DNA of 64,000 nucleotides. Origin: an uncultured Chloroflexia bacterium (GTDB lineage: Bacteria > Chloroflexota > Limnocylindria > Limnocylindrales > CSP1-4). The stretch covers positions 207,901 to 271,900 of the forward strand of contig CAVTHS010000006.1 of the NCBI GenBank assembly GCA_963734535.1, read 5' to 3'. The notes beneath the pieces are model-generated. The model did no database searches. It was not told the origin of the DNA and worked only from the letters and a program-made list of their open reading frames with translations. Position numbers and translations under genes: made by a program. Shown here one piece after another: positions 1 through 64,000 of the stretch (position 1 is its first letter; each line of letters opens with the position of its first letter).

Positions 1-2
1 GG

Positions 3-572
3 ATGGGCCTGCCCGCTGCGGCGCCGGTCGCGGCGCTCGGGCGTCGGAGCGTCGCGTACATCGTCGACTCGCTGATCATCGGCCTCGCCTACGTCGTGAT
101 CGGCGTCGTCTTCGACTCCCTCTTCGGGCCGCTCGTCGAGGCGACACCCGACGGGCTGGCGCTCGTGGTGGTCGCGGTCAACCCGCTCCGCGTGGCCCTG
201 GAGCTCACCGCGACGCTCGTCGTCGACGCGCTCTACTTCGCCGGGTGCTGGTGTCGCTGGGGCGCGACGCCCGCGCAGCGCGTGCTCGGGATCCGGGTCC
301 GGCTGGCGGATGCCGAGCCTTCGACGCCGGGTGGGCCCCGTGCGCTTCCGGTCGAGGCAGCCGGGCGTCGCTGGGCGGTCCTGGCGATCCTCCCGATCGC
401 GACGGGCTCCCTGTCGGCGAGCGGTGCCGTCGACGTCAGCGTCCTGGCCCTCGTGAACGGCGCGTGGTTCCTGGTCCTGCTCGTCTCCGCGGCCGTGGAC
501 CCGCTCCGGCGCGGCCTCCACGACCGTGCCGGGGGCACGATCGTCGTCCCGATCGCCCGCCGTCCCACCTGA
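3..572 (+). CDS. RDD family membrane protein (5' end may lie before the window)
   Basis: 'LGRRSVAYIVDSLI', 'GATPAQRVLGIRV' and 'RRGLHDRAGGTIVV' are the RDD hallmark motifs. Confidence 0.85.
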   Translation: MGLPAAAPVAALGRRSVAYIVDSLIIGLAYVVIGVVFDSLFGPLVEATPDGLALVVVAVNPLRVALELTATLVVDALYFAGCWCRWGATPAQRVLGIRVRLADAEPSTPGGPRALPVEAAGRRWAVLAILPIATGSLSASGAVDVSVLALVNGAWFLVLLVSAAVDPLRRGLHDRAGGTIVVPIARRPT

Positions 573-660
573 TGGGTTCGGGCTGCCGGCGGCGCCGTCG
601 GGGGCCTTCGGTGCCCGCCGCGGGAGGCGACCGATCGGCTGTCAATGGTCCGCAGGGCAT

Positions 661-735
661 TCATCCACACGGCGTCCACACCGCGGCGAAGTTGGTGGAC
701 GGGCGGAGCGGGCGGACTCGCATCTTCGTGGATAA
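661..735. promoter_or_regulatory. Cluster of DnaA-box-like 9-mers
   Basis: TCATCCACA (661-669), GCGTCCACA (672-680) and TTATCCACG on the minus strand (727-735), versus consensus TTATCCACA/TTGTCCACA. Confidence 0.4.
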
Positions 736-740
736 CCGGG

Positions 741-769
741 TTGCCGGAGGGTTGTCGGGGCGCGATGAT
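741..769 (+). promoter_or_regulatory. Putative sigma70 promoter for the downstream structured RNA
   Basis: TTGCCG-17 nt-GATGAT. The same GCGATGATC -10 context recurs at 47892-47900. The predicted start (~775-776) coincides with the 5' end of the long helix. Confidence 0.5.
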
Positions 770-774
770 CTCCC

Positions 775-922
775 TGCCCGGAGGGGCTACGACAGCCGAC
801 GACCCGGCGATCACATCAACGGGTCACGGCGAGGTGATCGGGAGCAATCCCGGTTGCTCTCCCTCCGAGGTCGCGCCGCGATTGCATCAAGGTTGCTTCC
901 TCGGACGTGGTTCCTCTGGGCA
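775..922 (+). ncRNA. Candidate structured non-coding RNA (~148 nt, multi-branch), family not recognised
   Basis: A 17-bp closing helix 775-791/906-922 with 4 G-U pairs (favours the + strand). Inner hairpins at 801-826, 828-862 (GGGA-GCAA-TCCC GNRA tetraloop) and 864-905. Lies in an ~800 bp gap between convergent genes. Confidence 0.55.
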
Positions 923-1381
923 CTGCTGTGTCCCGCGCGGGGCCGCCGGTGAGCGCACCCGTGGATCGCCTGACCGCCGGGAACGCGCCGACACCATGTG
1001 GGCGAGGGTCGCCCGGGCGCCGAGCTCCACCCGACCGGAGCGCGCAACCCGGTGTCGCCCACGACGAACCGGTGGCGCCCACGACGAACAGATCGCGCGG
1101 ATCGGGCACCTCCGCCCCGCCGCAGGAAGCGGCGAGCGCCGCTTGTTCGCATTGGGCGACCGATCGGCGAGGATCGGCCCGCCACGCTGGCCCGCGACCG
1201 TGCGATTCGGGCCGTCTGTTCGCCGCAGGCGACCGGCGAGGTGGAGGCCGGCGCGCAGGCCCCGGCTGCTGGGCGATGAGCGTGGAGGCACTCGAACGGA
1301 GGCCGTCGCCGGCGCCGCCGCGCTGGCCGGTCGGCGTCCTGTCGGCGGAGATTGCCGGTCGGCGGAGATCGCCGACCGGCG

Positions 1382-2064
1382 TCAGGTCGGCGGGACCAGG
1401 TTCTCGCGATCCGTGAGCGGATCGGCGGCGGGTGTCGCGCACAGGAAGTAGCGCAGTCGCGTTCGCCCGATGTTCGCGATGGCATGCGGGAGCCCCATCT
1501 CCACGCGGACACCCTTCAGCGGCTCGAGCGTCTCCTCCAGCGACCCGACCCGGACCGAGCCGCGCCCCTCGAGGACGACGACCACGTGCTCGGAGGCCAG
1601 GTGGCGGTGCCAGCCGGTCGTGGCTCCCGGATCCAGCTCGATCTCGGACACGCTGAAGCTGAGGGTGCCGAAGTCGCCGGGCTCCACGAGCACGCGATGC
1701 CGAGGCCGGGCGTGGTGATCAGGCGGGCACCCTCGCGGCGCCGGACCGGCTCGCCGGGCCGCGCTCGCCACGACGGCTGGTCGTCGGCCGGGCGAGCGGG
1801 GTCGATGTCGATCGCGGCACGCAGCGCAAGGGCGTCGATGGCTCCGTCGTTGCGGCCGATGCCCTCGTCGGCCGGTGCCTCGTAGAGAACGTCACCGGCC
1901 CGGACGACGACGCGCCGGCTCAGCGCGATCCCGTGCTCGAAGACGATCTCGCCGGCTGCCACGTAGACCACTGCCTCCTGGCCGCGGAGGCGCGGGCTGA
2001 TCTGCCTGCCCGGCGGGATCCGGTCGAGGTGGAGCTGGATCGCCATGCCCGGGTGGACGCCCAT
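1382..2064 (-). CDS. Two-domain cupin protein (frameshift near 1700)
   Basis: N-half 'GQEAVVYVAAGEIVF...RAGDVLY' in one frame; C-half 'PGATTGWHRH..SEHVVVVLEG...GLPHAIAN' in another. Confidence 0.7.
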
Positions 2065-2100
2065 TCGTTGCGCCGTCAGCCGTCGTTGCGCCGTCAGCCG
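2065..2100. repeat. Perfect 18-bp tandem duplication
   Basis: TCGTTGCGCCGTCAGCCG x2, spanning the thyX stop. Confidence 0.85.
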
Positions 2101-2954
2101 TCGACCACGGCGACGTCGCGACCGGCGGCGCGAGCGGCCTTTGCCTTCTCGGCCCAGGCGCCGAGGACCGAATCGCGGTGCGGCCGGATCGGGCAGTGCT
2201 CGTCCCGGTTGCCCATCTCGTCGCAGTAGCCGAGGGGGACGCACTTGGGGGCCAGGAAGCTTCCCAGGAAGGGGCTGACGGCGAACACCTCGTGGCGGAT
2301 GAGCTGGAAGAGGCGCCGGATTTCCCACTGCGCCATCGTGCACAGCCGGAGCCCCGACATGTGGATCAGCGCCCGCAGGTTCGCGGTCATGACCAGGTTC
2401 GTGCGTGTCGCGTTGGGGAAGACGAAGCGGGCGTCCTCGCCCGGGATCCCCGCGGCAAGCAGCTCGCCGTACAGGTCGAGCGCACCGTCGACCTGCGCCT
2501 CGTACCGGGCGCGAAGCGCCGGGTCCGCGTCCGCGAGCGTCCCCGGGAGCATCGTGGCCGCCCCGGCGTATTTCACGTACCGCTGGCTCTGCTGGTCGAA
2601 GGCGACCCCGGCCCGATGGCGGACCAGCTGGTGGGAGAGCGTGCGGCTGACCCCGCTGATTCCGAACGTGAAGACCACGTGCTCGATCGTGCTGCCGTGG
2701 CCCAATTCGACGACGCCGCTGATCAGCTTCTGCATCTTCGCCCGGTCGATCTCGCCGGATTCCGCGCGCCGGAAGATCTCGGCCGGCTCCAGCTCCGAGT
2801 AGCACGTCCGGCAGGCCGTGTAGATGAGCGGCACGTAGAAGCGCTCGACGATCTCGCGCGACGGGAACAGGAGCGTCGCCTTCATCCCGAGGTCGCGCCG
2901 CCCCGGGTTGGGCTGGATGCCGGGCTTCTCGTGGGTGGGTTGGGACTCGGCCAT
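2094..2954 (-). CDS. thyX: FAD-dependent thymidylate synthase
   Basis: 'GHGSTIEH', 'SRTLSHQLVRHRAGVAFDQQSQRYV', 'EDARFVFPN', 'AQWEIR'. Confidence 0.95.
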   Translation of the reverse strand: MAESQPTHEKPGIQPNPGRRDLGMKATLLFPSREIVERFYVPLIYTACRTCYSELEPAEIFRRAESGEIDRAKMQKLISGVVELGHGSTIEHVVFTFGISGVSRTLSHQLVRHRAGVAFDQQSQRYVKYAGAATMLPGTLADADPALRARYEAQVDGALDLYGELLAAGIPGEDARFVFPNATRTNLVMTANLRALIHMSGLRLCTMAQWEIRRLFQLIRHEVFAVSPFLGSFLAPKCVPLGYCDEMGNRDEHCPIRPHRDSVLGAWAEKAKAARAAGRDVAVVDG

Positions 2955-3026
2955 GCTCAGCGGAGGATAGCCGGTCGGCAGCGCGCCCGGCGGGCCGGCC
3001 GGCGGCTCCGCAGACCGCTCCGACGC

Positions 3027-4382
3027 TCAGGCGCCGGTGGGCGCGCGGGTCCCGACCGAGCCGCCCTCGGCGGCGTGGAACCAAGTCCAGATCAGGAACG
3101 TGCCCACCGTGTACAGGACGATGATCGTGGCGAAGTTGATCGCGTACCCGGCTGTGAATCCGAGGGTGGCCTGGAGCAGGCTGTACCAGGGTCCGGCGAT
3201 GACCCAGCCGAGCGACCAGGCGAGGCTGGCGGCGGCGGCGTAGGTGGCCCGCTCGCGCGCCGGGAGCCGTTCCATCGCGAACGCGTTGAAGATCGGGTTG
3301 CCCGCGTTCATCAGCGAGTTGCGGATCGCCATCGAGCCGATGACCGTCCACAGGATCGGGCTGAAGCCGAGCACGGCGAGGAACGGGATGCTGGCGGCCT
3401 GGACCAGCACGACCGAGCCGATCTTGCCGACCCGCCGCGCCAGGGCGGGCTGGAACAGGATCGCGAGGGTGGTCCCGAGGCTCGTGAGCGCAAAGACCGC
3501 GTTGAGCGACTCGAGGTCGAGCCCGAACTTCCCCTGCACGAACAGGTTGAGGTACGGGATCACCTGGCCGGCCCCGAGCGAGATCAGGAACCCCGGCAGG
3601 ATGAGGCGCATGAAGGTCGCGCGATCTGAGATCCGCGGAAGCCCGATCCGGACGGAGCTCCGGCGACGGGTCAGGTCTGGCCGCGCGGCCAGTGGCTCGC
3701 CGCTCCACGGGAGCCCGGGCCGTCCTTCGAGCGTCCGCCAATCGCGCCGTCGCCCCCGCGGCCGGTCATCGCGCACCGCCAGCAGGATCGTCGTGGCGAC
3801 GAGGGCGGCCGCGAGCATCAGGACGAGCAGCACGCGGTAGGCGGCCGGATCGCCGGTCGAAAAGCCGCCGAGGCTGGCCGCCAGCGCCGCGATCGCGCCC
3901 CCGGCGAGCGCCGCGACGACGTTGACCCCGGTCGAGATGGCGCCCTGGAGCGAGAACAGCTCGCTCCGGTGGTCCGCGTGGCTGTGCTCGGTCATGAACG
4001 GCGACTGGACCACGAAGAACGTCTGGTTCGCGGCTCCGATCAGAGCCGCGCAGGCGACGACAACGAGCGAGGACCCGACCAGGAGCAGACCGACGATACC
4101 GACCGCGGAGACGCCCGTCGCGAGGACCAGCACGAGCCGGCGACCGATCCGATCCGACAGCATGCTCGCCGGGAACGCCGCCACCGCCCCGGCGCCGGAC
4201 GACGCCATGCCCACGATCCCGATGAACGCGTTGTCGAAGCCCAACGCCTTGAGGTAGAGGTTGAAGTCGACCCACCAGAGGCTCAGGGTGACGCCGTAGA
4301 CGCACGTGGCCAGGAGGAAGATCCGGGCGTCGCGCTCGAAGCCCGTGAAGCTCCGCGCGTAGCGCCGCAGCGCCGCGGTCAC
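3027..4382 (-). CDS. MFS transporter
   Basis: About 12 hydrophobic segments; motif A 'LSDRIGRR'. Confidence 0.9.
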   Translation of the reverse strand: MTAALRRYARSFTGFERDARIFLLATCVYGVTLSLWWVDFNLYLKALGFDNAFIGIVGMASSGAGAVAAFPASMLSDRIGRRLVLVLATGVSAVGIVGLLLVGSSLVVVACAALIGAANQTFFVVQSPFMTEHSHADHRSELFSLQGAISTGVNVVAALAGGAIAALAASLGGFSTGDPAAYRVLLVLMLAAALVATTILLAVRDDRPRGRRRDWRTLEGRPGLPWSGEPLAARPDLTRRRSSVRIGLPRISDRATFMRLILPGFLISLGAGQVIPYLNLFVQGKFGLDLESLNAVFALTSLGTTLAILFQPALARRVGKIGSVVLVQAASIPFLAVLGFSPILWTVIGSMAIRNSLMNAGNPIFNAFAMERLPARERATYAAAASLAWSLGWVIAGPWYSLLQATLGFTAGYAINFATIIVLYTVGTFLIWTWFHAAEGGSVGTRAPTGA

Positions 4383-4542
4383 GCCCCCCCGACCGGTGGG
4401 ATCGCCGGACCGGCGCCCCTCGGCGGGGGCAGGTCAGTCGGCGCGGTCGGCGCAGCCATGAGCGTGATCCTCGATGACATTGGGGCGGGCGGCGGCGTCC
4501 ATCGTACCGGGTGGCACGGCCATCCGGCCGGCGCCCGGCGGG

Positions 4543-7320
4543 TTACCGGTCGGGCGGCTCCGTCCCGGCAGGGAAGGGATCGGCCTCGCCGAGCGCATAG
4601 GCGACAGCGAGGTCGAGCGGGAGGCCGCGACCCTCGAGCTCCAGCCGCTCCAGCTCGCCGGCATTCATCGCCACACGCGCGTTCGGTCGCGTGGCCTGCT
4701 CGAACAGCTCCTCGACCATGCGGGCAAGCTCCGTGCCGGTCGACTGCGTCAGCTGCCGGGCTGCCCCGCGCAGCCGCGCCGCGCGCTCGAGGTCGCCAGC
4801 CGTCACCGCCACGGCCGACAGGTCGTCGAGGACCATGGTGATCCCCGACAGGTCGCCGGCCTCGTGGAAATGGCCCAGGGAGTGCCGCATCATGTCGGCC
4901 GCGTGCTCGACGCGGCCCAGCTTGAGGACCGTGGAGCCCAGCATGTGGAGCGCCCAGGCCTCCATGGTGCGGTTCCCCACCGCCCGGAAGTGCTCGAGGG
5001 ATCGGACGTACCAGCCCTCCGCCTCCACCTCGTCCGAGGCGAAGTAGTAGAGGCCGCCGATCCCCCACAGCACGTTGCCCTGCCCGAGTCGATCGCCGAT
5101 CGCCTCGTAGTTCTGGAGCGCCTCGTCGAGGTTGGCGCGGGCGCGCTTCCAGGACTCGGCCTCCGCGCTGCCTGCCATCAGGTTCGAGACCTCGCCCGAG
5201 CCCAGGTTGTAGAGCGCGTTGGCGATCTCGCTCCGGTCGCCGATCGTGCGCCAGATCTCCAGGGCGGCCTCGTACCAGGCTCGCGAGGCGGCGGCGTCGG
5301 CCTGCCAGTACGCGACACCCCCCAGCGCCTCCAGCAGGCGGGCATGCGCCTGGGGAGCCAGGTCCCAGCGGTGATCCTCGAGCGCGCTGAGCCGGCGACG
5401 TCCCTCGCGGAGATAGCCGCGCTGCTGCCAGAAGCGCCAGAGCGCGAAGCCGAGCCGAACGGCCGCCTCGGGATCAGGAATCGCCTCGGCGCGGTCGAGG
5501 GCGGCCCGGAAGTTGTCCGCGTCAGCGTCCAGCCGGTCCAGCCACGCGCGCTGCTCGGGCCCGGAGAGCCCGGCGGCTGCCCGCTCGGCCAGCTCCAGGT
5601 AGGCGGCGAGATGGCGATCACGGATCGCCCGCCCCTCGCCGGACGCATCGAGACGCTCTGCCCCGTAGGTCCGGATGGTGTCGAGCAGCGAGAAGCGCGC
5701 GGTCCCGGCGACGTCGTCGCTGCGGACGAGCGACTGGTCGACGAGCGCGCCGAGCACGTCGACGAGGTCGCCGCCGAGCGCGCCGTCCGCATCGCAGATC
5801 TGCTCGATGAGGGGCAGGTCCCCGCCGCCGACGAAGACCGAGAGCCGGGCCAGGAGGAGCCGGCCGGCATCGTCGAGCAGGTCGTAGCTCCAGGCGATCG
5901 CGCCGCGGAGCGTCCGCTGTCGCTCGGGCAGGTCGCGCGACGCCGAGGCGAGGAGCTCAAGGCGGTGCTCCAGGCGCTCGAGGATGGCGTCCGGGGCCAG
6001 GACCTTGACGCGCGCGGCGGCGAGCTCGATCGCGAGCGGCAGGCCCTGCAGCGTGGCGCAGATCCCGGCGACGGCCGGCGCATTCGCACTGGTGACCCGG
6101 AATTCCGGGCGGACGGCGAGGGCGCGCGCCACGAAGAGCCGGACCGCCTCGTACTGGCCGAGCGTCGCGGGGTCGCCGGCGCGGATCTCGGCAGGCAGGC
6201 GGGCCGCCTCGAGCGTCGAGAGGCGGCGCGGATCGGGGGGCGCCGGCAGCCCCGGGACGGCGTATTCCTGCTCCCCGGAGACGTGCAGCGCGCCCCGGCT
6301 CGTGGTCACGATCGTGAGGGCCGGGCATGTCCGCAGGAGCTGCGCGACGAGCGGGGCCGCCGCGATGACCTGCTCGAAGTTGTCGAGCACGAGCAGGCAG
6401 GCGCGCGGAGCGAGGTGCTCTACCAGCAGGTCGAGGGTGGGGCGGACGCCGCTGTCGGTCAGCCCGACGGCGCGGGCGACCGTGCCCGCCACCAGCCCGG
6501 CCTCCCGAAGCGGCTCGAGCGGCACGAACCAGACCCCGTCCGGGTAGCGGTCCGCGGCCGCGGCCGCGACCTGGAGCGCCAGGCGCGTCTTGCCGATGCC
6601 GCCGGGGCCAGTGAGGGTCAGGAGCCGCGACGCGTCGAGCAGCAGGAGCGTGGCCGCGAGGTCGCGGTCGCGACCCACGAACGACGTCAGCTGGGTCGGC
6701 AGGTTGTTGGGTCGCCGGTCGAGCGAACGGATCGGTGGGAAGTCGGCCGGGAGGCCCACGGCGACGAGCTGCGCGAGGCGCTCCGGCCGGAGGTCCTTGA
6801 GGCGGTGCTCCCCGAGGTCGCGGATCGACACGTCCGGGGGGAGCATCCCGCCGATGAGCGAGCGAGTCGTCTCCGAGACCAGGACCTGGCCGCCGTGGCC
6901 TGCCGCGGCGATGCGCGCGGCCCGGTGGACCTCGAGCGACGTGTAGCCGCCGTCTGACGTGGGTGTCGCCTCGCCGGTGTGGAGTCCCATCCGGACCCGG
7001 ATCTGCGAACCCTCGGGCCAGGGATGTGCGGCAAGGGCTCGCTGCGCCGCGACGCAGGCGGCCGCGGCCGCGCTCGCGCTGGCAAACGCGACGAAGAACG
7101 CGTCGCCCTCCGTCTGCACCTCGACGCCGCCCGCCGCCTCGAAGGCGGCCCGAAGGATGGCGCGGTGCGCCTCCAGGAGGGGCTCGTACGCGCTCCCCAG
7201 GCGCGTGATCAGCGCGGTCGAGCCCTCGATGTCGGTGAAGAGGAAGGTGACCGTCCCGGCGGGGAGCGGCCGCCGGGTGCCGGCGAGCGCGGGCGGTTCC
7301 ACGGGGGCGGGCGGTTCCAC
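4543..7320 (-). CDS. Class III adenylate/guanylate cyclase fused to NB-ARC (STAND) ATPase and TPR-like repeats
   Basis: 'FLFTDIEGST', 'EGDAF', 'RMGLHTGE', Walker A 'GPGGIGKTRLA', 'LVLDNFE', 'GLPLAIELAAAR'; C-terminal helical repeats. Confidence 0.92.
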   Translation of the reverse strand: MEPPAPVEPPALAGTRRPLPAGTVTFLFTDIEGSTALITRLGSAYEPLLEAHRAILRAAFEAAGGVEVQTEGDAFFVAFASASAAAAACVAAQRALAAHPWPEGSQIRVRMGLHTGEATPTSDGGYTSLEVHRAARIAAAGHGGQVLVSETTRSLIGGMLPPDVSIRDLGEHRLKDLRPERLAQLVAVGLPADFPPIRSLDRRPNNLPTQLTSFVGRDRDLAATLLLLDASRLLTLTGPGGIGKTRLALQVAAAAADRYPDGVWFVPLEPLREAGLVAGTVARAVGLTDSGVRPTLDLLVEHLAPRACLLVLDNFEQVIAAAPLVAQLLRTCPALTIVTTSRGALHVSGEQEYAVPGLPAPPDPRRLSTLEAARLPAEIRAGDPATLGQYEAVRLFVARALAVRPEFRVTSANAPAVAGICATLQGLPLAIELAAARVKVLAPDAILERLEHRLELLASASRDLPERQRTLRGAIAWSYDLLDDAGRLLLARLSVFVGGGDLPLIEQICDADGALGGDLVDVLGALVDQSLVRSDDVAGTARFSLLDTIRTYGAERLDASGEGRAIRDRHLAAYLELAERAAAGLSGPEQRAWLDRLDADADNFRAALDRAEAIPDPEAAVRLGFALWRFWQQRGYLREGRRRLSALEDHRWDLAPQAHARLLEALGGVAYWQADAAASRAWYEAALEIWRTIGDRSEIANALYNLGSGEVSNLMAGSAEAESWKRARANLDEALQNYEAIGDRLGQGNVLWGIGGLYYFASDEVEAEGWYVRSLEHFRAVGNRTMEAWALHMLGSTVLKLGRVEHAADMMRHSLGHFHEAGDLSGITMVLDDLSAVAVTAGDLERAARLRGAARQLTQSTGTELARMVEELFEQATRPNARVAMNAGELERLELEGRGLPLDLAVAYALGEADPFPAGTEPPDR

Positions 7321-7324
7321 GGGC
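7289..7324. repeat. 18-bp tandem duplication (VEPPAP x2)
   Basis: GCGGGCGGTTCCACGGG(G/C) twice. Confidence 0.8.
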
Positions 7325-7429
7325 GCGATGCTGCGCCAGCGCGGCACGGCCGTCAACGCCACGTCGCGTCCGGGTTGGACGGCGCCCGCCGCGCGGCACA
7401 CGGGCAGCGCGGCAGCCGACAGCGCGCCT

Positions 7430-7466
7430 GTCAGCCGTTGACGGCTAACCGGCGTTCTCGTAGCCT
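7430..7466 (+). promoter_or_regulatory. Leaderless promoter with a palindromic operator over -35
   Basis: TTGACG(7438-43)-17-TAGCCT(7461-66)-6 nt-GTG(7473); palindrome GTCAGCCGT-TG-ACGGCTAAC at 7430-7449. Confidence 0.7.
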
Positions 7467-7472
7467 CACGTC

Positions 7473-8027
7473 GTGGACGTACTCCGCCTCGCGGCCCTCG
7501 CCGAGCCGGTCACGACGACGGGGCCTTCGCCGGTCACGACGACGGCGCGGACCGGGACGCTCCACGACGTGCTCGACCGGGTCATCGGCTCCCGGCTTGA
7601 TCGGGCCGGCGCCCCTGTCCGCTGGGGGATCGGTGCCGGTCTTGACGGTCGCGTCGGCCCAGGGGCGCGCCGCGCTCGCCATCCGGAGCGCGCGTGATCG
7701 AGGAGGCTGGCTCGGGTTCGCGACCGGCGACCCGTGGCGGGACGCGCTCCTGGCGGACCTCGTCGTCGTGCTGGCCGCGCTCCTCGACGACCTGACGCCG
7801 CGCCAGGCCGAGATCGCCGGCCGGGTCCTGGTTGACGGGGCACGCCAGGCGGAGGTCGCCGCCGCGCTCGGCGTGAGCCGCGCGACGGTCTCGGTCGCGG
7901 TCGCGCGCGGTCGCCTGCCCGCCATTGCGAGTGCCCGAAGGGCGATCGAGTCGCTCCTGCGTCGGCCCGCCACCAGTGGCGCACGGCCGCGGCGAGGGCG
8001 GCTGCCCCGTCCGCACCGCCGCGATGA
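7473..8027 (+). CDS. SatD-like protein with C-terminal HTH (frameshifted; end approximate)
   Basis: 'VRWGIGAG' then, in a shifted frame, 'LTPRQAEIAGRVLVDGARQAEVAAALGVSRATVS'. Confidence 0.55.
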
Positions 8028-8767
8028 TCGGGGCGCTCCTCGCCGGGCTCGCGGCCGGGTACGGCATCGCGATCCCCGTCGGCGCGGTGTCCGTCCTCAT
8101 CGTGGAGACGGGGTTCCGGTCGGGCTTCCGGTCCGCCGCGGCTGCCGGGGCCGGCGCCGCGACGGCCGACGCGGTCTACGCCACGATCGCGGCGGTCTTC
8201 GGCACCGCGCTCGCGGCGGCGCTCATCCCCTGGCAGGCGCCGCTCCGGGTGGCCGCGGTCGTCGTCCTCGTGGGTCTCGCGCTGCGCGGTTTCCGGTCCG
8301 TGGCGCGTGACGCCGAGCGAGCGAGCGATGGCGGGTCGGGATCCGCGCCGTCGCCCGGTCCGGGTTCCGCACCATCGTCCCGCGGCTCGCCCGGTCCGGC
8401 GGCTGCACTTCCGCCTGCTGGCCCGCCCGCCGGCCCGATCGGCCCGGGGGCCGGGAGCCTCGAGCCGCGATCGGCGCGCCGGACCTATGCGGCCTTCCTG
8501 GGGCTCACGTTGCTCAACCCGATGACGATCACCTACTTCGCCGCGCTCATCGTCGGCCTCGGCGGGACCGGGACTGCGCCGATCGAGAAGCTCGCCTTCG
8601 TCGTCGCGGCGTTCGGCGCCTCGCTCTCCTGGCAGACGCTGATCGCCGCCGCCGGGGCTGCGCTGCATCGCCGGCTGGGGCCGCGCCTGCGCCTCTCGGT
8701 CGGCGTCACCGGCAATGCCATCGTCCTGGCCTTCGCGGTCGTCATCGCCGCCGGCCTCGCGAGGTAG
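8024..8767 (+). CDS. LysE family translocator
   Basis: 'IAIPVGAVSVL', 'GAATADAVY', 'LTLLNPMTITYF'. Confidence 0.88.
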   Translation: MIGALLAGLAAGYGIAIPVGAVSVLIVETGFRSGFRSAAAAGAGAATADAVYATIAAVFGTALAAALIPWQAPLRVAAVVVLVGLALRGFRSVARDAERASDGGSGSAPSPGPGSAPSSRGSPGPAAALPPAGPPAGPIGPGAGSLEPRSARRTYAAFLGLTLLNPMTITYFAALIVGLGGTGTAPIEKLAFVVAAFGASLSWQTLIAAAGAALHRRLGPRLRLSVGVTGNAIVLAFAVVIAAGLAR

Positions 8768-8789
8768 CGCGCCGCGACGGCCGACCGTG

Positions 8790-10277
8790 TCAGGAGCCGG
8801 GAGGGACCCGGCCCGGCAGCGCCACCGCGAAGCAGGTGCGGCCGGGCTCGGACACCACGTCGATCCGGCCGGCGTGCCGGTCGACGATGGAGCGGACGAT
8901 GTGGAGCCCCAGGCCGCTCCCGGCCCCGACGTCCTTCGTGGTGAAGAACGGCTCGAAGATCCGGGCGCGGACGTCGTCGGGGATGCCCGGCCCGGAGTCG
9001 CAGAGCTCGACCCGGACGCCCGGCACGATCGTTGGCTCGGCCCCGGCCATCGGTTCGCCCGGACCCGCTGCCGTGGGTGCGGGCTTGACATCCGCCGGTG
9101 GATCGCGCCGGACCGCGATCTCGAGAACGCCCCGCCCCTCCATCGCATCCGCGGCGTTGACGATCAGGTTCGTCCAGACCTGGTTGAGCTCGCTGCCAAA
9201 GGCCTCGATGCGCGGCCGATCCGACGGGTAGGAACGGCGAACCTCGATGCCAGCCTTGAGGCGCGGCCGCAGCATCACGAGCGTGCTCTCGATCCCGGCG
9301 ATCACGTCAACGTCGCCGACGGGCGCACGGTCGAGGTAGCTGTACTCGCGGACGGAGGCGACGATCTCGCCGATCCGGTCGCCGGCGGCCTCGATCTCGC
9401 CGAGGAGCTGGCGCCCGAGGGCCCCCGCCGCAAGCCAGGCGAGCACGACGTGGCGCGCCTCGTCGCTCGCAAACGGCGCGAGCAGGTCATCGAGCTGGTT
9501 TCCGTCCCAGCCGAAGGCGACGAGCGTCGCGGCCGGCTCGTCCGGTCGGGCGATGCCGAGCCGGTCGAGCAGCGCGACCATCGCGTCCTCGCGGTCGGCG
9601 GCGTCGATCGCGTCGAGGATCGGGGGCGCCGCTGCCCGCCGGTCGAGCTCGTCGCGCAGCGCGGCGGCCACCTCGCGGGCGACGCCGCCCGGGTCCAGGT
9701 CGTCGGGACCGAGCGCCCCGAGGCCGACCGCAGCCCGGTCCCAGTCCCGGACGAGCGCCGCCAGCCGGGACGCCGTGCTCCGGATCGCCGCCGCGGGGTT
9801 GTTCAGCTCGTGGGCGAGGCCGGCGGCCAGCGTTCCGAGCCCCGCGAGCTTCTCCTGTTCGCGGAGCAGGGATTCCGTGGATCGGAGGCGCCCCGCCGTC
9901 GTCCGCAGGAGCGACAGCGCCAGCTCGGGCTGGCGGCCCAGCACGTCGAGCAGCGCGTCACGCCGGAGGCAGAGGAGCGTCGCGGGGCCGACGGCGCGGA
10001 CGGTCGCCGTGCGAGGCCTGCCCTCGAGGACCGCCAGCTCGCCCTGGACCTCGCCGGGGCCCACGACCGCCAGCGGGACGTCCACCTTGCCGGACCGTTT
10101 CGTGACGGCGAGCTCCCCGGCGAGGACGACGAAGAGCGAATCCCCCGTGTCGCCCTCGCGGATGATCACGGCGCCCGGCGCGAGCTCCACGGTCTCCGCC
10201 ACGGCGGCCAGCCGTCCGAGCTCGGCGTCGTCGAGACCGGCGAGGAGCGGGATGCGGCGAAGCGGCGCGAGGTCCAC
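8790..10277 (-). CDS. Histidine kinase with N-terminal cyclic-nucleotide-binding domain
   Basis: cNMP 'GELAVLEGRPRTATVRA'; H-box 'GLAHELNNP'; N-box 'NQVWTNLIVNAADA'; 'DSGPGI', 'FFTTKDVGAGSGLGL'. Confidence 0.93.
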   Translation of the reverse strand: MDLAPLRRIPLLAGLDDAELGRLAAVAETVELAPGAVIIREGDTGDSLFVVLAGELAVTKRSGKVDVPLAVVGPGEVQGELAVLEGRPRTATVRAVGPATLLCLRRDALLDVLGRQPELALSLLRTTAGRLRSTESLLREQEKLAGLGTLAAGLAHELNNPAAAIRSTASRLAALVRDWDRAAVGLGALGPDDLDPGGVAREVAAALRDELDRRAAAPPILDAIDAADREDAMVALLDRLGIARPDEPAATLVAFGWDGNQLDDLLAPFASDEARHVVLAWLAAGALGRQLLGEIEAAGDRIGEIVASVREYSYLDRAPVGDVDVIAGIESTLVMLRPRLKAGIEVRRSYPSDRPRIEAFGSELNQVWTNLIVNAADAMEGRGVLEIAVRRDPPADVKPAPTAAGPGEPMAGAEPTIVPGVRVELCDSGPGIPDDVRARIFEPFFTTKDVGAGSGLGLHIVRSIVDRHAGRIDVVSEPGRTCFAVALPGRVPPGS

Positions 10278-10284
10278 CGGCGTG

Positions 10285-11940
10285 TCAGATGCCCGACAGG
10301 TGCTGGTGGACGAACTGGACCGCCATCGCGCCCTCGCCGACCCCCGACGCGATCCGCTTGACGGAGCGCGCCCGGACGTCGCCGGCAGCGAAGATCCCGG
10401 GCACGTTCGTCTCGAGCAGGAGGGGCTCCCGCGCGAGTGGCCAGCCAGCCACGCGGCCGTCGACCCGCGTGAGCGCGGGGCCGGTCACGATGAAGCCGGC
10501 GCCGTCCCGCTCGACGAGACCGCCGAGCCATTCTGTGCGTGGCAGCGCACCGACGAAGAGGAAGAGCCCCTGCATCGGCACCTCGACCGAGCCGGCCGGG
10601 TCGGTGATCGTGACCGCCTCCAGCTCGTCGGTCCCCCGCACGGCCGACACGTTCGCGCCGAGCCGGACCTCGATCCCGGGGAGCGCGGCGATCTGGTCTA
10701 CCAGGTACTGGCTCATGCCCGCCTCCAGCCGCCCCCCGCGCACCACCAGGGTCACGTGGCGGGCGAAGCCGGCCAGGTGGACGGCGGCCTGGCCGGCCGA
10801 GTTGCCGCCGCCCACCACCGCCACGTCGCGATCTCGGAAGGCGAGCGCCTCGGTGATCGCGGCACCGTAGAAGACGCCCAGGCCGATGAGCGCGTCGACG
10901 CCGGGCGCCTCCAGCCTGCGGTACTGGACGCCCATCGCGAGGATCAGGGCCTGGCAGCTGAGCTCGGTCCCATCGCCGAGGGTTACGATCGAGTACGGGT
11001 CCTCGCGCCGGATGCCGCGAACCTCCTGCGGGGTCAGGATCTCGGCCCCGAGCCGGGTGGCCTGGGTCACTGCGCGGCGCGCGAGGTCCGACCCCGACAG
11101 GCCGGCGGGAAAGCCGAGGTAGTTCTCGATCCGCGAGGTCGTGCCCGCCTGTCCGCCCGGCGCCTCGCCCTCGACGAGGAGCGTCCGGAGCCCCTCGGAG
11201 GCGCCGTAGACGGCGGCCGCGAGCCCGGCCGGGCCGCCGCCGATGATGACGAGGTCGTACGACGGCAGGGCCGCGCGGGTCCGCAGGCCGACCTTCCCGG
11301 CGATCTCCACGTTGGACGGGGCACGCAGGTGGCTGCCGTCCGCGAAGACCAGGAGCGGATCGCGACCCGGGTCGATGCCCGCGCTCGCGACCAGGCGGGC
11401 CGCTTCCGGGTCGGACTCGACATCGACCCAGCGGTACGGGACCTGGTTGCGGGCGAGGTAGTCCTTGATCTCATGGGCGCGCGCGGACCAGCGATGGCCG
11501 ACGAGGCGGACGCCGTCGAACGGCGGAATCCAGCCGGCGCGCCAGTCGTCGAGGAGCTCGGCGAGGGCAGGCAGCAGCCGCTCCTCGGGCGGATCCCATG
11601 GCTTGAGGAGGTAGTGGTCGAGTCCGATCTCGTTGATGGCCCGGATCGCGACGTCGGTATCGGCATAGGCCGTCAGGAGCACGCGCTTCGTGCCTGGAAG
11701 GAGGGTGAGGGTCGAACCCAGCAGCTCGACACCCGTCATCCCGGGCATCCGCTGGTCCACGACGAGCAGGGCGATCGGCGTTCCGCGCAGGATCAGGCGG
11801 CGGATCGCGTCGAGCGCGTCGGCGCCCGAGCCGGCCGCGACCACGCGGTACTCGCTGCCGAACCTGCCCCGCAGCTCGCGCTCCACGGCGCGCAGGACCT
11901 GCGGGTCGTCGTCGACGACCAGGATCACCGGGTTCGCCAT
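10285..11940 (-). CDS. Response-regulator receiver fused to thioredoxin-reductase-like FAD/NAD(P) oxidoreductase
   Basis: REC 'ILVVDDD...DQRMP...KPW'; 'GGGPAGLAAA', 'SRIENYLGFP', 'GGGNSAGQAA', 'FAAGDVR'. Confidence 0.93.
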   Translation of the reverse strand: MANPVILVVDDDPQVLRAVERELRGRFGSEYRVVAAGSGADALDAIRRLILRGTPIALLVVDQRMPGMTGVELLGSTLTLLPGTKRVLLTAYADTDVAIRAINEIGLDHYLLKPWDPPEERLLPALAELLDDWRAGWIPPFDGVRLVGHRWSARAHEIKDYLARNQVPYRWVDVESDPEAARLVASAGIDPGRDPLLVFADGSHLRAPSNVEIAGKVGLRTRAALPSYDLVIIGGGPAGLAAAVYGASEGLRTLLVEGEAPGGQAGTTSRIENYLGFPAGLSGSDLARRAVTQATRLGAEILTPQEVRGIRREDPYSIVTLGDGTELSCQALILAMGVQYRRLEAPGVDALIGLGVFYGAAITEALAFRDRDVAVVGGGNSAGQAAVHLAGFARHVTLVVRGGRLEAGMSQYLVDQIAALPGIEVRLGANVSAVRGTDELEAVTITDPAGSVEVPMQGLFLFVGALPRTEWLGGLVERDGAGFIVTGPALTRVDGRVAGWPLAREPLLLETNVPGIFAAGDVRARSVKRIASGVGEGAMAVQFVHQHLSGI

Positions 11941-12075
11941 CGCCGGGACTGCCTCCGTCGCGCCGTCCGAGCGCAGTCCGGCCGTGCCCGGCGCGTCCTC
12001 GGCGAATCGTGCCTGCATGCTAGTCGAGACCGGTGTCCCCGGCGAGTGCGGATCCCGTGGCCCGGTCCGACCCGT

Positions 12076-12651
12076 TCAGGCCTCCGGCTCGTCCCGGAGC
12101 CGGGCGAACATGACGGCGTCCACCAGCTCACCGCGGAACGGCAGGTACCGCCGCAGGACCCCTTCCCGGGTGAACCCGGCGCGGAGCGCGACCCTGCCGG
12201 ACGCCTCGTTGCCGACGAGCGTGAGGAGCTCCATCCGCACGAGGGTCGGCTCGATTCCGAACGCCCAGCGGACCGCGAGCAACACGGCCCTGGTCGCGGC
12301 ACCCCGCCCGCGGGCCCCGGGCGCCAGCCAGTAGCCGATCGCCGCCTTGCCCGGCTCGTCCAGCCGCCGGTGGAATGCCAGCGTTCCCAGGAGCGCCCCA
12401 TCGGCTGCACCGGCGATCACGAAGGTCGGCTCACGCCCGCCCGCCCAGCCCTCGGCAGTGAACGCCACGAATGCGCGGGCGTCCTCGAGGCGATACGGGA
12501 CCGGCACGGGAATCCAGCGCGCGATCTCCGGGTCACTGCACGCCGCGGCGATCGCAGGCGCGTCGGCTTCGCGCGGAAGGCGCAGGACCAGCGTGCCGTC
12601 CGCGAGCGGGCGATCGGGAACGGGGAATGGGCGGAACAACCGGCTGGCCAT
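12076..12651 (-). CDS. GNAT N-acetyltransferase (RimL/RimJ type)
   Basis: 'IGYWLAPGARGRGAAT', 'NEASGRVALRAGFTREGVLR'. Confidence 0.9.
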   Translation of the reverse strand: MASRLFRPFPVPDRPLADGTLVLRLPREADAPAIAAACSDPEIARWIPVPVPYRLEDARAFVAFTAEGWAGGREPTFVIAGAADGALLGTLAFHRRLDEPGKAAIGYWLAPGARGRGAATRAVLLAVRWAFGIEPTLVRMELLTLVGNEASGRVALRAGFTREGVLRRYLPFRGELVDAVMFARLRDEPEA

Positions 12652-12654
12652 GCT

Positions 12655-12669
12655 CCGTAGACTCTACGG
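12655..12669. promoter_or_regulatory. Perfect palindrome forming back-to-back -10 elements
   Basis: CCGTAGA-C-TCTACGG reads TAGACT on + and TAGAGT on -, between the divergent GNAT and CocE genes. Confidence 0.5.
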
Positions 12670-12697
12670 CGCGGGAGATCGCCCGGCGTTGCCGGGC

Positions 12698-14837
12698 ATG
12701 GCGGGGCTCTCGCCGTACCGGGAGGCTCGGCATGCCAGGTCGACCGCAGCACCGCCGACGCGGTGCGGCGCTACCGACCCGACGGCGAATGCCGTCGGGT
12801 ACGGAGTGCGGACCGAGCAGGTGCGGATCCCGATGGACGACGGCGTCCGCCTGGCGGCCACGCTCTATCGCCCGGACGCGGCAGGGCCCGTTTCCCGCGC
12901 TGCTCGAGTCGATCCCGTACCGCAAGGACGACTGGACCCTCACCCGCGACTGGCCGCTCCACGGCGCCTTTGCCGCGGCAGGCTACGTGAGCTGCCGCCT
13001 CGACGTGCGCGGGACGGGGAGCTCGGAGGGTGTGGCCGAGGGCGAGTACCCCGAGCGCGAGATCCTCGACAACCTGGCGGTGATCGACTGGCTGGCAACG
13101 CGCGCCTGGAGCACCGGCGGCGTGGGCATGTTCGGGATCAGCTGGGGTGGGTTCTCGGCGCTCCAGGCCGCGGCGAGGCGACCCGCGGCGCTCCGCGCGA
13201 TCATCCCGGTCCACTTCAGCCACGATCGCTACAACCTCGATGTGCACTACGTCGGCGGCACGCTCCACGTCGGGGAGAGCGTCTACTGGCCCGTCGAGAT
13301 GGTGGGCGAGAACGCGCTGCCGCCCGACCCCGAGCGATTCGGGCCGGGCTGGCGCGAGGAGTGGCTGCGTCGCCTGGAGGCCACGCCGCAGTGGCCGCTT
13401 CGAGTGGCTGCGCCACCAGCGCCGCGACCCGTTCTGGCGGGCCGCATCGATCGGCGAGGAGTGGGCGGCGATCGAGGCTCCGGTCCTCGCGATCGGCGGG
13501 CTCAACGACGGCTACCGGGACGCGGTCCTCGCCGTGCTGGAGCACGTCCGGGCGCCCCGGCGCGGCGTCATCGGGCCGTGGGGGCACGCCTGGCCGCACG
13601 ATGGCTCGCCGGGGCCGTCGATCGACGGTGTCGGCCTGATGCGACGCTGGTGGGACCGCTGGCTCAAGGGCGTGGCCGACCCAGGCGGCGTGGACCGCGG
13701 AGCCGATGCTCTCGCTCTACGTGGTCGAGCCGCCCGGCACGGCCGAGTTCCCGGCCGAGCTCCCCGGGCGGTGGTGGCATCTCGACCACTGGCCGCCCTC
13801 GCCCCGGATCGCGACGCTTCCCCCGCTCTTCCTCGAGGGCGACGGCGCGGCCGGCCTCGGGTCGCTCGCCGGGGAGCCGGCCGCGTCCGGGGACGCCGCC
13901 ACGTCCACCTGGGTAGGCCCGCCGGACGTCGGCCTGTGCGCCCCGTTCTGGTGCGGCTACGGCTATCCGCCGCAGGGCGTGCCCGGCGACCAGCGGGCCG
14001 ACGACGCACGCTCGCTCCTGTTCACGTCCCCAGCCGCTCGAGCGACCCGTCCTGGTCGCCGGGATCCCGCACGCGCGGCTCTGGCTCTCGGCCGATCGGC
14101 CGGTGGCACAGGTCGCGGTGCGCCTCGAGGCGGTGGCGCCCGACGGGCGATCCGCGCTCGTCGCGCGCGCCGTGCGGAACCTGACTCGCCTCGACCCGGC
14201 CGGGGAGGTGCCCGCGCCCCTGGTCCCGGGCGTGCCGGTCGAGGTCGACCTGCCGCTTTCGGCCGCCGGCGCCCGGATCCCGGCCGGATACCGGCTGCGG
14301 GTCGCGATCGCCGGTGCGGCGTTCCCGATCGCGTGGCCGACGCCGACGCCCGTCGCGCTCACGCTCCACCACGACGTCGGCCGTCCATCGGCCCTGCGCC
14401 TGCCACCGGCCGTCGGATGGTCGTCGGAGCACGGGCCGGACCTGGGACGGCCGGCCTTCGAGCCGTCGTCGAGCGAGGCGATCCCGGGGATCCCGGCCGC
14501 CTGGCGGATCGAGCGCGATGGTGTGGCCGGCATCACGTCGCTCATCTGCGAGTCTGGCGGCGGGGATCGCTTCCCGGAGCGGGGAGGGCTCGTGTTCGCG
14601 GCGGATGCCCGCTACCGGATGTCGGTGGCGGACACCTTCGCGGCATGTCGCGCCGAGGGGACCATCTGCTACCGGCTCGCGTATCCGGGCGGCCCGGAGA
14701 TCGTCGCCGACGCGAGCCTGGCGCTCGAGTCGGACGCCGACGAGGTTCGGCTTCGCGTGACGCTGGTGGTCACCGAGGATGGGGCGCCGGTCTTCGATCG
14801 GGTATGGGAGCAGGCCGCGCCGCGCGACCTCCTCTGA
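12698..14837 (+). CDS. CocE/NonD family hydrolase (several frameshifts; start uncertain)
   Basis: 'IPMDDGVRLAATLYRP', 'PYRKDD', 'DVRGTGSSEG', nucleophile 'GISWGGF', 'IGPWGHAWP', PepX C-terminal-like domain, spread across frames. Confidence 0.85.
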
Positions 14838-14915
14838 TCGCCGGCCGTCCCGCCCGCGGCCGCGTACAGGCCTGCGGCCGCGTACGATGCGATTCGAGCG
14901 AGAGGAGACCCTCGA

Positions 14916-15038
14916 ATGCCAGAGCGCGCCGTCGTGGCGGATGCCAGCGACGACCCGTACGCCGACGAGCCGGCCACGCACGACCTGGTCGGGCCCGGCA
15001 TCGGCAATGCGGGCTGCTCACCCGACCCGGAGGCCTGA
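14916..15038 (+). CDS. Small 40-aa acidic peptide, not in the ORF track
   Basis: MPERAVVADASDDPYADEPATHDLVGPGIGNAGCSPDPEA*; RBS GAGGAG 8 nt before ATG; -10 TACGAT at 14883. Confidence 0.6.
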   Translation: MPERAVVADASDDPYADEPATHDLVGPGIGNAGCSPDPEA

Positions 15039-15044
15039 GCCGTC

Positions 15045-15528
15045 GTGGACGGTGCGCGCCTGCCCGCGCTCGGGCCGCGCGGCGAGGGCTGGGTGGCGCT
15101 CCAGGTCGTCGCCTTCGCCTGCGTGGGCGCATGCAGGGCTGCTTGGCCCCGCCTGGGGCGAGCCGTGGCGGGACGTCGGCCTCGTCGCGGGTGGAATCCT
15201 GGCGGTCGCGGGCGCCGTCATTGCCGTGCTCGGCCTCGTCGGCCTTCGCGAGAACCTGACCGTGGTCCCGCGCCCGATCGAGGGCGGCCGGCTCATCGAC
15301 TCCGGCGTGTACGGCATGGTCCGCCACCCGATCTACACGGGAATCATCACGGCCGCGCTCGGCTGGGGGCTGGCGACGGCGAGCCCGGCCGCGCTGGTCT
15401 CGGCAGTGCTCCTCGGCGCCTTCTTCGACCTCAAGGCCCGGCGCGAGGAGGCATGGCTGCTCGCCGCGTATCCGGGGTACGCCGCCTACCGGGCCCGGGT
15501 TCGCAAGCTGGTGCCGTTCATCTACTGA
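15045..15528 (+). CDS. Isoprenylcysteine carboxyl methyltransferase/PEMT family membrane protein (frameshift near 15135)
   Basis: 'GEGWVALQ', then 'LIDSGVYGMVRHPIYTG...REEAWL...YAAYRARVRKLVPFIY'. Confidence 0.85.
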
Positions 15529-16665
15529 CGCCCGGCGACCGCGCCGCCGCGTCCGGCGCGCCGCCGCCGGTCGACACGCTGGCGTCGGAAGACGTGCTAC
15601 CGGTCGAATCGCCGCCGATGGCGGTCGCGCCGCGGGCGGCCCGGCGCAGGCGGTCCATGACCGCCCGACCAAGGCCGGTGTCCGGGATCGGCTCGGCCAC
15701 GATCCGCGAGAGGTCGGCGGCGTCGAGCGCGTGGAGGGCGTCGAAGAGGCGGGCCGCCGCCCCCACGGGGTCGCCGCCGCCGTCGAGGACCTCGATGGCC
15801 GCGTACGGTCCCCCGATGAGCCTCCGCCGCCGCCCGGCCCGCGTCGGACGCGGCGAGCAGGCCGACCCGCTCCCCGGGGCGCACCGCGAACGCCGCCGCG
15901 TCTGCCGGGTCACGCGGGTCCGCCAGCTCGAGCGGGGCGCGGGGCGCGTAGTGCGCGCCCGCCCGCCCGGGTGCAAGCTCGGCCGTGCCCGGGACCCCGT
16001 CGACCGGGACCTCCAGCGGTCCGATCTCCGCCTCGATCGCCTCGACCGCGAGGCCGCCGGGGCGAAGGAGCACGGCCCGGCCCGCCGCGAGCAGGATGAC
16101 CGTCGATTCGACCCCGACGTGGCACGGCCCGCCGTCGAGGAGGAGGTCGACGCGCGACCCGAGCCCCGCCACGCACGTGTGCCGCGCGGGTCGGGGAGAG
16201 GCCGCCGAACCGGTTTGCCGAGGGCGCCGCGACGGGAACCCCGGCGGCCCGGATCAGCGGCACGTGCGACCGGGTGGTCGGGCACGCGCAGGCCCACGGT
16301 GGGGAGCCCGGCCGTGACGATTCCCGGGATGATCGCCCGCTTGCGCAGCACGAGCGTCAGCGGGCCGGGCCAGAACCGCGCCGCGAGCCGCGCGACGCGG
16401 GGATCGTCCGCGTCCTCGGGTAGCGCGTAGAGCGCCACCGACGAGGCGTCCGCGAGGTGGACGATCAGCGGATCGAAGGCAGGCCGCTCCTTCGCCGCGA
16501 AGACGCGCGCGACGGCGAGGGCGTCGAGCGCGTTGGCGCCGAGGCCGTAGACCGTCTCGGTGGGAAAGACGACCAGGCCGCCCGCGCGCAGGCTGCGCCG
16601 CGGCGGTCGCGATCGACCCCGGGTCGTCGCCGGGCAGGATTCGGGGGCGGCTCGGGCACGGGCAT
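15518..16665 (-). CDS. sua5: L-threonylcarbamoyladenylate synthase Sua5/TsaC2 (frameshifted)
   Basis: 'VVFPTETVYGLGANA', 'DPLIVH', 'FWPGPLTLVL', 'AAPSANRFG', 'GVESTV', 'HYAP', Sua5 C-domain 'GLGRAVMDRLRRAA'. Confidence 0.9.
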
Positions 16666-16740
16666 CTCCGGGCAGGATCGCGCGTTCGCTCGGATGGCGC
16701 ACGCCGTGGCCGGATTCCCTCGCGGTCCACCGGTGGACTT

Positions 16741-16776
16741 CGCACCGGCGGCGGACATCGCACCAGCCGCGGACAT
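16741..16776. repeat. Imperfect 18-bp tandem repeat in a divergent promoter region
   Basis: CGCACCGGCGGCGGACAT / CGCACCAGCCGCGGACAT. Confidence 0.7.
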
Positions 16777-16794
16777 CGTACGATCGGACGGCCC

Positions 16795-18066
16795 ATGGTG
16801 ACCACAACAGGCACGCTGCCCGACACGGACCAGGCTGTCCCGGAGCCGCTGGCTCGCAACCGCGACTTCAAGGTCGTCCTCGTCGGCCAGGGCGTCAGCT
16901 CGTTCGGGGATGCGATCACCAACACGGCGCTCCCATTGCTCGTGCTCGCGCTGACCGGCTCGGGGTTCGCGATGGGGATCGTGGGTGCGCTCTCGACCCT
17001 GCCGGATCTCGTGGTCGGGCTCCCGGCCGGTGCGTACGCCGATCGCTGGGACCGGCGCCGGATGATGTTCGTCGCGGACCTGGGCCGGGCTGTCATCACC
17101 GCGGCGGTGCCGCTCACGTTCTGGCTTGGCGGTCCGACGATGGCGGTCATCCTGCTCATCACGTTCCCGCTCAACGCCCTGCGCGTGCTGTGGCTCGCGG
17201 CCTACACGGCGGCCGTGCCCGGCCTCGTGGGACGGCCCCAGATCGCACGGGCCAACGCGATCTTCGAGTCGTTCTTCACGGTTGGCTGGATCGCGGGACC
17301 GGCCCTCGCCGGCGTCTTCTCGGCGGCGATCGGGCCGGCCTCGACGATCGCGATCGACGCGATCACGTTCGTGGTCTCCTCGGCTGCGCTGCTCCTGGTC
17401 CACCGCCCGCTGCGCCCGGCCCCCCGCGCCGAGCAGCCGCACCTCGTGGCGGACATCCGGGAAGGGGTGCGCTACGTGGCGGGCCACGCGACGCTGCGCG
17501 CGGTGATCCTCTTCTGGGCCACCTCGCAGGTCGTCACCGCGGCCCTCGCGACGGCGCTGACCTACTACATCACCCGCGACCGGGGCTTCACGGCCGACGT
17601 GCTGGGCATCGTCCTCTCCGCGTTCGGGGTGGGGTCGCTGGTCGGCTCGCTCGCGGCCGGCCGGCGACCCCCGGAGGCGGTCGGCCGCGCCCTGCTGATC
17701 GGGACCGTCGTGACGGGCGTCATCCTCTTCGCGTTCACGATCGGCGCGCCGATCGAGGTGATGGTCGTCGGCGCCCTCGTGGCCGGCATCACGCAGTCGG
17801 TCGTGCTGATCGGGTACATCACGCTGCGGACCGCGCTCTCGCCCGACGCGATGCTGGGCCGGATCGGCAGCACGGCCCGGACCATCTCCGTCGGCCTGAT
17901 GCCGATCGGATCGTTCGTCGGCGGCGCGCTGATCGACCTCACGAACGGCGGCGTCACGCTGGCCACGATGGGCGCCCTGCTGCTCGTCGCGAGCGGCGCG
18001 TTCGCGCTCGTGCCGAACCTGCGGCGGGCGCGCGTTCCCCGGCCCGGGAAGCGGTACCCGGGATGA
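16795..18066 (+). CDS. MFS transporter (MFS_3/EntS-like)
   Basis: 'RNRDFKVVLVGQGVSSFGD', 'GAYADRWDRRR', ~12 TM segments. Confidence 0.9.
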   Translation: MVTTTGTLPDTDQAVPEPLARNRDFKVVLVGQGVSSFGDAITNTALPLLVLALTGSGFAMGIVGALSTLPDLVVGLPAGAYADRWDRRRMMFVADLGRAVITAAVPLTFWLGGPTMAVILLITFPLNALRVLWLAAYTAAVPGLVGRPQIARANAIFESFFTVGWIAGPALAGVFSAAIGPASTIAIDAITFVVSSAALLLVHRPLRPAPRAEQPHLVADIREGVRYVAGHATLRAVILFWATSQVVTAALATALTYYITRDRGFTADVLGIVLSAFGVGSLVGSLAAGRRPPEAVGRALLIGTVVTGVILFAFTIGAPIEVMVVGALVAGITQSVVLIGYITLRTALSPDAMLGRIGSTARTISVGLMPIGSFVGGALIDLTNGGVTLATMGALLLVASGAFALVPNLRRARVPRPGKRYPG

Positions 18067-19323
18067 GCGACGAGCCAGGACGCCGTGCCGGGAACGCCGG
18101 GCCGGCGGCGTTCGGCGCTGGCCGCGCGGTGGGCGCTCGACCCGGAGGTGGTCTTCCTCAACCACGGGTCCTTCGGGGCCTGTCCACGCGGCGTGCTCGA
18201 TGCCCAGCAGGCCCTCCGCGCGGAGATGGAGGCGAACCCGGTGGACTTCCTCGCCCGCCGGCTCGAGGATCGGCTCGCTGCGGCCCGGGCCGCCGTCGGC
18301 GCGTTCGTCGGAGCCGACCCGGACGACCTCGCCTTCGTGCCGAACGCGACCGCCGGGATCGCGACCGTCCTCGGCTCATTCGGGATCGGCCCTGGCGACG
18401 AGCTGCTTGCCACCGACCACGAGTACAACGCCGCGCTCAATGCGCTGCGGGTCGGCGCCGCCGACGCCGGCGCCCGCGTCGTGCTGGCGCGGATCCCGCT
18501 TCCCGTGGACGGCCCGGACGACGTCGTGGAGCGCGTTCTCGCGGCGGTGACGCCGCGGACGCGGCTGGCGCTGCTCAGCCACGTGACGAGCCCGACCGCG
18601 CTCGTCTTCCCGGTGGAGCGGCTCGTGCCGCTCCTGGAGGCGCGCGGCGTGGCGGTGCTCGTGGACGGAGCGCACGCGCCCGGCATGATCCCGCTCCACG
18701 TCGGGGCGCTCGGCGCGAGCTGGTACGTGGCGAACCTCCACAAGTGGTGCTGCGCCCCGAAGGGCGCCGCGTTCCTCCACGTCCGGCGGGACCGGCAGGC
18801 CGCTGCCCGCCCGCTCGCGGTGAGCCATGCGGCCAACGACCCGCGGCCCGCGCGGTCGCCGTTCGTGCGGGCGTTCGACTGGACCGGCACCCTCGACCCG
18901 ACGGCGTACCTTGCCGCGCCGATCGCCCTCGCCGAGGTCGCGGCGATGCTCGAGGGCGGGTGGCCGGCCGTGATGGCGAGGAACAGCGCGCTCGCCCTGG
19001 GCGCGCGGGAGATCCTCCTCGGTGCGCTCGGCGGCACGCCGCTCGCACCCGCGTCGATGCTGGGCGCGATGGCAGCCGTGGAGCTGCCCGCCGCCTTCGG
19101 CCCGCCGCCCGTCTCGCCGGTCGACGAGGACCCGCTCCAGGCAGCGCTGCGCGAGCGGGCCGGCATCGAGGTCCCGCTCGTCGCGTGGCCCCGCGACCCC
19201 GGGACCGGCGCGCGACGGCGGCGCCTCGTCCGCATCTCCGCCCATCTCCACAACGAGCTCCCGGACTACGTTGCGCTCGCCGATGCGCTGCGGGGACTCC
19301 TCGGGCGCGCAACCGACCGGTAA
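18063..19323 (+). CDS. Aminotransferase class V PLP enzyme (isopenicillin N epimerase/C-S lyase-like)
   Basis: 'FLNHGSFGACP', 'DGAHAPG', PLP lysine 'ANLHKW', 'VRISAHLHN'. The ATG at 18063 is out of frame by an indel. Confidence 0.88.
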
Positions 19324-19337
19324 GCTGTCGCGAACCG

Positions 19338-21972
19338 TCAGCCGGGCCGAATCTCCCGGGAGGCCGGACCGCGTCGAACGGCGCGCACGAGCATTTCTTC
19401 GGCGCGTCGCACCAGGCCCGTGCGCCGGAGACCATGGACCGCCACGGTCCACGCCGCGCCGATGCCGAGCAGGGCCAGGATCTCGCGCGGCGCGAGGGTC
19501 GTGAGCTCGTAGAAGTCCCGCGCGACCGGGAGCGCGAGGATGACGAGGTAGACGACGAGCATGATGCCGGCGAGGAGCCAGGGCCACCACCGCACGAGGC
19601 GTCCCGGCAATTCCTCGCGCGCTCCCGAGGAGATCAGGGGCAGCAGCCCCAGGCCGCAGAAGACCGTGAACGTCGTGAGCACGGTCTGGGCCTCGACCAG
19701 CGAGACGCCCGTGCCGAGCACGTACGCGTACGTGGGGAGCGCGACGAGCACCACCGCGAACGAGACCGGGATCGAGACCCGCAGCGTCTCCGCGAGGAGG
19801 CTGCGCGGGAGCCGGCGTGGCGGAACCCAGATCGCCAGCACGATCAGCGGGATGCCGACGGTCGCGAACGCGAGGACCGAGTTCTGGCGCGGCGTCAGGG
19901 GGAACGGGAGCCCGGCCATCGCGGCGCCGGCGATGATGAGGAGCACGTAGAACGTGCGTGACAGGAGGAGGACGAGGGTGGCCTCCATCGCGGCCACGAT
20001 TCGCTGGCCCTCGATCACGGCCCGCGGCAGCACGTCGAAGCGGTCCCCGAGCAGGACGAGGTCGGCCACGCCGCGTGCCGCGGCCGAGCCCGACTCCATC
20101 GCGATCCCGAGATTGGCGCGCCGCAGCGAGAGGATGTCGTTGACACCGTCACCGACCATCGCGACGTAGTGCCTGCGGCTCCGCAGGAGCGCGACGAGGC
20201 GGGCCTTGAGGGCAGGCTCGACGCGCCCGAAGATCGAGCGTCCGCTCGGCTTCGTCGGCCGCCTGGGGATCGCCGAGCGCGGCGAGGGCGGGTCCGGAGG
20301 CCGCCTCGCCGGCGACGCCGAGACCCACCCGGCGAGCGAGCGCCTCCACGGTCGCGGGGTCGTCGCCGGAGATGACCTTCAGCTCGATCCCGGCCCGTGC
20401 AAAGCCGGCCAGGATCTCGCGGACATCGGGGCGCAGCTCCTCGCCGAAGCGCAGGAGCGCGACGGGAGCCAGGTCGGCCGGGAGCACGGGCCGACCCTCG
20501 GCATCGCGCAGCGCCGCGGCTGCAGGAGCCCGGGCAAGGAGCAGGACCCGCACGCCCTCGGCGGCGATGGCGGCCGCTCGCGTCGCCACCTCCCCTGGGT
20601 CCGCGGAATCACTCGCGAGGGCGCCGGGAGTCCCGACGGAACCGGGAACCCCCACAGCCTCGTCCGCCCCGCCGTCGGGTGTCTCCCGGCCGTCCTCGGT
20701 GGCTCTCGCCGGGCGCGGGAGGAGGACCGTCGGCGCGCCGATCAGCCAGGCCTCCCCATCGGCGAAGCGCAGGCCGGACCAGCGCCGCTCCGACGCGAAC
20801 GGGATCTCCTCGGTCACGGTCCGGGCGAGCCCAGGACACGCCGCCGCGATCGCCTCGGTGGTGCGGTTCGTCGCGGTCGTGCTCGCGGCCATCGAACCGA
20901 GGGTGGCGGCGACGTCCTCCGGGTCGTGGTCGCCCAGCACGTCGGCGCCCGCATACCAGATTCGCTGGGTCGTGAGCGTGCCGGTCTTGTCCATGCAGAG
21001 CGTGTCCACGCGGGCCATGGATTCGACCGCGTTCTGGCGCTGCACGAGGGCGCCGAGGTGGCTGATCCGGAGCGCCCCGGTCGCGTACGTGACGGTCACC
21101 ATGATCGCGAGGCCCTGCGGGACGAGCGTCACGAGGACCGCCGCCGCCGTCAGCGTCTGGGTCGAGCTGAACCCGTCCGGCAGGGCGGCGAGCGCGATCG
21201 CGACCGGGACGACCGCGAGGAGGACGAGCGCGGCGACCGCCCAGATCGTGGCGGCGATCTCGCGCTGGAGGGGCGTTCGCTCGTCGCCCACCCGCTTCGC
21301 CTCGGCCAGCAGCCGATTGGCGAAGCTTGCCGCGCCCACCGACGTGACCTCGAAGACGGCCGCGCCCGAGATGACCGCAGTGCCCGACAGGACCGGGTCG
21401 CCGGCCTCCTTCGAGACCGCGTCCGACTCCCCAGTGAGGAGGGATTCGTCCAGCTCGACGCGGCCGTCGCCGACCAGCGTGCCGTCGAGGACCACCTGGT
21501 CGCCACGTCGGGCGACGAGCAGGTCGCCCAGGACGACCTCCGCCGGGTCGATCCCGCGCTCTTCGGACTCGCGGATGACGCGCGCCTGGGGGCGTGACAG
21601 GAGCGCGATCCGGTCGAGCTTCCGCTTCGCGCGCGACTCGCCCGCCACGCCGATCCCGATGTTGGCGAGCACCGGGCCGGCGGTCAGCAGCGCCTCCACG
21701 ACCATCCCGAACAACAGCAGGAGGATCGAGACGCCGACAAGGATCCCGTTGATCCCGGGGTAGGAGTTCTGGCGCAGGATCTCCCAGTAGGTCCGCGAGG
21801 TGGACGGGCGGTACGCGTTTCCTTCGCCGCGTGCCCGGCGCGCGTCCGCCTCCGCCTCGGAGAGCCCGCCCGCCGCCGTGCGCAGCGGTCGGATGACGGG
21901 CGGGTGTGGCGGTAGCATGGGATGCCGGACGCCCGCGGCCGGGGTCGGCGAGTCAGCTGGCGCAGCGGTCAT
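19338..21972 (-). CDS. Cation-transporting P-type ATPase, CtpE-like (frameshift near 20235)
   Basis: 'LTGES', 'LVPQGL', phosphorylation site 'DKTGTLT', 'ISGD', 'MVGDGVND'. Confidence 0.92.
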
Positions 21973-22018
21973 CGCGGGGATCATGCCGGATCGTGGCGCT
22001 CGTGTACCGTTCCGCCGT

Positions 22019-22960
22019 GTGGACGCGATCGCGACGCACGGCCTCACGAAGCACTATGGGTCCGCGCGCCGGTGGGGCGGCCGGTCCGTGGGAGCTGCGC
22101 CGATCCGGGCGCTCGACGACCTGAGCCTCGCGGTCACGGCTGGCGAGGTGTTCGGCTTCCTGGGGCCCAACGGCGCCGGCAAGAGCACCGCCATCCGCCT
22201 CCTCCTCGGGTTCATCCACCCCACGGCGGGCAGCGCCGAGGTGCTCGGCCTCGACGTGGCCACGGCGGGCGCCGGGCTCCGGGGCCGGATCGGCTACCTG
22301 CCGGGCGGCATCGCCCTCTACGACGGCCTCACGGGGACGCAGCTCCTCGACTACCTGGCCGCGTACTACGCCCGTCCGCCGGTCCTCCGCGGCGGCCTGG
22401 TCGAACAGCTGGGACTCTCTGCGCGCGATCTTGGGCGGCCGATCCGGGACTACTCGCGCGGGATGCGCCAGAAGATCGGGATCGTGCAGGCGCTGCAGCA
22501 TGACCCGGAGCTCGCCATCCTCGACGAGCCGTCCGAGGGTCTCGATCCCCTCATGCAGCGGGCCTTCTACGCCATCCTCGACGAGCGGAAGGCCGCCGGC
22601 CGGACGGTCTTCTTCAGCTCGCACGTGCTCTCGGAGGTGGAGCGGGTGTGCGACCGGGTGGGGATCGTGCGGTCGGGCCGCCTGGTCGCGCTCGAGCGCG
22701 TCGGCGAGCTGGTCGCGCGCCGCCGGCGCCACGTCGAGGTTCGGCTGGGCGGCCCGGCACCGGGGCTTGCGTCCGCGATCACGGCGCTGCCCGGCGTGTC
22801 GACCTTCGAGGCGCGCGACGACCGGCTCGCGTTCGGCCTCGACGGCGACGTGACGGCGCTGCTGCGGCTCCTCGAGGGCACGGCGCTCATCGATCTCACC
22901 ATCGAGCCCGCCCGCCTCGAGGATGCCTTCCTCGAGCTCTACGACGAGCCCGCTCGATGA
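22019..22960 (+). CDS. ABC transporter ATP-binding protein
   Basis: 'GPNGAGKST', 'YSRGMRQK', 'ILDEP', 'SSH'. Confidence 0.93.
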   Translation: MDAIATHGLTKHYGSARRWGGRSVGAAPIRALDDLSLAVTAGEVFGFLGPNGAGKSTAIRLLLGFIHPTAGSAEVLGLDVATAGAGLRGRIGYLPGGIALYDGLTGTQLLDYLAAYYARPPVLRGGLVEQLGLSARDLGRPIRDYSRGMRQKIGIVQALQHDPELAILDEPSEGLDPLMQRAFYAILDERKAAGRTVFFSSHVLSEVERVCDRVGIVRSGRLVALERVGELVARRRRHVEVRLGGPAPGLASAITALPGVSTFEARDDRLAFGLDGDVTALLRLLEGTALIDLTIEPARLEDAFLELYDEPAR

Positions 22961-23769
22961 GCGCCGTCCTCTTCCGGCGGACGTGGGCAGCCCAGCGGGT
23001 CCGCCTCTCGTTCGTGATGGTCGCCCTCGTGGTCTGGGGCTTCCTGCTCCCCGTGATCTTCGCCACGTTCGGCAAGGAGATGGGGGCGCTCGCCCGGAGC
23101 GGCACGTTCGCCAACATGTTCGACCTCATGTCGCGGTTCACGGGCGGTGACGTGTTCAGCATCCGTGGAACGGTCGCCCTTGGGCTGGTGCACCCGATCG
23201 CGCTCGCGCTCGTGACGACCCAGGTCATCGGGTTCGCCGCGACCGCGGTCGCGGGGGAGCGCCAGCGGGGAACCCTGGAGGTGCTTCTCGCCCGGCCCCT
23301 GGAGCGCCGCGTCCTCCACCTGACACTGCTGGCGGCGATGCTGCTCTTCGCGGCCCTCACCCAGGCCGCGGTCCTCGGCGGCATCGTCGCCGGCGCGCTC
23401 CTGTTCGGCGTCGCGGGCGACCTGCAGGCTGCCGACATCGCGCTCTGCTGGCTGAACGGGTTCATGCTGTTCGGCGCCCTCGGGGCCATCTCGCTGGCCG
23501 CCTCGGTCAGCTTCGACCGCGTCGGTCCTGCCCTGGGGATCGCGCTGGGAGTGACGCTCGTCGCCTACGCGGTCGAGTTCCTTGGCACGCTCTGGCCGGA
23601 CGCGGCGTGGCTCCGGCCGGTCTCGCCGTTCCGCTACTTCCAGCCGACCCGAATCCTCGCGGGCACCTTCGAGCCCGCCGACCTGCTGGTCCTCGGCGCG
23701 ATCTTCGCCGCCGCCGTTGCGTGGGCCGCCTGGGTCTTCCCGCGAAGGGACCTCGCGGCTCCGAGCTGA
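22957..23769 (+). CDS. ABC-2 type permease
   Basis: 'AGERQRGTLEVLLARP', 'SPFRYF', 'RRDL'; ATGA overlap with the ATPase. Confidence 0.9.
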   Translation: MSAVLFRRTWAAQRVRLSFVMVALVVWGFLLPVIFATFGKEMGALARSGTFANMFDLMSRFTGGDVFSIRGTVALGLVHPIALALVTTQVIGFAATAVAGERQRGTLEVLLARPLERRVLHLTLLAAMLLFAALTQAAVLGGIVAGALLFGVAGDLQAADIALCWLNGFMLFGALGAISLAASVSFDRVGPALGIALGVTLVAYAVEFLGTLWPDAAWLRPVSPFRYFQPTRILAGTFEPADLLVLGAIFAAAVAWAAWVFPRRDLAAPS

Positions 23770-23775
23770 ACGTGC

Positions 23776-24669
23776 CTAGGGCGTCGCCGTCGGCGCGGTC
23801 GAGGCGGCCGGGGACGGGCTCGCGACCGGTGCCGGGCTGACGGAGGGTACAGGCGCCGCGGCCGCCGTGATGGCGTCCCGGATCGCCGACCAGCCCGAGC
23901 TGAAGCCCGCCAGGGTCCTCGTTCCGCCCGGGCCGATGACCCGCATCGTCGGCGTGGATTCGATTCCGAGGGCCCTGCCTGCCGCGGTCTCGTCGGCGAC
24001 CGCCGTGGCGACCGCCGGGTCGTCGAGGCATGCCGTGAATGCCGTTGCGTCGAGGGCCGCCAGCCCCGCGAGGGTGACCAGGTTCTCCCGCTTGAACGTG
24101 CCCTGGTTCTCGCCCTGCTGGGACGCGAACAGGAGGTCGTGGAAGCGCCAGTACGCGCCGGGATCCTGGCGGCCGGCACATCGCGCCGCGACCGCCGCGT
24201 CGGTTGACTCCTGCCCCAGGAACGCGAAGTCGCGGTAGACCACGCGGGCGATCCCCGGCAGGACGAAGGCGCGCTCGAGCGACCCGCCGAAGACCATCGC
24301 CTCGAGCCGGCAGTAGGGGCACTGGTAGTCGGCCCAGACCTCGACGGTGACGGGTGCTGCGGCGCTGCCCAGGGACGGCCCGATCGCGGCGTTCGGGGGA
24401 GGCGTGGGGGTCGCCGTGGGGGTGGGCGACGGTGACGGGGCCGGGCGCCCAAGGCCGCCAAACGCCGCGAGGCTTCCCGCGAGGAGGAGCGCCCCCGCGA
24501 GCGCCGCCGCGAGGTACCCGAGGAGGACCGACGGCCCCCGGCCTGTCGGGGACGCGGCCGGTCGCGCGCCGATCGGGACGACCGGCTCGGTCGGTACGGC
24601 CGCGAGCGGCGGCTCGCCCGTGTCGGCCGTCTCGAGGGCGTCGGCATCCGGTGGGAGGGATTCGGTCAT
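23776..24669 (-). CDS. Membrane-anchored DsbA/thioredoxin-fold protein
   Basis: TM segment, 'ADYQCPYC', cis-Pro 'STPT'. Confidence 0.88.
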   Translation of the reverse strand: MTESLPPDADALETADTGEPPLAAVPTEPVVPIGARPAASPTGRGPSVLLGYLAAALAGALLLAGSLAAFGGLGRPAPSPSPTPTATPTPPPNAAIGPSLGSAAAPVTVEVWADYQCPYCRLEAMVFGGSLERAFVLPGIARVVYRDFAFLGQESTDAAVAARCAGRQDPGAYWRFHDLLFASQQGENQGTFKRENLVTLAGLAALDATAFTACLDDPAVATAVADETAAGRALGIESTPTMRVIGPGGTRTLAGFSSGWSAIRDAITAAAAPVPSVSPAPVASPSPAASTAPTATP

Positions 24670-24936
24670 ACGGGAGGAACCTCGTCAGGGCGTACGGGAA
24701 GCGTACCCGAACGCCCTGACGCACGACCGGCCGGGAGGCATGCGGCCGGTCGCGTGCGCACCGGACCCCACCGCACGCAACGGACGGTGACGGTGAGCAC
24801 CGCAAGATCGTCAGTAGGGGCCACCCGACCGTCTCATTTCCGGTCCCATGGCGTGTAGAGTCGCCGCTGCGGCACGGCGTGCCGACCGACCGCCTCGGGT
24901 ACGGCGGATGCACAGGTCGAAAACGGGAAGGATCTC

Positions 24937-25901
24937 GTGTCGCCAGAACAGCTGACCTACGTCCTCATTGCGCTCATCGTGGCGGGTCTTGCCCTGGGTC
25001 TCCTGGTCGTCGTCGCCCTCCTTGCCCGGAGACGCGACACGGGCCCTTCCAGGCAGGCGGAACGGCTCTTCGCCGCGGCCAGGACCGCACCAATCGCGCG
25101 TCCCGGGGGAACGCCGCCCGCCGCGGCGCCCGACCCGGTCCACGCGGACAGCCCCGAACCCGGTCCTGCATCGCGCGTCGCGGTGGAGGGTGGATCGGTC
25201 GCATTCGACGCGCGCGACGCCCGGGCGGGATTCGGGCCGCCGACGCCGCACCGGCGGCCCGGGACCTTCGGGCCGCCGACGCCGCCACCGAGGCGAGCCG
25301 GCGCTTTCCCGTCGGCGACCGCCATCACGAACCCGGCGCCGAGGCGGCCATCGCCGGATTCCTCGCCCTCGAGCCGGGGCGCGTCCCGAATGAAGGCCCG
25401 ACGCCCGACCCGACCATCGATCCGCTCACGGGGCTCGACACGCTGTTCGCCTGGGAGCGGACGCTGGCCGAGGAGAACTATCGCTACGTCCGGTACCGCC
25501 GGCCGGTGAGCGTCGTCGTGGCCGAGGTCGACGGCCTCAGCCGCCTCGTCGATCGCTTCGGGGCCGAGCCGGCCCGCCGGGTGCTCCCTGCCGTCGGCGA
25601 TGCGATGCGCCGCCTCGCACGCCGCACCGACAAGGTCGCCCACGTGGGCGGCGGCCGCTTCCTGGTCCTGCTCCCCGAGACGGACGAGGTCGCCGCGATC
25701 AACTACGTGGAGCGCGTGCGAGTCGCCTGCGAGCGCTGGCTCGAGTCGGGCGCCGTCGCCCTCCACCTCTCGATCGGCTGGGCAAGCCCGACCGCCGTGG
25801 GTGAGCTCGACACCGCGATGCGCGCGGCCGAGGAGCGGATGTACGCGGAGCGCCGTCGCGCGTCGCGGCAGGGGAGTGCCGGCGCCGATCCGGCGCACTG
25901 A
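24937..25901 (+). CDS. Membrane-anchored degenerate GGDEF protein (frameshift near 25260-25320)
   Basis: N-terminal TM 'LTYVLIALIVAGLALGLLVVVALL'; 'DPLTGL', 'GGGRF' in place of GGDEF, 'SIGWA', 'AEERMY'. Confidence 0.8.
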
Positions 25902-26006
25902 GCGGCGCGCGCGCGTGCGGGTCGCTCAGCGCGCCCACGCCGCTGTCCCCGTGTTCCGGGGTTGCGGCCGGCCCGCCAGTGCCCGGCGGCCGGTCGCAGC
26001 CTCCCG

Positions 26007-27183
26007 TCAGACGACGGGCTCCGTGAGCATGATCGGGAGGCCGACCTTGTTCCCGTATTGGGGGCGGAAACGGTCCGCGTTGTACTGCCGCGCGACGTCG
26101 ACGGTCCGGGCCCCCGGTTCCGGGATCGGGCAGAAGCCGTAGCGGCCGTCCCGGATCGCCGTCATGTAGCCCGACTTGCCGTCCACGACGAGCTCCATCG
26201 CCACGTTCGCGAACGTGATCGCGACCATCTGGTCGAGGGCGTCCGGGTCGCCGGAGCGGAGGTCGTAGGTCAGCTCGGAGTCGACGGTCTCGATCCCGGT
26301 CCGGTGGCGGATCTCGTTGGCCAGGAACTCGCCGATGCTCGCCTTGTGGCGATGCCCGTACGCGTCCGCCTCGCCGACCTCCTTGAGCTCCATCCCAACG
26401 GGCAGTGCGCCCTCCGACGCGATCACGAATGAGTAGCGGCTCGGATTGTTGCGGCGATCCTCCACGAGCACGTCCACGAGGCGCTGGAGATCGAAGCGGG
26501 ACTCCGGGATCACGCAGCGCGCCGAGGTCACGTAGGCGGTGTAGAGGGCGGTGAACCCGGCATTCCGGCCGAAGATCCGGAAGACGCCGATTCGCTCGTG
26601 CGAGCCCAGGGTCGTCCGCTGCCGGTTGATCGCGTCCTTCGCCCGGGTAACGGCCGTCGAGAAGCCGATGCAGTACTCGGTCCCGTGGACATCGTTGTCC
26701 ATTGTCTTGGGGATCGCGATGATCTGGACGCCCGGCGTCCGCGAGCACCTTCGAGTAGGAGAGGGTGTCGTCCCCGCCGATGGAGATCAGCGTGTCGATC
26801 CCCAGGCGCTCGAGGTTCTCGAGCACGATGGGCGTGAAGTCGTAGATCCCATCTCCCGTCTGGAGCCCAGCCAGCCGGTCGGAGCCCACGAAGTCGGGCA
26901 GGTTGCCGGCCCGCATGCGTTTCGGGTTGGTCCGCGACGAGTGGAGCGCCGTCCCGCCCGTCCGGTCGATCGTCCGCGTGTTGACCCGGTCGAGCGGGCG
27001 CACGTAGTCGTTGTCGGGCTCGGGACCCGGCCGCATGTGGGTCAGCGATTCCCAGCCGCGCCGGAGTCCGAGCACGTCGAACCCGAGCTCGGTGGACCGG
27101 TAGACGACGCTCTTGATGACGGAGTTGAGGCCGGGGACGTCACCCCCGCCCGTGAGGATGCCGATGCGGTGCGAGCTTGACAT
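26007..27183 (-). CDS. pfkA: Phosphofructokinase, probably PPi-dependent (frameshift near 26725)
   Basis: 'TGGGDVPGLN', 'GGTALHSSR', 'IGGDDT', 'PKTMDND', 'GFSTA'. Confidence 0.9.
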
Positions 27184-27367
27184 GGGGCGATGGCGCTCCT
27201 GGCGTTGAGTCAGCGGTCCCATGGTAGCCCGCGGACGAAGCGTCGCGGTCGGGCCGGAGGTCACGCGCTGGCGGTCGCTTGCGCCCGCGCGGGGCCGCTG
27301 CGTACGTTCTGGCGGTCGTGCGCCCACGCCGGGCCCGGACGCGAGCCGGTCGCGACCCGCCGGACTG

Positions 27368-28618
27368 TCAGCCGCGGCGATGCACCAGCTCTGCCTTGTG
27401 CCGGTGCTCGGGCAGCCGGGCCTCCCCGCGCCCGCCGCCGGAGAACGTGTGGATCGGCTTCGGCGGCGTCTCCGGGTCGGGCAGGAAGCGCTCGATCACC
27501 TCCACGGGGATGGCTCGCTTCAGCAGGCGCTGGATTGCCCGCAGCAGGTCCACCTCGTCCGGGCAGGCGAGCGCGATCGCGATGCCGGACTGGCCGGCGC
27601 GGCCGGTCCGGCCGATACGGTGGACGTAGTCCTCCGCCTTGACCGGCAGCTCGTAGTTGACGACGACCGGGAGCTCCTCGATATCGAGCCCGCGGGAGGC
27701 CACGTCCGTCGCCACCAGGACCCGGACCTCGCCCGCCTTGAAGTCCTTGAGGGCCCGCAGTCGCTCTGCCTGCGTCCGGTCCGAGTGGATGGCCGTGGCC
27801 GCGACGCCGTGCCGGTCGAGCTCCGACGCCAGCCGTCGCGCGGCGACCTTGGTGCGCGTGAAGACGAGCACCTGCTGGAGATCGTGCGTCCGGACGAGGT
27901 GCTCCAGCAGCTCGGTCTTGCGCTCCCGGTCGACCGGGTAGAGCACCTGGCGGACCATCTCCGGCGGGGCGTTCCGGCGAGCCACCTCCAGCGTGGCCGG
28001 CTCGGTGAGGAACTCGCGGGCGAGCCGCCGGATCTCGTCGGAGAACGTGGCCGAGAAGAGCAGCGTCTGCTTCCGGTTGGGCATCAGCGCGAGGATCCGG
28101 CGGATGTCCGGGATGAACCCCATGTCGAGCATCCGGTCGCCCTCGTCGAGGACGAGGATCTCCACCTGCCCGAGGTTCGCGGCGCGTTGACCCACGAGGT
28201 CCAGGAGCCTGCCGGGCGTGGCGACCAGCAGCTCCACGCCGGCGCGCAGCTCCTTGATCTGGGGGTCCAGCGGGACGCCGCCGTACACGACCGTGCTCCG
28301 GAGCGGGACGTGGCGGCCGTAGGCCGTCGCCATCTCGTTGACCTGGATCGCGAGCTCGCGGGTCGGCGCGAGCACGAGCGCGCGGACCGGATGCCGCGCC
28401 GGTGAGAACGACGTGTTCGCGTACGGCTTGAGTCGCTCGAAGATCGGCAGCACGAACGCGGCCGTCTTGCCCGTCCCGGTCTGGGCGGCTCCCATCAGGT
28501 CACGGCCGGCGAGCACGAGCGGGATGGCCTGTGACTGGATCGGCGTTGGCGTGGTGTAGCCGGCGTCGGCCACTGCGCGGAGGAGTTCGGCCGACAGGCC
28601 CAAGGATTCGAAGGTCAC
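27368..28618 (-). CDS. DEAD/DEAH-box RNA helicase (RhlE-like), motif II = DEGD
   Basis: Q motif, 'AQTGTGKT', 'PTRELA', 'TPGRL', 'LDEGD', 'SAT', 'HRIGRTGR'. Confidence 0.95.
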
Positions 28619-28671
28619 GTGGGTGCAGCATACTGGAACGGACGCTGAGACCGCGCCAGGGAGGACGGAAG

Positions 28672-29587
28672 ATGGCCAAGACGAAGGCGCACGGAGGGAG
28701 CTCCGCGACCGCGGCGGGGCGCAACCGCCGCCCGGAGCGCGACGCGCTGAGCATCCCGGCCGCGGCGATGAACGACGGCGCCGCGACCGCCGCCGAGCCC
28801 GCGAGCGCCGCCGGCCCGAGCCGGAAGGAGTACGAGGCACGGCTCCGGCAGCTCGACGTCGAGCTCGTCAAGTGGCAGGAGTGGATCAAGGCACGCGGCC
28901 TCAAGGTGGTGGCGATCTTCGAGGGGCGTGACGCCGCCGGCAAGGGCGGCGCGATCAAGCGGATCATGGAGCCCCTCAATCCGCGCTTCGCGCGGGTCGC
29001 GGCGCTCCCGGCACCCACCGAGCGCGAACGGTCGCAGTGGTACTTCCAGCGCTACGTGGCCCACCTGCCCGGCCGCCGGCGAGATCGTCCTGTTCGACCG
29101 CAGCTGGTACAACCGGGCCGGCGTGGAGCGGGTGATGGGCTTCTGCTCCGAGGAGGAGTACCAGGAGTTCCTGCGCTCGTGCCCCGAGTTCGAGCGGATG
29201 CTCGTCCGCAGCGGGATCATCCTCATCAAGTACTGGTTCAGCGTCTCCGACGCGGAGCAGGAGCGCCGCTTCCAGGACCGCCTGGACGACCCGACGAAGC
29301 GCTGGAAGCTCTCGCCGATGGACGTGGAGAGCCGCGCCAGATGGCTCGACTACTCGAAGGCGAAGGACGAGATGTTCGCCCACACGGACTTCAAGCAGGC
29401 TCCCTGGTGGGTGGTCCGGAGCGACGACAAGAAGCGCGCCCGCCTGAACGTGATCACCCACCTGCTGAGCCAGGTCCCCTACGAGGACCTGACACCCGAG
29501 CCGATCGTCCTCCCGCCACGCCAGAAGGACACGGGCTACGTCCGGCCGCCGATGAGCGACCAGACCTTCATCCCGGAACCCTTCTGA
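28672..29587 (+). CDS. ppk2: Polyphosphate kinase 2 (frameshift near 29070)
   Basis: '[11 protein letters not shown]', 'QWYFQRY', '[17 protein letters not shown]', 'WKLSPMD'. Confidence 0.95.
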
Positions 29588-29636
29588 GCACCGGACGAAC
29601 CCCGCGATCCGGTGGGCCCAGGCCCGCGAGGTGACC

Positions 29637-30036
29637 ATGAGACCGAGCGGTCGACGCTGCTGACCGCCTGCGGGCGGCTGCTCGGCTCGATCGGCCTGCT
29701 CCTGCTCGTCGTGCTGCTCCCCGCCACGTTTCTCGTGGTGGCCGGCACGCTGGGCCTCGTGTCCGCGCCGGGCTGGGCGGGCGACAACACGACCACCTTC
29801 GGCTTCTTCCTGGTGGTGGTGCCGACCGGCATCGCGCTCGCCACCATCCACTTCCTGCTCGGCGGCCTGATCCTCGCGCGCCGCTTCTGGCCCGTGGTCG
29901 TCACGTCCTCCTCGTCCTCGCGGTGGTCACGCTGTTCCCGCTGGGCCTCCGCATCAGCTGGCCGTTCCTGAGCCTGACCCTGCTCTACACGGCGAGCCTG
30001 CTGCTCACGATCGCGCGGCAGAGCGAGTTCGGGTGA
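29637..30036 (+). CDS. Small hypothetical membrane protein (frameshifted)
   Basis: Hydrophobic helices; GAGG RBS; stop overlaps the ybaK start. Confidence 0.45.
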
Positions 30037-30540
30037 GCGGACGCGGGACGCCGCGCCCTGGCGGTCCTGGCGGCCGCGGGGACCGCACACGTGATCCACG
30101 AATACGAGGCGCCGGAGGGGACCGGCGGGCGCGATCGTGACGCGCGGCCCCACTACGGGCTGGATGCCGCTGCCGCGCTCGGCGTCGAGCCGGATCGCAT
30201 CTTCAAGACGCTCGTGGCGAGCGTCGACGGCCGTCTCGTCGTCGGCGTGGTGCCCGTGTCCGGCGAGCTCGACCTCAAGGCGGTCGCGGCGGTCGCGGGC
30301 GGCCGTCGCGCCGATCTCGCGGAGCCGGAGGCGGCGCAACGGGCCAGCGGTTCGGTCATCGGCGGGATCAGCCCGCTCGGCCACCGCCGACCGATGCCCG
30401 TCTACGTGGACGCCTCGGCCTCGGTCTTCGGGACGATCTTCGTGAGCGGCGGGCGCCGCGGGCTCCAGGTTGAGCTGGCGCCCGAAGACCTGGTCCGCCT
30501 CACCGGCGCCACGGTCGCCCGGATCGGCCGCGCGCGCTGA
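30033..30540 (+). CDS. ybaK: Cys-tRNA(Pro) deacylase
   Basis: 'IFKTLV', 'GGISPLG', 'SGGRRGLQVELAP'; indel near the 5' end. Confidence 0.9.
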
Positions 30541-30610
30541 CCGGTCACCGCGCCGGATGCCGCGCGGCGCTGCCGTCGAGCAGGCAGGCTAGCCCGTGGC
30601 CGACGCAGCG

Positions 30611-31852
30611 TCAGCCGATCGTGACCTGGCCGACTCCCCCGCGCACGGCGATCTCGACGCGGTTGGGGTTGGCGTCGAAGTCGGGGGACGCCCACGCCGC
30701 GCCGTCCCGCGTCCGCGGGAAGCGGCTCGTGTCGACATCCGTGGTCCCGATGGCCATCGTGCTCGTGATGCGGGCGGCCACGCCGGCCGGGACGCGGAAG
30801 CGCATCTGCGCCGCGCCGCCCTCAGCGCTGACCCGCGTCACGCCGGTGGCCGGGAGGGTCACCCGTGACTGGGCCGCGCCCGTCCGGAGGCGAAGGTCCG
30901 TGACATGGAGCCCGCTCAGGTCGAGCTCGTTGTCGGAAGCGCCGGTCTCCACCTCCAGGCGCAGCGGGACCTCCGCGGTGAGGCCAAGGCGCCACTCGAA
31001 CGGGGCGCGTCCCCAGTCCCAGCTCCACGAGGCGGGATGGGGCGTCGTGAGCCGAACGCGCCCCGCACCGGCGGGCGACGCGCTCACGCCCCCCTGGAAC
31101 GTGCCATCTACCAGCAGCCCGCTCGCAGCCTGACCCACCAACAGCGTGCCGGCGCCGAACGCGATCCGGACCTCGGCGTCAGAGGCTCCCTCGAGGGCCA
31201 GCGCGAGGGCCTGCGCGGTGCCGCCGGCGCTGGGCGCCGCTGCGGACCCGGGCCGCGTCCCGGGGCCGCCGGCCGTCCAGGCCGTCGCACCCGGGGCCGA
31301 CGGCCAGGAGCGGCGACGCCAGGGCCCGGGAATGATCGCGCCCACGAGGATCGCCGCGCCGATCCCGATGATGACGATCGGCACCGAGACACTGGTGAGG
31401 CCGGCGAACCGGTCGCCGTTGAGGTGGAGAAGGCCCTCGAAGAACAGGAAGCCGACGAGGAAGATCACGATCCCGGTGATGAGCGAGGTGAGCCCTCCCC
31501 GCGCGATGTCGCCGCGGCGCGTCAGGAGGCCGTACAGCAGGAGCCCGACGCCGACGCCGCCGGGGGCAACCAGCGCCCACGCGTATGCCCAGCTCGCGTA
31601 CGTCCCGGTCGCGTCCTGGACCGCGAGCAGCGTGCCGACTGCGGTCACGATCCCGCCAACGGCCGCGAGGCCCGAGCCTCCCGGTTCGGGGAGCGCGAAC
31701 GCTGCGACGAGCAGGGCCAGGCCGGGCAGGATCACCCAGCCGGGCCACCCGATCGCCACGCCGGACACGCGGACGGCGAGGGCGGCGCCCCCGAGGACGA
31801 TGAGGAGGGCGCCGACCATGAACGCGCCGCGCGAGGTGCCTGATTCGTGCAT
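30611..31852 (-). CDS. Membrane protein with C-terminal beta-solenoid (LiaF/toast-rack-like)
   Basis: N-terminal TM bundle, then 'LEVETGASDNELDLSGL...LRTGAAQSRVTLP' repeats. Confidence 0.7.
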   Translation of the reverse strand: MHESGTSRGAFMVGALLIVLGGAALAVRVSGVAIGWPGWVILPGLALLVAAFALPEPGGSGLAAVGGIVTAVGTLLAVQDATGTYASWAYAWALVAPGGVGVGLLLYGLLTRRGDIARGGLTSLITGIVIFLVGFLFFEGLLHLNGDRFAGLTSVSVPIVIIGIGAAILVGAIIPGPWRRRSWPSAPGATAWTAGGPGTRPGSAAAPSAGGTAQALALALEGASDAEVRIAFGAGTLLVGQAASGLLVDGTFQGGVSASPAGAGRVRLTTPHPASWSWDWGRAPFEWRLGLTAEVPLRLEVETGASDNELDLSGLHVTDLRLRTGAAQSRVTLPATGVTRVSAEGGAAQMRFRVPAGVAARITSTMAIGTTDVDTSRFPRTRDGAAWASPDFDANPNRVEIAVRGGVGQVTIG

Positions 31853-31891
31853 TGGAATGAACCTCCAAGGGTGGCTGCTCGGCCGGCGGCT

Positions 31892-32404
31892 TCAGGTCCC
31901 GGCGCGCAGCTCGGCGGCGATCTCGTGGGCCCAGGTGCGGACGCGAGGCAGGTCTCGCCAGTCTCCCTCGAGCCCGGCCTTCGCCATGATGGCCATGGCG
32001 AAGCCACCCTGGCGCGGATCCACCCGCCCACCGAACATGGCGCGCCCCCGCGCACCGACCTCGTCGGCCAGCTCGTCGACGCCGTCCGGGTGCGGCACTG
32101 TCTCGGGGTGCCGGGTCGACTTGCCGTCGCCAACCGGACCGCTGCTGAAGAGCCAGACCTTCCGCGTCGCCAGCGCGACACGTTCGCGTCGGATCAGCTC
32201 GAGCGCGGGGATCTCCCAGTGGAACATGTAGACCGCGCTGCCCACGATGACCGCCCCGTACGGCTCGATGGTGAGCACGTCGGACGCCGCGCGAAGGTCC
32301 ACCTCGAAACCGGCCGCGCGCAACGCGTCGGCGATCTCGATTGCCATCTCCTCGGTGCCGTGATGCCGGCTGGCATACGCGACGAGGACGGGTCGTGCGA
32401 GCAT
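31892..32404 (-). CDS. Flavodoxin-domain protein (HemG-like)
   Basis: 'LVAYASRHHGTEEMA', 'IVGSAVY', 'WLFSSGP', 'GDWRD'. Confidence 0.88.
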   Translation of the reverse strand: MLARPVLVAYASRHHGTEEMAIEIADALRAAGFEVDLRAASDVLTIEPYGAVIVGSAVYMFHWEIPALELIRRERVALATRKVWLFSSGPVGDGKSTRHPETVPHPDGVDELADEVGARGRAMFGGRVDPRQGGFAMAIMAKAGLEGDWRDLPRVRTWAHEIAAELRAGT

Positions 32405-32540
32405 CTGGGGCAACCTCCACGGGTGAGCCTCGCCGAGCATGGGGTGCCTGCCGGGTCCCGAGAAGGGACCTCCGGCACGGACGGAGGGGCCGGCCGGCCG
32501 AAAAGGCGGGCGTGGAGACGAACCGTCGTACCATCGGGCA

Positions 32541-33116
32541 ATGACAACGACCCGACCCGCCTCACTCCCGTTCACCGGTGACCCCGTGGCCGACGCGCTC
32601 CTTGCGAGCGAGCCGCTCGCCCTCCTCATCGGGTTCGTGCTGGACCAGCAGGTCACCGTCCAGAAGGCGTTCGCCGGCCCCGCGGAGCTGCGCAGGCGGC
32701 TCGGCACGCTCGACGCCGCGGCGCTCGCCGCGATCGAGCCGGGCGCGTTCGCGGCCGCGTTCGCGGAACGCCCCGCCCTCCACCGGTTCCCGGGCGCCAT
32801 GGCCGCTCGTGTCCAGGAGCTGTGCACGGTGATCGCGCGCGATCATGCCGGCGATGCCAGCCGGGTCTGGACTGAGGCGGGGAACGGCGTCGATCTCGAA
32901 CGGCGTCTGCGCGCCCTTCCCGGGATCGGGGAGATGAAGGCGCGTACGCTGATCGGGCTGCTCGCCAGGCGTTTCGACGTCCGGCCGCCGGGCTGGGAAG
33001 CAGTGGCTCCCAGCCAGCCGACGCTCGCGGACGTGGACTCGGCAGAGGCGCTCGCGCAGTACCAGGAGCAGAAGCGAGCCTGGAAGGCGAGCCAGAAGGC
33101 CGCCGCGGGAGGCTAG
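32541..33116 (+). CDS. HhH-GPD-type base excision repair family protein
   Basis: 'LALLIGFVLDQQV..KAF.GP', 'HRFPGAMA', HhH 'LPGIGEMKA'; leaderless TACCAT-6-ATG. Confidence 0.88.
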   Translation: MTTTRPASLPFTGDPVADALLASEPLALLIGFVLDQQVTVQKAFAGPAELRRRLGTLDAAALAAIEPGAFAAAFAERPALHRFPGAMAARVQELCTVIARDHAGDASRVWTEAGNGVDLERRLRALPGIGEMKARTLIGLLARRFDVRPPGWEAVAPSQPTLADVDSAEALAQYQEQKRAWKASQKAAAGG

Positions 33117-33179
33117 CGCTCCCGGCCTCCCCGCGGCGCGGAATGGCGCAGCCCGAGACGCCCGTCCTCCGGTCGCGAC

Positions 33180-33596
33180 CTACGGCGTGGGTGCGCCCCC
33201 GACAAGGGTGCGCACGAGGTGGTCGAGCGTCATCGCCGGATCGGCGGTCAGGCCGGCGTGCACCGACGATGGCTGGATGACCGTCGACGACGGCGCGACC
33301 AGCCAGTGGAAACGCTCCGCCGGCGCGAGCGCCGCGATCGGCCCGGCGCTCGGGTCTCCCGCCGCGATCCGCTCGATCAGGTCGAGGTGCGCCCGGACCT
33401 CGTCCACGTCGCAGCCGGGATCGAGCGAGCGCAGCCGCGCCTCGTCCAGCCGCATCTCCGCGCCGACGAACCGGAGCGGCCGACACAGCAGGACAATCCC
33501 CGCGTTCAGTCGCTCGCCGCGCTCGACGCGCGGCACGACGCGCACGATCGCGTAGGCGAACGGAGACCGCGCGGCTTCAGGCGGCGGCTCGGGCAC
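33180..33596 (-). CDS. DUF3037 family protein
   Basis: 'FAYAIVRVVPRVERGERLNAG', 'RFHWLVAPSSTVIQPS.VHAG'. Confidence 0.88.
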   Translation of the reverse strand: MPEPPPEAARSPFAYAIVRVVPRVERGERLNAGIVLLCRPLRFVGAEMRLDEARLRSLDPGCDVDEVRAHLDLIERIAAGDPSAGPIAALAPAERFHWLVAPSSTVIQPSSVHAGLTADPAMTLDHLVRTLVGGAPTP

Positions 33597-34356
33597 GCTC
33601 GGCCTCCTCCACGAACTCGCGCGGCGCCGAGAGCCGCGCCAGCAGGTACGTCACGTACGCGGCGCGGTTCTGGGCCACCGAGGCGAATGCGGGGTCGCCG
33701 GCCAGCCAGGCGTCCGGGACCTCGGCGACGATCTCCTCGAGGAGGCGTGGCGTGACCAGCGGGGCCAGGCGCGCATCCGCCTCCGGGATCGGCGCGGCAA
33801 GCGGGAGCAGCACGTGGTCGGCGATCCACGGGAACGGACGTCGCGCCTGGGCGGCCGGGTCCTCCCAGCGGTGGTGGGCGAAGAGCGCCGCGCCGTGATC
33901 GATACAGAAGACCCGGCCGTGCCAGGTCAGCAGGTTGACGTTCCGCGCGCTTCGGTCCGGGTTCGTGACGAACGCGTCGAACCAGGCGATCGCCGCGGCC
34001 TGCTCGGGATCCGGCCGCGGTCCGATCGCCGGCGCGTAAGCGAGGGCGCCGGGCAGGAAGTCGACACCGAGGTTGGTCCCGGGTGAGCGGTCGAGCAGCT
34101 CCTTGACTTCCCGATGGGCCTCGCCCGCGCCCAGCGCGGGATCGAGCTCGACGAGCACCTGCTCGGGGACGAGGATCCCGAGCGCGCGTCCCAGCTCACC
34201 GGCGATCACCTCGGCAGCAAGGGCCTTCGGACCCTGCCCAGCGCCGTGGAACTTCACCACGTAGAGCCCGTCGTCGTCCGCCTCGCACAGGCCCGGCAGC
34301 GAGCCGCCCTCCCGGAAGGGAGTGACATAGCGGGTCGCGGCGACGGTCCGGAGCAT
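33577..34356 (-). CDS. HipA-like (HipA_2 type) kinase
   Basis: 'YVTPFREGGSLP', 'YVVKFHGAGQG', catalytic 'NPDRSARNVN', 'IDHGAAL'; overlaps DUF3037. Confidence 0.88.
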   Translation of the reverse strand: MLRTVAATRYVTPFREGGSLPGLCEADDDGLYVVKFHGAGQGPKALAAEVIAGELGRALGILVPEQVLVELDPALGAGEAHREVKELLDRSPGTNLGVDFLPGALAYAPAIGPRPDPEQAAAIAWFDAFVTNPDRSARNVNLLTWHGRVFCIDHGAALFAHHRWEDPAAQARRPFPWIADHVLLPLAAPIPEADARLAPLVTPRLLEEIVAEVPDAWLAGDPAFASVAQNRAAYVTYLLARLSAPREFVEEAERARAAA

Positions 34357-34520
34357 GCCCGGCAGTGTACGGGCCGGGCGCGGCCGCGGATGGCCCCCGG
34401 GCCGGGGGCATCCTCGCGGCCGGCGCACGCAGCGTCTCGAGTGGACGTCAGGCGGCCCGACGACCGTATGCTGGCACGACGCGCCGGCCCGGACGCGTCG
34501 TTCGGAAGGGAGCTGGGTTC

Positions 34521-35492
34521 GTGTCACACCAGGACATGCCGCTGGCCGAGATGCGTGCCTACCGTCCCGACCTTGCCGTCCCGCCCGACCTTGACCGGTT
34601 CTGGTCGGACACGCTCGCGGAGGCGCGAGATCACCCGCTCGACGCAACGTTCACGCGGTTCGACAGTGGCCTGCCCGTCCTCGAGACGTTCGACGTGAGC
34701 TTCGCGGGGTTCGGAGGGTCCCCCGTCCGAGCCTGGCTGCACGTGCCGGCGGGGAGCCGGGGTCCGCTGCCCGCGGTGGTCGAGTTCGTCGGCTACGGCG
34801 GCGGGCGCGGCCTGGCCCATGAACGGGTGCTGTGGGCGACCGCCGGGTATGCCCATCTCGTCATGGACACGCGCGGGCAGGGATCGAGCTGGGCGGTCGG
34901 GGATACGCCCGACCCCGACGCGACCGGCGAGCCGTCCCATCCCGGGTTCATGACCCAGGGAATCCTCGATCCGCGGACCTACTACTACCGGCGGATCTAC
35001 ACCGACGCCGTGCGCGCCATCGACGCCGTTCGCGCCCACCCGGCCGTCGACCCGGCGCGAGTGGCGGCCACGGGCGGCAGCCAGGGAGGCGGGATGAGCC
35101 TCGCCGTGGCGGGCCTCGTGGACGACCTCGCAGCGGTGGCTCCCGACGTGCCCTTCCTGTGCGACTTCCCGCGGGCCACGACCTTCGTCGACACGAACCC
35201 GTACGCGGAGGTTGCCCGGTACCTCAAGGCGCATCGCGATCACGTCGAGCAGGCATACCGGACGCTGGCGTACTTCGACGGGGCGATCCTCGGGCGCCGC
35301 GCGACCGCGCCGGCCCTCTTCTCGGTCGCCCTGATGGACGGGATCTGCCCACCCTCGACGGTCTACGCCGCGTTCAACCACTACGCGGGCCCCAGGGAGA
35401 TCCGCGAGTACCCGTTCAACGACCACGAGGGTGGCCAGGGTTTCCACGATCGCGTGAAGATGGCCTGGCTCAGGGAGCGGCTTCGCGCCTGA
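34521..35492 (+). CDS. Acetylxylan esterase/cephalosporin-C deacetylase (CE7)
   Basis: 'DTRGQG', 'GGSQGGG', 'CPPSTVYA', 'NDHEGG'. Confidence 0.93.
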   Translation: MSHQDMPLAEMRAYRPDLAVPPDLDRFWSDTLAEARDHPLDATFTRFDSGLPVLETFDVSFAGFGGSPVRAWLHVPAGSRGPLPAVVEFVGYGGGRGLAHERVLWATAGYAHLVMDTRGQGSSWAVGDTPDPDATGEPSHPGFMTQGILDPRTYYYRRIYTDAVRAIDAVRAHPAVDPARVAATGGSQGGGMSLAVAGLVDDLAAVAPDVPFLCDFPRATTFVDTNPYAEVARYLKAHRDHVEQAYRTLAYFDGAILGRRATAPALFSVALMDGICPPSTVYAAFNHYAGPREIREYPFNDHEGGQGFHDRVKMAWLRERLRA

Positions 35493-35529
35493 GGGGCCTG
35501 GCAGCTGCAGCCGGGGGCCGCGTGTGCGA

Positions 35530-35547
35530 TAGTTGCATGCGCAACTA
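35530..35547. promoter_or_regulatory. MarR-type palindromic operator
   Basis: TAGTTGC-ATGC-GCAACTA, 22 nt upstream of the DDN-family gene. Confidence 0.65.
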
Positions 35548-35569
35548 GGTATCGCCGAGGAACCAGCGC

Positions 35570-35947
35570 ATGAACGACGCAACTCGCGCCGCCCTCGCCC
35601 GGGGCGGGATCATCGACCTCACGACGACCGGCCGAAGGAGCGGCGAGCCGCGCCGGATCGAGATCGTCCTCCACGTCATCGACGGCCGCATCGTCGTCAG
35701 CGGGATGCCGCGCCGCGAGAAGCGTGCGTGGCTCGCCAACATCGAGGCGAACCCGCGGGTGACGGTCCACCTGAAGCGGGATGTCGTCGCGGACCTGCCC
35801 GGCGAAGCGCGGGTGGTGACCGACGAGCGGGAACGACGGGAGCTCCTCCGCCACGTCGCGCGGGCCTGGGGCCGCGACGACCTCGAGGTGATGCTCCGCT
35901 ACAGCCCCCTGGTCGAGATCGTCCTCGACGACCGGGCGATCGCCTGA
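35570..35947 (+). CDS. Deazaflavin (F420)-dependent nitroreductase-like protein
   Basis: 'DLTTTGRRSGEPRR', 'WLANIEANPRVTV'. Confidence 0.85.
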   Translation: MNDATRAALARGGIIDLTTTGRRSGEPRRIEIVLHVIDGRIVVSGMPRREKRAWLANIEANPRVTVHLKRDVVADLPGEARVVTDERERRELLRHVARAWGRDDLEVMLRYSPLVEIVLDDRAIA

Positions 35948-36014
35948 TCGTCGCCCAGCGGCGGGACTAACGGGCCATACCCACCCCCGGACGCGTGCGG
36001 GTACGGTCCATCGC

Positions 36015-36812
36015 ATGTCGATGCGCGCGCGGATCCCGCGACCGCTGCGGATGTTCTTTCCGGGCGCGAATTCGGGGCTCGACCCGGCGGTCAACCCGGC
36101 ACCTGCGGAGGCCGTCCCGACGGTGGAGCTGACCGTCTACGCGGACGACTCGGTTGTGTTCGGACGCCTCCCGCTCACCGCGGACCGGGTCACCGACCTG
36201 ATGAACGACGGGACCGAGTTCGAGTTCACCGACACCTACCTGCAGAGCCTCGACGACGGCCACGGCCTCCTGGTCCGGACGGTGGTCGTGGAGCGGGCCG
36301 AGATCTTCGCCGTCGCGGTCGCCGGCCCGCGCGGCGATCCCACGCGCAGAACGCGCACGCGCCCGATCCCCGTCGAGCTCCGGGTGGGGAGCTATGACAT
36401 CAGCGGCAACATCCACGTCGTGCCGGGCACCGACCCGATCGTCGGGTTCCGCCGTCGGAAGGTGATGGTCCCGCTGACGGAGGCAACCATCGCGTTCGAC
36501 GGGCCCGGCGGACGGACCATCTCGCGCTTCGGGACGATCCTCGTGAACCGGGAGCTCACCCACTGGATCGCCCCCGCCCTGCGCTCCGACGTCCGGCCAC
36601 CCGATCTGATCCCGGAGCTTGCCGGGAGCGGGCTGGCCAAGGACTTCAGCTGTCCAGCTGGTGGGGCGCGAGACCTAGGGAGGCGTGGGTCGCCGCCGCG
36701 ACGCGTGCTGCCTTCGGAGGGTTCGGCCACCGATGTCAGCGCTGGCGCCCGGTTTGTGCTGGATAACACCGGGGCTGCTGGTATCCGGATCCCGCGGCCG
36801 AATCCGCACTGA
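36015..36812 (+). CDS. Hypothetical protein with two tandem small beta domains (DUF6812-like); true stop may be ~36678
   Basis: Repeated pattern 'VFGRL...RVTDLMN...F.FTD' / 'ISGNIH...VPLTEA...ILVNR'. Confidence 0.6.
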   Translation: MSMRARIPRPLRMFFPGANSGLDPAVNPAPAEAVPTVELTVYADDSVVFGRLPLTADRVTDLMNDGTEFEFTDTYLQSLDDGHGLLVRTVVVERAEIFAVAVAGPRGDPTRRTRTRPIPVELRVGSYDISGNIHVVPGTDPIVGFRRRKVMVPLTEATIAFDGPGGRTISRFGTILVNRELTHWIAPALRSDVRPPDLIPELAGSGLAKDFSCPAGGARDLGRRGSPPRRVLPSEGSATDVSAGARFVLDNTGAAGIRIPRPNPH

Positions 36813-36965
36813 ATAGCAGCCCGGCGACTGTTACGGCGCCGCCGAGTGTGTCGCCGGGCGTCGCGAGGGAGGATCGGGCCCCATTTCACGCTCGCAGCCA
36901 AGTCGGGATCGCCGCCGTCGCCCGCGCCGGTGCGTGTATCCGCACTCAACAGTCGCCCGGTTGCT
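36802..36965. repeat. Paired quasi-palindromic sites that are both direct and inverted repeats
   Basis: ATCCGCACTGAATAGCAGCCCGG (36802) versus ATCCGCACTCAACAGTCGCCCGG (36938); 36815-36832 pairs with 36948-36965. Confidence 0.6.
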
Positions 36966-37158
36966 GAGGCGCACAAACGGACCGCTCGCGTCGCGATCCG
37001 TGGTCGAGCCACGGCAGCGGTCGAGCGGCGGCCTTCGTCTCCCGGTCGGGAACTGCAGACCTGCCTCTGCCGTCCCATCGGCGTAGAACCAACAGACGGT
37101 GGTCGGTGCGTCCCGGCCGCACCCTCGGTCCCGGCCGCCCCAGGGAAGAGGCGGCACC

Positions 37159-37584
37159 ATGGCACTTCGATCGTTTCTGGCAACGCTCCTCTGCGCGTCG
37201 GCCCTCGCGGCCTGTTCCACCACCCAGGCGTCGGAACCGCTGGGCGCGACGTGCGACCAGTTCCGAACCACGCCGATCGTCGAGCAATCTGCCGTGATCG
37301 CGGTGGGTGCGGAGGTCAAGGTCGTCCTCTGCTCGAACCCGTCGACGGGTTTCTCGTGGGACGAGCCCCAGCTGGGTGACGGCTCGGTGCTCCGGCTCGT
37401 CGACCGCGCGTACCAGGCGCCGGACGGCGCGAGCCTCCCGGTCGTCGGCGCGGCCGGCGGCGAGGTCCTGACGGTTGGCGGCCTCGCGGCCGGGACCACG
37501 ACCCTCTCCATCGGGTACAGCCAGCCGTGGGTTGGTGGCACGAAGGGCGAGTGGACGTACAGGCTGTCCGTCACCGTCAAGTAG
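37159..37584 (+). CDS. Chagasin/I42 protease-inhibitor family lipoprotein
   Basis: Lipobox 'ALAAC', 'NPSTGFSW', 'VGAAG', 'YSQPW'. Confidence 0.85.
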   Translation: MALRSFLATLLCASALAACSTTQASEPLGATCDQFRTTPIVEQSAVIAVGAEVKVVLCSNPSTGFSWDEPQLGDGSVLRLVDRAYQAPDGASLPVVGAAGGEVLTVGGLAAGTTTLSIGYSQPWVGGTKGEWTYRLSVTVK

Positions 37585-37744
37585 CGCATCGCTGACCGCA
37601 CCCCGCGCGGTCGTCTGCTCGGCCGACCGGCCCCTCGGACGGGGCGGGTCGGCCCTGTTCCACGACGGTTCATGGACGGCACGCTGGGCCCGGCGCGCAG
37701 GCGGGCGTTCGGGCCCACGTCCGCGTCTTCGCGAGGACCCCAGC

Positions 37745-39274
37745 GTGACCCACGGTCCGCGGACACTCCGGGCTGCCGGAGCCGCGGTGGCGATCGGCTC
37801 GATGGCCACCGCGTTTCTGTTCCTCTCGATCCCGCGGACGTCCGCCGTCGCGCTCGGTGATTTCGCGGCCATCGACGCCCACGTCAAGGCAGCGATGGAT
37901 GCGTCCGCGGTGCCGGGGCTGGCCTACGCCGTCGTCGAGGACGGAGCGATCGTTCACCTGGCCGCCTTCGGTGCTGCCGGACCGGGGGGCCGGGCGATGA
38001 CGGCGCAGACGCCGCTGGTCATCGGGTCGGTCGGGAAGTCGATCACCGCGCTCGCGATCCGCCAGCTCGTCGAGGCGGGCCGGATCGACCCGGAAGCCCC
38101 CGTGACGCGCTATCTGCCCTGGTTCACGCTCGCCGGCCCGGAGGGCGCGGCAGATCGGGTGACGATCCAGGCCCTGCTCGACCACACGAGCGGACTCTCG
38201 ACGGCGGACGGCCAGGACCCCCGCTGGTATGCGCCGGGCCGGACACCGGAGGACGTGGTCCGCGGGCTGGCGGCGGTCCGCGCCGATCGCCCGGCCGGGA
38301 CCTACGAATACTCGAACCTCAACTACGTCGTGCTCGGGGTCGTCGTCGAGGCGGTCTCGGGTGAGGCCTACGGCGACTACATACGCGGGCACATCTTCGA
38401 GCCGCTCGGGATGACGCGCAGCTACACGAGCCTCGACGCGGCTGCGGCCGGCCGGTCCGGCCCAGGGCCACCGCTACCTCTTCGGCGCCGCCGTGCCCTT
38501 CGACGAGCCATATCCGACGGCGGTGGTCGCCGCCGGGTACCAGGTCTCGACCGCCGAGGACATGGCCTCCTTTGTCGCCGCGCTCGCGAACGGCGGGGTC
38601 CACGACGGCGTCGATGTCGTCGCGCCGGGCGGTGCAACGGCGGCTCCGCGCGGGTACGGCACGGACTGGCAGCCGCTCACCGCCGTCCAGGCGGACGCGA
38701 TCGTTGGCCAGAGCGGTTCGACGTTGAGCTCGAACGCGGACATCCTCGTGTTTCCCGCTCGCCGGCTCGGCGTGGTGGTCCTGCTCAACGCCAACCCGAC
38801 CCAGCTCGGCGGCCTGGCCGCCGGAGCTGCCGACATCGCGCTGGACATCATCCGGCTCTCCATCGGCTCCAGCCCCGCGGCATCGGCCCCGACGGTCCGC
38901 ACGATCTACCTCGTCGTCGACGCGCTGCTGCTGGTCCTTGCCGCCGCGCTGGCCTTCCACGCCTTCCGCGCCCGGACGTGGAAGCGGCAGATTGGCCGAA
39001 GGACGACACCCGAGGTGGCTGATCGGGCGAACCGTCGCGGCCGACCTGATCGTTCCGGTGGTGGTTCTCCTGGGTCTCCCGCTCTGGATCGGCTCGACCG
39101 GCTCGAGCCCGGCTGGTGACCTCGTGAGGGGCTGGCATTTCGCCCTGTGGACGCTGCCGGACCTTGCCTTCGCCCTCCTCATCCTCGCGCTCTGCCGGGC
39201 TTGCGATCGGCGCCGCGAAGGTCATCGCGGTTGCGGCCACGCGACGGGCGCCGAGCCTCGAGGCGGCCGCCTGA
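37745..39274 (+). CDS. Membrane-anchored serine hydrolase, beta-lactamase family (frameshifted)
   Basis: SxxK 'GSVGKS', 'LLDHTSGL', 'YEYSNLNY'; C-terminal TM helices. Confidence 0.85.
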
Positions 39275-39351
39275 CCTCGAAGCGGGTTCGTGCACGCCGG
39301 CCGGCGAGACAGCCACCCCGGCCCCGCGGGCCGTCGGGCTACCATCGGTCG

Positions 39352-39720
39352 ATGATCCGGGTCGGCTCGATCGTTCTGCGCGTCGACGACCTGCCGCGGC
39401 AGGCTGCGTTCTGGGCGGCGGCGCTCGACTACCTGCCCCGGGAGGAGGAGAGCGACGATTTCGTCCTGCTGCACCCAAAGGGCGGCATCGGGCCCAACCT
39501 CTCGCTCGACCGGGTCCGCTCGACGCTGCAGGTCCCGCCACGCATCCACCTGGACCTGTACGCGGAGGATCAGGCGGAAGAGGTCGGGCGCCTGATCGCG
39601 CTCGGTGCGACCGAGGTCCACTGGGACAAGCGACCACCGGACGCTGACTACGTCATCCTCGCCGACCCGGAGGGCAACCGCTTCTGCGTCGTGGACGCTG
39701 GCGAGCACCGCGGCCGATGA
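39352..39720 (+). CDS. VOC/glyoxalase family protein
   Basis: 'RIHLDL', 'LADPEGNRFCVV'; leaderless TACCAT-6-ATG. Confidence 0.9.
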   Translation: MIRVGSIVLRVDDLPRQAAFWAAALDYLPREEESDDFVLLHPKGGIGPNLSLDRVRSTLQVPPRIHLDLYAEDQAEEVGRLIALGATEVHWDKRPPDADYVILADPEGNRFCVVDAGEHRGR

Positions 39721-40475
39721 CCTTCGACGTGGCGGCGACGGCGTACGACCGCTTCATGGGCAGGTACTCGCACCTCCTATCCCCGCAGCTGGCAGACCTC
39801 GCCGGGGTGCGTGATGGCCAGCGGGCGCTCGACGTCGGCTGCGGACCCGGAGCCCTCATCGCGGAACTGGTGAGCCGCCTTGGAGCCGGCGCCGTGGTCG
39901 CGGTCGATCCCTCCGAGCCGTTCGTCGCCGCGGCTCGGGAGCGCCACCCCGGCGTCCAGGTCCGGCGTGCGTCCGCGGAGGACCTGCCGTTCCCGGACCG
40001 GACGTTCGACGTCTCTCTCGCGCAGCTCGTCGTCCACTTCATGTCCGATCCCGCCGCGGGATTGGCGGAGATGGCGCGCGTGACCCGGCGAGGGGGTGTG
40101 GTGGCCGCGTGCGTCTGGGATCACGGCGGTGGCCAGGGCCCGCTCAGTGGGTTCTGGGCCGCAGCGCGTCTGCTCGACCCCGACGTCATCGACGAATCGA
40201 CGCTCGCGGGTGCCCGCGCGGGCCACCTCGTGGAGCTGTTCGAAGCCGCGGGGCTGCACGAGGTCGAGGAGACCACCCTCTCCGCCAGCCTGGAGCACTC
40301 GAGCTTCGAGGCATGGTGGGAGCCGTTCACGCGCGGTGTCGGTCCGGCGGGCTCCTACCTGGCACGCGTCAGCGCGGAACGGCAGGCCGAGCTGCGCGAG
40401 GCGTGCCGAGCGATGCTTCCGGCCGCACCATTCGTGCTCCCGGCCCGTGCCTGGGCGGCTCGCGGGCTCGCGTAG
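39717..40475 (+). CDS. Class I SAM-dependent methyltransferase
   Basis: 'YDRFMGRYS', 'LDVGCGPG', 'AEDLPFPD'. Confidence 0.92.
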   Translation: MTFDVAATAYDRFMGRYSHLLSPQLADLAGVRDGQRALDVGCGPGALIAELVSRLGAGAVVAVDPSEPFVAAARERHPGVQVRRASAEDLPFPDRTFDVSLAQLVVHFMSDPAAGLAEMARVTRRGGVVAACVWDHGGGQGPLSGFWAAARLLDPDVIDESTLAGARAGHLVELFEAAGLHEVEETTLSASLEHSSFEAWWEPFTRGVGPAGSYLARVSAERQAELREACRAMLPAAPFVLPARAWAARGLA

Positions 40476-40821
40476 GCCCGTTCTTCACGCGGCCCCGTGT
40501 CGCTTCCGACCGACTCGCGGGCCTGCTACATGACCCTGATCGGGCCTCAGACTCGCCGCCGACGCTCACGCCGGGCACGATGGGCACGCGACGCCCGATC
40601 CATGATCCGGGCAGTACCTGTTCGGCATGTCCACGGCCGAAGGTACGACGGGCGCAAGTCGACGCCGAGCCTGCGGATGATCGCCGACTGTCCCGCTCGA
40701 CTCTGGTCAAGCTCGACGATGGGCCTTCGCCGACTCGGTGGAGAAGCTGGCGGTGGGTGTCAGGGGCGGGCCGCGTTGAGCGGGCCTTGCGCTGCCGGAG
40801 CGCCTGGGCCAAGGTTGTCAG

Positions 40822-42454
40822 GTGGATCACGATCCGCCCACGGCCGCTCGATCTCGTGCCGCGTCTCGGTCGCCCGACGACCTCGTCGGGATCGTCGCCG
40901 ACTGTGAACGTCTGATCGACCTGGCCGGCGAGCGCCTCCGCGAAGGCGACCTCCGGTCAAGTGGTGAGGCGATCATCCGCGCCGGCGAACTCGCGCGCCG
41001 CGCACGCCGCCCGGACTTGCTTGCCGCGGCAGCCCTGGTAGTGTCGGGCGTCGACAACGATCTCCTGAATGCGGCGATCGAGGAGATGGCCCAGGAGGCG
41101 ATCGATGGCCTCGGGGATCAGCACGTCCCGCTTCAGGCGCGCCTCCACGGCCAGAAGGCCGTCACCCTATCGCACCTCGGGCGACTGGACGACGCCGCCG
41201 CGGCGAGCGAGCGTGCCCTCGATCTCGCGGAGGCGACCCATGATGCTGCGGCGTTGGCCGCGGCCATCCACGCTCGCCAGATGGTGGTCCTCGGTCTCGG
41301 CAGACCGGACGAGCTCCTTCGCCTCGGTGCTCGGATGCTGGAGCTGCAAGGAGCAGGAGACGCGACCGGCAACGCGTTGCTGGGGCATCTGTGGCGCTGC
41401 GACGGGTTCCTGCAGCGCGGGGAGACGGCGGCGGCCCGCAGGGAGATCGACGCCCTCGATGTCCTGGGAGGGCGCAGGAATGACCCGCTGGTGCGGTGGC
41501 ATGCCCTGCGCGCCCGCGCTGGGCTTGACCAGGCGGTGGGTCGCCTGGCCCAGGCGGAGCACGAGGCCCGGCTCGCGGTCGACGCTCTGCCGCTCGAAGG
41601 GCACATGATCGCCCGCGGGTCTGTTCCTGGGACAACTCGCACTGATCTCGACCGACCGCGGCATCCAGCCCGCCGAGATCGACGAGATCCGGGCATCGTC
41701 CGTCGGGGCGCCTCCTGTCGTCCGAGCGTGCATCGGCCGTCTGGAGCTCGCCATCGGCGAGCGGATCGCTGCCCTCGCGAGCCTCGAGGCGACCAAGCCA
41801 CGACTCGAGTCGATGCCTCTCGATGAGCGCTGGTTGCCGACCGTGGCGGCGACGGTTGAACTCGCGGTCGGATGCGATGATGCGGAGACTGCCGACCGGC
41901 TGCATCCGGGCCTTGCCCGGTTCGACGGCATGATGATCGCCTCCGCGATCGGTGCGATCGGTCCGGTCGCGTACTTCCTCGGGCTGATCGAGGTCATGAC
42001 CGGACGGCTCGACGAGGCGGTCGCCCATCTCGAGGGCGCCGAGGCCCTGGCCGGCGTCGGTGACATGGGACCGTCGCTGGCGAGAGCGAGGCTAGCGCTC
42101 GCCGCGACCCTGGAACGGCGAGGCGCGCCGGGCGACCGCGACCGCGCGCTGAGTCTTGCCGCTGTGGCCGCCGTCGACGCGGCACGCCTTGGCATGCAAA
42201 CGGTACTGTCACGGACCAGAGTGCTCGTCGACAGGCTGGCCCGATCCGAGACCCGACTGTCCCCCAGGGAACGCGACATCGCCGGTCACGTCGCCGCGGG
42301 TCTCTCCAACCGCGAGATCGCCGAGCGGCTCGTGCTCTCGGAGCGGACGGTCGAGACGCACGTGCAGCACATCCTTACGAAGCTCGGGTTCCGGTCGCGT
42401 ACCCAGATCGCAGCGTGGGCGGCGATCGACGGGGTTCGCGACGCCGGCCGGTAG
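40822..42454 (+). CDS. LuxR-family regulator with helical repeat region (frameshift near 41620)
   Basis: C-terminal '[44 protein letters not shown]'. Confidence 0.82.
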
Positions 42455-42496
42455 GTACCGTTTTCAGTACCGGTATCCGCGTCCGCACGGATGCGG
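42455..42496. promoter_or_regulatory. Putative LuxR-regulator binding region
   Basis: GTACCG repeated at 12-bp spacing, and the imperfect palindrome TCCGCGTCCG-CA-CGGATGCGGA, upstream of the ester cyclase gene. Confidence 0.4.
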
Positions 42497-42582
42497 AGCG
42501 AGCCAGCGCGGACATACGGTCACGTCCAGTGGAACGGCGGCTGATCGGTTCGCCGCCACACCCGGCGAAGGAGGCGTGGCAC

Positions 42583-43002
42583 GTGTCTGAAGCGGAGAAC
42601 AAAGCCCTGATTCGTCGTCTTGTCGAGGGCTGGCAGGCCGGTCACGAGCCCGCCGTCGCCCAGGAGATCCTGGCCGACGACTTCGTCGAACGAAGCGGTC
42701 TGGCCGAGCACGGTGCCAAGGAGGCGGCCATCGCGGCCTTTAGCTACATGTGGCGTGCGTTTCCCGACTTCTCGGTCCGGATCAAGGTTCAGATCGCTGA
42801 AGGAGACCTCGTCGCGACCCTGAAGACGTTCTCAGGGACCCACCAGGGCGAGTTCATGGGCATCCCACCCACCGGCAGGCAGATCGCCTTCGACGTCTTC
42901 GACATGCTTCGTGTCCGCGACGGCCAGGTGGTCGAGCACTGGAACGTCCAGGACTATGCCGGCCTGATGAAGCAGCTTGACTCGCCAGGCTCGAGCGGCT
43001 AG
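42583..43002 (+). CDS. SnoaL-like ester cyclase
   Basis: 'AFPDF', 'IAEGDLV', 'GTHQGEFMGIPPTGR', 'EHW'; GGAGG RBS. Confidence 0.9.
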   Translation: MSEAENKALIRRLVEGWQAGHEPAVAQEILADDFVERSGLAEHGAKEAAIAAFSYMWRAFPDFSVRIKVQIAEGDLVATLKTFSGTHQGEFMGIPPTGRQIAFDVFDMLRVRDGQVVEHWNVQDYAGLMKQLDSPGSSG

Positions 43003-43014
43003 CAACGGAGATCC

Positions 43015-43713
43015 TCAGCCCAGGATCTCGATCGGGGATGACGTCGAAGGTACGCCGAGCCCGATGGGGCAGGCGACGCCCGTCCCGTGGTCCGGGCAGT
43101 ATCCGTCCGGGTTCTTGTCCAGGTACTGCTGGTGGTATTCCTCGGCGAAGAAGAACGGTCCGGCGGGCGCGATCTCGGTGGTGATCCGGCCGAACCCGGC
43201 TGCTTCCAGCTGCTGCTGGTACATGTCGCGCGACGCTTCGGCGAGCGCCGCCTCGTCGGCGTCGGCGACGTAGATCGCGGACCGGTACTGGGTTCCGCGA
43301 TCGTTGCCCTGGCGCATCCCCTGCGTCGGGTCGTGCGCCTCCCAGAAGGCACGCAGGAGCGCTTCGAAGGAGACGCGCGCGGGGTCGTAGGCCACCCGGA
43401 CCACCTCGGCGTGCCCGGTCCGGCCCGAGCAGACCTCCTGGTAGGTCGGGTTCGGCGTGCTGCCGCCGGCGTATCCCACCGCGGTGGTCACGACGCCGGG
43501 AATCGACCAGAAGCCCTTCTCGGCACCCCAGAAGCAGCCCATCCCGAACGTCGCGGTCCGGGTTCCGGCGGGCCATGGTCCGTCGATCGGCGTCCCGAGC
43601 ACGGCGTGGCGACCGGGCGCGACGATCGGCTCGCGTCGGCCGGGCAGCGCGTCGGCGGGGGAGGGGAGCTGCGACTTGGCAGGATCGGTGAACAGGAAGT
43701 CGAGGATGCCCAT
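43015..43713 (-). CDS. msrA: Peptide methionine sulfoxide reductase A
   Basis: 'GCFWGAE', 'TGHAEVV', '[10 protein letters not shown]', 'AEEYHQQYL'. Confidence 0.96.
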
Positions 43714-43838
43714 GGGATCTCCGAGGTGCGGGACGTCGTGAGGATCGTACCCCAGGTCCGATGACGGGCAGATGACGCCGGCCTGCGCCTTGGCCAACGG
43801 CGTCATCGGCCTGCTGGGCGATCGGTCGCCCGGCACCG

Positions 43839-44966
43839 TCAGTCGCCGAGACAGGTCCCCACGTGCCGCCCGGTGAGGACCCAGCCGTGGTCCGGCGGGA
43901 CCGGCTTGCGCCGGCCGGCGACGTCCTCGATCGGGACGGGTACGGTCCCATCGGCGCGGGCGGCCACCATCACGCCGAAGTGGCCCGCCTTGACCAGGTC
44001 CGCCGCCGCGCTCCCGAGCCGGGTCGCCAGGAGCCGGTCGACGCCGGAGGGCGTGCCGCCCCGCTGGACGTAGCCGAGGATCGACACGCGTGACTCCAGG
44101 CCGGTCAGCGCCTCCAGCTCGGCGGCAAGGCGGAGCGTGTTCCCGGCATGCTGAGCGTCCAGGGCGGCCAGCTCGGCCTTCACGGCAGCGCGTTCGGTGG
44201 GAGCCCTGGTGGCCGCCAGCCGCTCCTCCACGGAGCGGAACATCGCGGCATCCTCGACGCTGCGTGCCCCCTCGGCGACGGCCACGATGCTGAAGTTCGT
44301 GCCGCTCCGGCTGCGCCGCCGGATCGCCTCGGAGATGTTCTCGACCCGATACGGGATCTCCGGGATCAGGATCACGTCCGCGCCGCCGGCCAGCCCCGCG
44401 CCGAGCGTCAGCCACCCGGCCCGGTGCCCCATCACCTCGGCCACGATGATCCGGTGGTGGCTGTGGGCCGTGCTGTGGAGCCGGTCGATCGCCTCGGTCG
44501 CGATCTCCAGCGCGGTCGCGAACCCGAAGGTCGCGTCCGTCAGGGCCACGTCGTTGTCGATCGTCTTGGGCAGCGTGACAACGTTGAGGCCCGCCCGCAC
44601 GAGGCGCAGCGCGTTCTTCTGGGTCCCGCCGCCGCCCAGGCAGACGATCGCGTCGAGGCGCGCCTTGCGGTACGTCTCGACGATGGCCGGCGTCATGTCG
44701 GTGACCTGCCCGTCGACGAGCATCTTGTGCGGCTTGTCGCGGCTCGTGCCCAGGATCGTCCCGCCGACGGTGAGGATTCCGGAGAGGGCGCCCTTGCCCA
44801 GCGCGACCCGGCGGTCCTCCGCGAGACCCCGGAACCCGTCGCGGAAGCCCACGACCTCCATCCCGTAGGTCGTCATGGCGGACTTGCCGAAGCCCCGGAT
44901 GGCCGCGTTCAGCCCCGGGCTGTCGCCGCCGGCGGTGAGAATCCCGACGCGCAGGGTCCTGGACAC
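43839..44966 (-). CDS. pfkA: 6-phosphofructokinase (GGGGT/PKT variant)
   Basis: '[10 protein letters not shown]', 'GGTILGTSR', 'LGGGGT', 'PKTIDND', 'EVMGH', 'LGYVQRGG'. Confidence 0.93.
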
Positions 44967-44975
44967 GCGCGGAGA

Positions 44976-46608
44976 TTACTCCTGCGGGAGGCGGGCGAGC
45001 CGCTCGCCGGGCATCGCGCGCGGCAGCGCCACGCGCTCGCCGTTCACGCGGCCCGCGTCGCGTGCCCAGGGCGGGCGCTCCACCGGGGCCTCTGGGCGGG
45101 CGGCACTCCCATGCCGTGGGTCGACACGAACGTCATGGCGCGAGTCGACCCGGGGGTCGTGGCGCGGATCGTGCCGGCCCAGCGACGGCCGCGCGGGCGC
45201 CGGGCGACCCGCGGCCACTGGGCGCGCGGGCATCGGGCGTCCGATCGACATCCGTGCGGGCGCCGGGGCCGGCGAGCGCCCGCCGACGACGGGTGCGCGT
45301 CCGCCCGCGACGGGCCGACCCTGCGCAGGACGCGCGGGTGCCCCTCGCCCGGCAGGCCGGCGCGGTGCCGAACCCGCCGTGGCCAGGCTCGCCCGACCGC
45401 AGGCGGATCGGCTCCGGTCGGATCGTGAGGTCCGGCGTGAAGCCGGGCACCTCCTGCGTCTCGACCCGCCGGCCGAGCATGCCCTCGATGTCGCGCAGCA
45501 GCTTCGCTTCGTCGACGCAGACCAGCGAGAGCGCGATCCCGTCGACCCCGGCGCGGCCCGTCCGGCCGATCCGGTGGACGTAGTCCTCCGGCACCATCGG
45601 GAGCTCGTAGTTGACGACGTGCGGGAGCGCCTCGATGTCGAGCCCGCGCGCCGCGATGTCCGTCGCGACCAGGATGTCGACCCGGCCGGCCTTGAAGTCG
45701 TTGAGGGCGCGAACGCGCTGCGGCTGGCTCTTGTTGCCGTGGATCGCGGCAGCCGCGATCCCATCGCGGACCAGCTGTTCCGAGAGCCGGCTGGCTCCGT
45801 GCTTGGTGCGCGTGAACACGAGGGCCTGGCGGATGGCGCCGGTCCGGATGAGCCGGCTCAGCAGCTCGCGCTTTCGCTCGCGGTCCACCGGGTGGACGAC
45901 CTGGCGGACCAGCTCGGCAGGCGTGTTGCGTCGCGCGACCTCGACGGAGGCCGGTCGGTCGAGGAAGCCGTCGGCCAGGCGCCGGATCTCGTCGGAGAAG
46001 GTGGCCGAGAAGAGGAGGTTCTGGCGCTTCGCGGGGAGCAGGGCGAGGATCCTGCGGATGTCGCGGATGAAGCCCATGTCCAGCATCCGGTCCGCCTCGT
46101 CGAGGACCAGGATCTCGACCCGCGAGAGGTCGATGGTCCGCTGGCCGACGTGGTCGAGGAGCCGCCCCGGCGTCGCGACGACGATCTCGGGACCGGCGCG
46201 CAGGGCCCGGACCTGGGGGTCGAAGCCGACGCCGCCGTAGATCGTGGTGGAGCGGAACCGATGGCGGGCGCCATAGGTACGGACGCTCTCCTCGACCTGG
46301 AGCGCGAGCTCGCGGGTCGGCACCACGACAAGGACACGGATGGGACCGCGACGATCCGTGACGGGAGCCCGCCGGTCCGTGGTGGGAGCCTGTCGGTCGC
46401 CCGCAGGGGATGCCATCCCGAGCAGCTGGATGATCGGGAGGACGAACGCGGCCGTCTTGCCGGTCCCGGTCTGGGCGCCCGCGAGCACGTCGCGCCCGGC
46501 AAGGACGAGGGGGATCGCGGCCGCCTGGACGGGCGTGGGCTCGGTGTAGCCCTGGTCCGCGACCGCGCGGAGGAGCTCGGGCGACAGCCCGAGTTGATCG
46601 AATGACAT
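44976..46608 (-). CDS. rhlE: DEAD-box RNA helicase RhlE-like, with long basic C-terminal tail (frameshift in tail)
   Basis: All motifs including 'LDEAD', 'HGNKSQ', 'ARGLD', 'HRIGRTGR'. Confidence 0.93.
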
Positions 46609-46830
46609 GGAATGACGCTCCTGGCGAGGCCCTCCCGCGCGATGGCGGGGCCCGGTCAGGGCGCTGGATGGATCGGGATCGCGGCTGGGAAACCGTGGCG
46701 CTGACCGGAGCGCCTATCGAACACGTACGCCGCGAGCATACCCGGAATCGCCGGATGGCCCCTCTCGCGCGGCCGGAGGCCTCGATCCGCGCCGCATGGC
46801 CATTGACACGACAGCCGTCGAGAATCGCCC

Positions 46831-47724
46831 TCAGGCCAGCTCGGCGCCCGACGCGCGGGCGTCGGCGGCGAACGACGCGAGGGCGTCGTCCGAGATCACG
46901 GATTCGGGTAGGAGCGTCTGGACGCGGCTGACGCCCGCTTCGCGATACGCCGCCAGCACGTCCTGGCGGGCGTGCCCCGCCGGGACGAGCTGCTCGTGCC
47001 AGATGTGCACCGAGATCGGCAGCGTCGCCGGGTCACGCCCGATCTCCTCGCACCGGGAGCGGATCACGGGCAGTGCCTCCCGCACCTCGCGAGGCTCGAG
47101 TCCATCGAGGTTCAGCTCATCGGCGAAGCGGGCGGCCAGACGCCAGGTCACGTTCGGCCCGTTGCCGCCCACCATGACCGGGACGCGCGGCTGCTGGACC
47201 GGCTTCGGCACGTTGATCGCGTCGCGAACGAGCGCGTGCGTCCCCTCGAACGTGGCGTGGTTCGTCCGCCCCGGCGCCAGCATCCGCGTGATGACTTCCA
47301 GGTCGTCGGCGAGCCGGGCCAGGCGCTCCTTCGTCTCCGGGAACCCGTAGCCGTACGCCAGCCACTCGTCGCGCTTCCACCCGGCGCCGATGCCAAGCTC
47401 CATTCGGCCGCCGCTTATGGCATCCATCGTCGAGATCATCTTCGCGGTCAGGGCGGGGTTCCGGAACGCCGTGCAGACCACGATGTGGCCCAGGCGGACG
47501 CGCGACGTGAGCGCCGCGAGTGCCGCGAGGGAGGTGAACGACTCGAACGTGATCTCGTCCGTCGGCCGCGGGACGGTGTGGAAGTGGTCGAAGAGCCAGA
47601 CCGACTCGAAGCCGAGCGCCTCCGCCTGCCGGGCGACCTCCACGGTGCGGTGCCACGCAGTGAGCGTCTCCCATCCGTCGTACTCGCCGATCCACCCCTG
47701 CGGCGCGATGATCCCGACCTTCAT
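46831..47724 (-). CDS. LLM class F420-dependent oxidoreductase
   Basis: 'GFESVWLFDHF', 'RNPALTAKM', 'LGIGAGW', 'PVMVGGNG'. Confidence 0.92.
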   Translation of the reverse strand: MKVGIIAPQGWIGEYDGWETLTAWHRTVEVARQAEALGFESVWLFDHFHTVPRPTDEITFESFTSLAALAALTSRVRLGHIVVCTAFRNPALTAKMISTMDAISGGRMELGIGAGWKRDEWLAYGYGFPETKERLARLADDLEVITRMLAPGRTNHATFEGTHALVRDAINVPKPVQQPRVPVMVGGNGPNVTWRLAARFADELNLDGLEPREVREALPVIRSRCEEIGRDPATLPISVHIWHEQLVPAGHARQDVLAAYREAGVSRVQTLLPESVISDDALASFAADARASGAELA

Positions 47725-47862
47725 GGCTCCTCCAACCCTGAGGTGAACAGTCCGGTCACAGTATCGCGGCCCCTGGATCGAGGTCGGTCGCGCGCCGACG
47801 CGATTCGCGCGAGGTCACAACGCCCTGGAGGTCCGCCTCCAAAGCCGCCGCCGCGAGTCGCT

Positions 47863-47901
47863 ATTCCTGACAGGAACTGGCATCAATGGCTGCGATGATC
47901 C
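47863..47901 (+). promoter_or_regulatory. WYL-regulator site plus extended -10 (copy 1)
   Basis: ATTCCTGACAGGAACTGGCA-8 nt-TGCGATGATCC, colinear with the copy at 49089. Confidence 0.7.
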
Positions 47902-47933
47902 GCTTCCAGAACGGTAGCCCGGGGGGACAGCGG

Positions 47934-48119
47934 ATGATCAGCCAGATAGCGCTCGCAGTGGTCCAGTGGGAGCGCGAGCGAGAGATCCAGGAAGCGATTC
48001 GTCGCAGGCGCCTGCTCGCGGGCGATGGTCCGGACCCGGACCTCGCAAGCGTGGCGATCGCCGCCCGATTGCGGCGCCGCGATCGACCCGCTCAGCCGGC
48101 CCGGCTCGCGACCCCGTAG
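47934..48119 (+). CDS. 61-aa hypothetical protein
   Basis: MISQIALAVVQWEREREIQEAIRRRRLL...; G-rich RBS; follows the conserved promoter. Confidence 0.6.
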   Translation: MISQIALAVVQWEREREIQEAIRRRRLLAGDGPDPDLASVAIAARLRRRDRPAQPARLATP

Positions 48120-49069
48120 CGCTCGGCGAGCCCGCGAGCGGCTGTGACCAGCCGCTCGCGAAGCTCATGCGGACTCATCGCCTCGACCCGGCCTCCGAGA
48201 CGCAGCAGGTCGAGATAGGCGATGTCGATCGACTCGTGGCGGAACCGCACCGTCTCGCCCCCGTCGTCGCCGGCTCGGCCGACCCTGCGAAGCGTCGCCG
48301 CCGCGGTTGGCCCGATCGTTCGCTCCAGGGCCTCGCGGCAGCCGGGCTGAACCCGTGCCACGACCTCCACGGGGGCCGTCACCTCCTCGAATCGAGCCGT
48401 CGAGGCGGCCCAGAAGGCCGCGAGGTCGAAGTCGGCGGGCCGCTCGAACACGTCGCCCAGGACCGCATCCTCGATGCGCGAGACGCGGAACGTGCGTGGC
48501 TCGCCCTTCGAACGGGCCACCAGGTACCAGGTCCCGCCCTTGAGGACCAGCCCGAGCGGCGCCAGGCGGCGGCGCTCGACATGCTCCTCGCGACGGTAGG
48601 TCACCTCGACCTCGCGGCTCTCCCAGACGGCCGAGGCGAGCAGCTCGAGGCTGGGCATCGGCTCCGCCTGCTGGAACCAGCCGGGGGCGTCGAGGTGGAA
48701 CCGCGCCTGGATCCGGGCTGCGCGGGTCCGCAGCTCGGGAGGAAGGGCCGCCATCACCTTGAGGCGAGCGGCGGCGACGACCGTGCCCAGGCCGAGCTGT
48801 GCCGCCGGACCCGGCAGCCCCGAAAGGAAGAGGGCCTCGGCCTCCTCGGAGGTCAGGCCCGTGAGGCGCGTGCGATACCCGTCCACGAGGCGGACGCCGC
48901 CCGCTGGACCGCGCTCGGCGTAGATCGGCACGCCGGCCTGGGCGAGTGCCTCGACGTCGCGGTACACGGTCCGGACGGAGACCTCGAGCTCGCTCGCCAG
49001 CTGGGCGGACGTCTGGTGGCCGCGGGCCTGGAGCAGCAGGAGCAGGTTGACGAGGCGGCTTGCGCGCAT
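48092..49069 (-). CDS. HTH-WYL-WCX transcriptional regulator (YafY/PafB-like)
   Basis: 'LEVSVRTVYRDVEAL', 'APLGLVLKGGTWYLVA', 'RTFRVSRI'. Confidence 0.95.
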   Translation of the reverse strand: MRASRLVNLLLLLQARGHQTSAQLASELEVSVRTVYRDVEALAQAGVPIYAERGPAGGVRLVDGYRTRLTGLTSEEAEALFLSGLPGPAAQLGLGTVVAAARLKVMAALPPELRTRAARIQARFHLDAPGWFQQAEPMPSLELLASAVWESREVEVTYRREEHVERRRLAPLGLVLKGGTWYLVARSKGEPRTFRVSRIEDAVLGDVFERPADFDLAAFWAASTARFEEVTAPVEVVARVQPGCREALERTIGPTAAATLRRVGRAGDDGGETVRFRHESIDIAYLDLLRLGGRVEAMSPHELRERLVTAARGLAERYGVASRAG

Positions 49070-49088
49070 CGTCGCCGAGCATACCAGC

Positions 49089-49127
49089 ATTCCTGACAGG
49101 AGCTGTCAGGTTTTCGTGCGAGGATCC
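49089..49127 (+). promoter_or_regulatory. WYL-regulator palindrome plus extended -10 (copy 2)
   Basis: Perfect CCTGACAG-GAG-CTGTCAGG (49092-49110), then TGCGAGGATCC. Confidence 0.75.
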
Positions 49128-49157
49128 CGCCGTTCCCACCGCCAGGAAGGAGCCGCC

Positions 49158-49451
49158 ATGGCGTCCGTCGTGGACCTCGTTCAGCCCGCTGCGCTCGAGC
49201 GCCTCGCGGCGGCGCCGATCCTTGCGGCCGGCCGGGAGCTGGCCTCGGCCGACCGCGTCCATCTCACGATCGTCGGGCCGCTCACCGTTGCGGCACGCGT
49301 CGAGGGGGCCGCCCGGGCATCGACCGCGCTTTCCGCGACGGGCTCGTCGCTCCACTGGTCGTGCACGTGTCCGTCCGGCCGCGGAGGCGCCTTCTGCGTT
49401 CACCTGGTCGCCACGGCGCAGGTTGCCTGGGACCTGACCTCCTCGCCCTAG
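49158..49451 (+). CDS. Small SWIM zinc-finger protein
   Basis: 'WSCTCPSGRGGAFCVHLVA' (CxC...CxH); AAGGAG RBS. Confidence 0.85.
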   Translation: MASVVDLVQPAALERLAAAPILAAGRELASADRVHLTIVGPLTVAARVEGAARASTALSATGSSLHWSCTCPSGRGGAFCVHLVATAQVAWDLTSSP

Positions 49452-50179
49452 ACGATCGGCGGGCCCGCTTCGCGATGTACCTCGAGTCGGTTTGTCACGG
49501 CAATCGGCCCCGGCCATCGGAACGGTTCGGTTCGTGCACCCGCGAAGCCGCCGCGGTCGGCCGCGGACGCCATCGGCGGGGCGCTCCGCTCGAGATGTCC
49601 CCAGCGGTCGGACAGGTCGTAGATGATCGCCCGGCCGCCCGGCCGCAACACGCGCCGGATCTCGGCGAACCCGCCGGCGGCATCCGACCAGTGGTGAACC
49701 GAGAACGAGCTGATCACGACATCGAACGAAGCGTCCGGGAAGGGGAGCGCCGTGACGTCGCCGACCTCGAACGCCAGGCGGCCGTCGAGCCCGTCCCGCC
49801 GCGCGCGGAGCCGCGCCAGGTCCACCATCGCCGCGTCGACGTCGAGGCCTGTCAGGCGCAGACGGGCAACGCGTCGGCCAAGCTCGACGGCCAGGTTGCC
49901 GGGTCCGGGGCCGATCTCCAGCACCTCGGGCGCCGCGATCGTGGCGATCGTCGCCGCGAGGTCGTCGGCCATCCGGCGATAGAGGCCGCCGAGCACGGCG
50001 CTTGCTGCCAGCTCGTACCAGCGCGCGCTCGGCGCCGAACACGTCGCCCACCCCGCGCATGCGTGGCCGCCGGACGTATCCGTCGATGCCGCCCGCGGGC
50101 GCTCGGCCCGCAGATATCGCCCGGCCGCGACCGCCGTTGCACTCAGTGCGGCCAGCATGAGAGCCCGTCGCATCCGCAC
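49448..50179 (-). CDS. Class I SAM-dependent methyltransferase
   Basis: 'LEIGPGPG', 'GDVTALPFPDASFD', 'HHW', 'VLRPGG'. Confidence 0.88.
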   Translation of the reverse strand: MRMRRALMLAALSATAVAAGRYLRAERPRAASTDTSGGHACAGWATCSAPSARWYELAASAVLGGLYRRMADDLAATIATIAAPEVLEIGPGPGNLAVELGRRVARLRLTGLDVDAAMVDLARLRARRDGLDGRLAFEVGDVTALPFPDASFDVVISSFSVHHWSDAAGGFAEIRRVLRPGGRAIIYDLSDRWGHLERSAPPMASAADRGGFAGARTEPFRWPGPIAVTNRLEVHREAGPPIV

Positions 50180-50429
50180 GAACCGAATCGTATCGGAAGC
50201 ACGCGGAACCGATCCTCGGGCGAGTCATGTCGGAGTCCAGCCCGAATGCCGGAAGGGCGCGTGTATGTGCCGGCCGGCTCCCCGTGCGGATCAACGGCCG
50301 GTCCATTCTCGGCCGGATGGCCCTGTTGCGCGGATTCTCCTCACCCTAGCGTGGCTGGCATCGCCGTGCGTTATGCGGGCCACGTCTCTGCACCGGCCTG
50401 CGGAGCGCGGCCTTTGTGTGGAGGGCTCG

Positions 50430-50963
50430 ATGACCGCCGGATCGGTCTCTGCGCTGCAACATTCCGAGGACCAGGACCTGATCGACCGGATCATCGGCGA
50501 GCGGGTTGGCCGCCCGGGCGCGCTCCTCGGCATCCTGGAGCAGCTGCAGGACCGCAACCCCCACAAGTTCCTCCCGATGGAGACGCTCGAGTACGTGGCG
50601 GCGCGCACGGGCATCCCCCAGTCGCAGGTCTACGGCGTCGCGACGTTCTTCGCGCTGTTCAACCTTGAACCGCAGGGCACGCACACCGTGGCCATCTGCC
50701 GCGGCACCGCGTGCCACACCCGCGGCTCGCGGCCGCTGCTCGAGCGCGTGAAGCTCCAGCTGGGCCTCGGGGACAGCAGCGACGGCGCCGACAAGATCTC
50801 GCTGACGACACCGGACCAGCGCTTCACGATCCGCACCGTCGCCTGTTTCGGCCAGTGCGCGCTCGCGCCGGTCGTGGAGATCGACCACGCGATCCGCGGC
50901 CACGTGAAGGAGCAGGTCCTGATCCGCGAGGTCGAGGCCCTGCGACGGGAGGGGGCGCGATGA
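50430..50963 (+). CDS. hoxE: NuoE-like [2Fe-2S] diaphorase subunit
   Basis: 'YGVATFF', 'CRGTACH', 'ACFGQCALAP'. Confidence 0.9.
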   Translation: MTAGSVSALQHSEDQDLIDRIIGERVGRPGALLGILEQLQDRNPHKFLPMETLEYVAARTGIPQSQVYGVATFFALFNLEPQGTHTVAICRGTACHTRGSRPLLERVKLQLGLGDSSDGADKISLTTPDQRFTIRTVACFGQCALAPVVEIDHAIRGHVKEQVLIREVEALRREGAR

Positions 50964-53900
50964 AGATCCAGGACTTCGCTGCGTTCTCCGCGGCGCGCGA
51001 GGCCGGGCTGGCGAAGCTGCTCCCCGGCCGGCCGCGCATCTCGGTCGGCATGGGCACGTGCGGCTCCGGGAACGGCGCCGAGGCCGTCTACCACGCCTTC
51101 AAGTCCGAGATCGACGCCCGCGGCATGGCCGTGGATCTGGTGCCGGTCGGCTGCTTCGGCTTCTGCGCCGAGGAGCCGCTCGTCAACGTGTGGGTGCCCG
51201 GACACCCGCTGCTGATGCTCCACCGCGTGCAGCCGAAGCACGTCGACGCGATCCTGACCGGCCTCGGCCACGGCACGCTGCCGGCCGCCGAGCTGGTGCT
51301 GTGCAAGATCGAGGAGTGGGACCACCTCACCGGCCGCGTGAAGTACGGCACCGGCTACCCCGACGTGCCCAGCTGGAACGAGATTCCGTTCTTCAACGGG
51401 CAGGTGAAGATCGTCCTGCGGAACTGCGGGCTGATCAATCCCGACGACATCGAGGAGTACATCGCGATCGGCGGGTACCAGGCCCTGTACAAGGTCCTGA
51501 TCGACCAGAACCCGGCCGGTGTGATCGAGCAGATCAAGGCGGCGAAGCTGCGTGGCCGCGGCGGCGCCGGCTACCTGACGGGCAACAAGTGGGAGTTCCT
51601 GCAGAAGGCGGCCGGGCCCGAGAAGTACCTCGTCTGCAATGCCGACGAAGGCGACCCCGGGGCCTACATGAACCGCAACGAGATCGAGTCCGACCCGCAC
51701 GGGCTCCTCGAGGGCATGATGATCGCGGGCTTCGTCACGGGCGCGCCCAGGGGGATCATCTACGTCCGTGCCGAGTATCCCCTCGCGGTGCTGCGCCTCG
51801 AACGCGCGATCGAGCAGGCCCGGGCCTACGGGATCCTGGGCGACAACGTTCTCGGACGCGGGTTCAGCTTCGACATCGAGACGGTGGAGGGTGCCGGCGC
51901 CTTCGTGTGCGGCGAGGAGACCGCGCTGATCGCGTCGCTCGAAAGCCAGTCCGGCCGGCCGCGGTCGCGCCCGCCGTTCCCGGCGCAGAAGGGCCTGTAC
52001 GGCAAGCCGACCAACATCAACAACGTCGAGACCTGGTACAACGTCGCGCCGATCGTCTCCAAGGGCCCGGCCTGGTTCACCGAGACCGGCAGCACCAAGA
52101 GCGCGGGCACGAAGGTGTTCTCGCTGGTCGGCAAGGTCCACAGCACCGGCCTGGTCGAGATGCCGCTCGGCACGCCGCTCTCGAAGTTCATCTACGACAT
52201 CGGTGAGGGCGGCACCAACGGCCGCGAGATCAAGGCCGTGCAGACGGGTGGCCCCTCGGGCGGCTGCATCCCGGCGGAGATGTTCGACACGCCCGTCGAC
52301 TACGAGACGCTCGCACAGCTCGGCTCGATCATGGGCTCCGGCGGCATGGTCGTCATGGACGAAGACAACTGCATGGTGGACGTCGCCCGCTACTTCATCG
52401 AGTTCACCCACTCGGAGAGCTGCGGCAAGTGCGTCCCGTGCCGCGTGGGCCTCGACAAGGCCCTGAGCATGCTCAACGGCTTCACGCTCGGAACGGCCAC
52501 GCACGAGGACATCGGGGCGCTCGACGAGCTGTGCCGCATGGTCCGCGACACCTCGCTCTGCGGGCTCGGCCAGAGCGCGCCGAACCCCGTTCTCACCAGC
52601 CTGCGCCACTTCCGGCACGAGTTCGAAGACCATATCGTGGCCAAGCGCTGCCGCGCGGGTGTCTGCGAGGAGCTGGCGCTCTCGCCATGCGAGAACTCGT
52701 GCCCGCTGCACATGAACATCCCGCGCTTCCTCCAGCTGTACAAGGAGGAGCGGGTCGAGGATGCCTTCCTGTCCGTGATCCTCGACAACCCCCTGCCGGC
52801 TTCGACGGGGCGCGTCTGCCAGCACCCATGCGACAACCGCTGCCGTCGTGCCGCGCTCGACGAGCCCGTGAACACGCGCGACGTGCACCGCAGGATCGCC
52901 GACGAGGTGCTGCTCTCCGCTGCGTTCGAGCCGATGGTGAGCCGCGTGCTGGAGCGACGGCTCGAGCCGACCGGGCGCGAGGTCGCGATCGTGGGCGCCG
53001 GTCCCACCGGCCTGACCTGCGCGTACTACCTCGCCCTGCTCGGTCACAGCGTGACCGTCTACGACCCTCGTCCCGCCGCCGGCGGCATGCTCCGCTACGC
53101 CCTGCCGGAATACCGGCTGCCGAAGGCGGTGCTCGACAAGGAGATCGAGCTGATCGAGCGCCTCGGCGTCAAGTTCCAGTTCAACGTGAAGGTCGGCGAG
53201 GACCTGGCGCTCAACGACGTGGCGCACCAGTTCGACGCCGTCTTCCTGGCGATCGGGACCTGGAAGGAGGCGTGGGTCTACCTGCCGGGAACCGAGCTCG
53301 CGGGCGTGATCCCGGCCCTGCCGTTCCTCGAAGCCGTGTCGCGCGATGAGCAGGTCCCGATCGGGAAGAACGTGGTCGTGATCGGCGGAGGCAACGCCGC
53401 GATCGACTCAGCGCGGACCGCGCGCCGGCTGGGCGCCGACGTGACGATCGTCTACCGCCGCGAGCGCAAGGACATGCCGGCGATCCCGGAAGAGATCGAG
53501 GCGGCCGAGCACGAGGGCGCCAAGGTCGTCTACCTCGCCGCGCCCCATCGGATCGTGGGCGACAAGAACGGGCAGGTCCGCGCGATCGAGGCAGTCAGGA
53601 CGAAGCCGGGCGAGTTCGACACCTCGGGCCGCCGCACGCCGGTACCGACGGACGAGGTGATCCGCATCGAGTGCGACAGCGTGATCCTCGCCGTGGGCGA
53701 GAAAGTGGACCCCGACTTCTGCAAGGCCTCCGGCCTGGTTGTGGAGGAGGCCGGCACGATCCAGGTCGATCGCTATTCGCTCGAGACCAGCCGCGACCGG
53801 TTCTACGCAGGCGGCGACCTCATCACCGGGGCGTCGAACGTGTCGAACGCGATGGGGATCGGCAAGAAGGCCGCCCGCAACATCGACAAGCGGTTGATGG

Positions 53901-54115
53901 GGCAGGAGCGTTTCCCGAGCCTGATCCCGGACTTCGCCTACGAGATGGTGCCGCCCGAGACACCGAGCGAGTCCGCCCGCCACGTGCCCGGCGAGATGCC
54001 CGCCGCCCGGCGGGTGCAGTCGTACGCCGAGGTGTCGCTCGGCCTGACGGCTGCAGCGGCGATGGAAGAGACGGCCCGGTGCCTTCGCTGCGACGTCCGC
54101 AGCGTCGAGAGATAG
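50960..54115 (+). CDS. hoxF: NuoF/HoxF-like FMN subunit fused to a GltD/NfnB-like Fe-S flavoprotein domain (1051 aa)
   Basis: 'LRGRGGAG', 'CNADEGDPG', 'GAFVCGEETAL', 'ESCGKCVPCR', then 'PCENSCP', 'GRVCQHPCDNRC', 'GAGPTG', 'GGGNAA..YRR', 'RCLRCD'. Confidence 0.9.
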   Translation: MKIQDFAAFSAAREAGLAKLLPGRPRISVGMGTCGSGNGAEAVYHAFKSEIDARGMAVDLVPVGCFGFCAEEPLVNVWVPGHPLLMLHRVQPKHVDAILTGLGHGTLPAAELVLCKIEEWDHLTGRVKYGTGYPDVPSWNEIPFFNGQVKIVLRNCGLINPDDIEEYIAIGGYQALYKVLIDQNPAGVIEQIKAAKLRGRGGAGYLTGNKWEFLQKAAGPEKYLVCNADEGDPGAYMNRNEIESDPHGLLEGMMIAGFVTGAPRGIIYVRAEYPLAVLRLERAIEQARAYGILGDNVLGRGFSFDIETVEGAGAFVCGEETALIASLESQSGRPRSRPPFPAQKGLYGKPTNINNVETWYNVAPIVSKGPAWFTETGSTKSAGTKVFSLVGKVHSTGLVEMPLGTPLSKFIYDIGEGGTNGREIKAVQTGGPSGGCIPAEMFDTPVDYETLAQLGSIMGSGGMVVMDEDNCMVDVARYFIEFTHSESCGKCVPCRVGLDKALSMLNGFTLGTATHEDIGALDELCRMVRDTSLCGLGQSAPNPVLTSLRHFRHEFEDHIVAKRCRAGVCEELALSPCENSCPLHMNIPRFLQLYKEERVEDAFLSVILDNPLPASTGRVCQHPCDNRCRRAALDEPVNTRDVHRRIADEVLLSAAFEPMVSRVLERRLEPTGREVAIVGAGPTGLTCAYYLALLGHSVTVYDPRPAAGGMLRYALPEYRLPKAVLDKEIELIERLGVKFQFNVKVGEDLALNDVAHQFDAVFLAIGTWKEAWVYLPGTELAGVIPALPFLEAVSRDEQVPIGKNVVVIGGGNAAIDSARTARRLGADVTIVYRRERKDMPAIPEEIEAAEHEGAKVVYLAAPHRIVGDKNGQVRAIEAVRTKPGEFDTSGRRTPVPTDEVIRIECDSVILAVGEKVDPDFCKASGLVVEEAGTIQVDRYSLETSRDRFYAGGDLITGASNVSNAMGIGKKAARNIDKRLMGQERFPSLIPDFAYEMVPPETPSESARHVPGEMPAARRVQSYAEVSLGLTAAAAMEETARCLRCDVRSVER

Positions 54116-54126
54116 GGAGTATCGCC

Positions 54127-54834
54127 TTGACCGAGAAGGTGAAGGTCCGCATCGACGGCGAGGTGATCGCGGCGACCGCCGGCCAGACGATCCTCGAGGT
54201 CGCGCGAGCGAACGGCAAGTACATCCCGGCCCTCTGCTACATGGAGGGCCTCAGCGCGGTCGGCGCATGCCGGCTGTGCATGGTCCAGGTCGCCGGTGTC
54301 GCACGCCTGCTGCCGGCCTGCACCACGCCCGTGCAGGAGGGCCTGGCGATCGACACCACCTCGACGCAGCTCCATTCCTATCGCAAGATGGCGCTCGAGC
54401 TGCTGCTCGCCGAGCGCAACCACGTCTGTGCCGTGTGCGTGTCCTCCGGTCACTGCGAGCTGCAGGCCCTGGCCCAGGAGCACGGGGTCACGTACGTTCG
54501 CTACCCGTACAACTTCCCGCGACTCGCCGTCGACACCACGCACCCGCGCTACGTGCTCGACCACAACCGCTGCGTGCTCTGCTCGCGGTGCGTGCGCACC
54601 TGCGCCGAGATCGAGGGCGCGCACGTCTGGGACATGGCGGGTCGCGGCATCGATACCCGGCTGGTCTCCGAGCTGAAGCGGCCCTGGGGGGAGGCCACCA
54701 GCTGCACCAGCTGCGGCAAGTGCGTGCAGGCATGCCCGACCGGCGCGATGGCTGAGAAGGGATGGGCGGTCGAGGAGATGACGAAGCACCGGACGGTCGT
54801 CAGCCGCCTCACCTCGATGCGCGAGGGCCAGTGA
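54127..54834 (+). CDS. hoxU: Bidirectional hydrogenase Fe-S subunit
   Basis: 'GACRLC', 'HVCAVC..SGHCELQ', 'RCVLCSRCVRTC', 'CTSCGKCVQACPTG'; TTG start. Confidence 0.92.
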   Translation: MTEKVKVRIDGEVIAATAGQTILEVARANGKYIPALCYMEGLSAVGACRLCMVQVAGVARLLPACTTPVQEGLAIDTTSTQLHSYRKMALELLLAERNHVCAVCVSSGHCELQALAQEHGVTYVRYPYNFPRLAVDTTHPRYVLDHNRCVLCSRCVRTCAEIEGAHVWDMAGRGIDTRLVSELKRPWGEATSCTSCGKCVQACPTGAMAEKGWAVEEMTKHRTVVSRLTSMREGQ

Positions 54835-55379
54835 TGGACAAGGTGAAGATCGGAACCTGCTGGCTCGACGGGTGCTCGGGCTGCCACATGTCGCTGCTCG
54901 ACATGGACGAGGGGATCGTCGCCGTGCTGCGGAAGGCCGACATCGTGTTCGGGCCACTCGTCGACGCGCAGGAGTGGCCCGAGGGCGTCGACGTGGCCGT
55001 GATCGAGGGCGCGGTCAGCAGCCAGGACGACCTCAAGCTCGCCCGGACCGCCCGGGCGCGCAGCAAGGTCGTGGTGGCGCTCGGCGACTGCGCGGTGACC
55101 GGCAACGTGCCGTCGCTGCGCAACGGCATCCCCGTGCGCACGCTGCTCAAGCGGGTCTACGTCGAGGGCGCGACCGAGCGACCGGGCAGCGAGCCACCGA
55201 GCGTGCCGACGGACGGCGTGCCCGCGCTGCTCAAGCAGGCGGAGCCGCTCCACTCGGCGATCAAGGTCGATGTCCACGTTCCCGGCTGCCCGCCCAGGCC
55301 CAACGCGATCCTGTTCGTGCTGAGCGAGCTGCTCGAGGGCCGTACGCCCGACCTCGGCTCCAAGATGCGGTTCGGGTAG
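54834..55379 (+). CDS. hoxY: [NiFe] hydrogenase small subunit
   Basis: 'WLDGCSGCHMS', 'LGDCA', 'PGCPP'. Confidence 0.93.
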   Translation: MDKVKIGTCWLDGCSGCHMSLLDMDEGIVAVLRKADIVFGPLVDAQEWPEGVDVAVIEGAVSSQDDLKLARTARARSKVVVALGDCAVTGNVPSLRNGIPVRTLLKRVYVEGATERPGSEPPSVPTDGVPALLKQAEPLHSAIKVDVHVPGCPPRPNAILFVLSELLEGRTPDLGSKMRFG

Positions 55380-55480
55380 GGCGGGCCATGGCAACCAGGA
55401 AAGCTGCGTCGCCGACGCAGGGTCGCGAGCCCGTCGCGGATGCGGCCGCCCAGCCGCCGGCGGGGGCCAGGAGACCAGCC

Positions 55481-56902
55481 ATGAAGAAGATCATGATCGA
55501 TCACGTGTCCCGCATCGAGGGTCACGCCAGGATCACGATCAAGCTCGACGACGCGGGGCAGGTGTCCGGCACCCAGTTCCACGTGACGCAGGTCCGCGGC
55601 TTCGAGAAGTTCATCGAGGGACGGCCGTACTACGAGATGCCGTCGATCACGTCGCGCATCTGCGGCATCTGCCCGGTGAGCCACCTGCTCGCCTCGTCCA
55701 AGGCGTGCGACGCGATCATGGCCGTTCGCATCCCTGCCGCCGCGGCGAAGCTCCGCGAGCTCATCCACTGCGCGCAGTTCGTCCAGTCGCACGCGCTGTC
55801 GTTCTTCCACCTCTCTGCCCCCGACCTGCTGCTGGGCATGGAGTTCGATCCCGCCAAGCGCAATGTCGCGGGGCTGCTCGAGGAGCACCCCGACGCCCTG
55901 CGGGACGGGATCGCGCTGCGCAAGTTCGGCCAGCAGGTGATCGAACGGCTTGCCCGGGAGCGCATCCACCCCTCGTGGATCGTGCCCGGCGGCGTCAATG
56001 CCCCCCTCGACCCGCACGCCCGGGAGATGACGCTCGCCGAGCTGCCCGGGGCCATGGCGATCGTGAAGCGCACGCTCGCGCTCTGGAAGGGGACCGTCGA
56101 GCGCTTCCCGGACGAGATCGACTCCTTCTCGAACTTCCCCACGATGTACTGCGGCCTCGTCGGGCCGGACGGCTCGCTGCGGCTCTACGACGGCAACCTT
56201 CGCTTCGTCGGCCCCGATGGCAGCATCGTCGCCGACCAGGTGGCGCCCGACGACTACGCGACGTACATCGGCGAGGCGACGCTACCGGACTCGTACCTGA
56301 AGGCGCCGTACTACAAGCCCGTCGGCTACCCCGACGGCATCTACCGCGTCGGCCCGCTCGCTCGCCTCAACGTCGCCGACCGGTGCGGGACGCCGCAGGC
56401 CGACGCCGAGCTCGAGGAGTACCGCGGGCGGTTCGGTCGCATCGTCCAGAGTGGCTTCCACTACCACTACGCGCGGTTGATCGAGGCCCTCTACGCCCTC
56501 GAGCGCATGCAGGAGCTGCTCGACGACCCCTCCACCGTGGGGACCATGGTCCGCGCCCACGCGGGCGTCAACGACCTCGAGGGCGTCGGCGTCATCGAGG
56601 CCCCGCGCGGCACGCTGATCCACCACTACAGGGTGGACGCCAACGGCGCCATGACGTGGGCCAACCTCGTCGTCGCGACCGGCCACAACAACCTCGCCAT
56701 CGGCCGGGGCATCCTCCAGGTGGCCAAGCGATTCGTCGACGGCAACAAGATCCGGGAAGGCGCCCTCAACCGCGTCTCCGCCCTGGTCCGTGCCTACGAC
56801 CCCTGCCTCAGCTGCTCCACGCACGCCCTCGGCATGGTCCCGCTGGCCATGCAGCTGCGAGGGCCGGATGGTCAGCTGCTCGACGAGGTCAGAACGGAGT
56901 AA
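55481..56902 (+). CDS. hoxH: [NiFe] hydrogenase large subunit, group 3d-like (alternative start 55388)
   Basis: 'SRIEGH', L1 'RICGICPVSH', L2 'DPCLSCSTH' plus a cleavable C-terminal extension. Confidence 0.95.
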   Translation: MKKIMIDHVSRIEGHARITIKLDDAGQVSGTQFHVTQVRGFEKFIEGRPYYEMPSITSRICGICPVSHLLASSKACDAIMAVRIPAAAAKLRELIHCAQFVQSHALSFFHLSAPDLLLGMEFDPAKRNVAGLLEEHPDALRDGIALRKFGQQVIERLARERIHPSWIVPGGVNAPLDPHAREMTLAELPGAMAIVKRTLALWKGTVERFPDEIDSFSNFPTMYCGLVGPDGSLRLYDGNLRFVGPDGSIVADQVAPDDYATYIGEATLPDSYLKAPYYKPVGYPDGIYRVGPLARLNVADRCGTPQADAELEEYRGRFGRIVQSGFHYHYARLIEALYALERMQELLDDPSTVGTMVRAHAGVNDLEGVGVIEAPRGTLIHHYRVDANGAMTWANLVVATGHNNLAIGRGILQVAKRFVDGNKIREGALNRVSALVRAYDPCLSCSTHALGMVPLAMQLRGPDGQLLDEVRTE

Positions 56903-57019
56903 TCCCAGTCCGGGGGGTGCGGGCCGGCGGCAGCCAGACGGTCATTCGTCCCGCCTGCTCGAGGGCCGTCACAACCTGGATGTGCCGGCCCCCGGCTCAG
57001 CTTCGTGCTGGTAGGCCGC

Positions 57020-60000
57020 TCAGCTGCAGCCGCTCGTGGAGCCGCAGTTGAGGCACTTGTAGCAGCTCCCGTTGCGGACCATGATCGAGCCGCAGTCGGC
57101 GCAGCTGGGCGCGTCCTCCTGGATCTTGAACGCGGTTCGCTCCGCGCTCAGCGAGGCCGTCAGGGCCGACACCGCGCCGGCCTTGCCGTTGCCGTTCGTG
57201 TGACCGTTCCTTGCCTCGACGGTGCCCAGGTCCGCCTTCGCGACCACGGGCGGTCCGGACCGGCCGGTCGTGTCCGGGGCCGTCGTGGCGGTCGTGGCCG
57301 TGCCGGTCGCAACCGCGGTCGTGGCCGGCGGCTCCTTCGCCTCGTCGATCGCGGACGGACCTTCCTCCGGCTGGGGGGCGAGCGCCCCGCCGAAGGCGAA
57401 CGGCGTCGCCCCGACGATGGAGCCGTGCTCCTGGAGCCCGAGCGCCGCCCTGTCGTCGCCGACGAGGAAGCGGCTGCCGAGCCAGCGGAAGATGTAGTCG
57501 ATCACCGACTTCGCGATCGGGATCTCCGGGTTTCCGGTGAAGCCGGACGGCTCGAACCGAACGTGGGCGAACTTGTTGATGAGGTCGCGCAGCGGAACGC
57601 CGTATTGCAGCGAGAGGCTGATCGCGGTGGCGAAGGTGTCCATCAGGCCCGAGACCGTGGAGCCTTCCTTCGCCATCTTCAGGAAGATCTCGCCGGGCTG
57701 CCCGTCCGGGTAGAGGCCCACCGTGATGTAGCCCTCGTGGCCGGTGATGTCGAACTTGTGGGTGACCGCGGCCCGCTCCGCCGGGAGGCGCCGGCGATGC
57801 GGCTTGAGCGCCTCGACCTGCGCGGCCGCGAGCTTCTTGCGCAGCTCGTCGACGACGTCGGAGGCGGCCTTCGTCTCGTCGTCGCTCTTGAGCTTGCTGG
57901 TGCTGAGCGGCTGGCTCCGCTTGCTGTTGTCGCGGTAGATCGCGATCGCCTTGAGGCCCCGCTTCCAGCCCTCGAGGTAGATCTCCTCGATCTCCTCGGC
58001 CGTCGCGGCCTCCGGCATGTTGACGGTCTTGCTGATCGCGCCGGACAGGAACGGCTGGACTGCCGCCATCATCCGGACGTGGCCCATCGGGAGGATGGAG
58101 CGGACGCCGTTGCGGGGCTTGAACGCGCAGTCGAAGACCGTGAGGTGCTCCGGCCTCAGGCCCGGGGCGCCCTCGATCGTCTCGCGCTCATTGATGTAGG
58201 CGACGATCTCCTCGACCTGGTCCGGCGTGTACCCGAGCTTGCGGAGGGCGCCGGGCACGGTCCCGTTGACGATCTTGAGGTAGCCCTCGCCGACGAGCTT
58301 CTTGTACTTGATGAGCGCGATGTCCGGCTCGATGCCGGTGGTATCGCAGTCCATCATGAACGCGATGGTCCCAGTTGGGGCGAGCAGGGTGGTCTGCGCG
58401 TTGCGGTAGCCGTGGCGCTCGCCGAGCTCGTAGGTCTCGTCCCAGAGTGCGCGGGCGGTCGCGCCGAGGCCGGCCGGGACGCCCTCCGCGGGGATGTGGG
58501 CGGCCGCCTTCGCGGTGCATGTCGATGACGTGCATGAACGGCTCGCGGTTCTTCTCGAACTCGATGAACGGGCCGCCGTGGTCGCGGGCGATGACGGCAC
58601 TCTGCCGGTAGGCCTCCGCGGTCATGACCGATGTGATCGCGCCCGCGTACGCCTGCCCGGCGGCTGAGTCGTAGGCGAGGCCGCGGCTCATCAGCAGGGC
58701 GCCCAGGTTCGCGTAGCCCAGGCCGAGCGGCCGGAAGCGGTGGCTGTTCTCCTCGATCTTCGGCGTGGGGTAGCTCGCGTTGTCGACGAGGATCTCCTGG
58801 GCCGTGATCGTCACGCGACAGCCGTAGCGGAACGCGTCGACGTCGAGCTCGCCGTCCTCGCCGACGAACGTCATCAGGTTGAGCGAGGCCAGGTTGCAGC
58901 TGGTGTCGTCCAGGAACAAGAATTCGCTGCAGGGGTTCGTTGCGTACTGGCGGTCCGTGTTGGAGACCGGGTTCCACGCGTTGATCGTGGTGTCGTACTG
59001 GATCCCCGGGTCTCCGCAGACGTGGGCGGCGTCGGCCATCCGACGGAAGATCTCGCGGGCCCTGTGGGTGCCCATGGGCGCGCCCCCGACCACCGCGTGC
59101 GTGGTCCAGTCCCCGTCCGCCTGCACGGCGCGCATGAAGTCGTCCGTCACGCGGACCGAGTGGTTCGCGTTCTGGAACCCCACGCTCCCGTAGGCCTCGC
59201 CGGTGAACAACGCGTCGTAGCCCTGCTCGATGAGCGCCCAGGCCTTCTTCTCCTCGAGCTTCTTGCTGTCGATGAAGTCGAGGATGTCCGGGTGGCCGAC
59301 GTCGAGGATGACCATCTTCGCCGCACGCCTGGTCTTGCCGCCTGAGTTGTGGGAGACGATCCCGTTCGCGACGAACGCGTGGACGTCCGGGACGGTGAAG
59401 TCGTACGTCAGCGCCTGCCCTGCGTCGGCGACGTTCACGACCTCGTCCCAGAGGTATTCGTCGTCGAGGACGCGCTCGATGGTTCCGCCAATTCCGGGCG
59501 AGAGGCGCGCGACCTGGTCGACGAGACCGGGGATCGCCCGCGTCCGCGCGTACGAGACGTTCTCGCTCGACCGGTTGAAGATCCCGAAACCTGTGTGCAC
59601 GGCTTCGCCGTTCGTCGCCCGGGCCCAGCCGTTGCGGCCCGTGAGGAGTGATCGCAGGGCGGGCACGAGCCCCGGGATGACGTCGAGGTTCGGGTTTCGG
59701 CTCGCTGGCACAGCGGCGAGCGCCGCGGCAGCCTCGCGCTTTCGAGGTGTGACGAGGTAGGGCCGGAGAAGGCGCGCGAAACGCGCCACCTCGGCGCCGA
59801 GGAAGGTCAGTCGCTGGTAGCCGTTGATCGTCGACCGGCGCCCAACGACGCCCAGGTTGAGCGCGATCAGCTGGATCTCCTCGGCGAGGCGACGGGAGGC
59901 GGTCGCGATCTCGAGCCGGGTCGGGCCCAGGTGCGCATCGCCTTCGGCGTATGCAGCGAGGAACTCGAGCACGAGCGACCGCGGAGAGCGGCGGATCGAG

Positions 60001-61545
60001 AGCGGGATGCCCTTGACGGCCGACAGGCCGGCCGGCAGGCCGCAGAACGCGAGGAACTGGAGAGCGCCCTGCCAACTGAGTGTGACGGACTCGGTCCGCA
60101 CGCCCGTGCTGGCATTGATCCGACCGCGGACCTGGCCACGGGGATCGACGCCGAAGACGGATTCGATGCAGCGGCAGTAGTCGGCCATCACCTCCGGATC
60201 GGCGGAGCTGAAGCGGAACCGCTCTTGCTCGACGGATCCCTCGGCCACGAGGTAGCCGAGGAGGCGGGCAAGCTCGGGGTTCATCTCGGTCGGGTAGCGC
60301 AGCGCTCGCCGCTCGACGACAAGGTCTGGCGCGAACAGGTCGAGCGAAGGCGCAACGGACGGCCACAGCTCGCGGCGGCGCTCGACGGCGACGCGGTCCC
60401 CGGCCTTGAGATCGGCGAGCCGCGTCCAGCGGAGCTCGAATGGCGAGGCCAGCGTGAGGACCGGGTGCTCGTGCGTGCCGGTCAGCTCGAGGCCAGTTCG
60501 GAGCGTCACGCGGCGGACATCCGCGAGCGGGCTCCGATAGATGTGCGAGATTCGGGTCGGCCCGGCCGGCGTGTTGAGCGTGAGCGAGTCGTCCTCGACG
60601 AAGCCGACCGGACCATCCACCTCGATCGCCTCGTCGATCCGGAGGAGCCCGCCGCCCGTCGCAACATAGGCATCGGCCGTCAAGCACTTCACGACGCCCG
60701 CAAATGCGTCGTAGCCGCGCATGAACGAGACGGGGCCGCTGGCCGTTCCGCCGCCGGCCATCTTCTCCCGGGATGAGCGGATGGTGGAGAGGTTGCTGCC
60801 CGCGCCGGAGCCGAACTTGAAGAGCATCGCCTCCGTCTTGGCCAGGTCCATGATGCTGGTCATCGAGTCCTGGACGGAGTTGATGAAGCAGGCCGAGCAC
60901 TGCGGCTTGGCCTCGATCCCCACGTTGAACCAGACCGGCGAGTTGAAGCTCATCTTCTGGTGGACCAGGAGATGGGTGAGCTCCGCACCGAACGTGGCGA
61001 GGTCCTCGTCCGTCGCGAAGTAGTGCTGCGTCTCCGCCCAGGCGGTGATCGACTGCACGACGCGATCGATCAGCTGCCGGACCGACGTCTCGCGCTCCGG
61101 CGTGCCGAGGTGGCCGCGGAAGTACTTGCTGACGACGACGTTCGTGGCCAGCTGGCTCCAGAAGGCGGGGACCTCCACGTCCTTCTGCTCGAAGACGAGC
61201 TTGCCGGACTCGTTGCCGATCGCGGCTGTCCGGATCTCCCAGGGGATCTCGTCGTAGGGATGCACGCCGGGCCGGGTCCAGCGACGCTCGAACGTGAGGC
61301 CACGGACGCCATCGCCCGTGAACCGGAGCGCGTCCATCGCGGCGCGCGCCGCGCGGTCCGCGTCGTCCCGCAGCCCCCTGGCGGCCGCGAAGGCGGCCTC
61401 CGCGCCGGCCCTGACGGCCGCCGAGCCGACGAGGTCCGAAGCTCCGGCCGCAATCCCCGGCGCGTCGGAGGCTCCCTTGCGACTCTTCCGGGGGGGTTCC
61501 GTCCTGCGCCACCACCGGGGCGACCTCGCGTGCGGCTCGTGCCAT
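57020..61545 (-). CDS. nrdJ: Class II (B12-dependent) ribonucleotide reductase with intein (apparent frameshifts at ~58515 and ~61490)
   Basis: 'FNSPVWFN', 'SACFI', 'TNPCSEF', 'CNLASLNL', 'APTGTI', TSCPD domain and C-terminal zinc ribbon; RBS GAGGGAG before the ATG at 61545. Confidence 0.95.
59346..60686 (-). mobile_element. Intein with LAGLIDADG homing endonuclease (447 aa)
   Basis: Extein 'AGVVK|CLTADA...FVANGIVSHN|SGGKTRR'; LAGLIDADG-like 'LLGYLVAEGS' and 'FLAAYAEGDA'. Confidence 0.95.
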
Positions 61546-61741
61546 CTCTGCGCTGCTCCCTCACCGAACCGACGGGTCCCCCCGCCGCGGGTCATGCCGG
61601 CGGTGTGGCCGGCGCTCCTCGTAGACTGCGACGGCCTCGGCGTGGGATGCCGGTCGACCGTTCGTCTCGCCGCCGTGGGTCCGGTCCGGGCCTCCGCGAG
61701 TCTTCCTCGAGAGGGCTCACCCGGTGGCGAGCGGTCCCGTG

Positions 61742-61770
61742 ACTGTACGTCGCGACACGGGCCGCGTCAA
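61742..61770 (-). promoter_or_regulatory. Proximal sigma70 promoter of nrdJ
   Basis: TTGACG-17-TACAGT on the minus strand. Confidence 0.7.
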
Positions 61771-61778
61771 TGCCCAAA

Positions 61779-61827
61779 CCACAACATCTTGTGGTGCCTC
61801 ACCCGGCCGCACCACAGCATGTTGGGT
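61779..61827. promoter_or_regulatory. Tandem NrdR boxes
   Basis: CCACAACATCTTGTGG (61779-94) and CCACAGCATGTTGGGT (61812-27), 33 bp apart, upstream of nrdJ. Confidence 0.88.
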
Positions 61828-61939
61828 TTCGCAGGGTCGAGCGTGGACGCCGGCGACGCACGGGTGGACCGGCTCGGGGCGCCCTTCGGCGCCGCGACCC
61901 GGGGACGGGCGGGGTCGCCGCACCCCGGCCCAAGGGGAC

Positions 61940-61968
61940 AGGGTAATAGAACGGGTGTGCGATAGCAA
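61940..61968 (-). promoter_or_regulatory. Distal promoter with a LexA-like box in its spacer
   Basis: TTGCTA-17-TACCCT (minus); AGAAC-GGGT-GTGCG at 61948-61961. Confidence 0.5.
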
Positions 61969-62073
61969 TGGGGGCCGATCGGACGCTCCGGCCGTCCGAT
62001 GCGGCCACTCGCCGGTCAGAGTCGCCGGTCGGAATCGCCCGGCTGCCCGAGTCGGCCCCGCGACCGGTCACCG

Positions 62074-62975
62074 TCAGAGCCGGGCGAGGATCTCCTGGCG
62101 CTTCGCGGCGTACTCGTCGTCGGCGACCAGGCCCGCGGTGCGCAGACCCTCGAGCTCCACGAGGCTCGCCTGGACCGACGCGGTCGCGGGCTGGCCCGAC
62201 TGCCGCCCGGACGGGACCGGAATCGGGCCGGCCGCGGACGAGGGAGCGGCGTCGTCGAGGCGCGCTGCGGCCGCCGCCGCGATTTCGAGCGGGCCGCCCG
62301 CAGCGGGCCCAGCTCTGCGAGGTAGGCCGGCAATCCGACCTCGATCCAGCGGCGTTCGGCAGCGGCCGCGGCGAGGACGCCGAGCCAGCGCGCGAGCGCC
62401 TCGAAGTGGTCGTCCCGGGCCTTCGACGCGAGCAGGCCGCGCCGGTTCGCCACGGTGAGGAACAGCGGGCCGCTCGTTCCCGCGACTCCGGCCGGCGCCT
62501 CGCCTGCGCCAACTGCACCCGCCGCTGCGTACGCGAGCGTCACCTCTCCGTGCCGGGCTGCGGCACCGACGATGACGCGCAGCGGGATCTCGGCAAGCAG
62601 CGCTCCCGATGATCGGCGTTGCGCCACGAGCCCGCCGTCGCGCAGGGCGAGCGCGGCGTCATCGGTTGGCTGGACGGCGTCGCCCGTCATCCGGTAGGAG
62701 AGCGCGTCGGCGAGGTGCGCCACCGCGGCGACCAGCGTCGCGTCGGTCGCGCCATCGCCGATCGCGTTGACCTTCATCGTGTAGCGGACCGTCAGGTTGC
62801 GCGCGACGCGCTGCGTTTCGGGCGCTTCCGCCAGCCGAACGGCGCCGATCGCGCCGGCCGCGGCCTCGTCTCGTCGCGACGCGTGCGCCGCACGGCAGGT
62901 CGGGCACGTGTCGAGGAGGGGATGGACGAACGCGCCGCAGGACGGGCAGCGGAGATGATCGAGGGTGAGCCACAT
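62074..62975 (-). CDS. Hypothetical protein: N-terminal zinc ribbon, C-terminal SHOCT (frameshifted)
   Basis: 'CPSCG...CPTC'; C-terminal 'ELEGLRTAGLVADDEYAAKRQEILARL'; leaderless TACCCT-6-ATG. Confidence 0.7.
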
Positions 62976-63002
62976 GCCCACAGGGTAGCGCGCCGGGCGA
63001 GG

Positions 63003-63953
63003 TCAGCTCAGGCCGCTGTACGAGTGGAGGCCGCTGGACCAGAGGGTCCCGAAGAGCGTGAAGAGCACCATCCCGAACCCCACCACGAGCACGATGGCCG
63101 CCGGCCGACCGCGCCATCCCCTCTGGTTTCGGAGGTGGAGGTAGACGGCGTACGCGAGCCACGTCACGAGGGCGCTCGTCTACTTCGGATCCCCAGCCCC
63201 GGTAGCGGCTCCAGGCGATCGACGCCCACCAGCTGCCCAGCACGATCATCGTGGCGAAGACGGGAAAGCCGATGATCACGGCCCGGTAGGCCACGGCATC
63301 GAGGACCTCCCGCGAGGGGAGCCAGGCGAACCGGTCGACGGTCCGGCCGTCCGGCAGTCGCTTCTCCTGGACGAGGTACCCCACGCCGGCCGCGAAGCTC
63401 ATCGCGAAGATGCCGTAGCTGAGCGTCGCGAAGCCGACGTGGATCGTCAGGAGCGGCGGGTTCTGGAGCGCCGGCACCAGCGTCTCGATCGCGTTCGGCA
63501 GGGTCCAGCTGTAGAGGAAGAGCGTGAGCGCCACCCCGAGAGGGAGGAATCCCCAGCGAACGGACGGGGTAGCGCCGTTGGACGAAGAGGTAGCCACCGA
63601 CGATCGCGGTCGTGAACGCGACGCTGAACTCGTACAGGTTCCCCCACGGGCCGCGGCCGACCGCGATGCCGCGAAGGAGCAGCGCGGCCGCGAGGAGCCC
63701 GAACGCCGCAGGCAAGGCCGATGGCGAACGGCCCGGCGGCGCTCCGCGGCGCGCCCTCCCGATCGCCGACCTCCAGCCCCTCCACGAAGCTGCCGCCGAC
63801 CGCCCCCGCGAATGCCGGAGCGCTCCGCGGGGCGAGTGCCATCGCCAGGCGTCGGCCGGTCGCGAGGAGGACGGTGTGGGCCACGTGGGCGGCGAACGCG
63901 CCGACCAGGAGGATCCCGGCGACGACGTAGAGGTAGTACGAACCCGCCGCCAT
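63003..63953 (-). CDS. ccsA: Cytochrome c biogenesis protein CcsA/CcsB (system II; several frameshifts)
   Basis: 'RGPWGNLYEF', 'LVPALQN', 'IHV', 'LDAVAYR', WWD-like 'WWASIAWSRY', 'SGLHSY'. Confidence 0.88.
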
Positions 63954-64000
63954 GTCAGGCGATCGCCGCGCCGCCCGGCGGCGGACCGGCAGGTCGCGCG

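What the first reader, a model, noticed from the sequence alone, without database searches (positions are those of the whole stretch)
661..922. Orphan promoter-driven multi-hairpin ncRNA with a repeated loop motif, next to DnaA-like boxes
Seen: TGCCCGGAGGGGCTACG (775-791) pairs over 17 contiguous positions, 4 of them G-U, with CGTGGTTCCTCTGGGCA (906-922). It encloses three hairpins, the middle one capped by a GCAA tetraloop. The two outer hairpins share the motif GCGATYRCATCAA (807-819 and 878-890), with CATCAA in the loops. A TTGCCG-17-GATGAT promoter places the start at the helix 5' end, and a TTATCCACG box ends 5 nt upstream of -35. There is no credible ORF, and the flanking genes are convergent. 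Inference: a stand-alone sRNA with two equivalent binding loops (a protein sponge, or a divergent 6S/Ms1-like RNA), possibly DnaA-regulated. I do not recognise it as tRNA, SRP, RNase P, tmRNA or a riboswitch.
Basis: partly seen in the sequence, partly recalled or inferred. Interest (0 to 1): 0.85.

Follow-up and report, generated by a model that had tools for sequence, protein, structure and literature searches.

The report
New structured small RNA in soil Chloroflexota
This is a real, transcribed small RNA of about 147 bases found only in one class of uncultured soil bacteria; it displays two copies of an invariant 13-base loop, sits behind a promoter carrying four DnaA-type boxes, matches no described RNA family, and its partner is still unknown.

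Summary
Window 775/776-922 (+) folds into a 17-bp closing helix with three hairpins (z = -6.5). All 26 same-genus copies fold the same way. On 29 copies, 24 of 59 pairs show compensatory changes (0 of 500 shuffles reach this). Rfam 15 has no match.

Metatranscriptome contigs from 4 runs (4 studies) cover only 788-932. Many stop at 921/922, the end of the helix.

The organism is an uncultured Limnocylindria (Chloroflexota) MAG. The RNA belongs to a modular family seen only in two families of that class. Members share:
- a conserved terminal helix ("handle");
- 1, 2, 3 or 5 hairpins with the loop G[A/C]GAUNRCAUCAA;
- a promoter block of four TCCAC/GTGGA (DnaA-type) boxes, a TTG -35 and a NANNNT -10.

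The same promoter and handle also carry unrelated inner domains, including a second RNA in this genome.

Best reading: a stand-alone, trans-acting sRNA whose loops are multivalent binding sites, more likely for a protein than for an mRNA. Its transcription is probably controlled by DnaA or a factor with the same box. The partner is not identified. The 6S/Ms1-like reading is not supported.

The parts
661..669 (+). DnaA-type box 1 (TCATCCACA)
   Evidence: Read. The column block GTCCACA is conserved in 26 of 26 same-genus copies and recurs upstream of copies in other genera.
672..680 (+). DnaA-type box 2 (GCGTCCACA)
   Evidence: Read. CCACA is invariant in alignment.
694..702 (-). DnaA-type box 3 (GGTGGACGG; reverse complement CCGTCCACC)
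   Evidence: Read. GTGGA is invariant.
727..735 (-). DnaA-type box 4 (CGTGGATAA; reverse complement TTATCCACG), ending 5 nt before the -35
   Evidence: The block GTGGA[T/C/A]AA plus 3-6 nt plus TTG is present in nearly all of 95 family copies.
741..746 (+). -35 hexamer TTGCCG
   Evidence: TTG is conserved while the 17-nt spacer varies freely. 92 of 95 family copies fit TTGNNN-16..19-NANNNT-6..11-GCCCG.
764..769 (+). -10 hexamer GATGAT (NANNNT)
   Evidence: It stands in the same register as TAACGT/TACCGT/TATCGT in other genera. Not found by the simple consensus scan.
776..922 (+). The sRNA. The 5' end is inferred at about 775-777 from the -10 spacing. The 3' end is at 921/922.
   Evidence: Fold; same architecture in 26 of 26 relatives; covariation; + strand scores 120-178 bits against 20-35 bits for the - strand; metatranscriptome contigs cover 788-932, many ending at 921/922.
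775..791 (+). P1 5' strand ('handle')
   Evidence: Pairs with 906-922. The tandem G-U pairs G785-U912 and G786-U911 are kept in 29 of 29 copies. Across 49 wider family members, 8 of 12 handle pairs show compensatory change.
795..830 (+). P2 hairpin with the 13-nt loop GCGAUCACAUCAA (807-819)
   Evidence: Five pairs show compensatory change.
831..861 (+). P3 hairpin capped by the GCAA tetraloop (844-847)
   Evidence: GGGAGCAAUCCC is nearly invariant in the genus. In other genera this position is empty or holds a third motif hairpin.
864..905 (+). P4 hairpin with the 13-nt loop GCGAUUGCAUCAA (878-890)
   Evidence: Nine pairs show compensatory change. The two subgroups of the genus are partly out of register in A3.
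906..922 (+). P1 3' strand
   Evidence: Contigs of 3 studies end at 921/922, one with adapter sequence directly after 922.
923..931 (+). Conserved-position tail (CUGCUGUGU here; RCUUCNUUG in most relatives), probably removed from the mature RNA
   Evidence: Alignments. Only one low-depth contig runs across it.
932..941 (+). Short G+C-rich hairpin CCCGCGCGGG with no U tract
   Evidence: Read. Relatives have a hairpin of different sequence at this place. The terminator scan found nothing.

Best explanation
Window 776-921/922 (+) encodes a stand-alone small RNA of about 147 nt from an uncultured Limnocylindria (Chloroflexota) bacterium.

Shown:
- It folds into a four-way junction: a 17-bp terminal helix and three hairpins.
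- It is present in metatranscriptomes.
- It belongs to a family found only in two families of that class. Members share a sequence-conserved terminal helix, 1 to 5 hairpins with the 13-nt loop G[A/C]GAUNRCAUCAA, and a promoter preceded by four TCCAC/GTGGA boxes.

Inferred:
- Transcription starts at the first base pair of the helix, from TTGCCG-17-GATGAT.
- Transcription is set by a protein that reads the four boxes. DnaA is the most likely candidate, because the same box type clusters next to dnaA in this genome.
- The primary transcript is trimmed at the 3' foot of the helix, which gives a nuclease-resistant, fully paired end.
- The RNA acts in trans. Its two identical loops are equivalent docking sites that bind and titrate a partner, more likely an RNA-binding protein (a two-site sponge or scaffold) than an mRNA.

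The partner is not identified.
For: Structure:
- z = -6.54 on the + strand.
- 26 of 26 same-genus copies fold on their own to the same architecture.
- On 29 copies, 89.6% of cells are paired and 24 of 59 pairs show compensatory change. 0 of 500 shuffles reach this, and slid controls give 1-9 pairs.
- For the handle and the hairpin base in 49 wider members, 98.4% of cells are paired and 11 of 18 pairs are compensatory (0 of 500 shuffles).

Strand: the model scores 120-178 bits on + against 20-35 bits on -. Two G-U pairs are conserved in 29 of 29 copies.

Expression: contigs of 4 of 4 RNA runs (4 studies) lie only on 788-932, with none on 500-787 or 933-1400. Records end at 921/922 in 3 studies, one with adapter right after 922. 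Only 0-12% of the laid sequence runs on into unlike sequence.

Stand-alone status:
- The next gene in this window is convergent.
- Of the 8 copies fetched from the other family (f4), the three whose downstream sequence I read appear to be followed by a convergent gene end as well. This was judged by eye from the sequence, not checked by an ORF or family search.

Promoter and boxes:
- 87 of 94 copies have at least 4 boxes in the 150 nt upstream. Background is a mean of 0.39, with 0 of 870 windows reaching 4.
- 92 of 95 copies fit the promoter pattern.
- The boxes are absent from the rRNA and SRP RNA promoters of this genome.
- Six such boxes, including TTGTCCACA, lie just downstream of dnaA.

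Multivalent loops:
- In the genus, 10 of 13 loop positions are invariant in 58 of 58 loops, and an eleventh is C in 57 of 58.
- The hairpin number is 1 (69 copies), 2 (11), 3 (14) or 0 (1) among 95 copies, and 5 in one further copy.

Against long antisense pairing: apart from the RNA's own antisense strand, the genome (89.9% complete) holds the 11-nt complement only twice, neither in an evident start-codon context as judged by eye from the sequence.
Against: - No partner protein or RNA was identified, so the sponge idea rests on analogy.
- Contigs cannot show true RNA ends or strand. The 5' 12 nt (776-787) are not covered, and no DNA run was laid beside the RNA runs.
- In 64 of 95 copies in other genera, a conserved hairpin and a purine nucleoside phosphorylase gene follow on the same strand within about 60 nt. 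There the RNA may be made as the first part of a longer transcript.
- A short seed (6-7 nt, CAUCAA) for base pairing cannot be excluded.
- DnaA as the box reader is inferred from box sequence only. The box arrangement differs from the one next to dnaA.
- One same-genus genome (G042, 95% complete) gave no hit under strict filters.
- The loop statistics outside the genus are biased, because 80 of the loci were found with a pattern that required the motif.
Confidence: 0.5

Rival explanations
1. It is a base-pairing sRNA. The single-stranded, G-poor loops (…CAUCAA) are seed regions that pair with target mRNAs. The two loops hit two sites or two targets, as the repeated C-rich loops of RsaE/RoxS or 6C RNA do (recalled).
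For: The loops are invariant, unpaired and presented on stable stems. Repeated seeds occur in known sRNAs (recalled). The RNA is stand-alone and abundant.
Against: Apart from the RNA's own antisense strand, the 11-nt complement UUGAUGYNAUC occurs only twice in the genome, and the relaxed 10-mers 6 and 16 times, none in an evident start-codon context as judged by eye. Two internal loop positions vary freely (N, R) while their neighbours are invariant. That pattern fits protein or tertiary recognition better than a continuous duplex. No target conservation could be tested, because only one genome could be laid.
Confidence: 0.25
2. It is the 5' module of a cis-acting leader. Ancestrally the promoter drives sRNA-hairpin-hairpin-punA as one transcript, and the RNA senses a signal or a protein to control the purine nucleoside phosphorylase gene. 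The copy in this window is a remnant left after the gene was lost.
For: In 64 of 95 copies, the conserved hairpin GCCCGRCGGGACGYGAYCGGCAUCCCGGUGUCGGUACU… lies 54-92 nt downstream on the same strand (2 of the 64 are doubtful fuzzy matches at 12 and 16 nt). Where examined, in 24 aligned copies and 5 folds, it is followed by an SD-sequestering helix and a PNP_UDP_1 gene. One 428-nt RNA-run contig reads through past 932.
Against: In this window and most same-genus copies, a convergent cupin gene follows, yet the RNA and promoter stay under strong constraint. Of the f4 copies whose downstream sequence was read (3 of 8), none shows a same-strand gene by eye. Extra copies sit at other loci. Contigs pile up on the RNA and stop at the helix end, at depths of hundreds to thousands against 16 for the read-through contig. 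A 15-17-bp P1 is far more stable than a switching helix.
Confidence: 0.1
3. This is a sub-case of the protein-binding reading. [quoted passage not shown]
For: This genome's own 16S rRNA ends …CUGGAUCACCUCCUUUCU. The loop shares GAUCAC.UC, and 15 of 133 loops in other genera read GAUC[A/G]CCUCAA. Era recognises GAUCA after helix 45, 'especially the two adenines', plus CCUCC (review PMC10582724, passages read).
Against: The second adenine of GAUCA is G in 19 of 58 loops in the genus and 39 of 133 elsewhere, and the C before it also varies. CCUCC is replaced by CAUCA in most loops. The resemblance is 8-9 nt and could be chance. Nothing was tested biochemically.
Confidence: 0.07

Closest known systems
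CsrB/RsmY/RsmZ-type protein-sponge sRNAs (recalled)
   Same: A stand-alone sRNA built of hairpins that each present the same short loop motif. The number of motif hairpins differs between species (here 1, 2, 3 or 5).
   Different: The loop motif is G[A/C]GAUNRCAUCAA, not A(N)GGA. There is a long, sequence-conserved terminal helix. There is no Rfam match. No CsrA link was tested. The partner is unknown.
6S RNA / Ms1 (RF00013 and relatives)
   Same: An abundant stand-alone RNA whose 5' and 3' ends pair in a long helix.
   Different: It is a four-way junction of about 147 nt rather than a rod of about 180-300 nt with a central open-promoter-like bubble. RF00013 finds nothing in this genome, though that model rang in only 5 of 14 control genomes. 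There is no hit at the locus.
Y RNAs / YrlA with Ro (Rsr) (recalled)
   Same: A conserved terminal helix formed by both ends (a protein 'handle') carrying variable inner modules. Here the same handle also carries unrelated inner domains.
   Different: No TROVE/Ro gene was found in this genome (the genome is 89.9% complete). There is no Rfam match and no tRNA-like module.
6C RNA and RsaE/RoxS (repeated-loop base-pairing sRNAs of Gram-positive lineages; recalled)
   Same: Two or more hairpins with an identical unpaired loop sequence.
   Different: Those loops are C-rich and pair with G-rich ribosome-binding sites. Here the loop is CA/U-rich with two free positions, and no complementary start regions were found. 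There is no Rfam match.
DnaA-controlled promoters such as dnaA and nrdAB of E. coli (recalled)
   Same: Boxes close to TTATCCACA/TTGTCCACA lie immediately upstream of the -35.
   Different: Here the controlled genes are non-coding RNAs, and the four-box layout (two forward, two reverse) is conserved across two families of a class. Binding by DnaA is not shown.

Membership tests
Any Rfam 15 family | Score at or above the family's gathering threshold | tested here: not met
   There are 0 matches in the whole window at gathering thresholds. An E<=10 scan of 560-1400 gave 3 junk hits, none on 775-922. There were 0 hits at E<=1 in six relatives' loci.
6S RNA | A long irregular duplex with a large central bubble, and a match to RF00013 | tested here: not met
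   The fold is a four-way junction. RF00013 gives no match in the genome at E<=0.1 (the model is insensitive, ringing in 5 of 14 controls).
CsrB/Rsm sponge | Multiple GGA motifs in hairpin loops | tested here: not met
   Both motif loops read GCGAU(C/U)(A/G)CAUCAA and hold no GGA.
CsrB/Rsm sponge | A cognate CsrA/RsmA protein in the genome | not tested
   No search for PF02599 was run.
Y RNA / YrlA | A Ro (TROVE) protein encoded in the genome, usually nearby | tested here: not met
   PF05731 gives no match in G000 at E<=0.01 (the genome is 89.9% complete).
tRNA / tRNA-like | A cloverleaf recognised by ARAGORN | tested here: not met
   0 genes were found in 11 loci, including this genome's own locus.
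Riboswitch / cis leader | A same-strand gene directly downstream whose expression platform overlaps the structure | tested here: not met
   In this window the next gene is a convergent cupin. The feature is met in 64 of 95 copies of other genera, where a punA leader follows, so it is not a constant property of the family.
Intrinsic-terminator-ended sRNA | A G+C-rich hairpin followed by a U tract at the 3' end | tested here: not met
   The terminator scan found 0 sites in 500-1500. The contigs end at the foot of P1, with no U tract.
DnaA regulon promoter | Boxes matching the organism's DnaA box next to the promoter | tested here: met
   Four boxes lie at 661-735. The same box type clusters beside dnaA. 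The boxes are conserved in 87 of 94 family copies.
DnaA regulon promoter | DnaA binding and a DnaA-dependent change of transcription | not testable with these tools
   This needs EMSA or footprinting and in vitro or in vivo transcription.

The most novel reading that the evidence does not exclude
Limnocylindria may have a dedicated, DnaA-controlled set of 2-4 non-coding RNA genes per genome. These genes share one promoter cassette (four DnaA boxes) and one terminal 'handle' helix, into which different inner domains are plugged. The member studied here would use its repeated loops, which resemble the 16S rRNA 3' tail, to titrate a ribosome-assembly factor such as Era. That would couple replication-initiation status to ribosome biogenesis.
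Probability: 0.06. Interest if true: 0.85.

Novelty: new variant of a known kind. Interest (0 to 1): 0.66.

Why it matters
Limnocylindria (Ellin6529/CSP1-4) are abundant and uncultured. My two literature searches for non-coding RNA in them found nothing: (only retrieved papers on the lineage's taxonomy and ecology). This finding gives a high-confidence, expressed RNA family for the group.

The family has three unusual traits:
- a promoter with four DnaA-type boxes that is conserved across two families of the class and is used only for structured RNAs and one other promoter in this genome;
- a sequence-conserved terminal helix that also carries unrelated inner domains;
- a copy number of an invariant 13-nt loop that varies from 1 to 5.

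If DnaA is the regulator, this would be a conserved link between the replication initiator and riboregulation. The loop is a ready-made bait for finding a new RNA-binding partner.

Tried and rejected
- **Origin of replication:** rejected as the primary reading. dnaA is on another contig. In five near-complete relatives it lies 0.7-1.6 Mb (about 0.7-1.0 Mb measured around the circle) from the best RNA locus. Some genomes have several copies. GC skew on contig C6 is noisy, with a cumulative minimum near 185-190 kb against the RNA at 208.7 kb. That is inconclusive.
- **General 'stable RNA promoter' element:** rejected. The rRNA and SRP RNA promoters lack the boxes.
- **Repeat or mobile element:** rejected. 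There is a single copy in this genome and synteny is conserved.
- **Loop pairing with the downstream punA hairpin** (GAUCAC with GUGAUC): considered and dropped. The hairpin's Y positions vary (GYGAYC) in a way explained by its own stem, and most loops would form only 4-6 pairs. I ran no formal test.
- **Simple promoter and terminator scans:** found nothing.
- **Pfam on the 104-aa ORF behind the third box promoter:** no family.
- **Strict DnaA-box clustering** (<=1 mismatch, >=3 boxes in 250 nt): found no cluster anywhere in the genome. The boxes here are individually imperfect.
- **A loose box-cluster scan:** too noisy to use.
- **Literature:** 'Limnocylindria' + 'noncoding RNA' gave 0 papers. 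DnaA box / small RNA / promoter / Chloroflexi gave nothing relevant in the listing. The motif strings matched only unrelated primer hits. Limnocylindrales/Ellin6529/CSP1-4 gave taxonomy and ecology papers only, seen as listing and abstracts.
- **Uncovered stretches:** no cover on 500-787 and 933-1400.
- No supplementary files were needed or opened.
Full report
**1. The observation**

- The 17-position helix is 775-791 with 906-922 and has 4 G-U pairs.
- The two motif copies are at 807-819 and 878-890.
- The GCAA-capped middle hairpin has its loop at 844-847.
- TTGCCG (741-746) is followed by a 17-nt spacer and GATGAT (764-769).
- The box CGTGGATAA (727-735) ends 5 nt before the -35.
- The neighbouring genes are convergent: an RDD-family ORF at 3-572 (+) and a Cupin_2 ORF at 1382-1771 (-). 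ThyX (2094-2954, -) lies behind the cupin.

The + strand folds to -87.8 kcal/mol, against -59.3 ± 4.4 for shuffles (z = -6.54). The - strand gives only z = -2.70.

The simple consensus scans found no promoter or terminator.

**2. It is a conserved structured RNA, read on the + strand**

The element is single-copy in its genome.

BLAST found it in 24 of 24 sampled same-genus genomes and in 0 of 16 genomes of the sister family.

All 26 copies collected fold on their own into the same closing helix plus three hairpins.

I built covariance model R1 from them. It scores 120-178 bits on the + strand and 20-35 bits on the - strand of the same loci.

On a model-guided alignment of 29 same-genus copies (A3), one search gave:
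- 89.6% of cells form standard pairs.
- 24 of 59 pairs carry compensatory changes.
- 0 of 500 column shuffles reach any of the five measures.
- Sliding the partners by 1-3 columns gives only 1-9 such pairs.

Two caveats apply. The alignment was fitted to the model. Helix P4 is partly out of register between the two subgroups of the genus, which inflates the count of unpaired cells there.

Two G-U pairs in P1 are kept in 29 of 29 copies. These would be C-A mismatches on the other strand.

The 3-bp GAU/AUC mini-stem that the fold draws inside each loop never varies, so it is untested.

One-base indels among close relatives (A1) argue against a coding frame.

**3. No known family**

Rfam 15 gives nothing at gathering thresholds in the whole window. 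It gives nothing on the RNA at E<=10 and nothing at E<=1 in six relatives' loci. ARAGORN finds no tRNA. SRP RNA is elsewhere in the genome. RF00013 (6S) finds nothing in the genome, but that model is insensitive: it rang in only 5 of 14 controls. No Ro/TROVE gene is present.

**4. Expression**

One search for public runs listed six metatranscriptomic runs that hold part of the stretch.

I laid four of them, from four studies, on window 500-1400 at >=85% likeness.
- All 45 contigs laid fall within 788-932.
- Bins 500-778 and 934-1400 have depth 0.
- Summed word depth reaches about 2,400 in one run.
- Of the 25 records shown, four end at 922 (runs X16, X18 and X20), one at 921 and one at 920.
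- In X16, adapter sequence directly follows 922.
- Adapters also abut the 5' ends at 788-804.
- Only one 428-nt contig (depth 16) runs on past 932.
- The share of laid sequence that continues into unlike sequence is 0.02, 0, 0 and 0.12.

Contigs cannot prove ends, strand or level, and I laid no DNA run for comparison. Still, short adapter-bounded contigs confined to the predicted RNA and stopping at the foot of P1 are what a discrete small RNA would give. The first 12 nt are not covered.

**5. What organism, and how wide**

A pattern scan of one genome per species returned at least 119 loci. The 80 listed are labelled mostly Chloroflexota, Chloroflexia, Candidatus Limnocylindrales or Limnocylindria MAGs, with about ten labelled Anaerolineae/Anaerolineaceae or another phylum.

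With R1, 98 of 108 genomes of the window's own family (f1) have a hit. 0 of 42 genomes of the small-genome sister family (f2) do. One same-genus genome (G042) had none under the strict filters.

Model R2 was built from 69 single-hairpin members. Within the class it hits f1 40/44, f4 36/50, f3 2/49, f2 0/6 and f5 0/1. One f3 hit and one f4 hit are in unpublished genomes. R2 misses the three-hairpin form of the window's own genus.

In a phylum-wide draw it hits only f1 and f4: 9 of 151 genomes, and none in the other 45 families sampled.

The RNA was therefore found only in two families of the class Limnocylindria among the genomes searched.

**6. A modular family**

Outside the genus the same terminal helix recurs: GUCUUGCCCGRAGGGGCC … GGUYSCUYCGGGCR, followed by CUUCNUUG. 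It encloses different numbers of hairpins that each carry G[A/C]GAUCRC[A/C]UCAA:
- one hairpin (about 90 nt): 69 of 95 tabulated copies;
- two hairpins: 11 copies;
- three hairpins: 14 copies;
- none: 1 copy;
- five hairpins in one further copy.

Eighty of these loci were found with a pattern that demanded the motif, so the motif statistics there are biased. In the genus set, which was not found that way, 10 of 13 loop positions are invariant in 58 of 58 loops and an eleventh (position 2) is C in 57 of 58. The other two vary: C39/U18/G1 at one and A39/G19 at the other.

Family f4 has an 80-nt form, GUCCCGAAGGGGC…GAGAUCACAUCAA…GGUUCCUUCGGGAC. Its first two helix pairs are changed on both sides.

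Across 49 such members, 98.4% of cells pair and 8 of 12 handle pairs show compensatory change (0 of 500 shuffles).

**7. The promoter block**

Upstream of almost every copy lie two TCCAC and two GTGGA boxes. The last box is 3-6 nt before a TTG -35. A free 16-19-nt spacer follows, then a NANNNT -10 placed 6-11 nt before GCCCG.
- 92 of 95 copies fit the promoter pattern.
- 87 of 94 copies have at least 4 boxes in 150 nt. Random windows from the same loci average 0.39, and 0 of 870 reach 4.
- GATGAT of this window stands in the register of TAACGT/TACCGT elsewhere. This puts the start at about 775-777, the first pair of P1.
- The f4 copies also carry GTGGATAAC and GGGGATAAG boxes.

The boxes resemble the DnaA box (TTATCCACA / TTGTCCACA, recalled). 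In this genome, six such boxes, including a perfect TTGTCCACA, lie just downstream of dnaA.

The rRNA and SRP RNA promoters have none.

The RNA is not near dnaA.

DnaA is therefore the most economical candidate reader, but binding is not shown.

**8. The same promoter and handle with other cargo**

A pattern for box + promoter + handle finds 2 sites in this genome, 2 in a same-genus genome and 3-4 in three others. One of the four sites in G117 looks spurious by eye. The reversed control pattern finds 1, 0, 0, 0 and 0.

The second site in this genome (G000:C8, about 135,710-135,990; L190 411-690) is an RNA of about 280 nt with about nine GCAA-capped hairpins between the same kind of terminal helix. 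It has no Rfam match.

Other genomes carry 195-nt and 103-nt cargos without the loop motif.

A third promoter with the same four-box layout precedes a 104-aa ORF of no Pfam family.

**9. Neighbourhood**

In 64 of 95 copies (2 of them doubtful fuzzy matches), three things follow the RNA on the same strand:
- a variable G+C-rich hairpin;
- a strongly conserved long hairpin, GCCCGRCGGGACGYGAYCGGCAUCCCGGUGUCGGUACU…;
- where examined (24 aligned copies, 5 folds), a helix that sequesters the GGAGG of a PunA-type nucleoside phosphorylase gene.

Rfam does not know this element.

In the window's own genus the phosphorylase gene is replaced by a convergent cupin. Some members keep the conserved hairpin. 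This window and its closest relatives do not. The RNA and its promoter are therefore maintained without any downstream same-strand gene.

**10. Mechanism**

Shown: the structure, strand, expression, family, modular loop number and conserved box promoter.

Inferred: it is a trans-acting RNA whose loops are equivalent docking sites. I favour a protein partner for three reasons.
- The number of identical hairpins varies from 1 to 5, as it does in Csr/Rsm sponges (recalled).
- Two internal loop positions are free while their neighbours are invariant.
- Apart from the RNA's own antisense strand, the genome holds the loop's 11-nt complement only twice, and neither is in an evident start-codon context as judged by eye.

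A short-seed base-pairing role remains a real rival.

The loop resembles this genome's own 16S 3' tail, GGAUCACCUCC, which Era reads (review PMC10582724, passages). However, the second adenine that Era needs is G in about a third of loops. I keep this only as a low-probability lead.

**11. Verdict**

This is a new RNA family in an uncultured lineage, well supported as real and expressed. Its promoter and handle architecture is unusual. Its molecular partner is unknown.

Noticed in passing
L190 411-690 (= G000:C8, about 135,710-135,990; outside the window): A second RNA in the same genome sits behind four GTGGA boxes and a CTTGCG-17-GATCAT promoter. It has the same kind of terminal helix (GCCCGAAGGGGCCG / CGGUCCCUUUGGGC plus a UACUUCGUG tail) enclosing about nine GCAA-capped hairpins. 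It has no Rfam match. An ABC-transporter ATPase gene follows.
   Followed up: partly
L050, L079, L088, L040, L135: about 55-200 nt downstream of the RNA copies: A conserved long hairpin (GCCCGRCGGGACGYGAYCGGCAUCCCGGUGUCGGUACU…CCGUCGGGC) and an SD-sequestering helix lie upstream of a PunA-type PNP_UDP_1 gene. This is a candidate new cis-regulatory leader with no Rfam hit. Some same-genus genomes keep the hairpin although the gene behind it is replaced by a convergent cupin.
   Followed up: partly
L191 873-990 (= G000:C3, about 6,873-6,990): A third promoter has the same layout (two forward and two reverse boxes, CTTACG-17-TAGGAT). Its transcript starts GGGGUUGCCCGAUGAGGGAGC and leads into a 104-aa ORF with no Pfam family.
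   Followed up: partly
G000:C14:140,460-140,772 (outside the window): Six TCCAC/GTGGA boxes, including TTGTCCACA, lie in the gap just downstream of dnaA. rpmH lies divergently upstream of dnaA. This is the likely oriC region.
   Followed up: partly
L190 2540-2707: An FMN riboswitch match scores 57 bits (E = 8e-11), below the gathering score of 66.2.
   Followed up: no
window 1051-1089: There is a near-perfect direct repeat of 19 nt (GGTG[T/G]CGCCCACGACGAAC twice, 1 nt apart) in the long gap between the RNA and the cupin gene. The first copy holds CCCGGTGTCG, possibly a remnant of the conserved downstream hairpin of relatives.
   Followed up: no
window 2067-2102: There is a tandem duplication of 18 nt (GTTGCGCCGTCAGCCGTC twice) at the 3' end of the thyX ORF.
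   Followed up: no
L021 and L027 (genome G018): This one MAG (69% complete) carries two full copies of the RNA on different contigs. This may be a mixed bin or a true duplication.
   Followed up: no

Follow-up and report, generated by a model that had tools for sequence, protein, structure and literature searches.

The window, a stretch of DNA of 64,000 nucleotides, encodes a Hox-type [NiFe] hydrogenase in which the C-terminal half of HoxF is a GltD/NfnL-type module with two [4Fe-4S] sites, FAD and an NADPH-type site, all predicted from the sequence. The enzyme may connect hydrogen with NADH as well as with NADPH. The fusion design is widespread in soil bacteria, and the [NiFe] enzyme bearing it is frequent among Chloroflexota, Acidobacteriota and Proteobacteria of soils and wetlands.

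Operon Structure and Subunit Composition

The span 50430–56902 of the forward strand comprises five co-directional ORFs, hoxE-hoxF-hoxU-hoxY-hoxH, with zero internal stops (Table 1). The original prediction placed a Hox-type [NiFe] hydrogenase in exactly this span, and the Pfam assignments agree with it. The occurrence of the hoxE-F-U-Y-H set in one operon, as revealed by the ORFs and Pfam, is what a group 3d HoxEFUYH enzyme requires. The nearest solved relative of all five subunits is 7t2r, the NiFe-HydABCSL of Acetomicrobium mobile. Contigs of four RNA libraries (at least 90% identity) cover 30 of the 30 operon bins; most of these contigs are only 90–95% alike to the operon and thus come from relatives and not from the present strain, and they are no proof of operon transcription. 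Elsewhere in the genome, three genes are split over two frames, probably by indel errors: nrdJ, a nuoF-like gene and the gene of the 3b-like large subunit.

Table 1. Positions in the window of the hydrogenase genes and of the predicted features of HoxF
Feature	Position	Strand	Details
hoxE	50430..50963	+	177 aa; GGAGGG upstream of ATG
hoxF (P0001)	50960..54115	+	1051 aa; ATGA overlap with hoxE
N-terminal thioredoxin-like domain (B5/F2 position), HoxF 26–120	51035..51319	+	Alignment to 7t2r_B and 9n5u_B N-terminal domains
NuoF/HydB core, HoxF about 150–556: FMN, NAD(H) site, B1 [4Fe-4S]	51407..52627	+	PF01512, PF10589; E 4e-183 to 7t2r_B
H-x5-C-x4-C motif, HoxF H558–C569	52631..52666	+	Aligned with HIKDKRCPAKIC of 7t2r_B, the HydB B2 zinc-site motif
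Fer4_20 domain, HoxF 577–650, two [4Fe-4S] sites	52688..52909	+	PF14691; aligned to 9n5u_A, 9bov_A, 8oh5_C, 5jca_L
FAD and NAD(P)H domains, HoxF 674–980 (GAGPTG; GGGNAAID...YRR; GGD)	52979..53899	+	PF07992, E 1e-31
C1041-x2-C1044 (CLRC) of HoxF	54080..54091	+	Completes distal [4Fe-4S] site (predicted); aligned with RCLEC/RCLQC of 9bov_A, 8oh5_C, 5jca_L
hoxU	54127..54834	+	235 aa; TTG start preceded by GGGAG
hoxY	54834..55379	+	181 aa; small subunit of [NiFe] hydrogenase
hoxH	55481..56902	+	473 aa; [NiFe] large subunit

HoxE (PF01257, E 8e-35) is a NuoE/HydC-like protein with a thioredoxin-like domain predicted to hold a [2Fe-2S] cluster (C1/E1). Its four Cys residues align with those of 7t2r_C, the nearest solved structure (E 1.9e-31), in the pattern of the C1 [2Fe-2S] cluster of BfuC. 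HoxU comprises PF13510, PF10588 and PF22117, with a predicted relay of a [2Fe-2S] and three [4Fe-4S] clusters, and is closest to residues 3–213 of 7t2r_A (E 1e-68). Among the NCBIfam equivalogs, HoxU scored 345.3 bits, over the cut-off of 333, and HoxE 117 bits, under the cut-off of 224; none was above cut-off for HoxF, HoxY or HoxH. Pfam assigned HoxY to PF01058 (E 2.6e-30) and HoxH to PF00374. The Ni-Fe ligand motifs of [NiFe] large subunits are RxCGxC at the N-terminus and DPCxxC at the C-terminus, and the RICGIC and DPCLSC sequences of HoxH fit both; the latter belongs to DPCLSCSTH, the His of which is followed by a C-terminal extension of 25 residues. The nearest solved large subunits are 7t2r_D (E 9e-159) and then the group 3d enzyme 5xf9_D (E 5e-121).

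Domain Architecture of HoxF

Canonical HoxF proteins are about 530–600 aa long, with FMN as the only flavin. The present HoxF departs from this group 3d size by an added FAD/NADPH module, and its predicted length was confirmed as 1051 uninterrupted codons, in the translation of which the strings reported earlier (GAYM, GGPSG, DEDNC, HIVAKRCRAGVC and GGGNAA...YRR) were all found. The Pfam search detected PF01512 (residues 192–363), PF10589 (474–558), PF14691 Fer4_20 (561–650) and PF07992 (674–966), and no Fer4-type domain other than Fer4_20. In a conservation alignment of 29 rows spanning 47–95% identity, the mapped cofactor ligands are all invariant or nearly so. The AlphaFold model of HoxF is mediocre (pLDDT 73, pTM 0.51, linker 563–580 below 50).

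From residue 26, the N-terminal domain aligns with that of HydB/NfnB, and it displays a beta-alpha-beta pattern in the AlphaFold model, so the thioredoxin-like domain of the original prediction is present. Residues C34, C65, C69, E72 and C115 are conserved in the alignment. A single Cys stands at the CX4C position of A. mobile HydB; the same pattern exists in Caldicellulosiruptor (Csac) NfnB, the N-terminal site of which holds Zn (three Cys and one Glu) and not an Fe-S cluster (PMC11829005). In view of this likeness, the Fe-S label formerly given to the domain is at most tentative.

In the core, the B1 [4Fe-4S] ligands C488, C491, C494 and C534 are invariant (29 of 29 rows), as are H558, C564 and C569 of the H-x5-C-x4-C motif. 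In Bfu enzymes the B2 site is described as three Cys and one His with Zn, and the flavin-site signature as A202 and M204 (A. mobile numbering) with the AFM and GGPSG motifs (PMC9304861). HoxF possesses this signature as A235-Y236-M237 and G430–G434.

The fused module begins eight residues past the last Cys of the zinc-site motif (C569 to C577); in BfuB proteins with a ferredoxin tail, such as L072, the first Cys of that tail lies 13 residues past the zinc-motif Cys. The Fer4_20 ligand positions are C577, C581, C620, C624, C628 and H643, and the five Cys together with C1041 and C1044 make up the seven invariant Cys of the two [4Fe-4S] sets. The C-terminal pair is present in 29 of 29 rows, and RCLRCD occurs close to the terminus in all 26 of the 26 loci proteins checked. 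H643, a His in 28 of 29 rows, is found where Csac NfnA has its Lys-170 ligand. The FAD (GAGPTG) and NADPH-type (GGGNAAID, Y832-R833-R834) motifs show no variation across the 29 rows, the invariant residues of these domains being G679, G681, G684, G809, G811, N812, D816, Y832, R833, R834, G952 and D953. The Arg pair R833-R834 is presumably NADPH-specific. Residues 575–1045 match the NfnB-like modules of 9bov_A (E 1e-108), 9n5u_A and 8oh5_C, as well as NfnL 5jca_L. Thus, Pfam, the alignments and the invariant ligands bear out a complete Fe-S/FAD module with an NADPH-type site where HydB has its ferredoxin domain. By the Bfu rule, BfuB carries a C-terminal ferredoxin-type domain with two [4Fe-4S] clusters (B3/B4; IPR017896; PMC9304861), which is not found in HoxF.

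A Second, Tail-less Hox Enzyme

The same genome encodes a second Hox-type enzyme, the HoxF of which retains the N-terminal CX4C...CX3C and stops right after the HIVDRVCPAGVC-type motif, with neither a ferredoxin nor an FAD/NADPH tail. The original prediction took GAYM, GGPSG and HIVAKRCRAGVC as a sign of bifurcation. This argument did not hold, since the tail-less HoxF carries the counterparts GAFM, GGPSG and HIVDRVCPAGVC; the flavin-site signature does not discriminate, and the motifs mark ancestry and do not establish function. The retention of the second enzyme argues for distinct roles of the two.

Possible Coupling of H2 to Two Nucleotide Pools

With a likelihood that we put close to even, though somewhat under it, the enzyme couples H2 both to NAD(H), at the FMN site, and to NADP(H), at the FAD site, NADP(H) replacing ferredoxin. 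The electrons of H2 would pass through HoxY, HoxU and B1 to FMN. The first outlet would be hydride transfer from FMN to NAD+, and the second would start at the HoxE cluster and reach NADP+ by way of the module, first its two [4Fe-4S] clusters and then FAD, giving the overall reaction 2 H2 + NAD+ + NADP+ <-> NADH + NADPH + 2 H+. NADP(H) would take the role of ferredoxin in HydABC/HydABCSL, and the two reductions would be coupled (bifurcation, or confurcation when H2 is formed). In Bfu enzymes, the low-potential branch runs from FMN/C1 through B3 and B4 to ferredoxin (PMC11829005), and the fused module occupies the place of the HydB domain that provides this route.

A more tentative suggestion from the sequence is that of a ferredoxin-free bifurcating/confurcating [NiFe] hydrogenase, which might split H2 electrons between NAD+ (high-potential) and NADP+ (low-potential, at the fused module), or in which NADPH might pull NADH-driven H2 release. 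If true, bifurcation between both pyridine-nucleotide pools would be built into a [NiFe] enzyme.

The standard potentials of NAD and NADP are the same, so that the coupling of the first reading would bring a gain only in cells whose two pools differ. If the NADPH pool is more reducing than that of NADH, NADPH could help NADH to drive H2 release, or H2 could fill the NADPH pool at low H2. The potential of NADPH is −380 mV. Nernst arithmetic with this value and −280 mV for NADH places the H2 balance at about 3e-5 bar with NADH alone and at about 1.4e-3 bar with NADH and NADPH together. The potential of NADH was taken from PMC9304861.

It is also possible, though doubtful, that the enzyme is an uncoupled dual-cofactor hydrogenase, with two independent exits (FMN/NAD(H) and FAD/NADP(H)), working as an NAD(P)-flexible redox valve and, by default, as a slow transhydrogenase. 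Both nucleotide sites look intact by Pfam and alignment, the two nucleotides are equal in standard potential, and the Bfu-type motifs, being present in the tail-less HoxF too, do not demand gating. The N-terminal three-Cys pattern, as in the Zn-holding Csac NfnB, means that the classical site may be short of a cluster, and PMC11406978 regards the group 3d enzymes found in Hydrogenedentota as ‘probably incapable’ of bifurcation, since they lack two Fe-S clusters. However, Csac NfnABC bifurcates with Zn at both B2 and B5 (PMC11829005), the HoxE/zinc-motif apparatus, which serves gating in Bfu enzymes, is wholly invariant, and the module has its place precisely at the low-potential exit, rather than on the HoxU relay, the insertion site in Stn/NfnABC.

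It seems rather improbable that soluble ferredoxin is still a partner, docking near the N-terminal clusters of HoxE/HoxF, with the fused module as an extra mid-potential input; the enzyme would then be a bifurcating hydrogenase (H2 + NAD+ + Fd) and also a Stn-type transhydrogenase (NADPH + NAD+ + Fd). The tail-less HoxEFUYH of Synechocystis is reported, in a June 2026 preprint (10.64898/2026.06.25.734504), to bifurcate with NAD(H) and soluble ferredoxin and to be inert with NADPH, which keeps the bifurcation idea alive, yet means that ferredoxin may still be a partner here. Besides, the module shares homology with the domain through which NADPH enters StnC/NfnA (E 1e-94 to 1e-108), and 15 of the 69 fusion loci among the matches listed contain hoxEFU without hoxYH, as expected of a stand-alone transhydrogenase; the fused module thus appears able to work without the hydrogenase. 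Nevertheless, the Stn/NfnABC module is part of the A subunit, where it delivers electrons to cluster A3, with the ferredoxin exit via B3/B4 (PMC11829005), whereas here it forms the C-terminal portion of the B subunit. The F2-binding CX4C pair (4-Cys type) is down to one Cys, whereas the tail-less HoxF keeps CX4C...CX3C, but this argument is weak, since 49 of 105 rows of non-fusion relatives have the one-Cys pattern as well.

Distribution of the Fusion

Among the matches listed, all 120 of the 120 HoxF relatives at 83–95% identity are 1030–1058 aa long and have the same four Pfam families. The domain-architecture survey proposed with the original prediction, a genome scan of independent assemblies, found the fusion in 69 of the 80 loci among the matches listed, in several phyla; hoxYH accompanies it in 46 of these 69 listed loci, and the same hoxE-F-U-Y-H order is found in 44. 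An origin of the fusion in misassembly, misannotation or gene decay, as the indel errors of this genome might suggest, is exceedingly improbable and is refuted by the uninterrupted frame, by the recurrence of the fusion in these listed relatives and loci and by the invariant ligand columns. The phylogenetic tree groups 28 of the fusion cores in a single clade (SH-aLRT 100), where the FeFe-linked fusions L051 and L079 nest together with NiFe-linked ones.

Comparison with Known Systems

The NiFe-HydABCSL of A. mobile (7t2r/7t30; Bfu family) is electron-bifurcating, and its HydB aligns end to end with HoxF residues 26–572, sharing the AFM-type motif, GGPSG, the B1 ligands and the H-x5-C-x4-C motif. 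However, the tail of HydB is a two-[4Fe-4S] ferredoxin domain, whereas that of HoxF consists of Fer4_20, FAD and NADPH domains; HydA has 692 aa versus 235 aa in HoxU; and the CX4C of HydB is replaced by one Cys. The five-gene set, the short HoxU, the flavin-site motifs and the absence of a ferredoxin tail are common to the Synechocystis HoxEFUYH (group 3d), which, in contrast, has no GltD-type module; the present HoxE also falls below the NCBIfam HoxE cut-off.

Stn/NfnABC enzymes (8oh5, 9n5u, 9bov) likewise join an NfnB-like Fe-S/FAD/NADPH module, highly similar to the present one (E 1e-94 to 1e-108), to a HydB/HydC core and have a CxxC downstream of the flavin domains. Their module is inserted in the A subunit, whereas the module of HoxF belongs to the B subunit, where it takes the position of B3/B4, and HoxU, with 235 aa, contains no NfnB-like module; the non-Cys ligand position is His (28 of 29 rows) versus Lys in Stn/NfnA. 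The fold and motifs of the module are those of NfnSL (NfnI large subunit, 5jca_L; E 4e-96) and GltD. Unlike NfnSL, there is no adjacent NfnS-type partner, the CxxC has moved to the C-terminus, and His stands against the Glu of 5jca_L.

The literature search yielded no paper on the NiFe form of the fusion and no biochemistry for the NiFe or [FeFe] form, and the accessible account in PMC11406978 does not include the fused module in group 3d NiFe enzymes of its phylum. The same article (Zheng & Huang 2024) describes, for the [FeFe] hydrogenases of group A3, a ‘Sub-type I BfuB’ in which DPD_II and an FAD/NAD(P)-binding domain replace B3/B4. By Pfam, HoxF has the same replacement, but the catalytic partner there is the [FeFe] HydA and here it is a [NiFe] enzyme. 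The replacement is therefore already in print for [FeFe] enzymes.

Operon structure and genomic surroundings

The region 50430-56902 comprises five co-directional genes that overlap or are separated by small gaps, and its translation bore out the coordinates and the motifs quoted in the original prediction. The Pfam search assigned a NuoE-type [2Fe-2S] domain to HoxE, Complex1_51K, NADH_4Fe-4S, Fer4_20 and Pyr_redox_2 to HoxF, Fer2_4, the NuoG His-cluster motif and a dicluster domain to HoxU, a 20-kDa fold to HoxY and NiFeSe_Hases to HoxH. According to NCBIfam, HoxU exceeds the HoxU equivalog cut-off and HoxE falls under its own; no model reached its cut-off for HoxF, HoxY or HoxH. HoxH contains RICGIC and DPCLSCSTH, the latter followed by a 25-residue extension, so an endopeptidase should be needed. 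The window includes no hyp or protease gene; elsewhere in the genome, contig C8 encodes HypD, and C2 a single HycI-type protease that adjoins another hydrogenase.

Coordinates of the hydrogenase genes in the window and of related gene sets elsewhere in the same genome (G000, the genome itself; C, its contigs; L, loci of the genome scan)
Feature	Coordinates	Strand	Remarks
hoxE	50430-50963	+	177 aa; GGAGGG ahead of ATG
hoxF	50960-54115	+	1051 aa; overlaps hoxE by ATGA
hoxU	54127-54834	+	235 aa; start TTG, preceded by GGGAG
hoxY	54834-55379	+	181 aa
hoxH	55481-56902	+	473 aa
Second soluble Hox-type hydrogenase	G000:C2:25300-30200 (L086:2288-7189)	-	Hox gene set
Group 3b-like hydrogenase	G000:C2:14200-19240 (L085:9097-14236)	-	small and large subunits, HycI-type protease
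nuo-like gene row	G000:C14:68360-72400 (L088:3367-7404)	+	NuoG-position frame: Fer2_4 + Fer4_20 + Pyr_redox_2 + Fer4

Upstream, the operon is flanked by a divergent SAM methyltransferase gene and a WYL regulator gene, and downstream by a convergent, intein-containing gene of class II ribonucleotide reductase. The latter (57020-61595, minus strand; B12-type, LAGLIDADG intein) occupies two overlapping reading frames, 58188-61595 and 57020-58600, which match positions 68-343 and 361-523 of the barrel profile; a frameshift, or else an indel from assembly, lies inside 58188-58600. The window also carries genes for an F420H2-dependent quinone reductase-like protein (35549-35947) and a luciferase-like monooxygenase (46831-47724), a hint that F420 is used in this genome. 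The sole match to the Rex operator in the window, at 40815 with two mismatches, is far from the operon and was equalled in 22 of 100 shuffles; promoter and terminator scans of 49900-57300 gave no signal exceeding shuffles.

Contigs of four metatranscriptome libraries (854, 1607, 1145 and 871 contigs per run) cover all 30 operon bins at 90% identity or more, and the fused form was seen in wetland RNA libraries. Most contigs are 90-95% alike and thus belong to relatives and not to this strain; since RNA libraries may contain DNA, the coverage is merely a hint that the operon is expressed. At the junction of core and module, the RNA contig pieces among the matches listed stop at 52683/52686, just short of codon 577.

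Distribution of the HoxF fusion

The reservation that the fusion of HoxF with a GltD-type module might be an assembly artefact was dispelled by its recurrence. The best 120 of 8000 scored HoxF relatives, with 83-95% identity and 1030-1058 aa, contain the identical four Pfam families without exception; those with a name go by 'FAD-dependent oxidoreductase' or 'NuoF', from Limnocylindrales or Chloroflexota. When one genome per species was scanned, at least 600 candidate stretches came up, and 80 loci were retained, 69 of them fusion-bearing. The fusion is followed by hoxU-hoxY-hoxH in 44 of the 80 loci, has hoxYH upstream in two, occurs in hoxE-F-U only, with hoxYH absent for 3 kb or more downstream, in 15 (Acidobacteriaceae, Terracidiphilus), and precedes a HydA-like gene of 594-600 aa ([FeFe] type) in three; five have too little downstream sequence for classing. 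In three further loci HoxF ends at the contig edge before residue 700, and eight encode ordinary BfuB, the electron-bifurcating relative of HoxF, with a ferredoxin tail. The operons without hoxYH, all from Acidobacteriaceae and Terracidiphilus MAGs, are loci L013, L014, L016, L019, L022, L034, L037, L043, L053, L061 and L064-L068.

Carriers of the fusion in the scan include Chloroflexota, Acidobacteriota, Alpha- and Betaproteobacteria, Hydrogenedentota, Omnitrophota, Bacteroidales and Nitrospirota. Within the class to which the window belongs the distribution is patchy: five of 101 sampled genomes (its own included, and one split by a frameshift) carry the fusion at full length with 81% identity or more, and in the two genomes of the same genus the match is limited to the canonical HoxF-type part, residues 142-570. 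The window's hydrogenase is best regarded as a genuine, ordinary-looking member of a widespread variant.

Among the best 150 at 50% clustering are roughly a dozen NuoF-GltD clusters of full length; several are without the AFM-type motif, and H-x5-C-x4-C before the module is kept in all. It seems that the NuoF-GltD junction predates the hydrogenase context or is more general than it. Distant fusions without the AFM-type motif (34-40% identity) are the proteins P0134, P0140, P0142, P0148, P0156, P0158, P0204 and P0209.

Structural relatives and phylogeny

The closest solved structure for every subunit is the electron-bifurcating NiFe-HydABCSL of Acetomicrobium mobile (7t2r). HoxF residues 26-572 match chain 7t2r_B (E 4e-183), HoxH matches 7t2r_D (9e-159; next 5xf9_D of a NAD-reducing hydrogenase, 5e-121), HoxU matches residues 3-213 of 7t2r_A (1e-68) and HoxE matches 7t2r_C (2e-31). 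HoxF residues 575-1045 align with NfnB-like modules, namely 9bov_A (1e-108), Csac NfnA 9n5u_A (8e-103), NfnL 5jca_L (4e-96) and StnC 8oh5_C (2e-94).

A tree of the cores (38 rows, quick search) was built from 29 fusion rows, taken from the 69 loci and from proteins, and eight tailed BfuB, with frameshifted rows excluded and the tail-less HoxF of the same genome as the root. It placed 28 fusion cores in one clade on a long stem (SH-aLRT 100), within which the FeFe-linked and hoxEFU-only forms nest; the four hoxEFU-only loci included in the tree form one clade (SH-aLRT 99). Outside the fusion clade, the placement of L059, a divergent Dehalococcoidia fusion on a long branch, and of the Synergistota ferredoxin-tailed BfuB was not resolved.

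Cofactor sites of the fused HoxF

Ligand conservation was assessed in a 29-row alignment with 47-95% identity to the window's HoxF. The B1 ligands C488, C491, C494 and C534, the zinc motif H558, C564 and C569, the cysteines C577, C581, C620, C624, C628, C1041 and C1044, the glycines G679, G681 and G684 of the FAD fold, and G809, G811, N812, D816 and Y832-R833-R834 are invariant. In Csac NfnA, the ligands of cluster A7 are Cys108, Cys147, Cys151 and Lys170 (PMC11829005, section 11). When the HoxF sites are mapped onto this chain, the numbering of which is shifted by 3 in the alignment, the proximal cluster of the fused module would be held by C581, C620, C624 and His643. His643 (window 52886-52888), the non-Cys ligand position, is found in all fusion rows but L059, which has Lys (28 of 29), whereas Stn and NfnA have Lys and Pfu NfnL has Glu at this position; the His constitutes a small family-specific trait. 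The distal cluster is predicted to be bound by C577, C628 and the C-terminal C1041-x2-C1044, a permuted ligand order identical to that of StnC and 9bov_A.

From C569 of the zinc motif to C577 there are eight residues, compared with 13 between the zinc motif and the first ferredoxin Cys of tailed BfuB, so in sequence terms the module begins where B3/B4, the two-[4Fe-4S] ferredoxin domain, begins; in space it presumably occupies the same place. The AlphaFold2 model from the 29-row alignment had a pLDDT of 73.4 and a pTM of 0.51, with values under 50 in linker 563-580 and in the ligand loops.

At the N-terminal site, part of the low-potential branch reported for Synechocystis HoxEFUYH, a single Cys replaces the CX4C pair, a pattern resembling Csac NfnB, where Zn is held by three Cys and Glu. 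Cys115 is also conserved. The loss of CX4C was considered as a fusion-specific trait and rejected, since the one-Cys pattern, found in 28 of 38 fusion rows, is shared by 49 of 105 non-fusion rows.

Flavin-site motifs and other hydrogenases of the genome

GAYM, GGPSG and HIVAKRCRAGVC had been proposed as marks of bifurcating HydB. This did not hold: the tail-less HoxF of the same genome carries GAFM and GGPSG and ends right after HIVDRVCPAGVC, so the motifs are indicative of the lineage, not of the tail. This second HoxF, on contig C2, has neither a ferredoxin tail nor a GltD module and retains CX4C...CX3C in its N-terminal domain; the accompanying HoxU, HoxY and HoxH are 50-57% identical to those of the window, and the NuoE-like part seems to be either broken or fused in frame. 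In the group 3b-like locus, one subunit combines Fer4_22, NAD_binding_1 and DHODB_Fe-S_bind, and the large subunit is spread over two frames. The row on C14 has NuoH-like, NuoE-like and NuoF-like frames upstream and a NuoK-like frame downstream of the NuoG-position frame, which carries a Stn/NfnA-like NADPH module; the 4Fe-4S part of NuoF is in a different frame (L088:4157-4732). Indels or a mega-fusion may account for this row.

Possible mechanism

By its sequence, the operon encodes five intact subunits with two flavin/nucleotide sites and a continuous set of cluster ligands, all strongly conserved. Electrons from H2 would pass from the NiFe site through HoxY, HoxU and B1 to FMN, where NAD+ would be reduced; a second outlet would lead from the HoxE cluster through both clusters of the fused module and then by way of FAD to NADP+. 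Energetic coupling of the NAD(H) and NADP(H) reactions is the favoured reading, held tentatively at a little short of an even chance, because the module takes the place of the exit to ferredoxin, the parts that serve gating are retained, and the cell keeps NADPH more reducing than NADH. The potential of NADPH is -380 mV; with this value and -280 mV for NADH, the Nernst equation gives an equilibrium H2 of ~3e-5 bar if NADH acts alone and of ~1.4e-3 bar if NADPH acts with it. The NADH value follows the available text of PMC9304861.

The hoxEFU-only operons fit well with uncoupled use of both NAD(H) and NADP(H), a rather doubtful reading that still carries appreciable weight; they also fit well with a ferredoxin-using enzyme that is part hydrogenase and part Stn-type transhydrogenase, which is improbable.

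Comparison with known systems

Soil and wetland surveys count group 3d hydrogenases as fermentative enzymes of a simple, NAD-linked kind. Among species-representative genomes the fused form is common, a relative of the window's HoxF being encoded by 599 of the 600 candidate stretches listed. If H2 is linked to NADPH, or the NADH and NADPH pools are coupled, a further term is needed when the release and uptake of H2 by aerobic soil bacteria under hypoxia are modelled, and the Bfu mechanism would acquire a natural variant whose ferredoxin branch terminates in a flavin.

The same replacement of the ferredoxin domain has been described in 'sub-type I BfuB' of [FeFe] enzymes, where a second bifurcating centre was speculated on; the group 3d NiFe enzymes of the phylum studied in that paper are treated there as missing two clusters (PMC11406978). 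The HydDB rules recognise GltD-linked [FeFe] group A2 only without NuoF. A search of openly accessible literature took in parts of PMC9304861, PMC11406978, 10.1101/197269, 10.1101/2021.08.23.457424, 10.64898/2026.10.24.761498, PMC5037454 and PMC5736913; within it, neither a description of a NiFe HoxF-GltD fusion nor an enzyme assay of any fusion form was found. According to a June 2026 preprint, the tail-less HoxEFUYH of Synechocystis bifurcates and confurcates with NAD(H) and ferredoxin, NADPH being inert, and its low-potential branch lies at the [2Fe-2S] clusters of HoxE and the HoxF N-terminus (10.64898/2026.06.25.734504). The fused variant is open to the same assays as were used there for the cyanobacterial Hox bifurcation.
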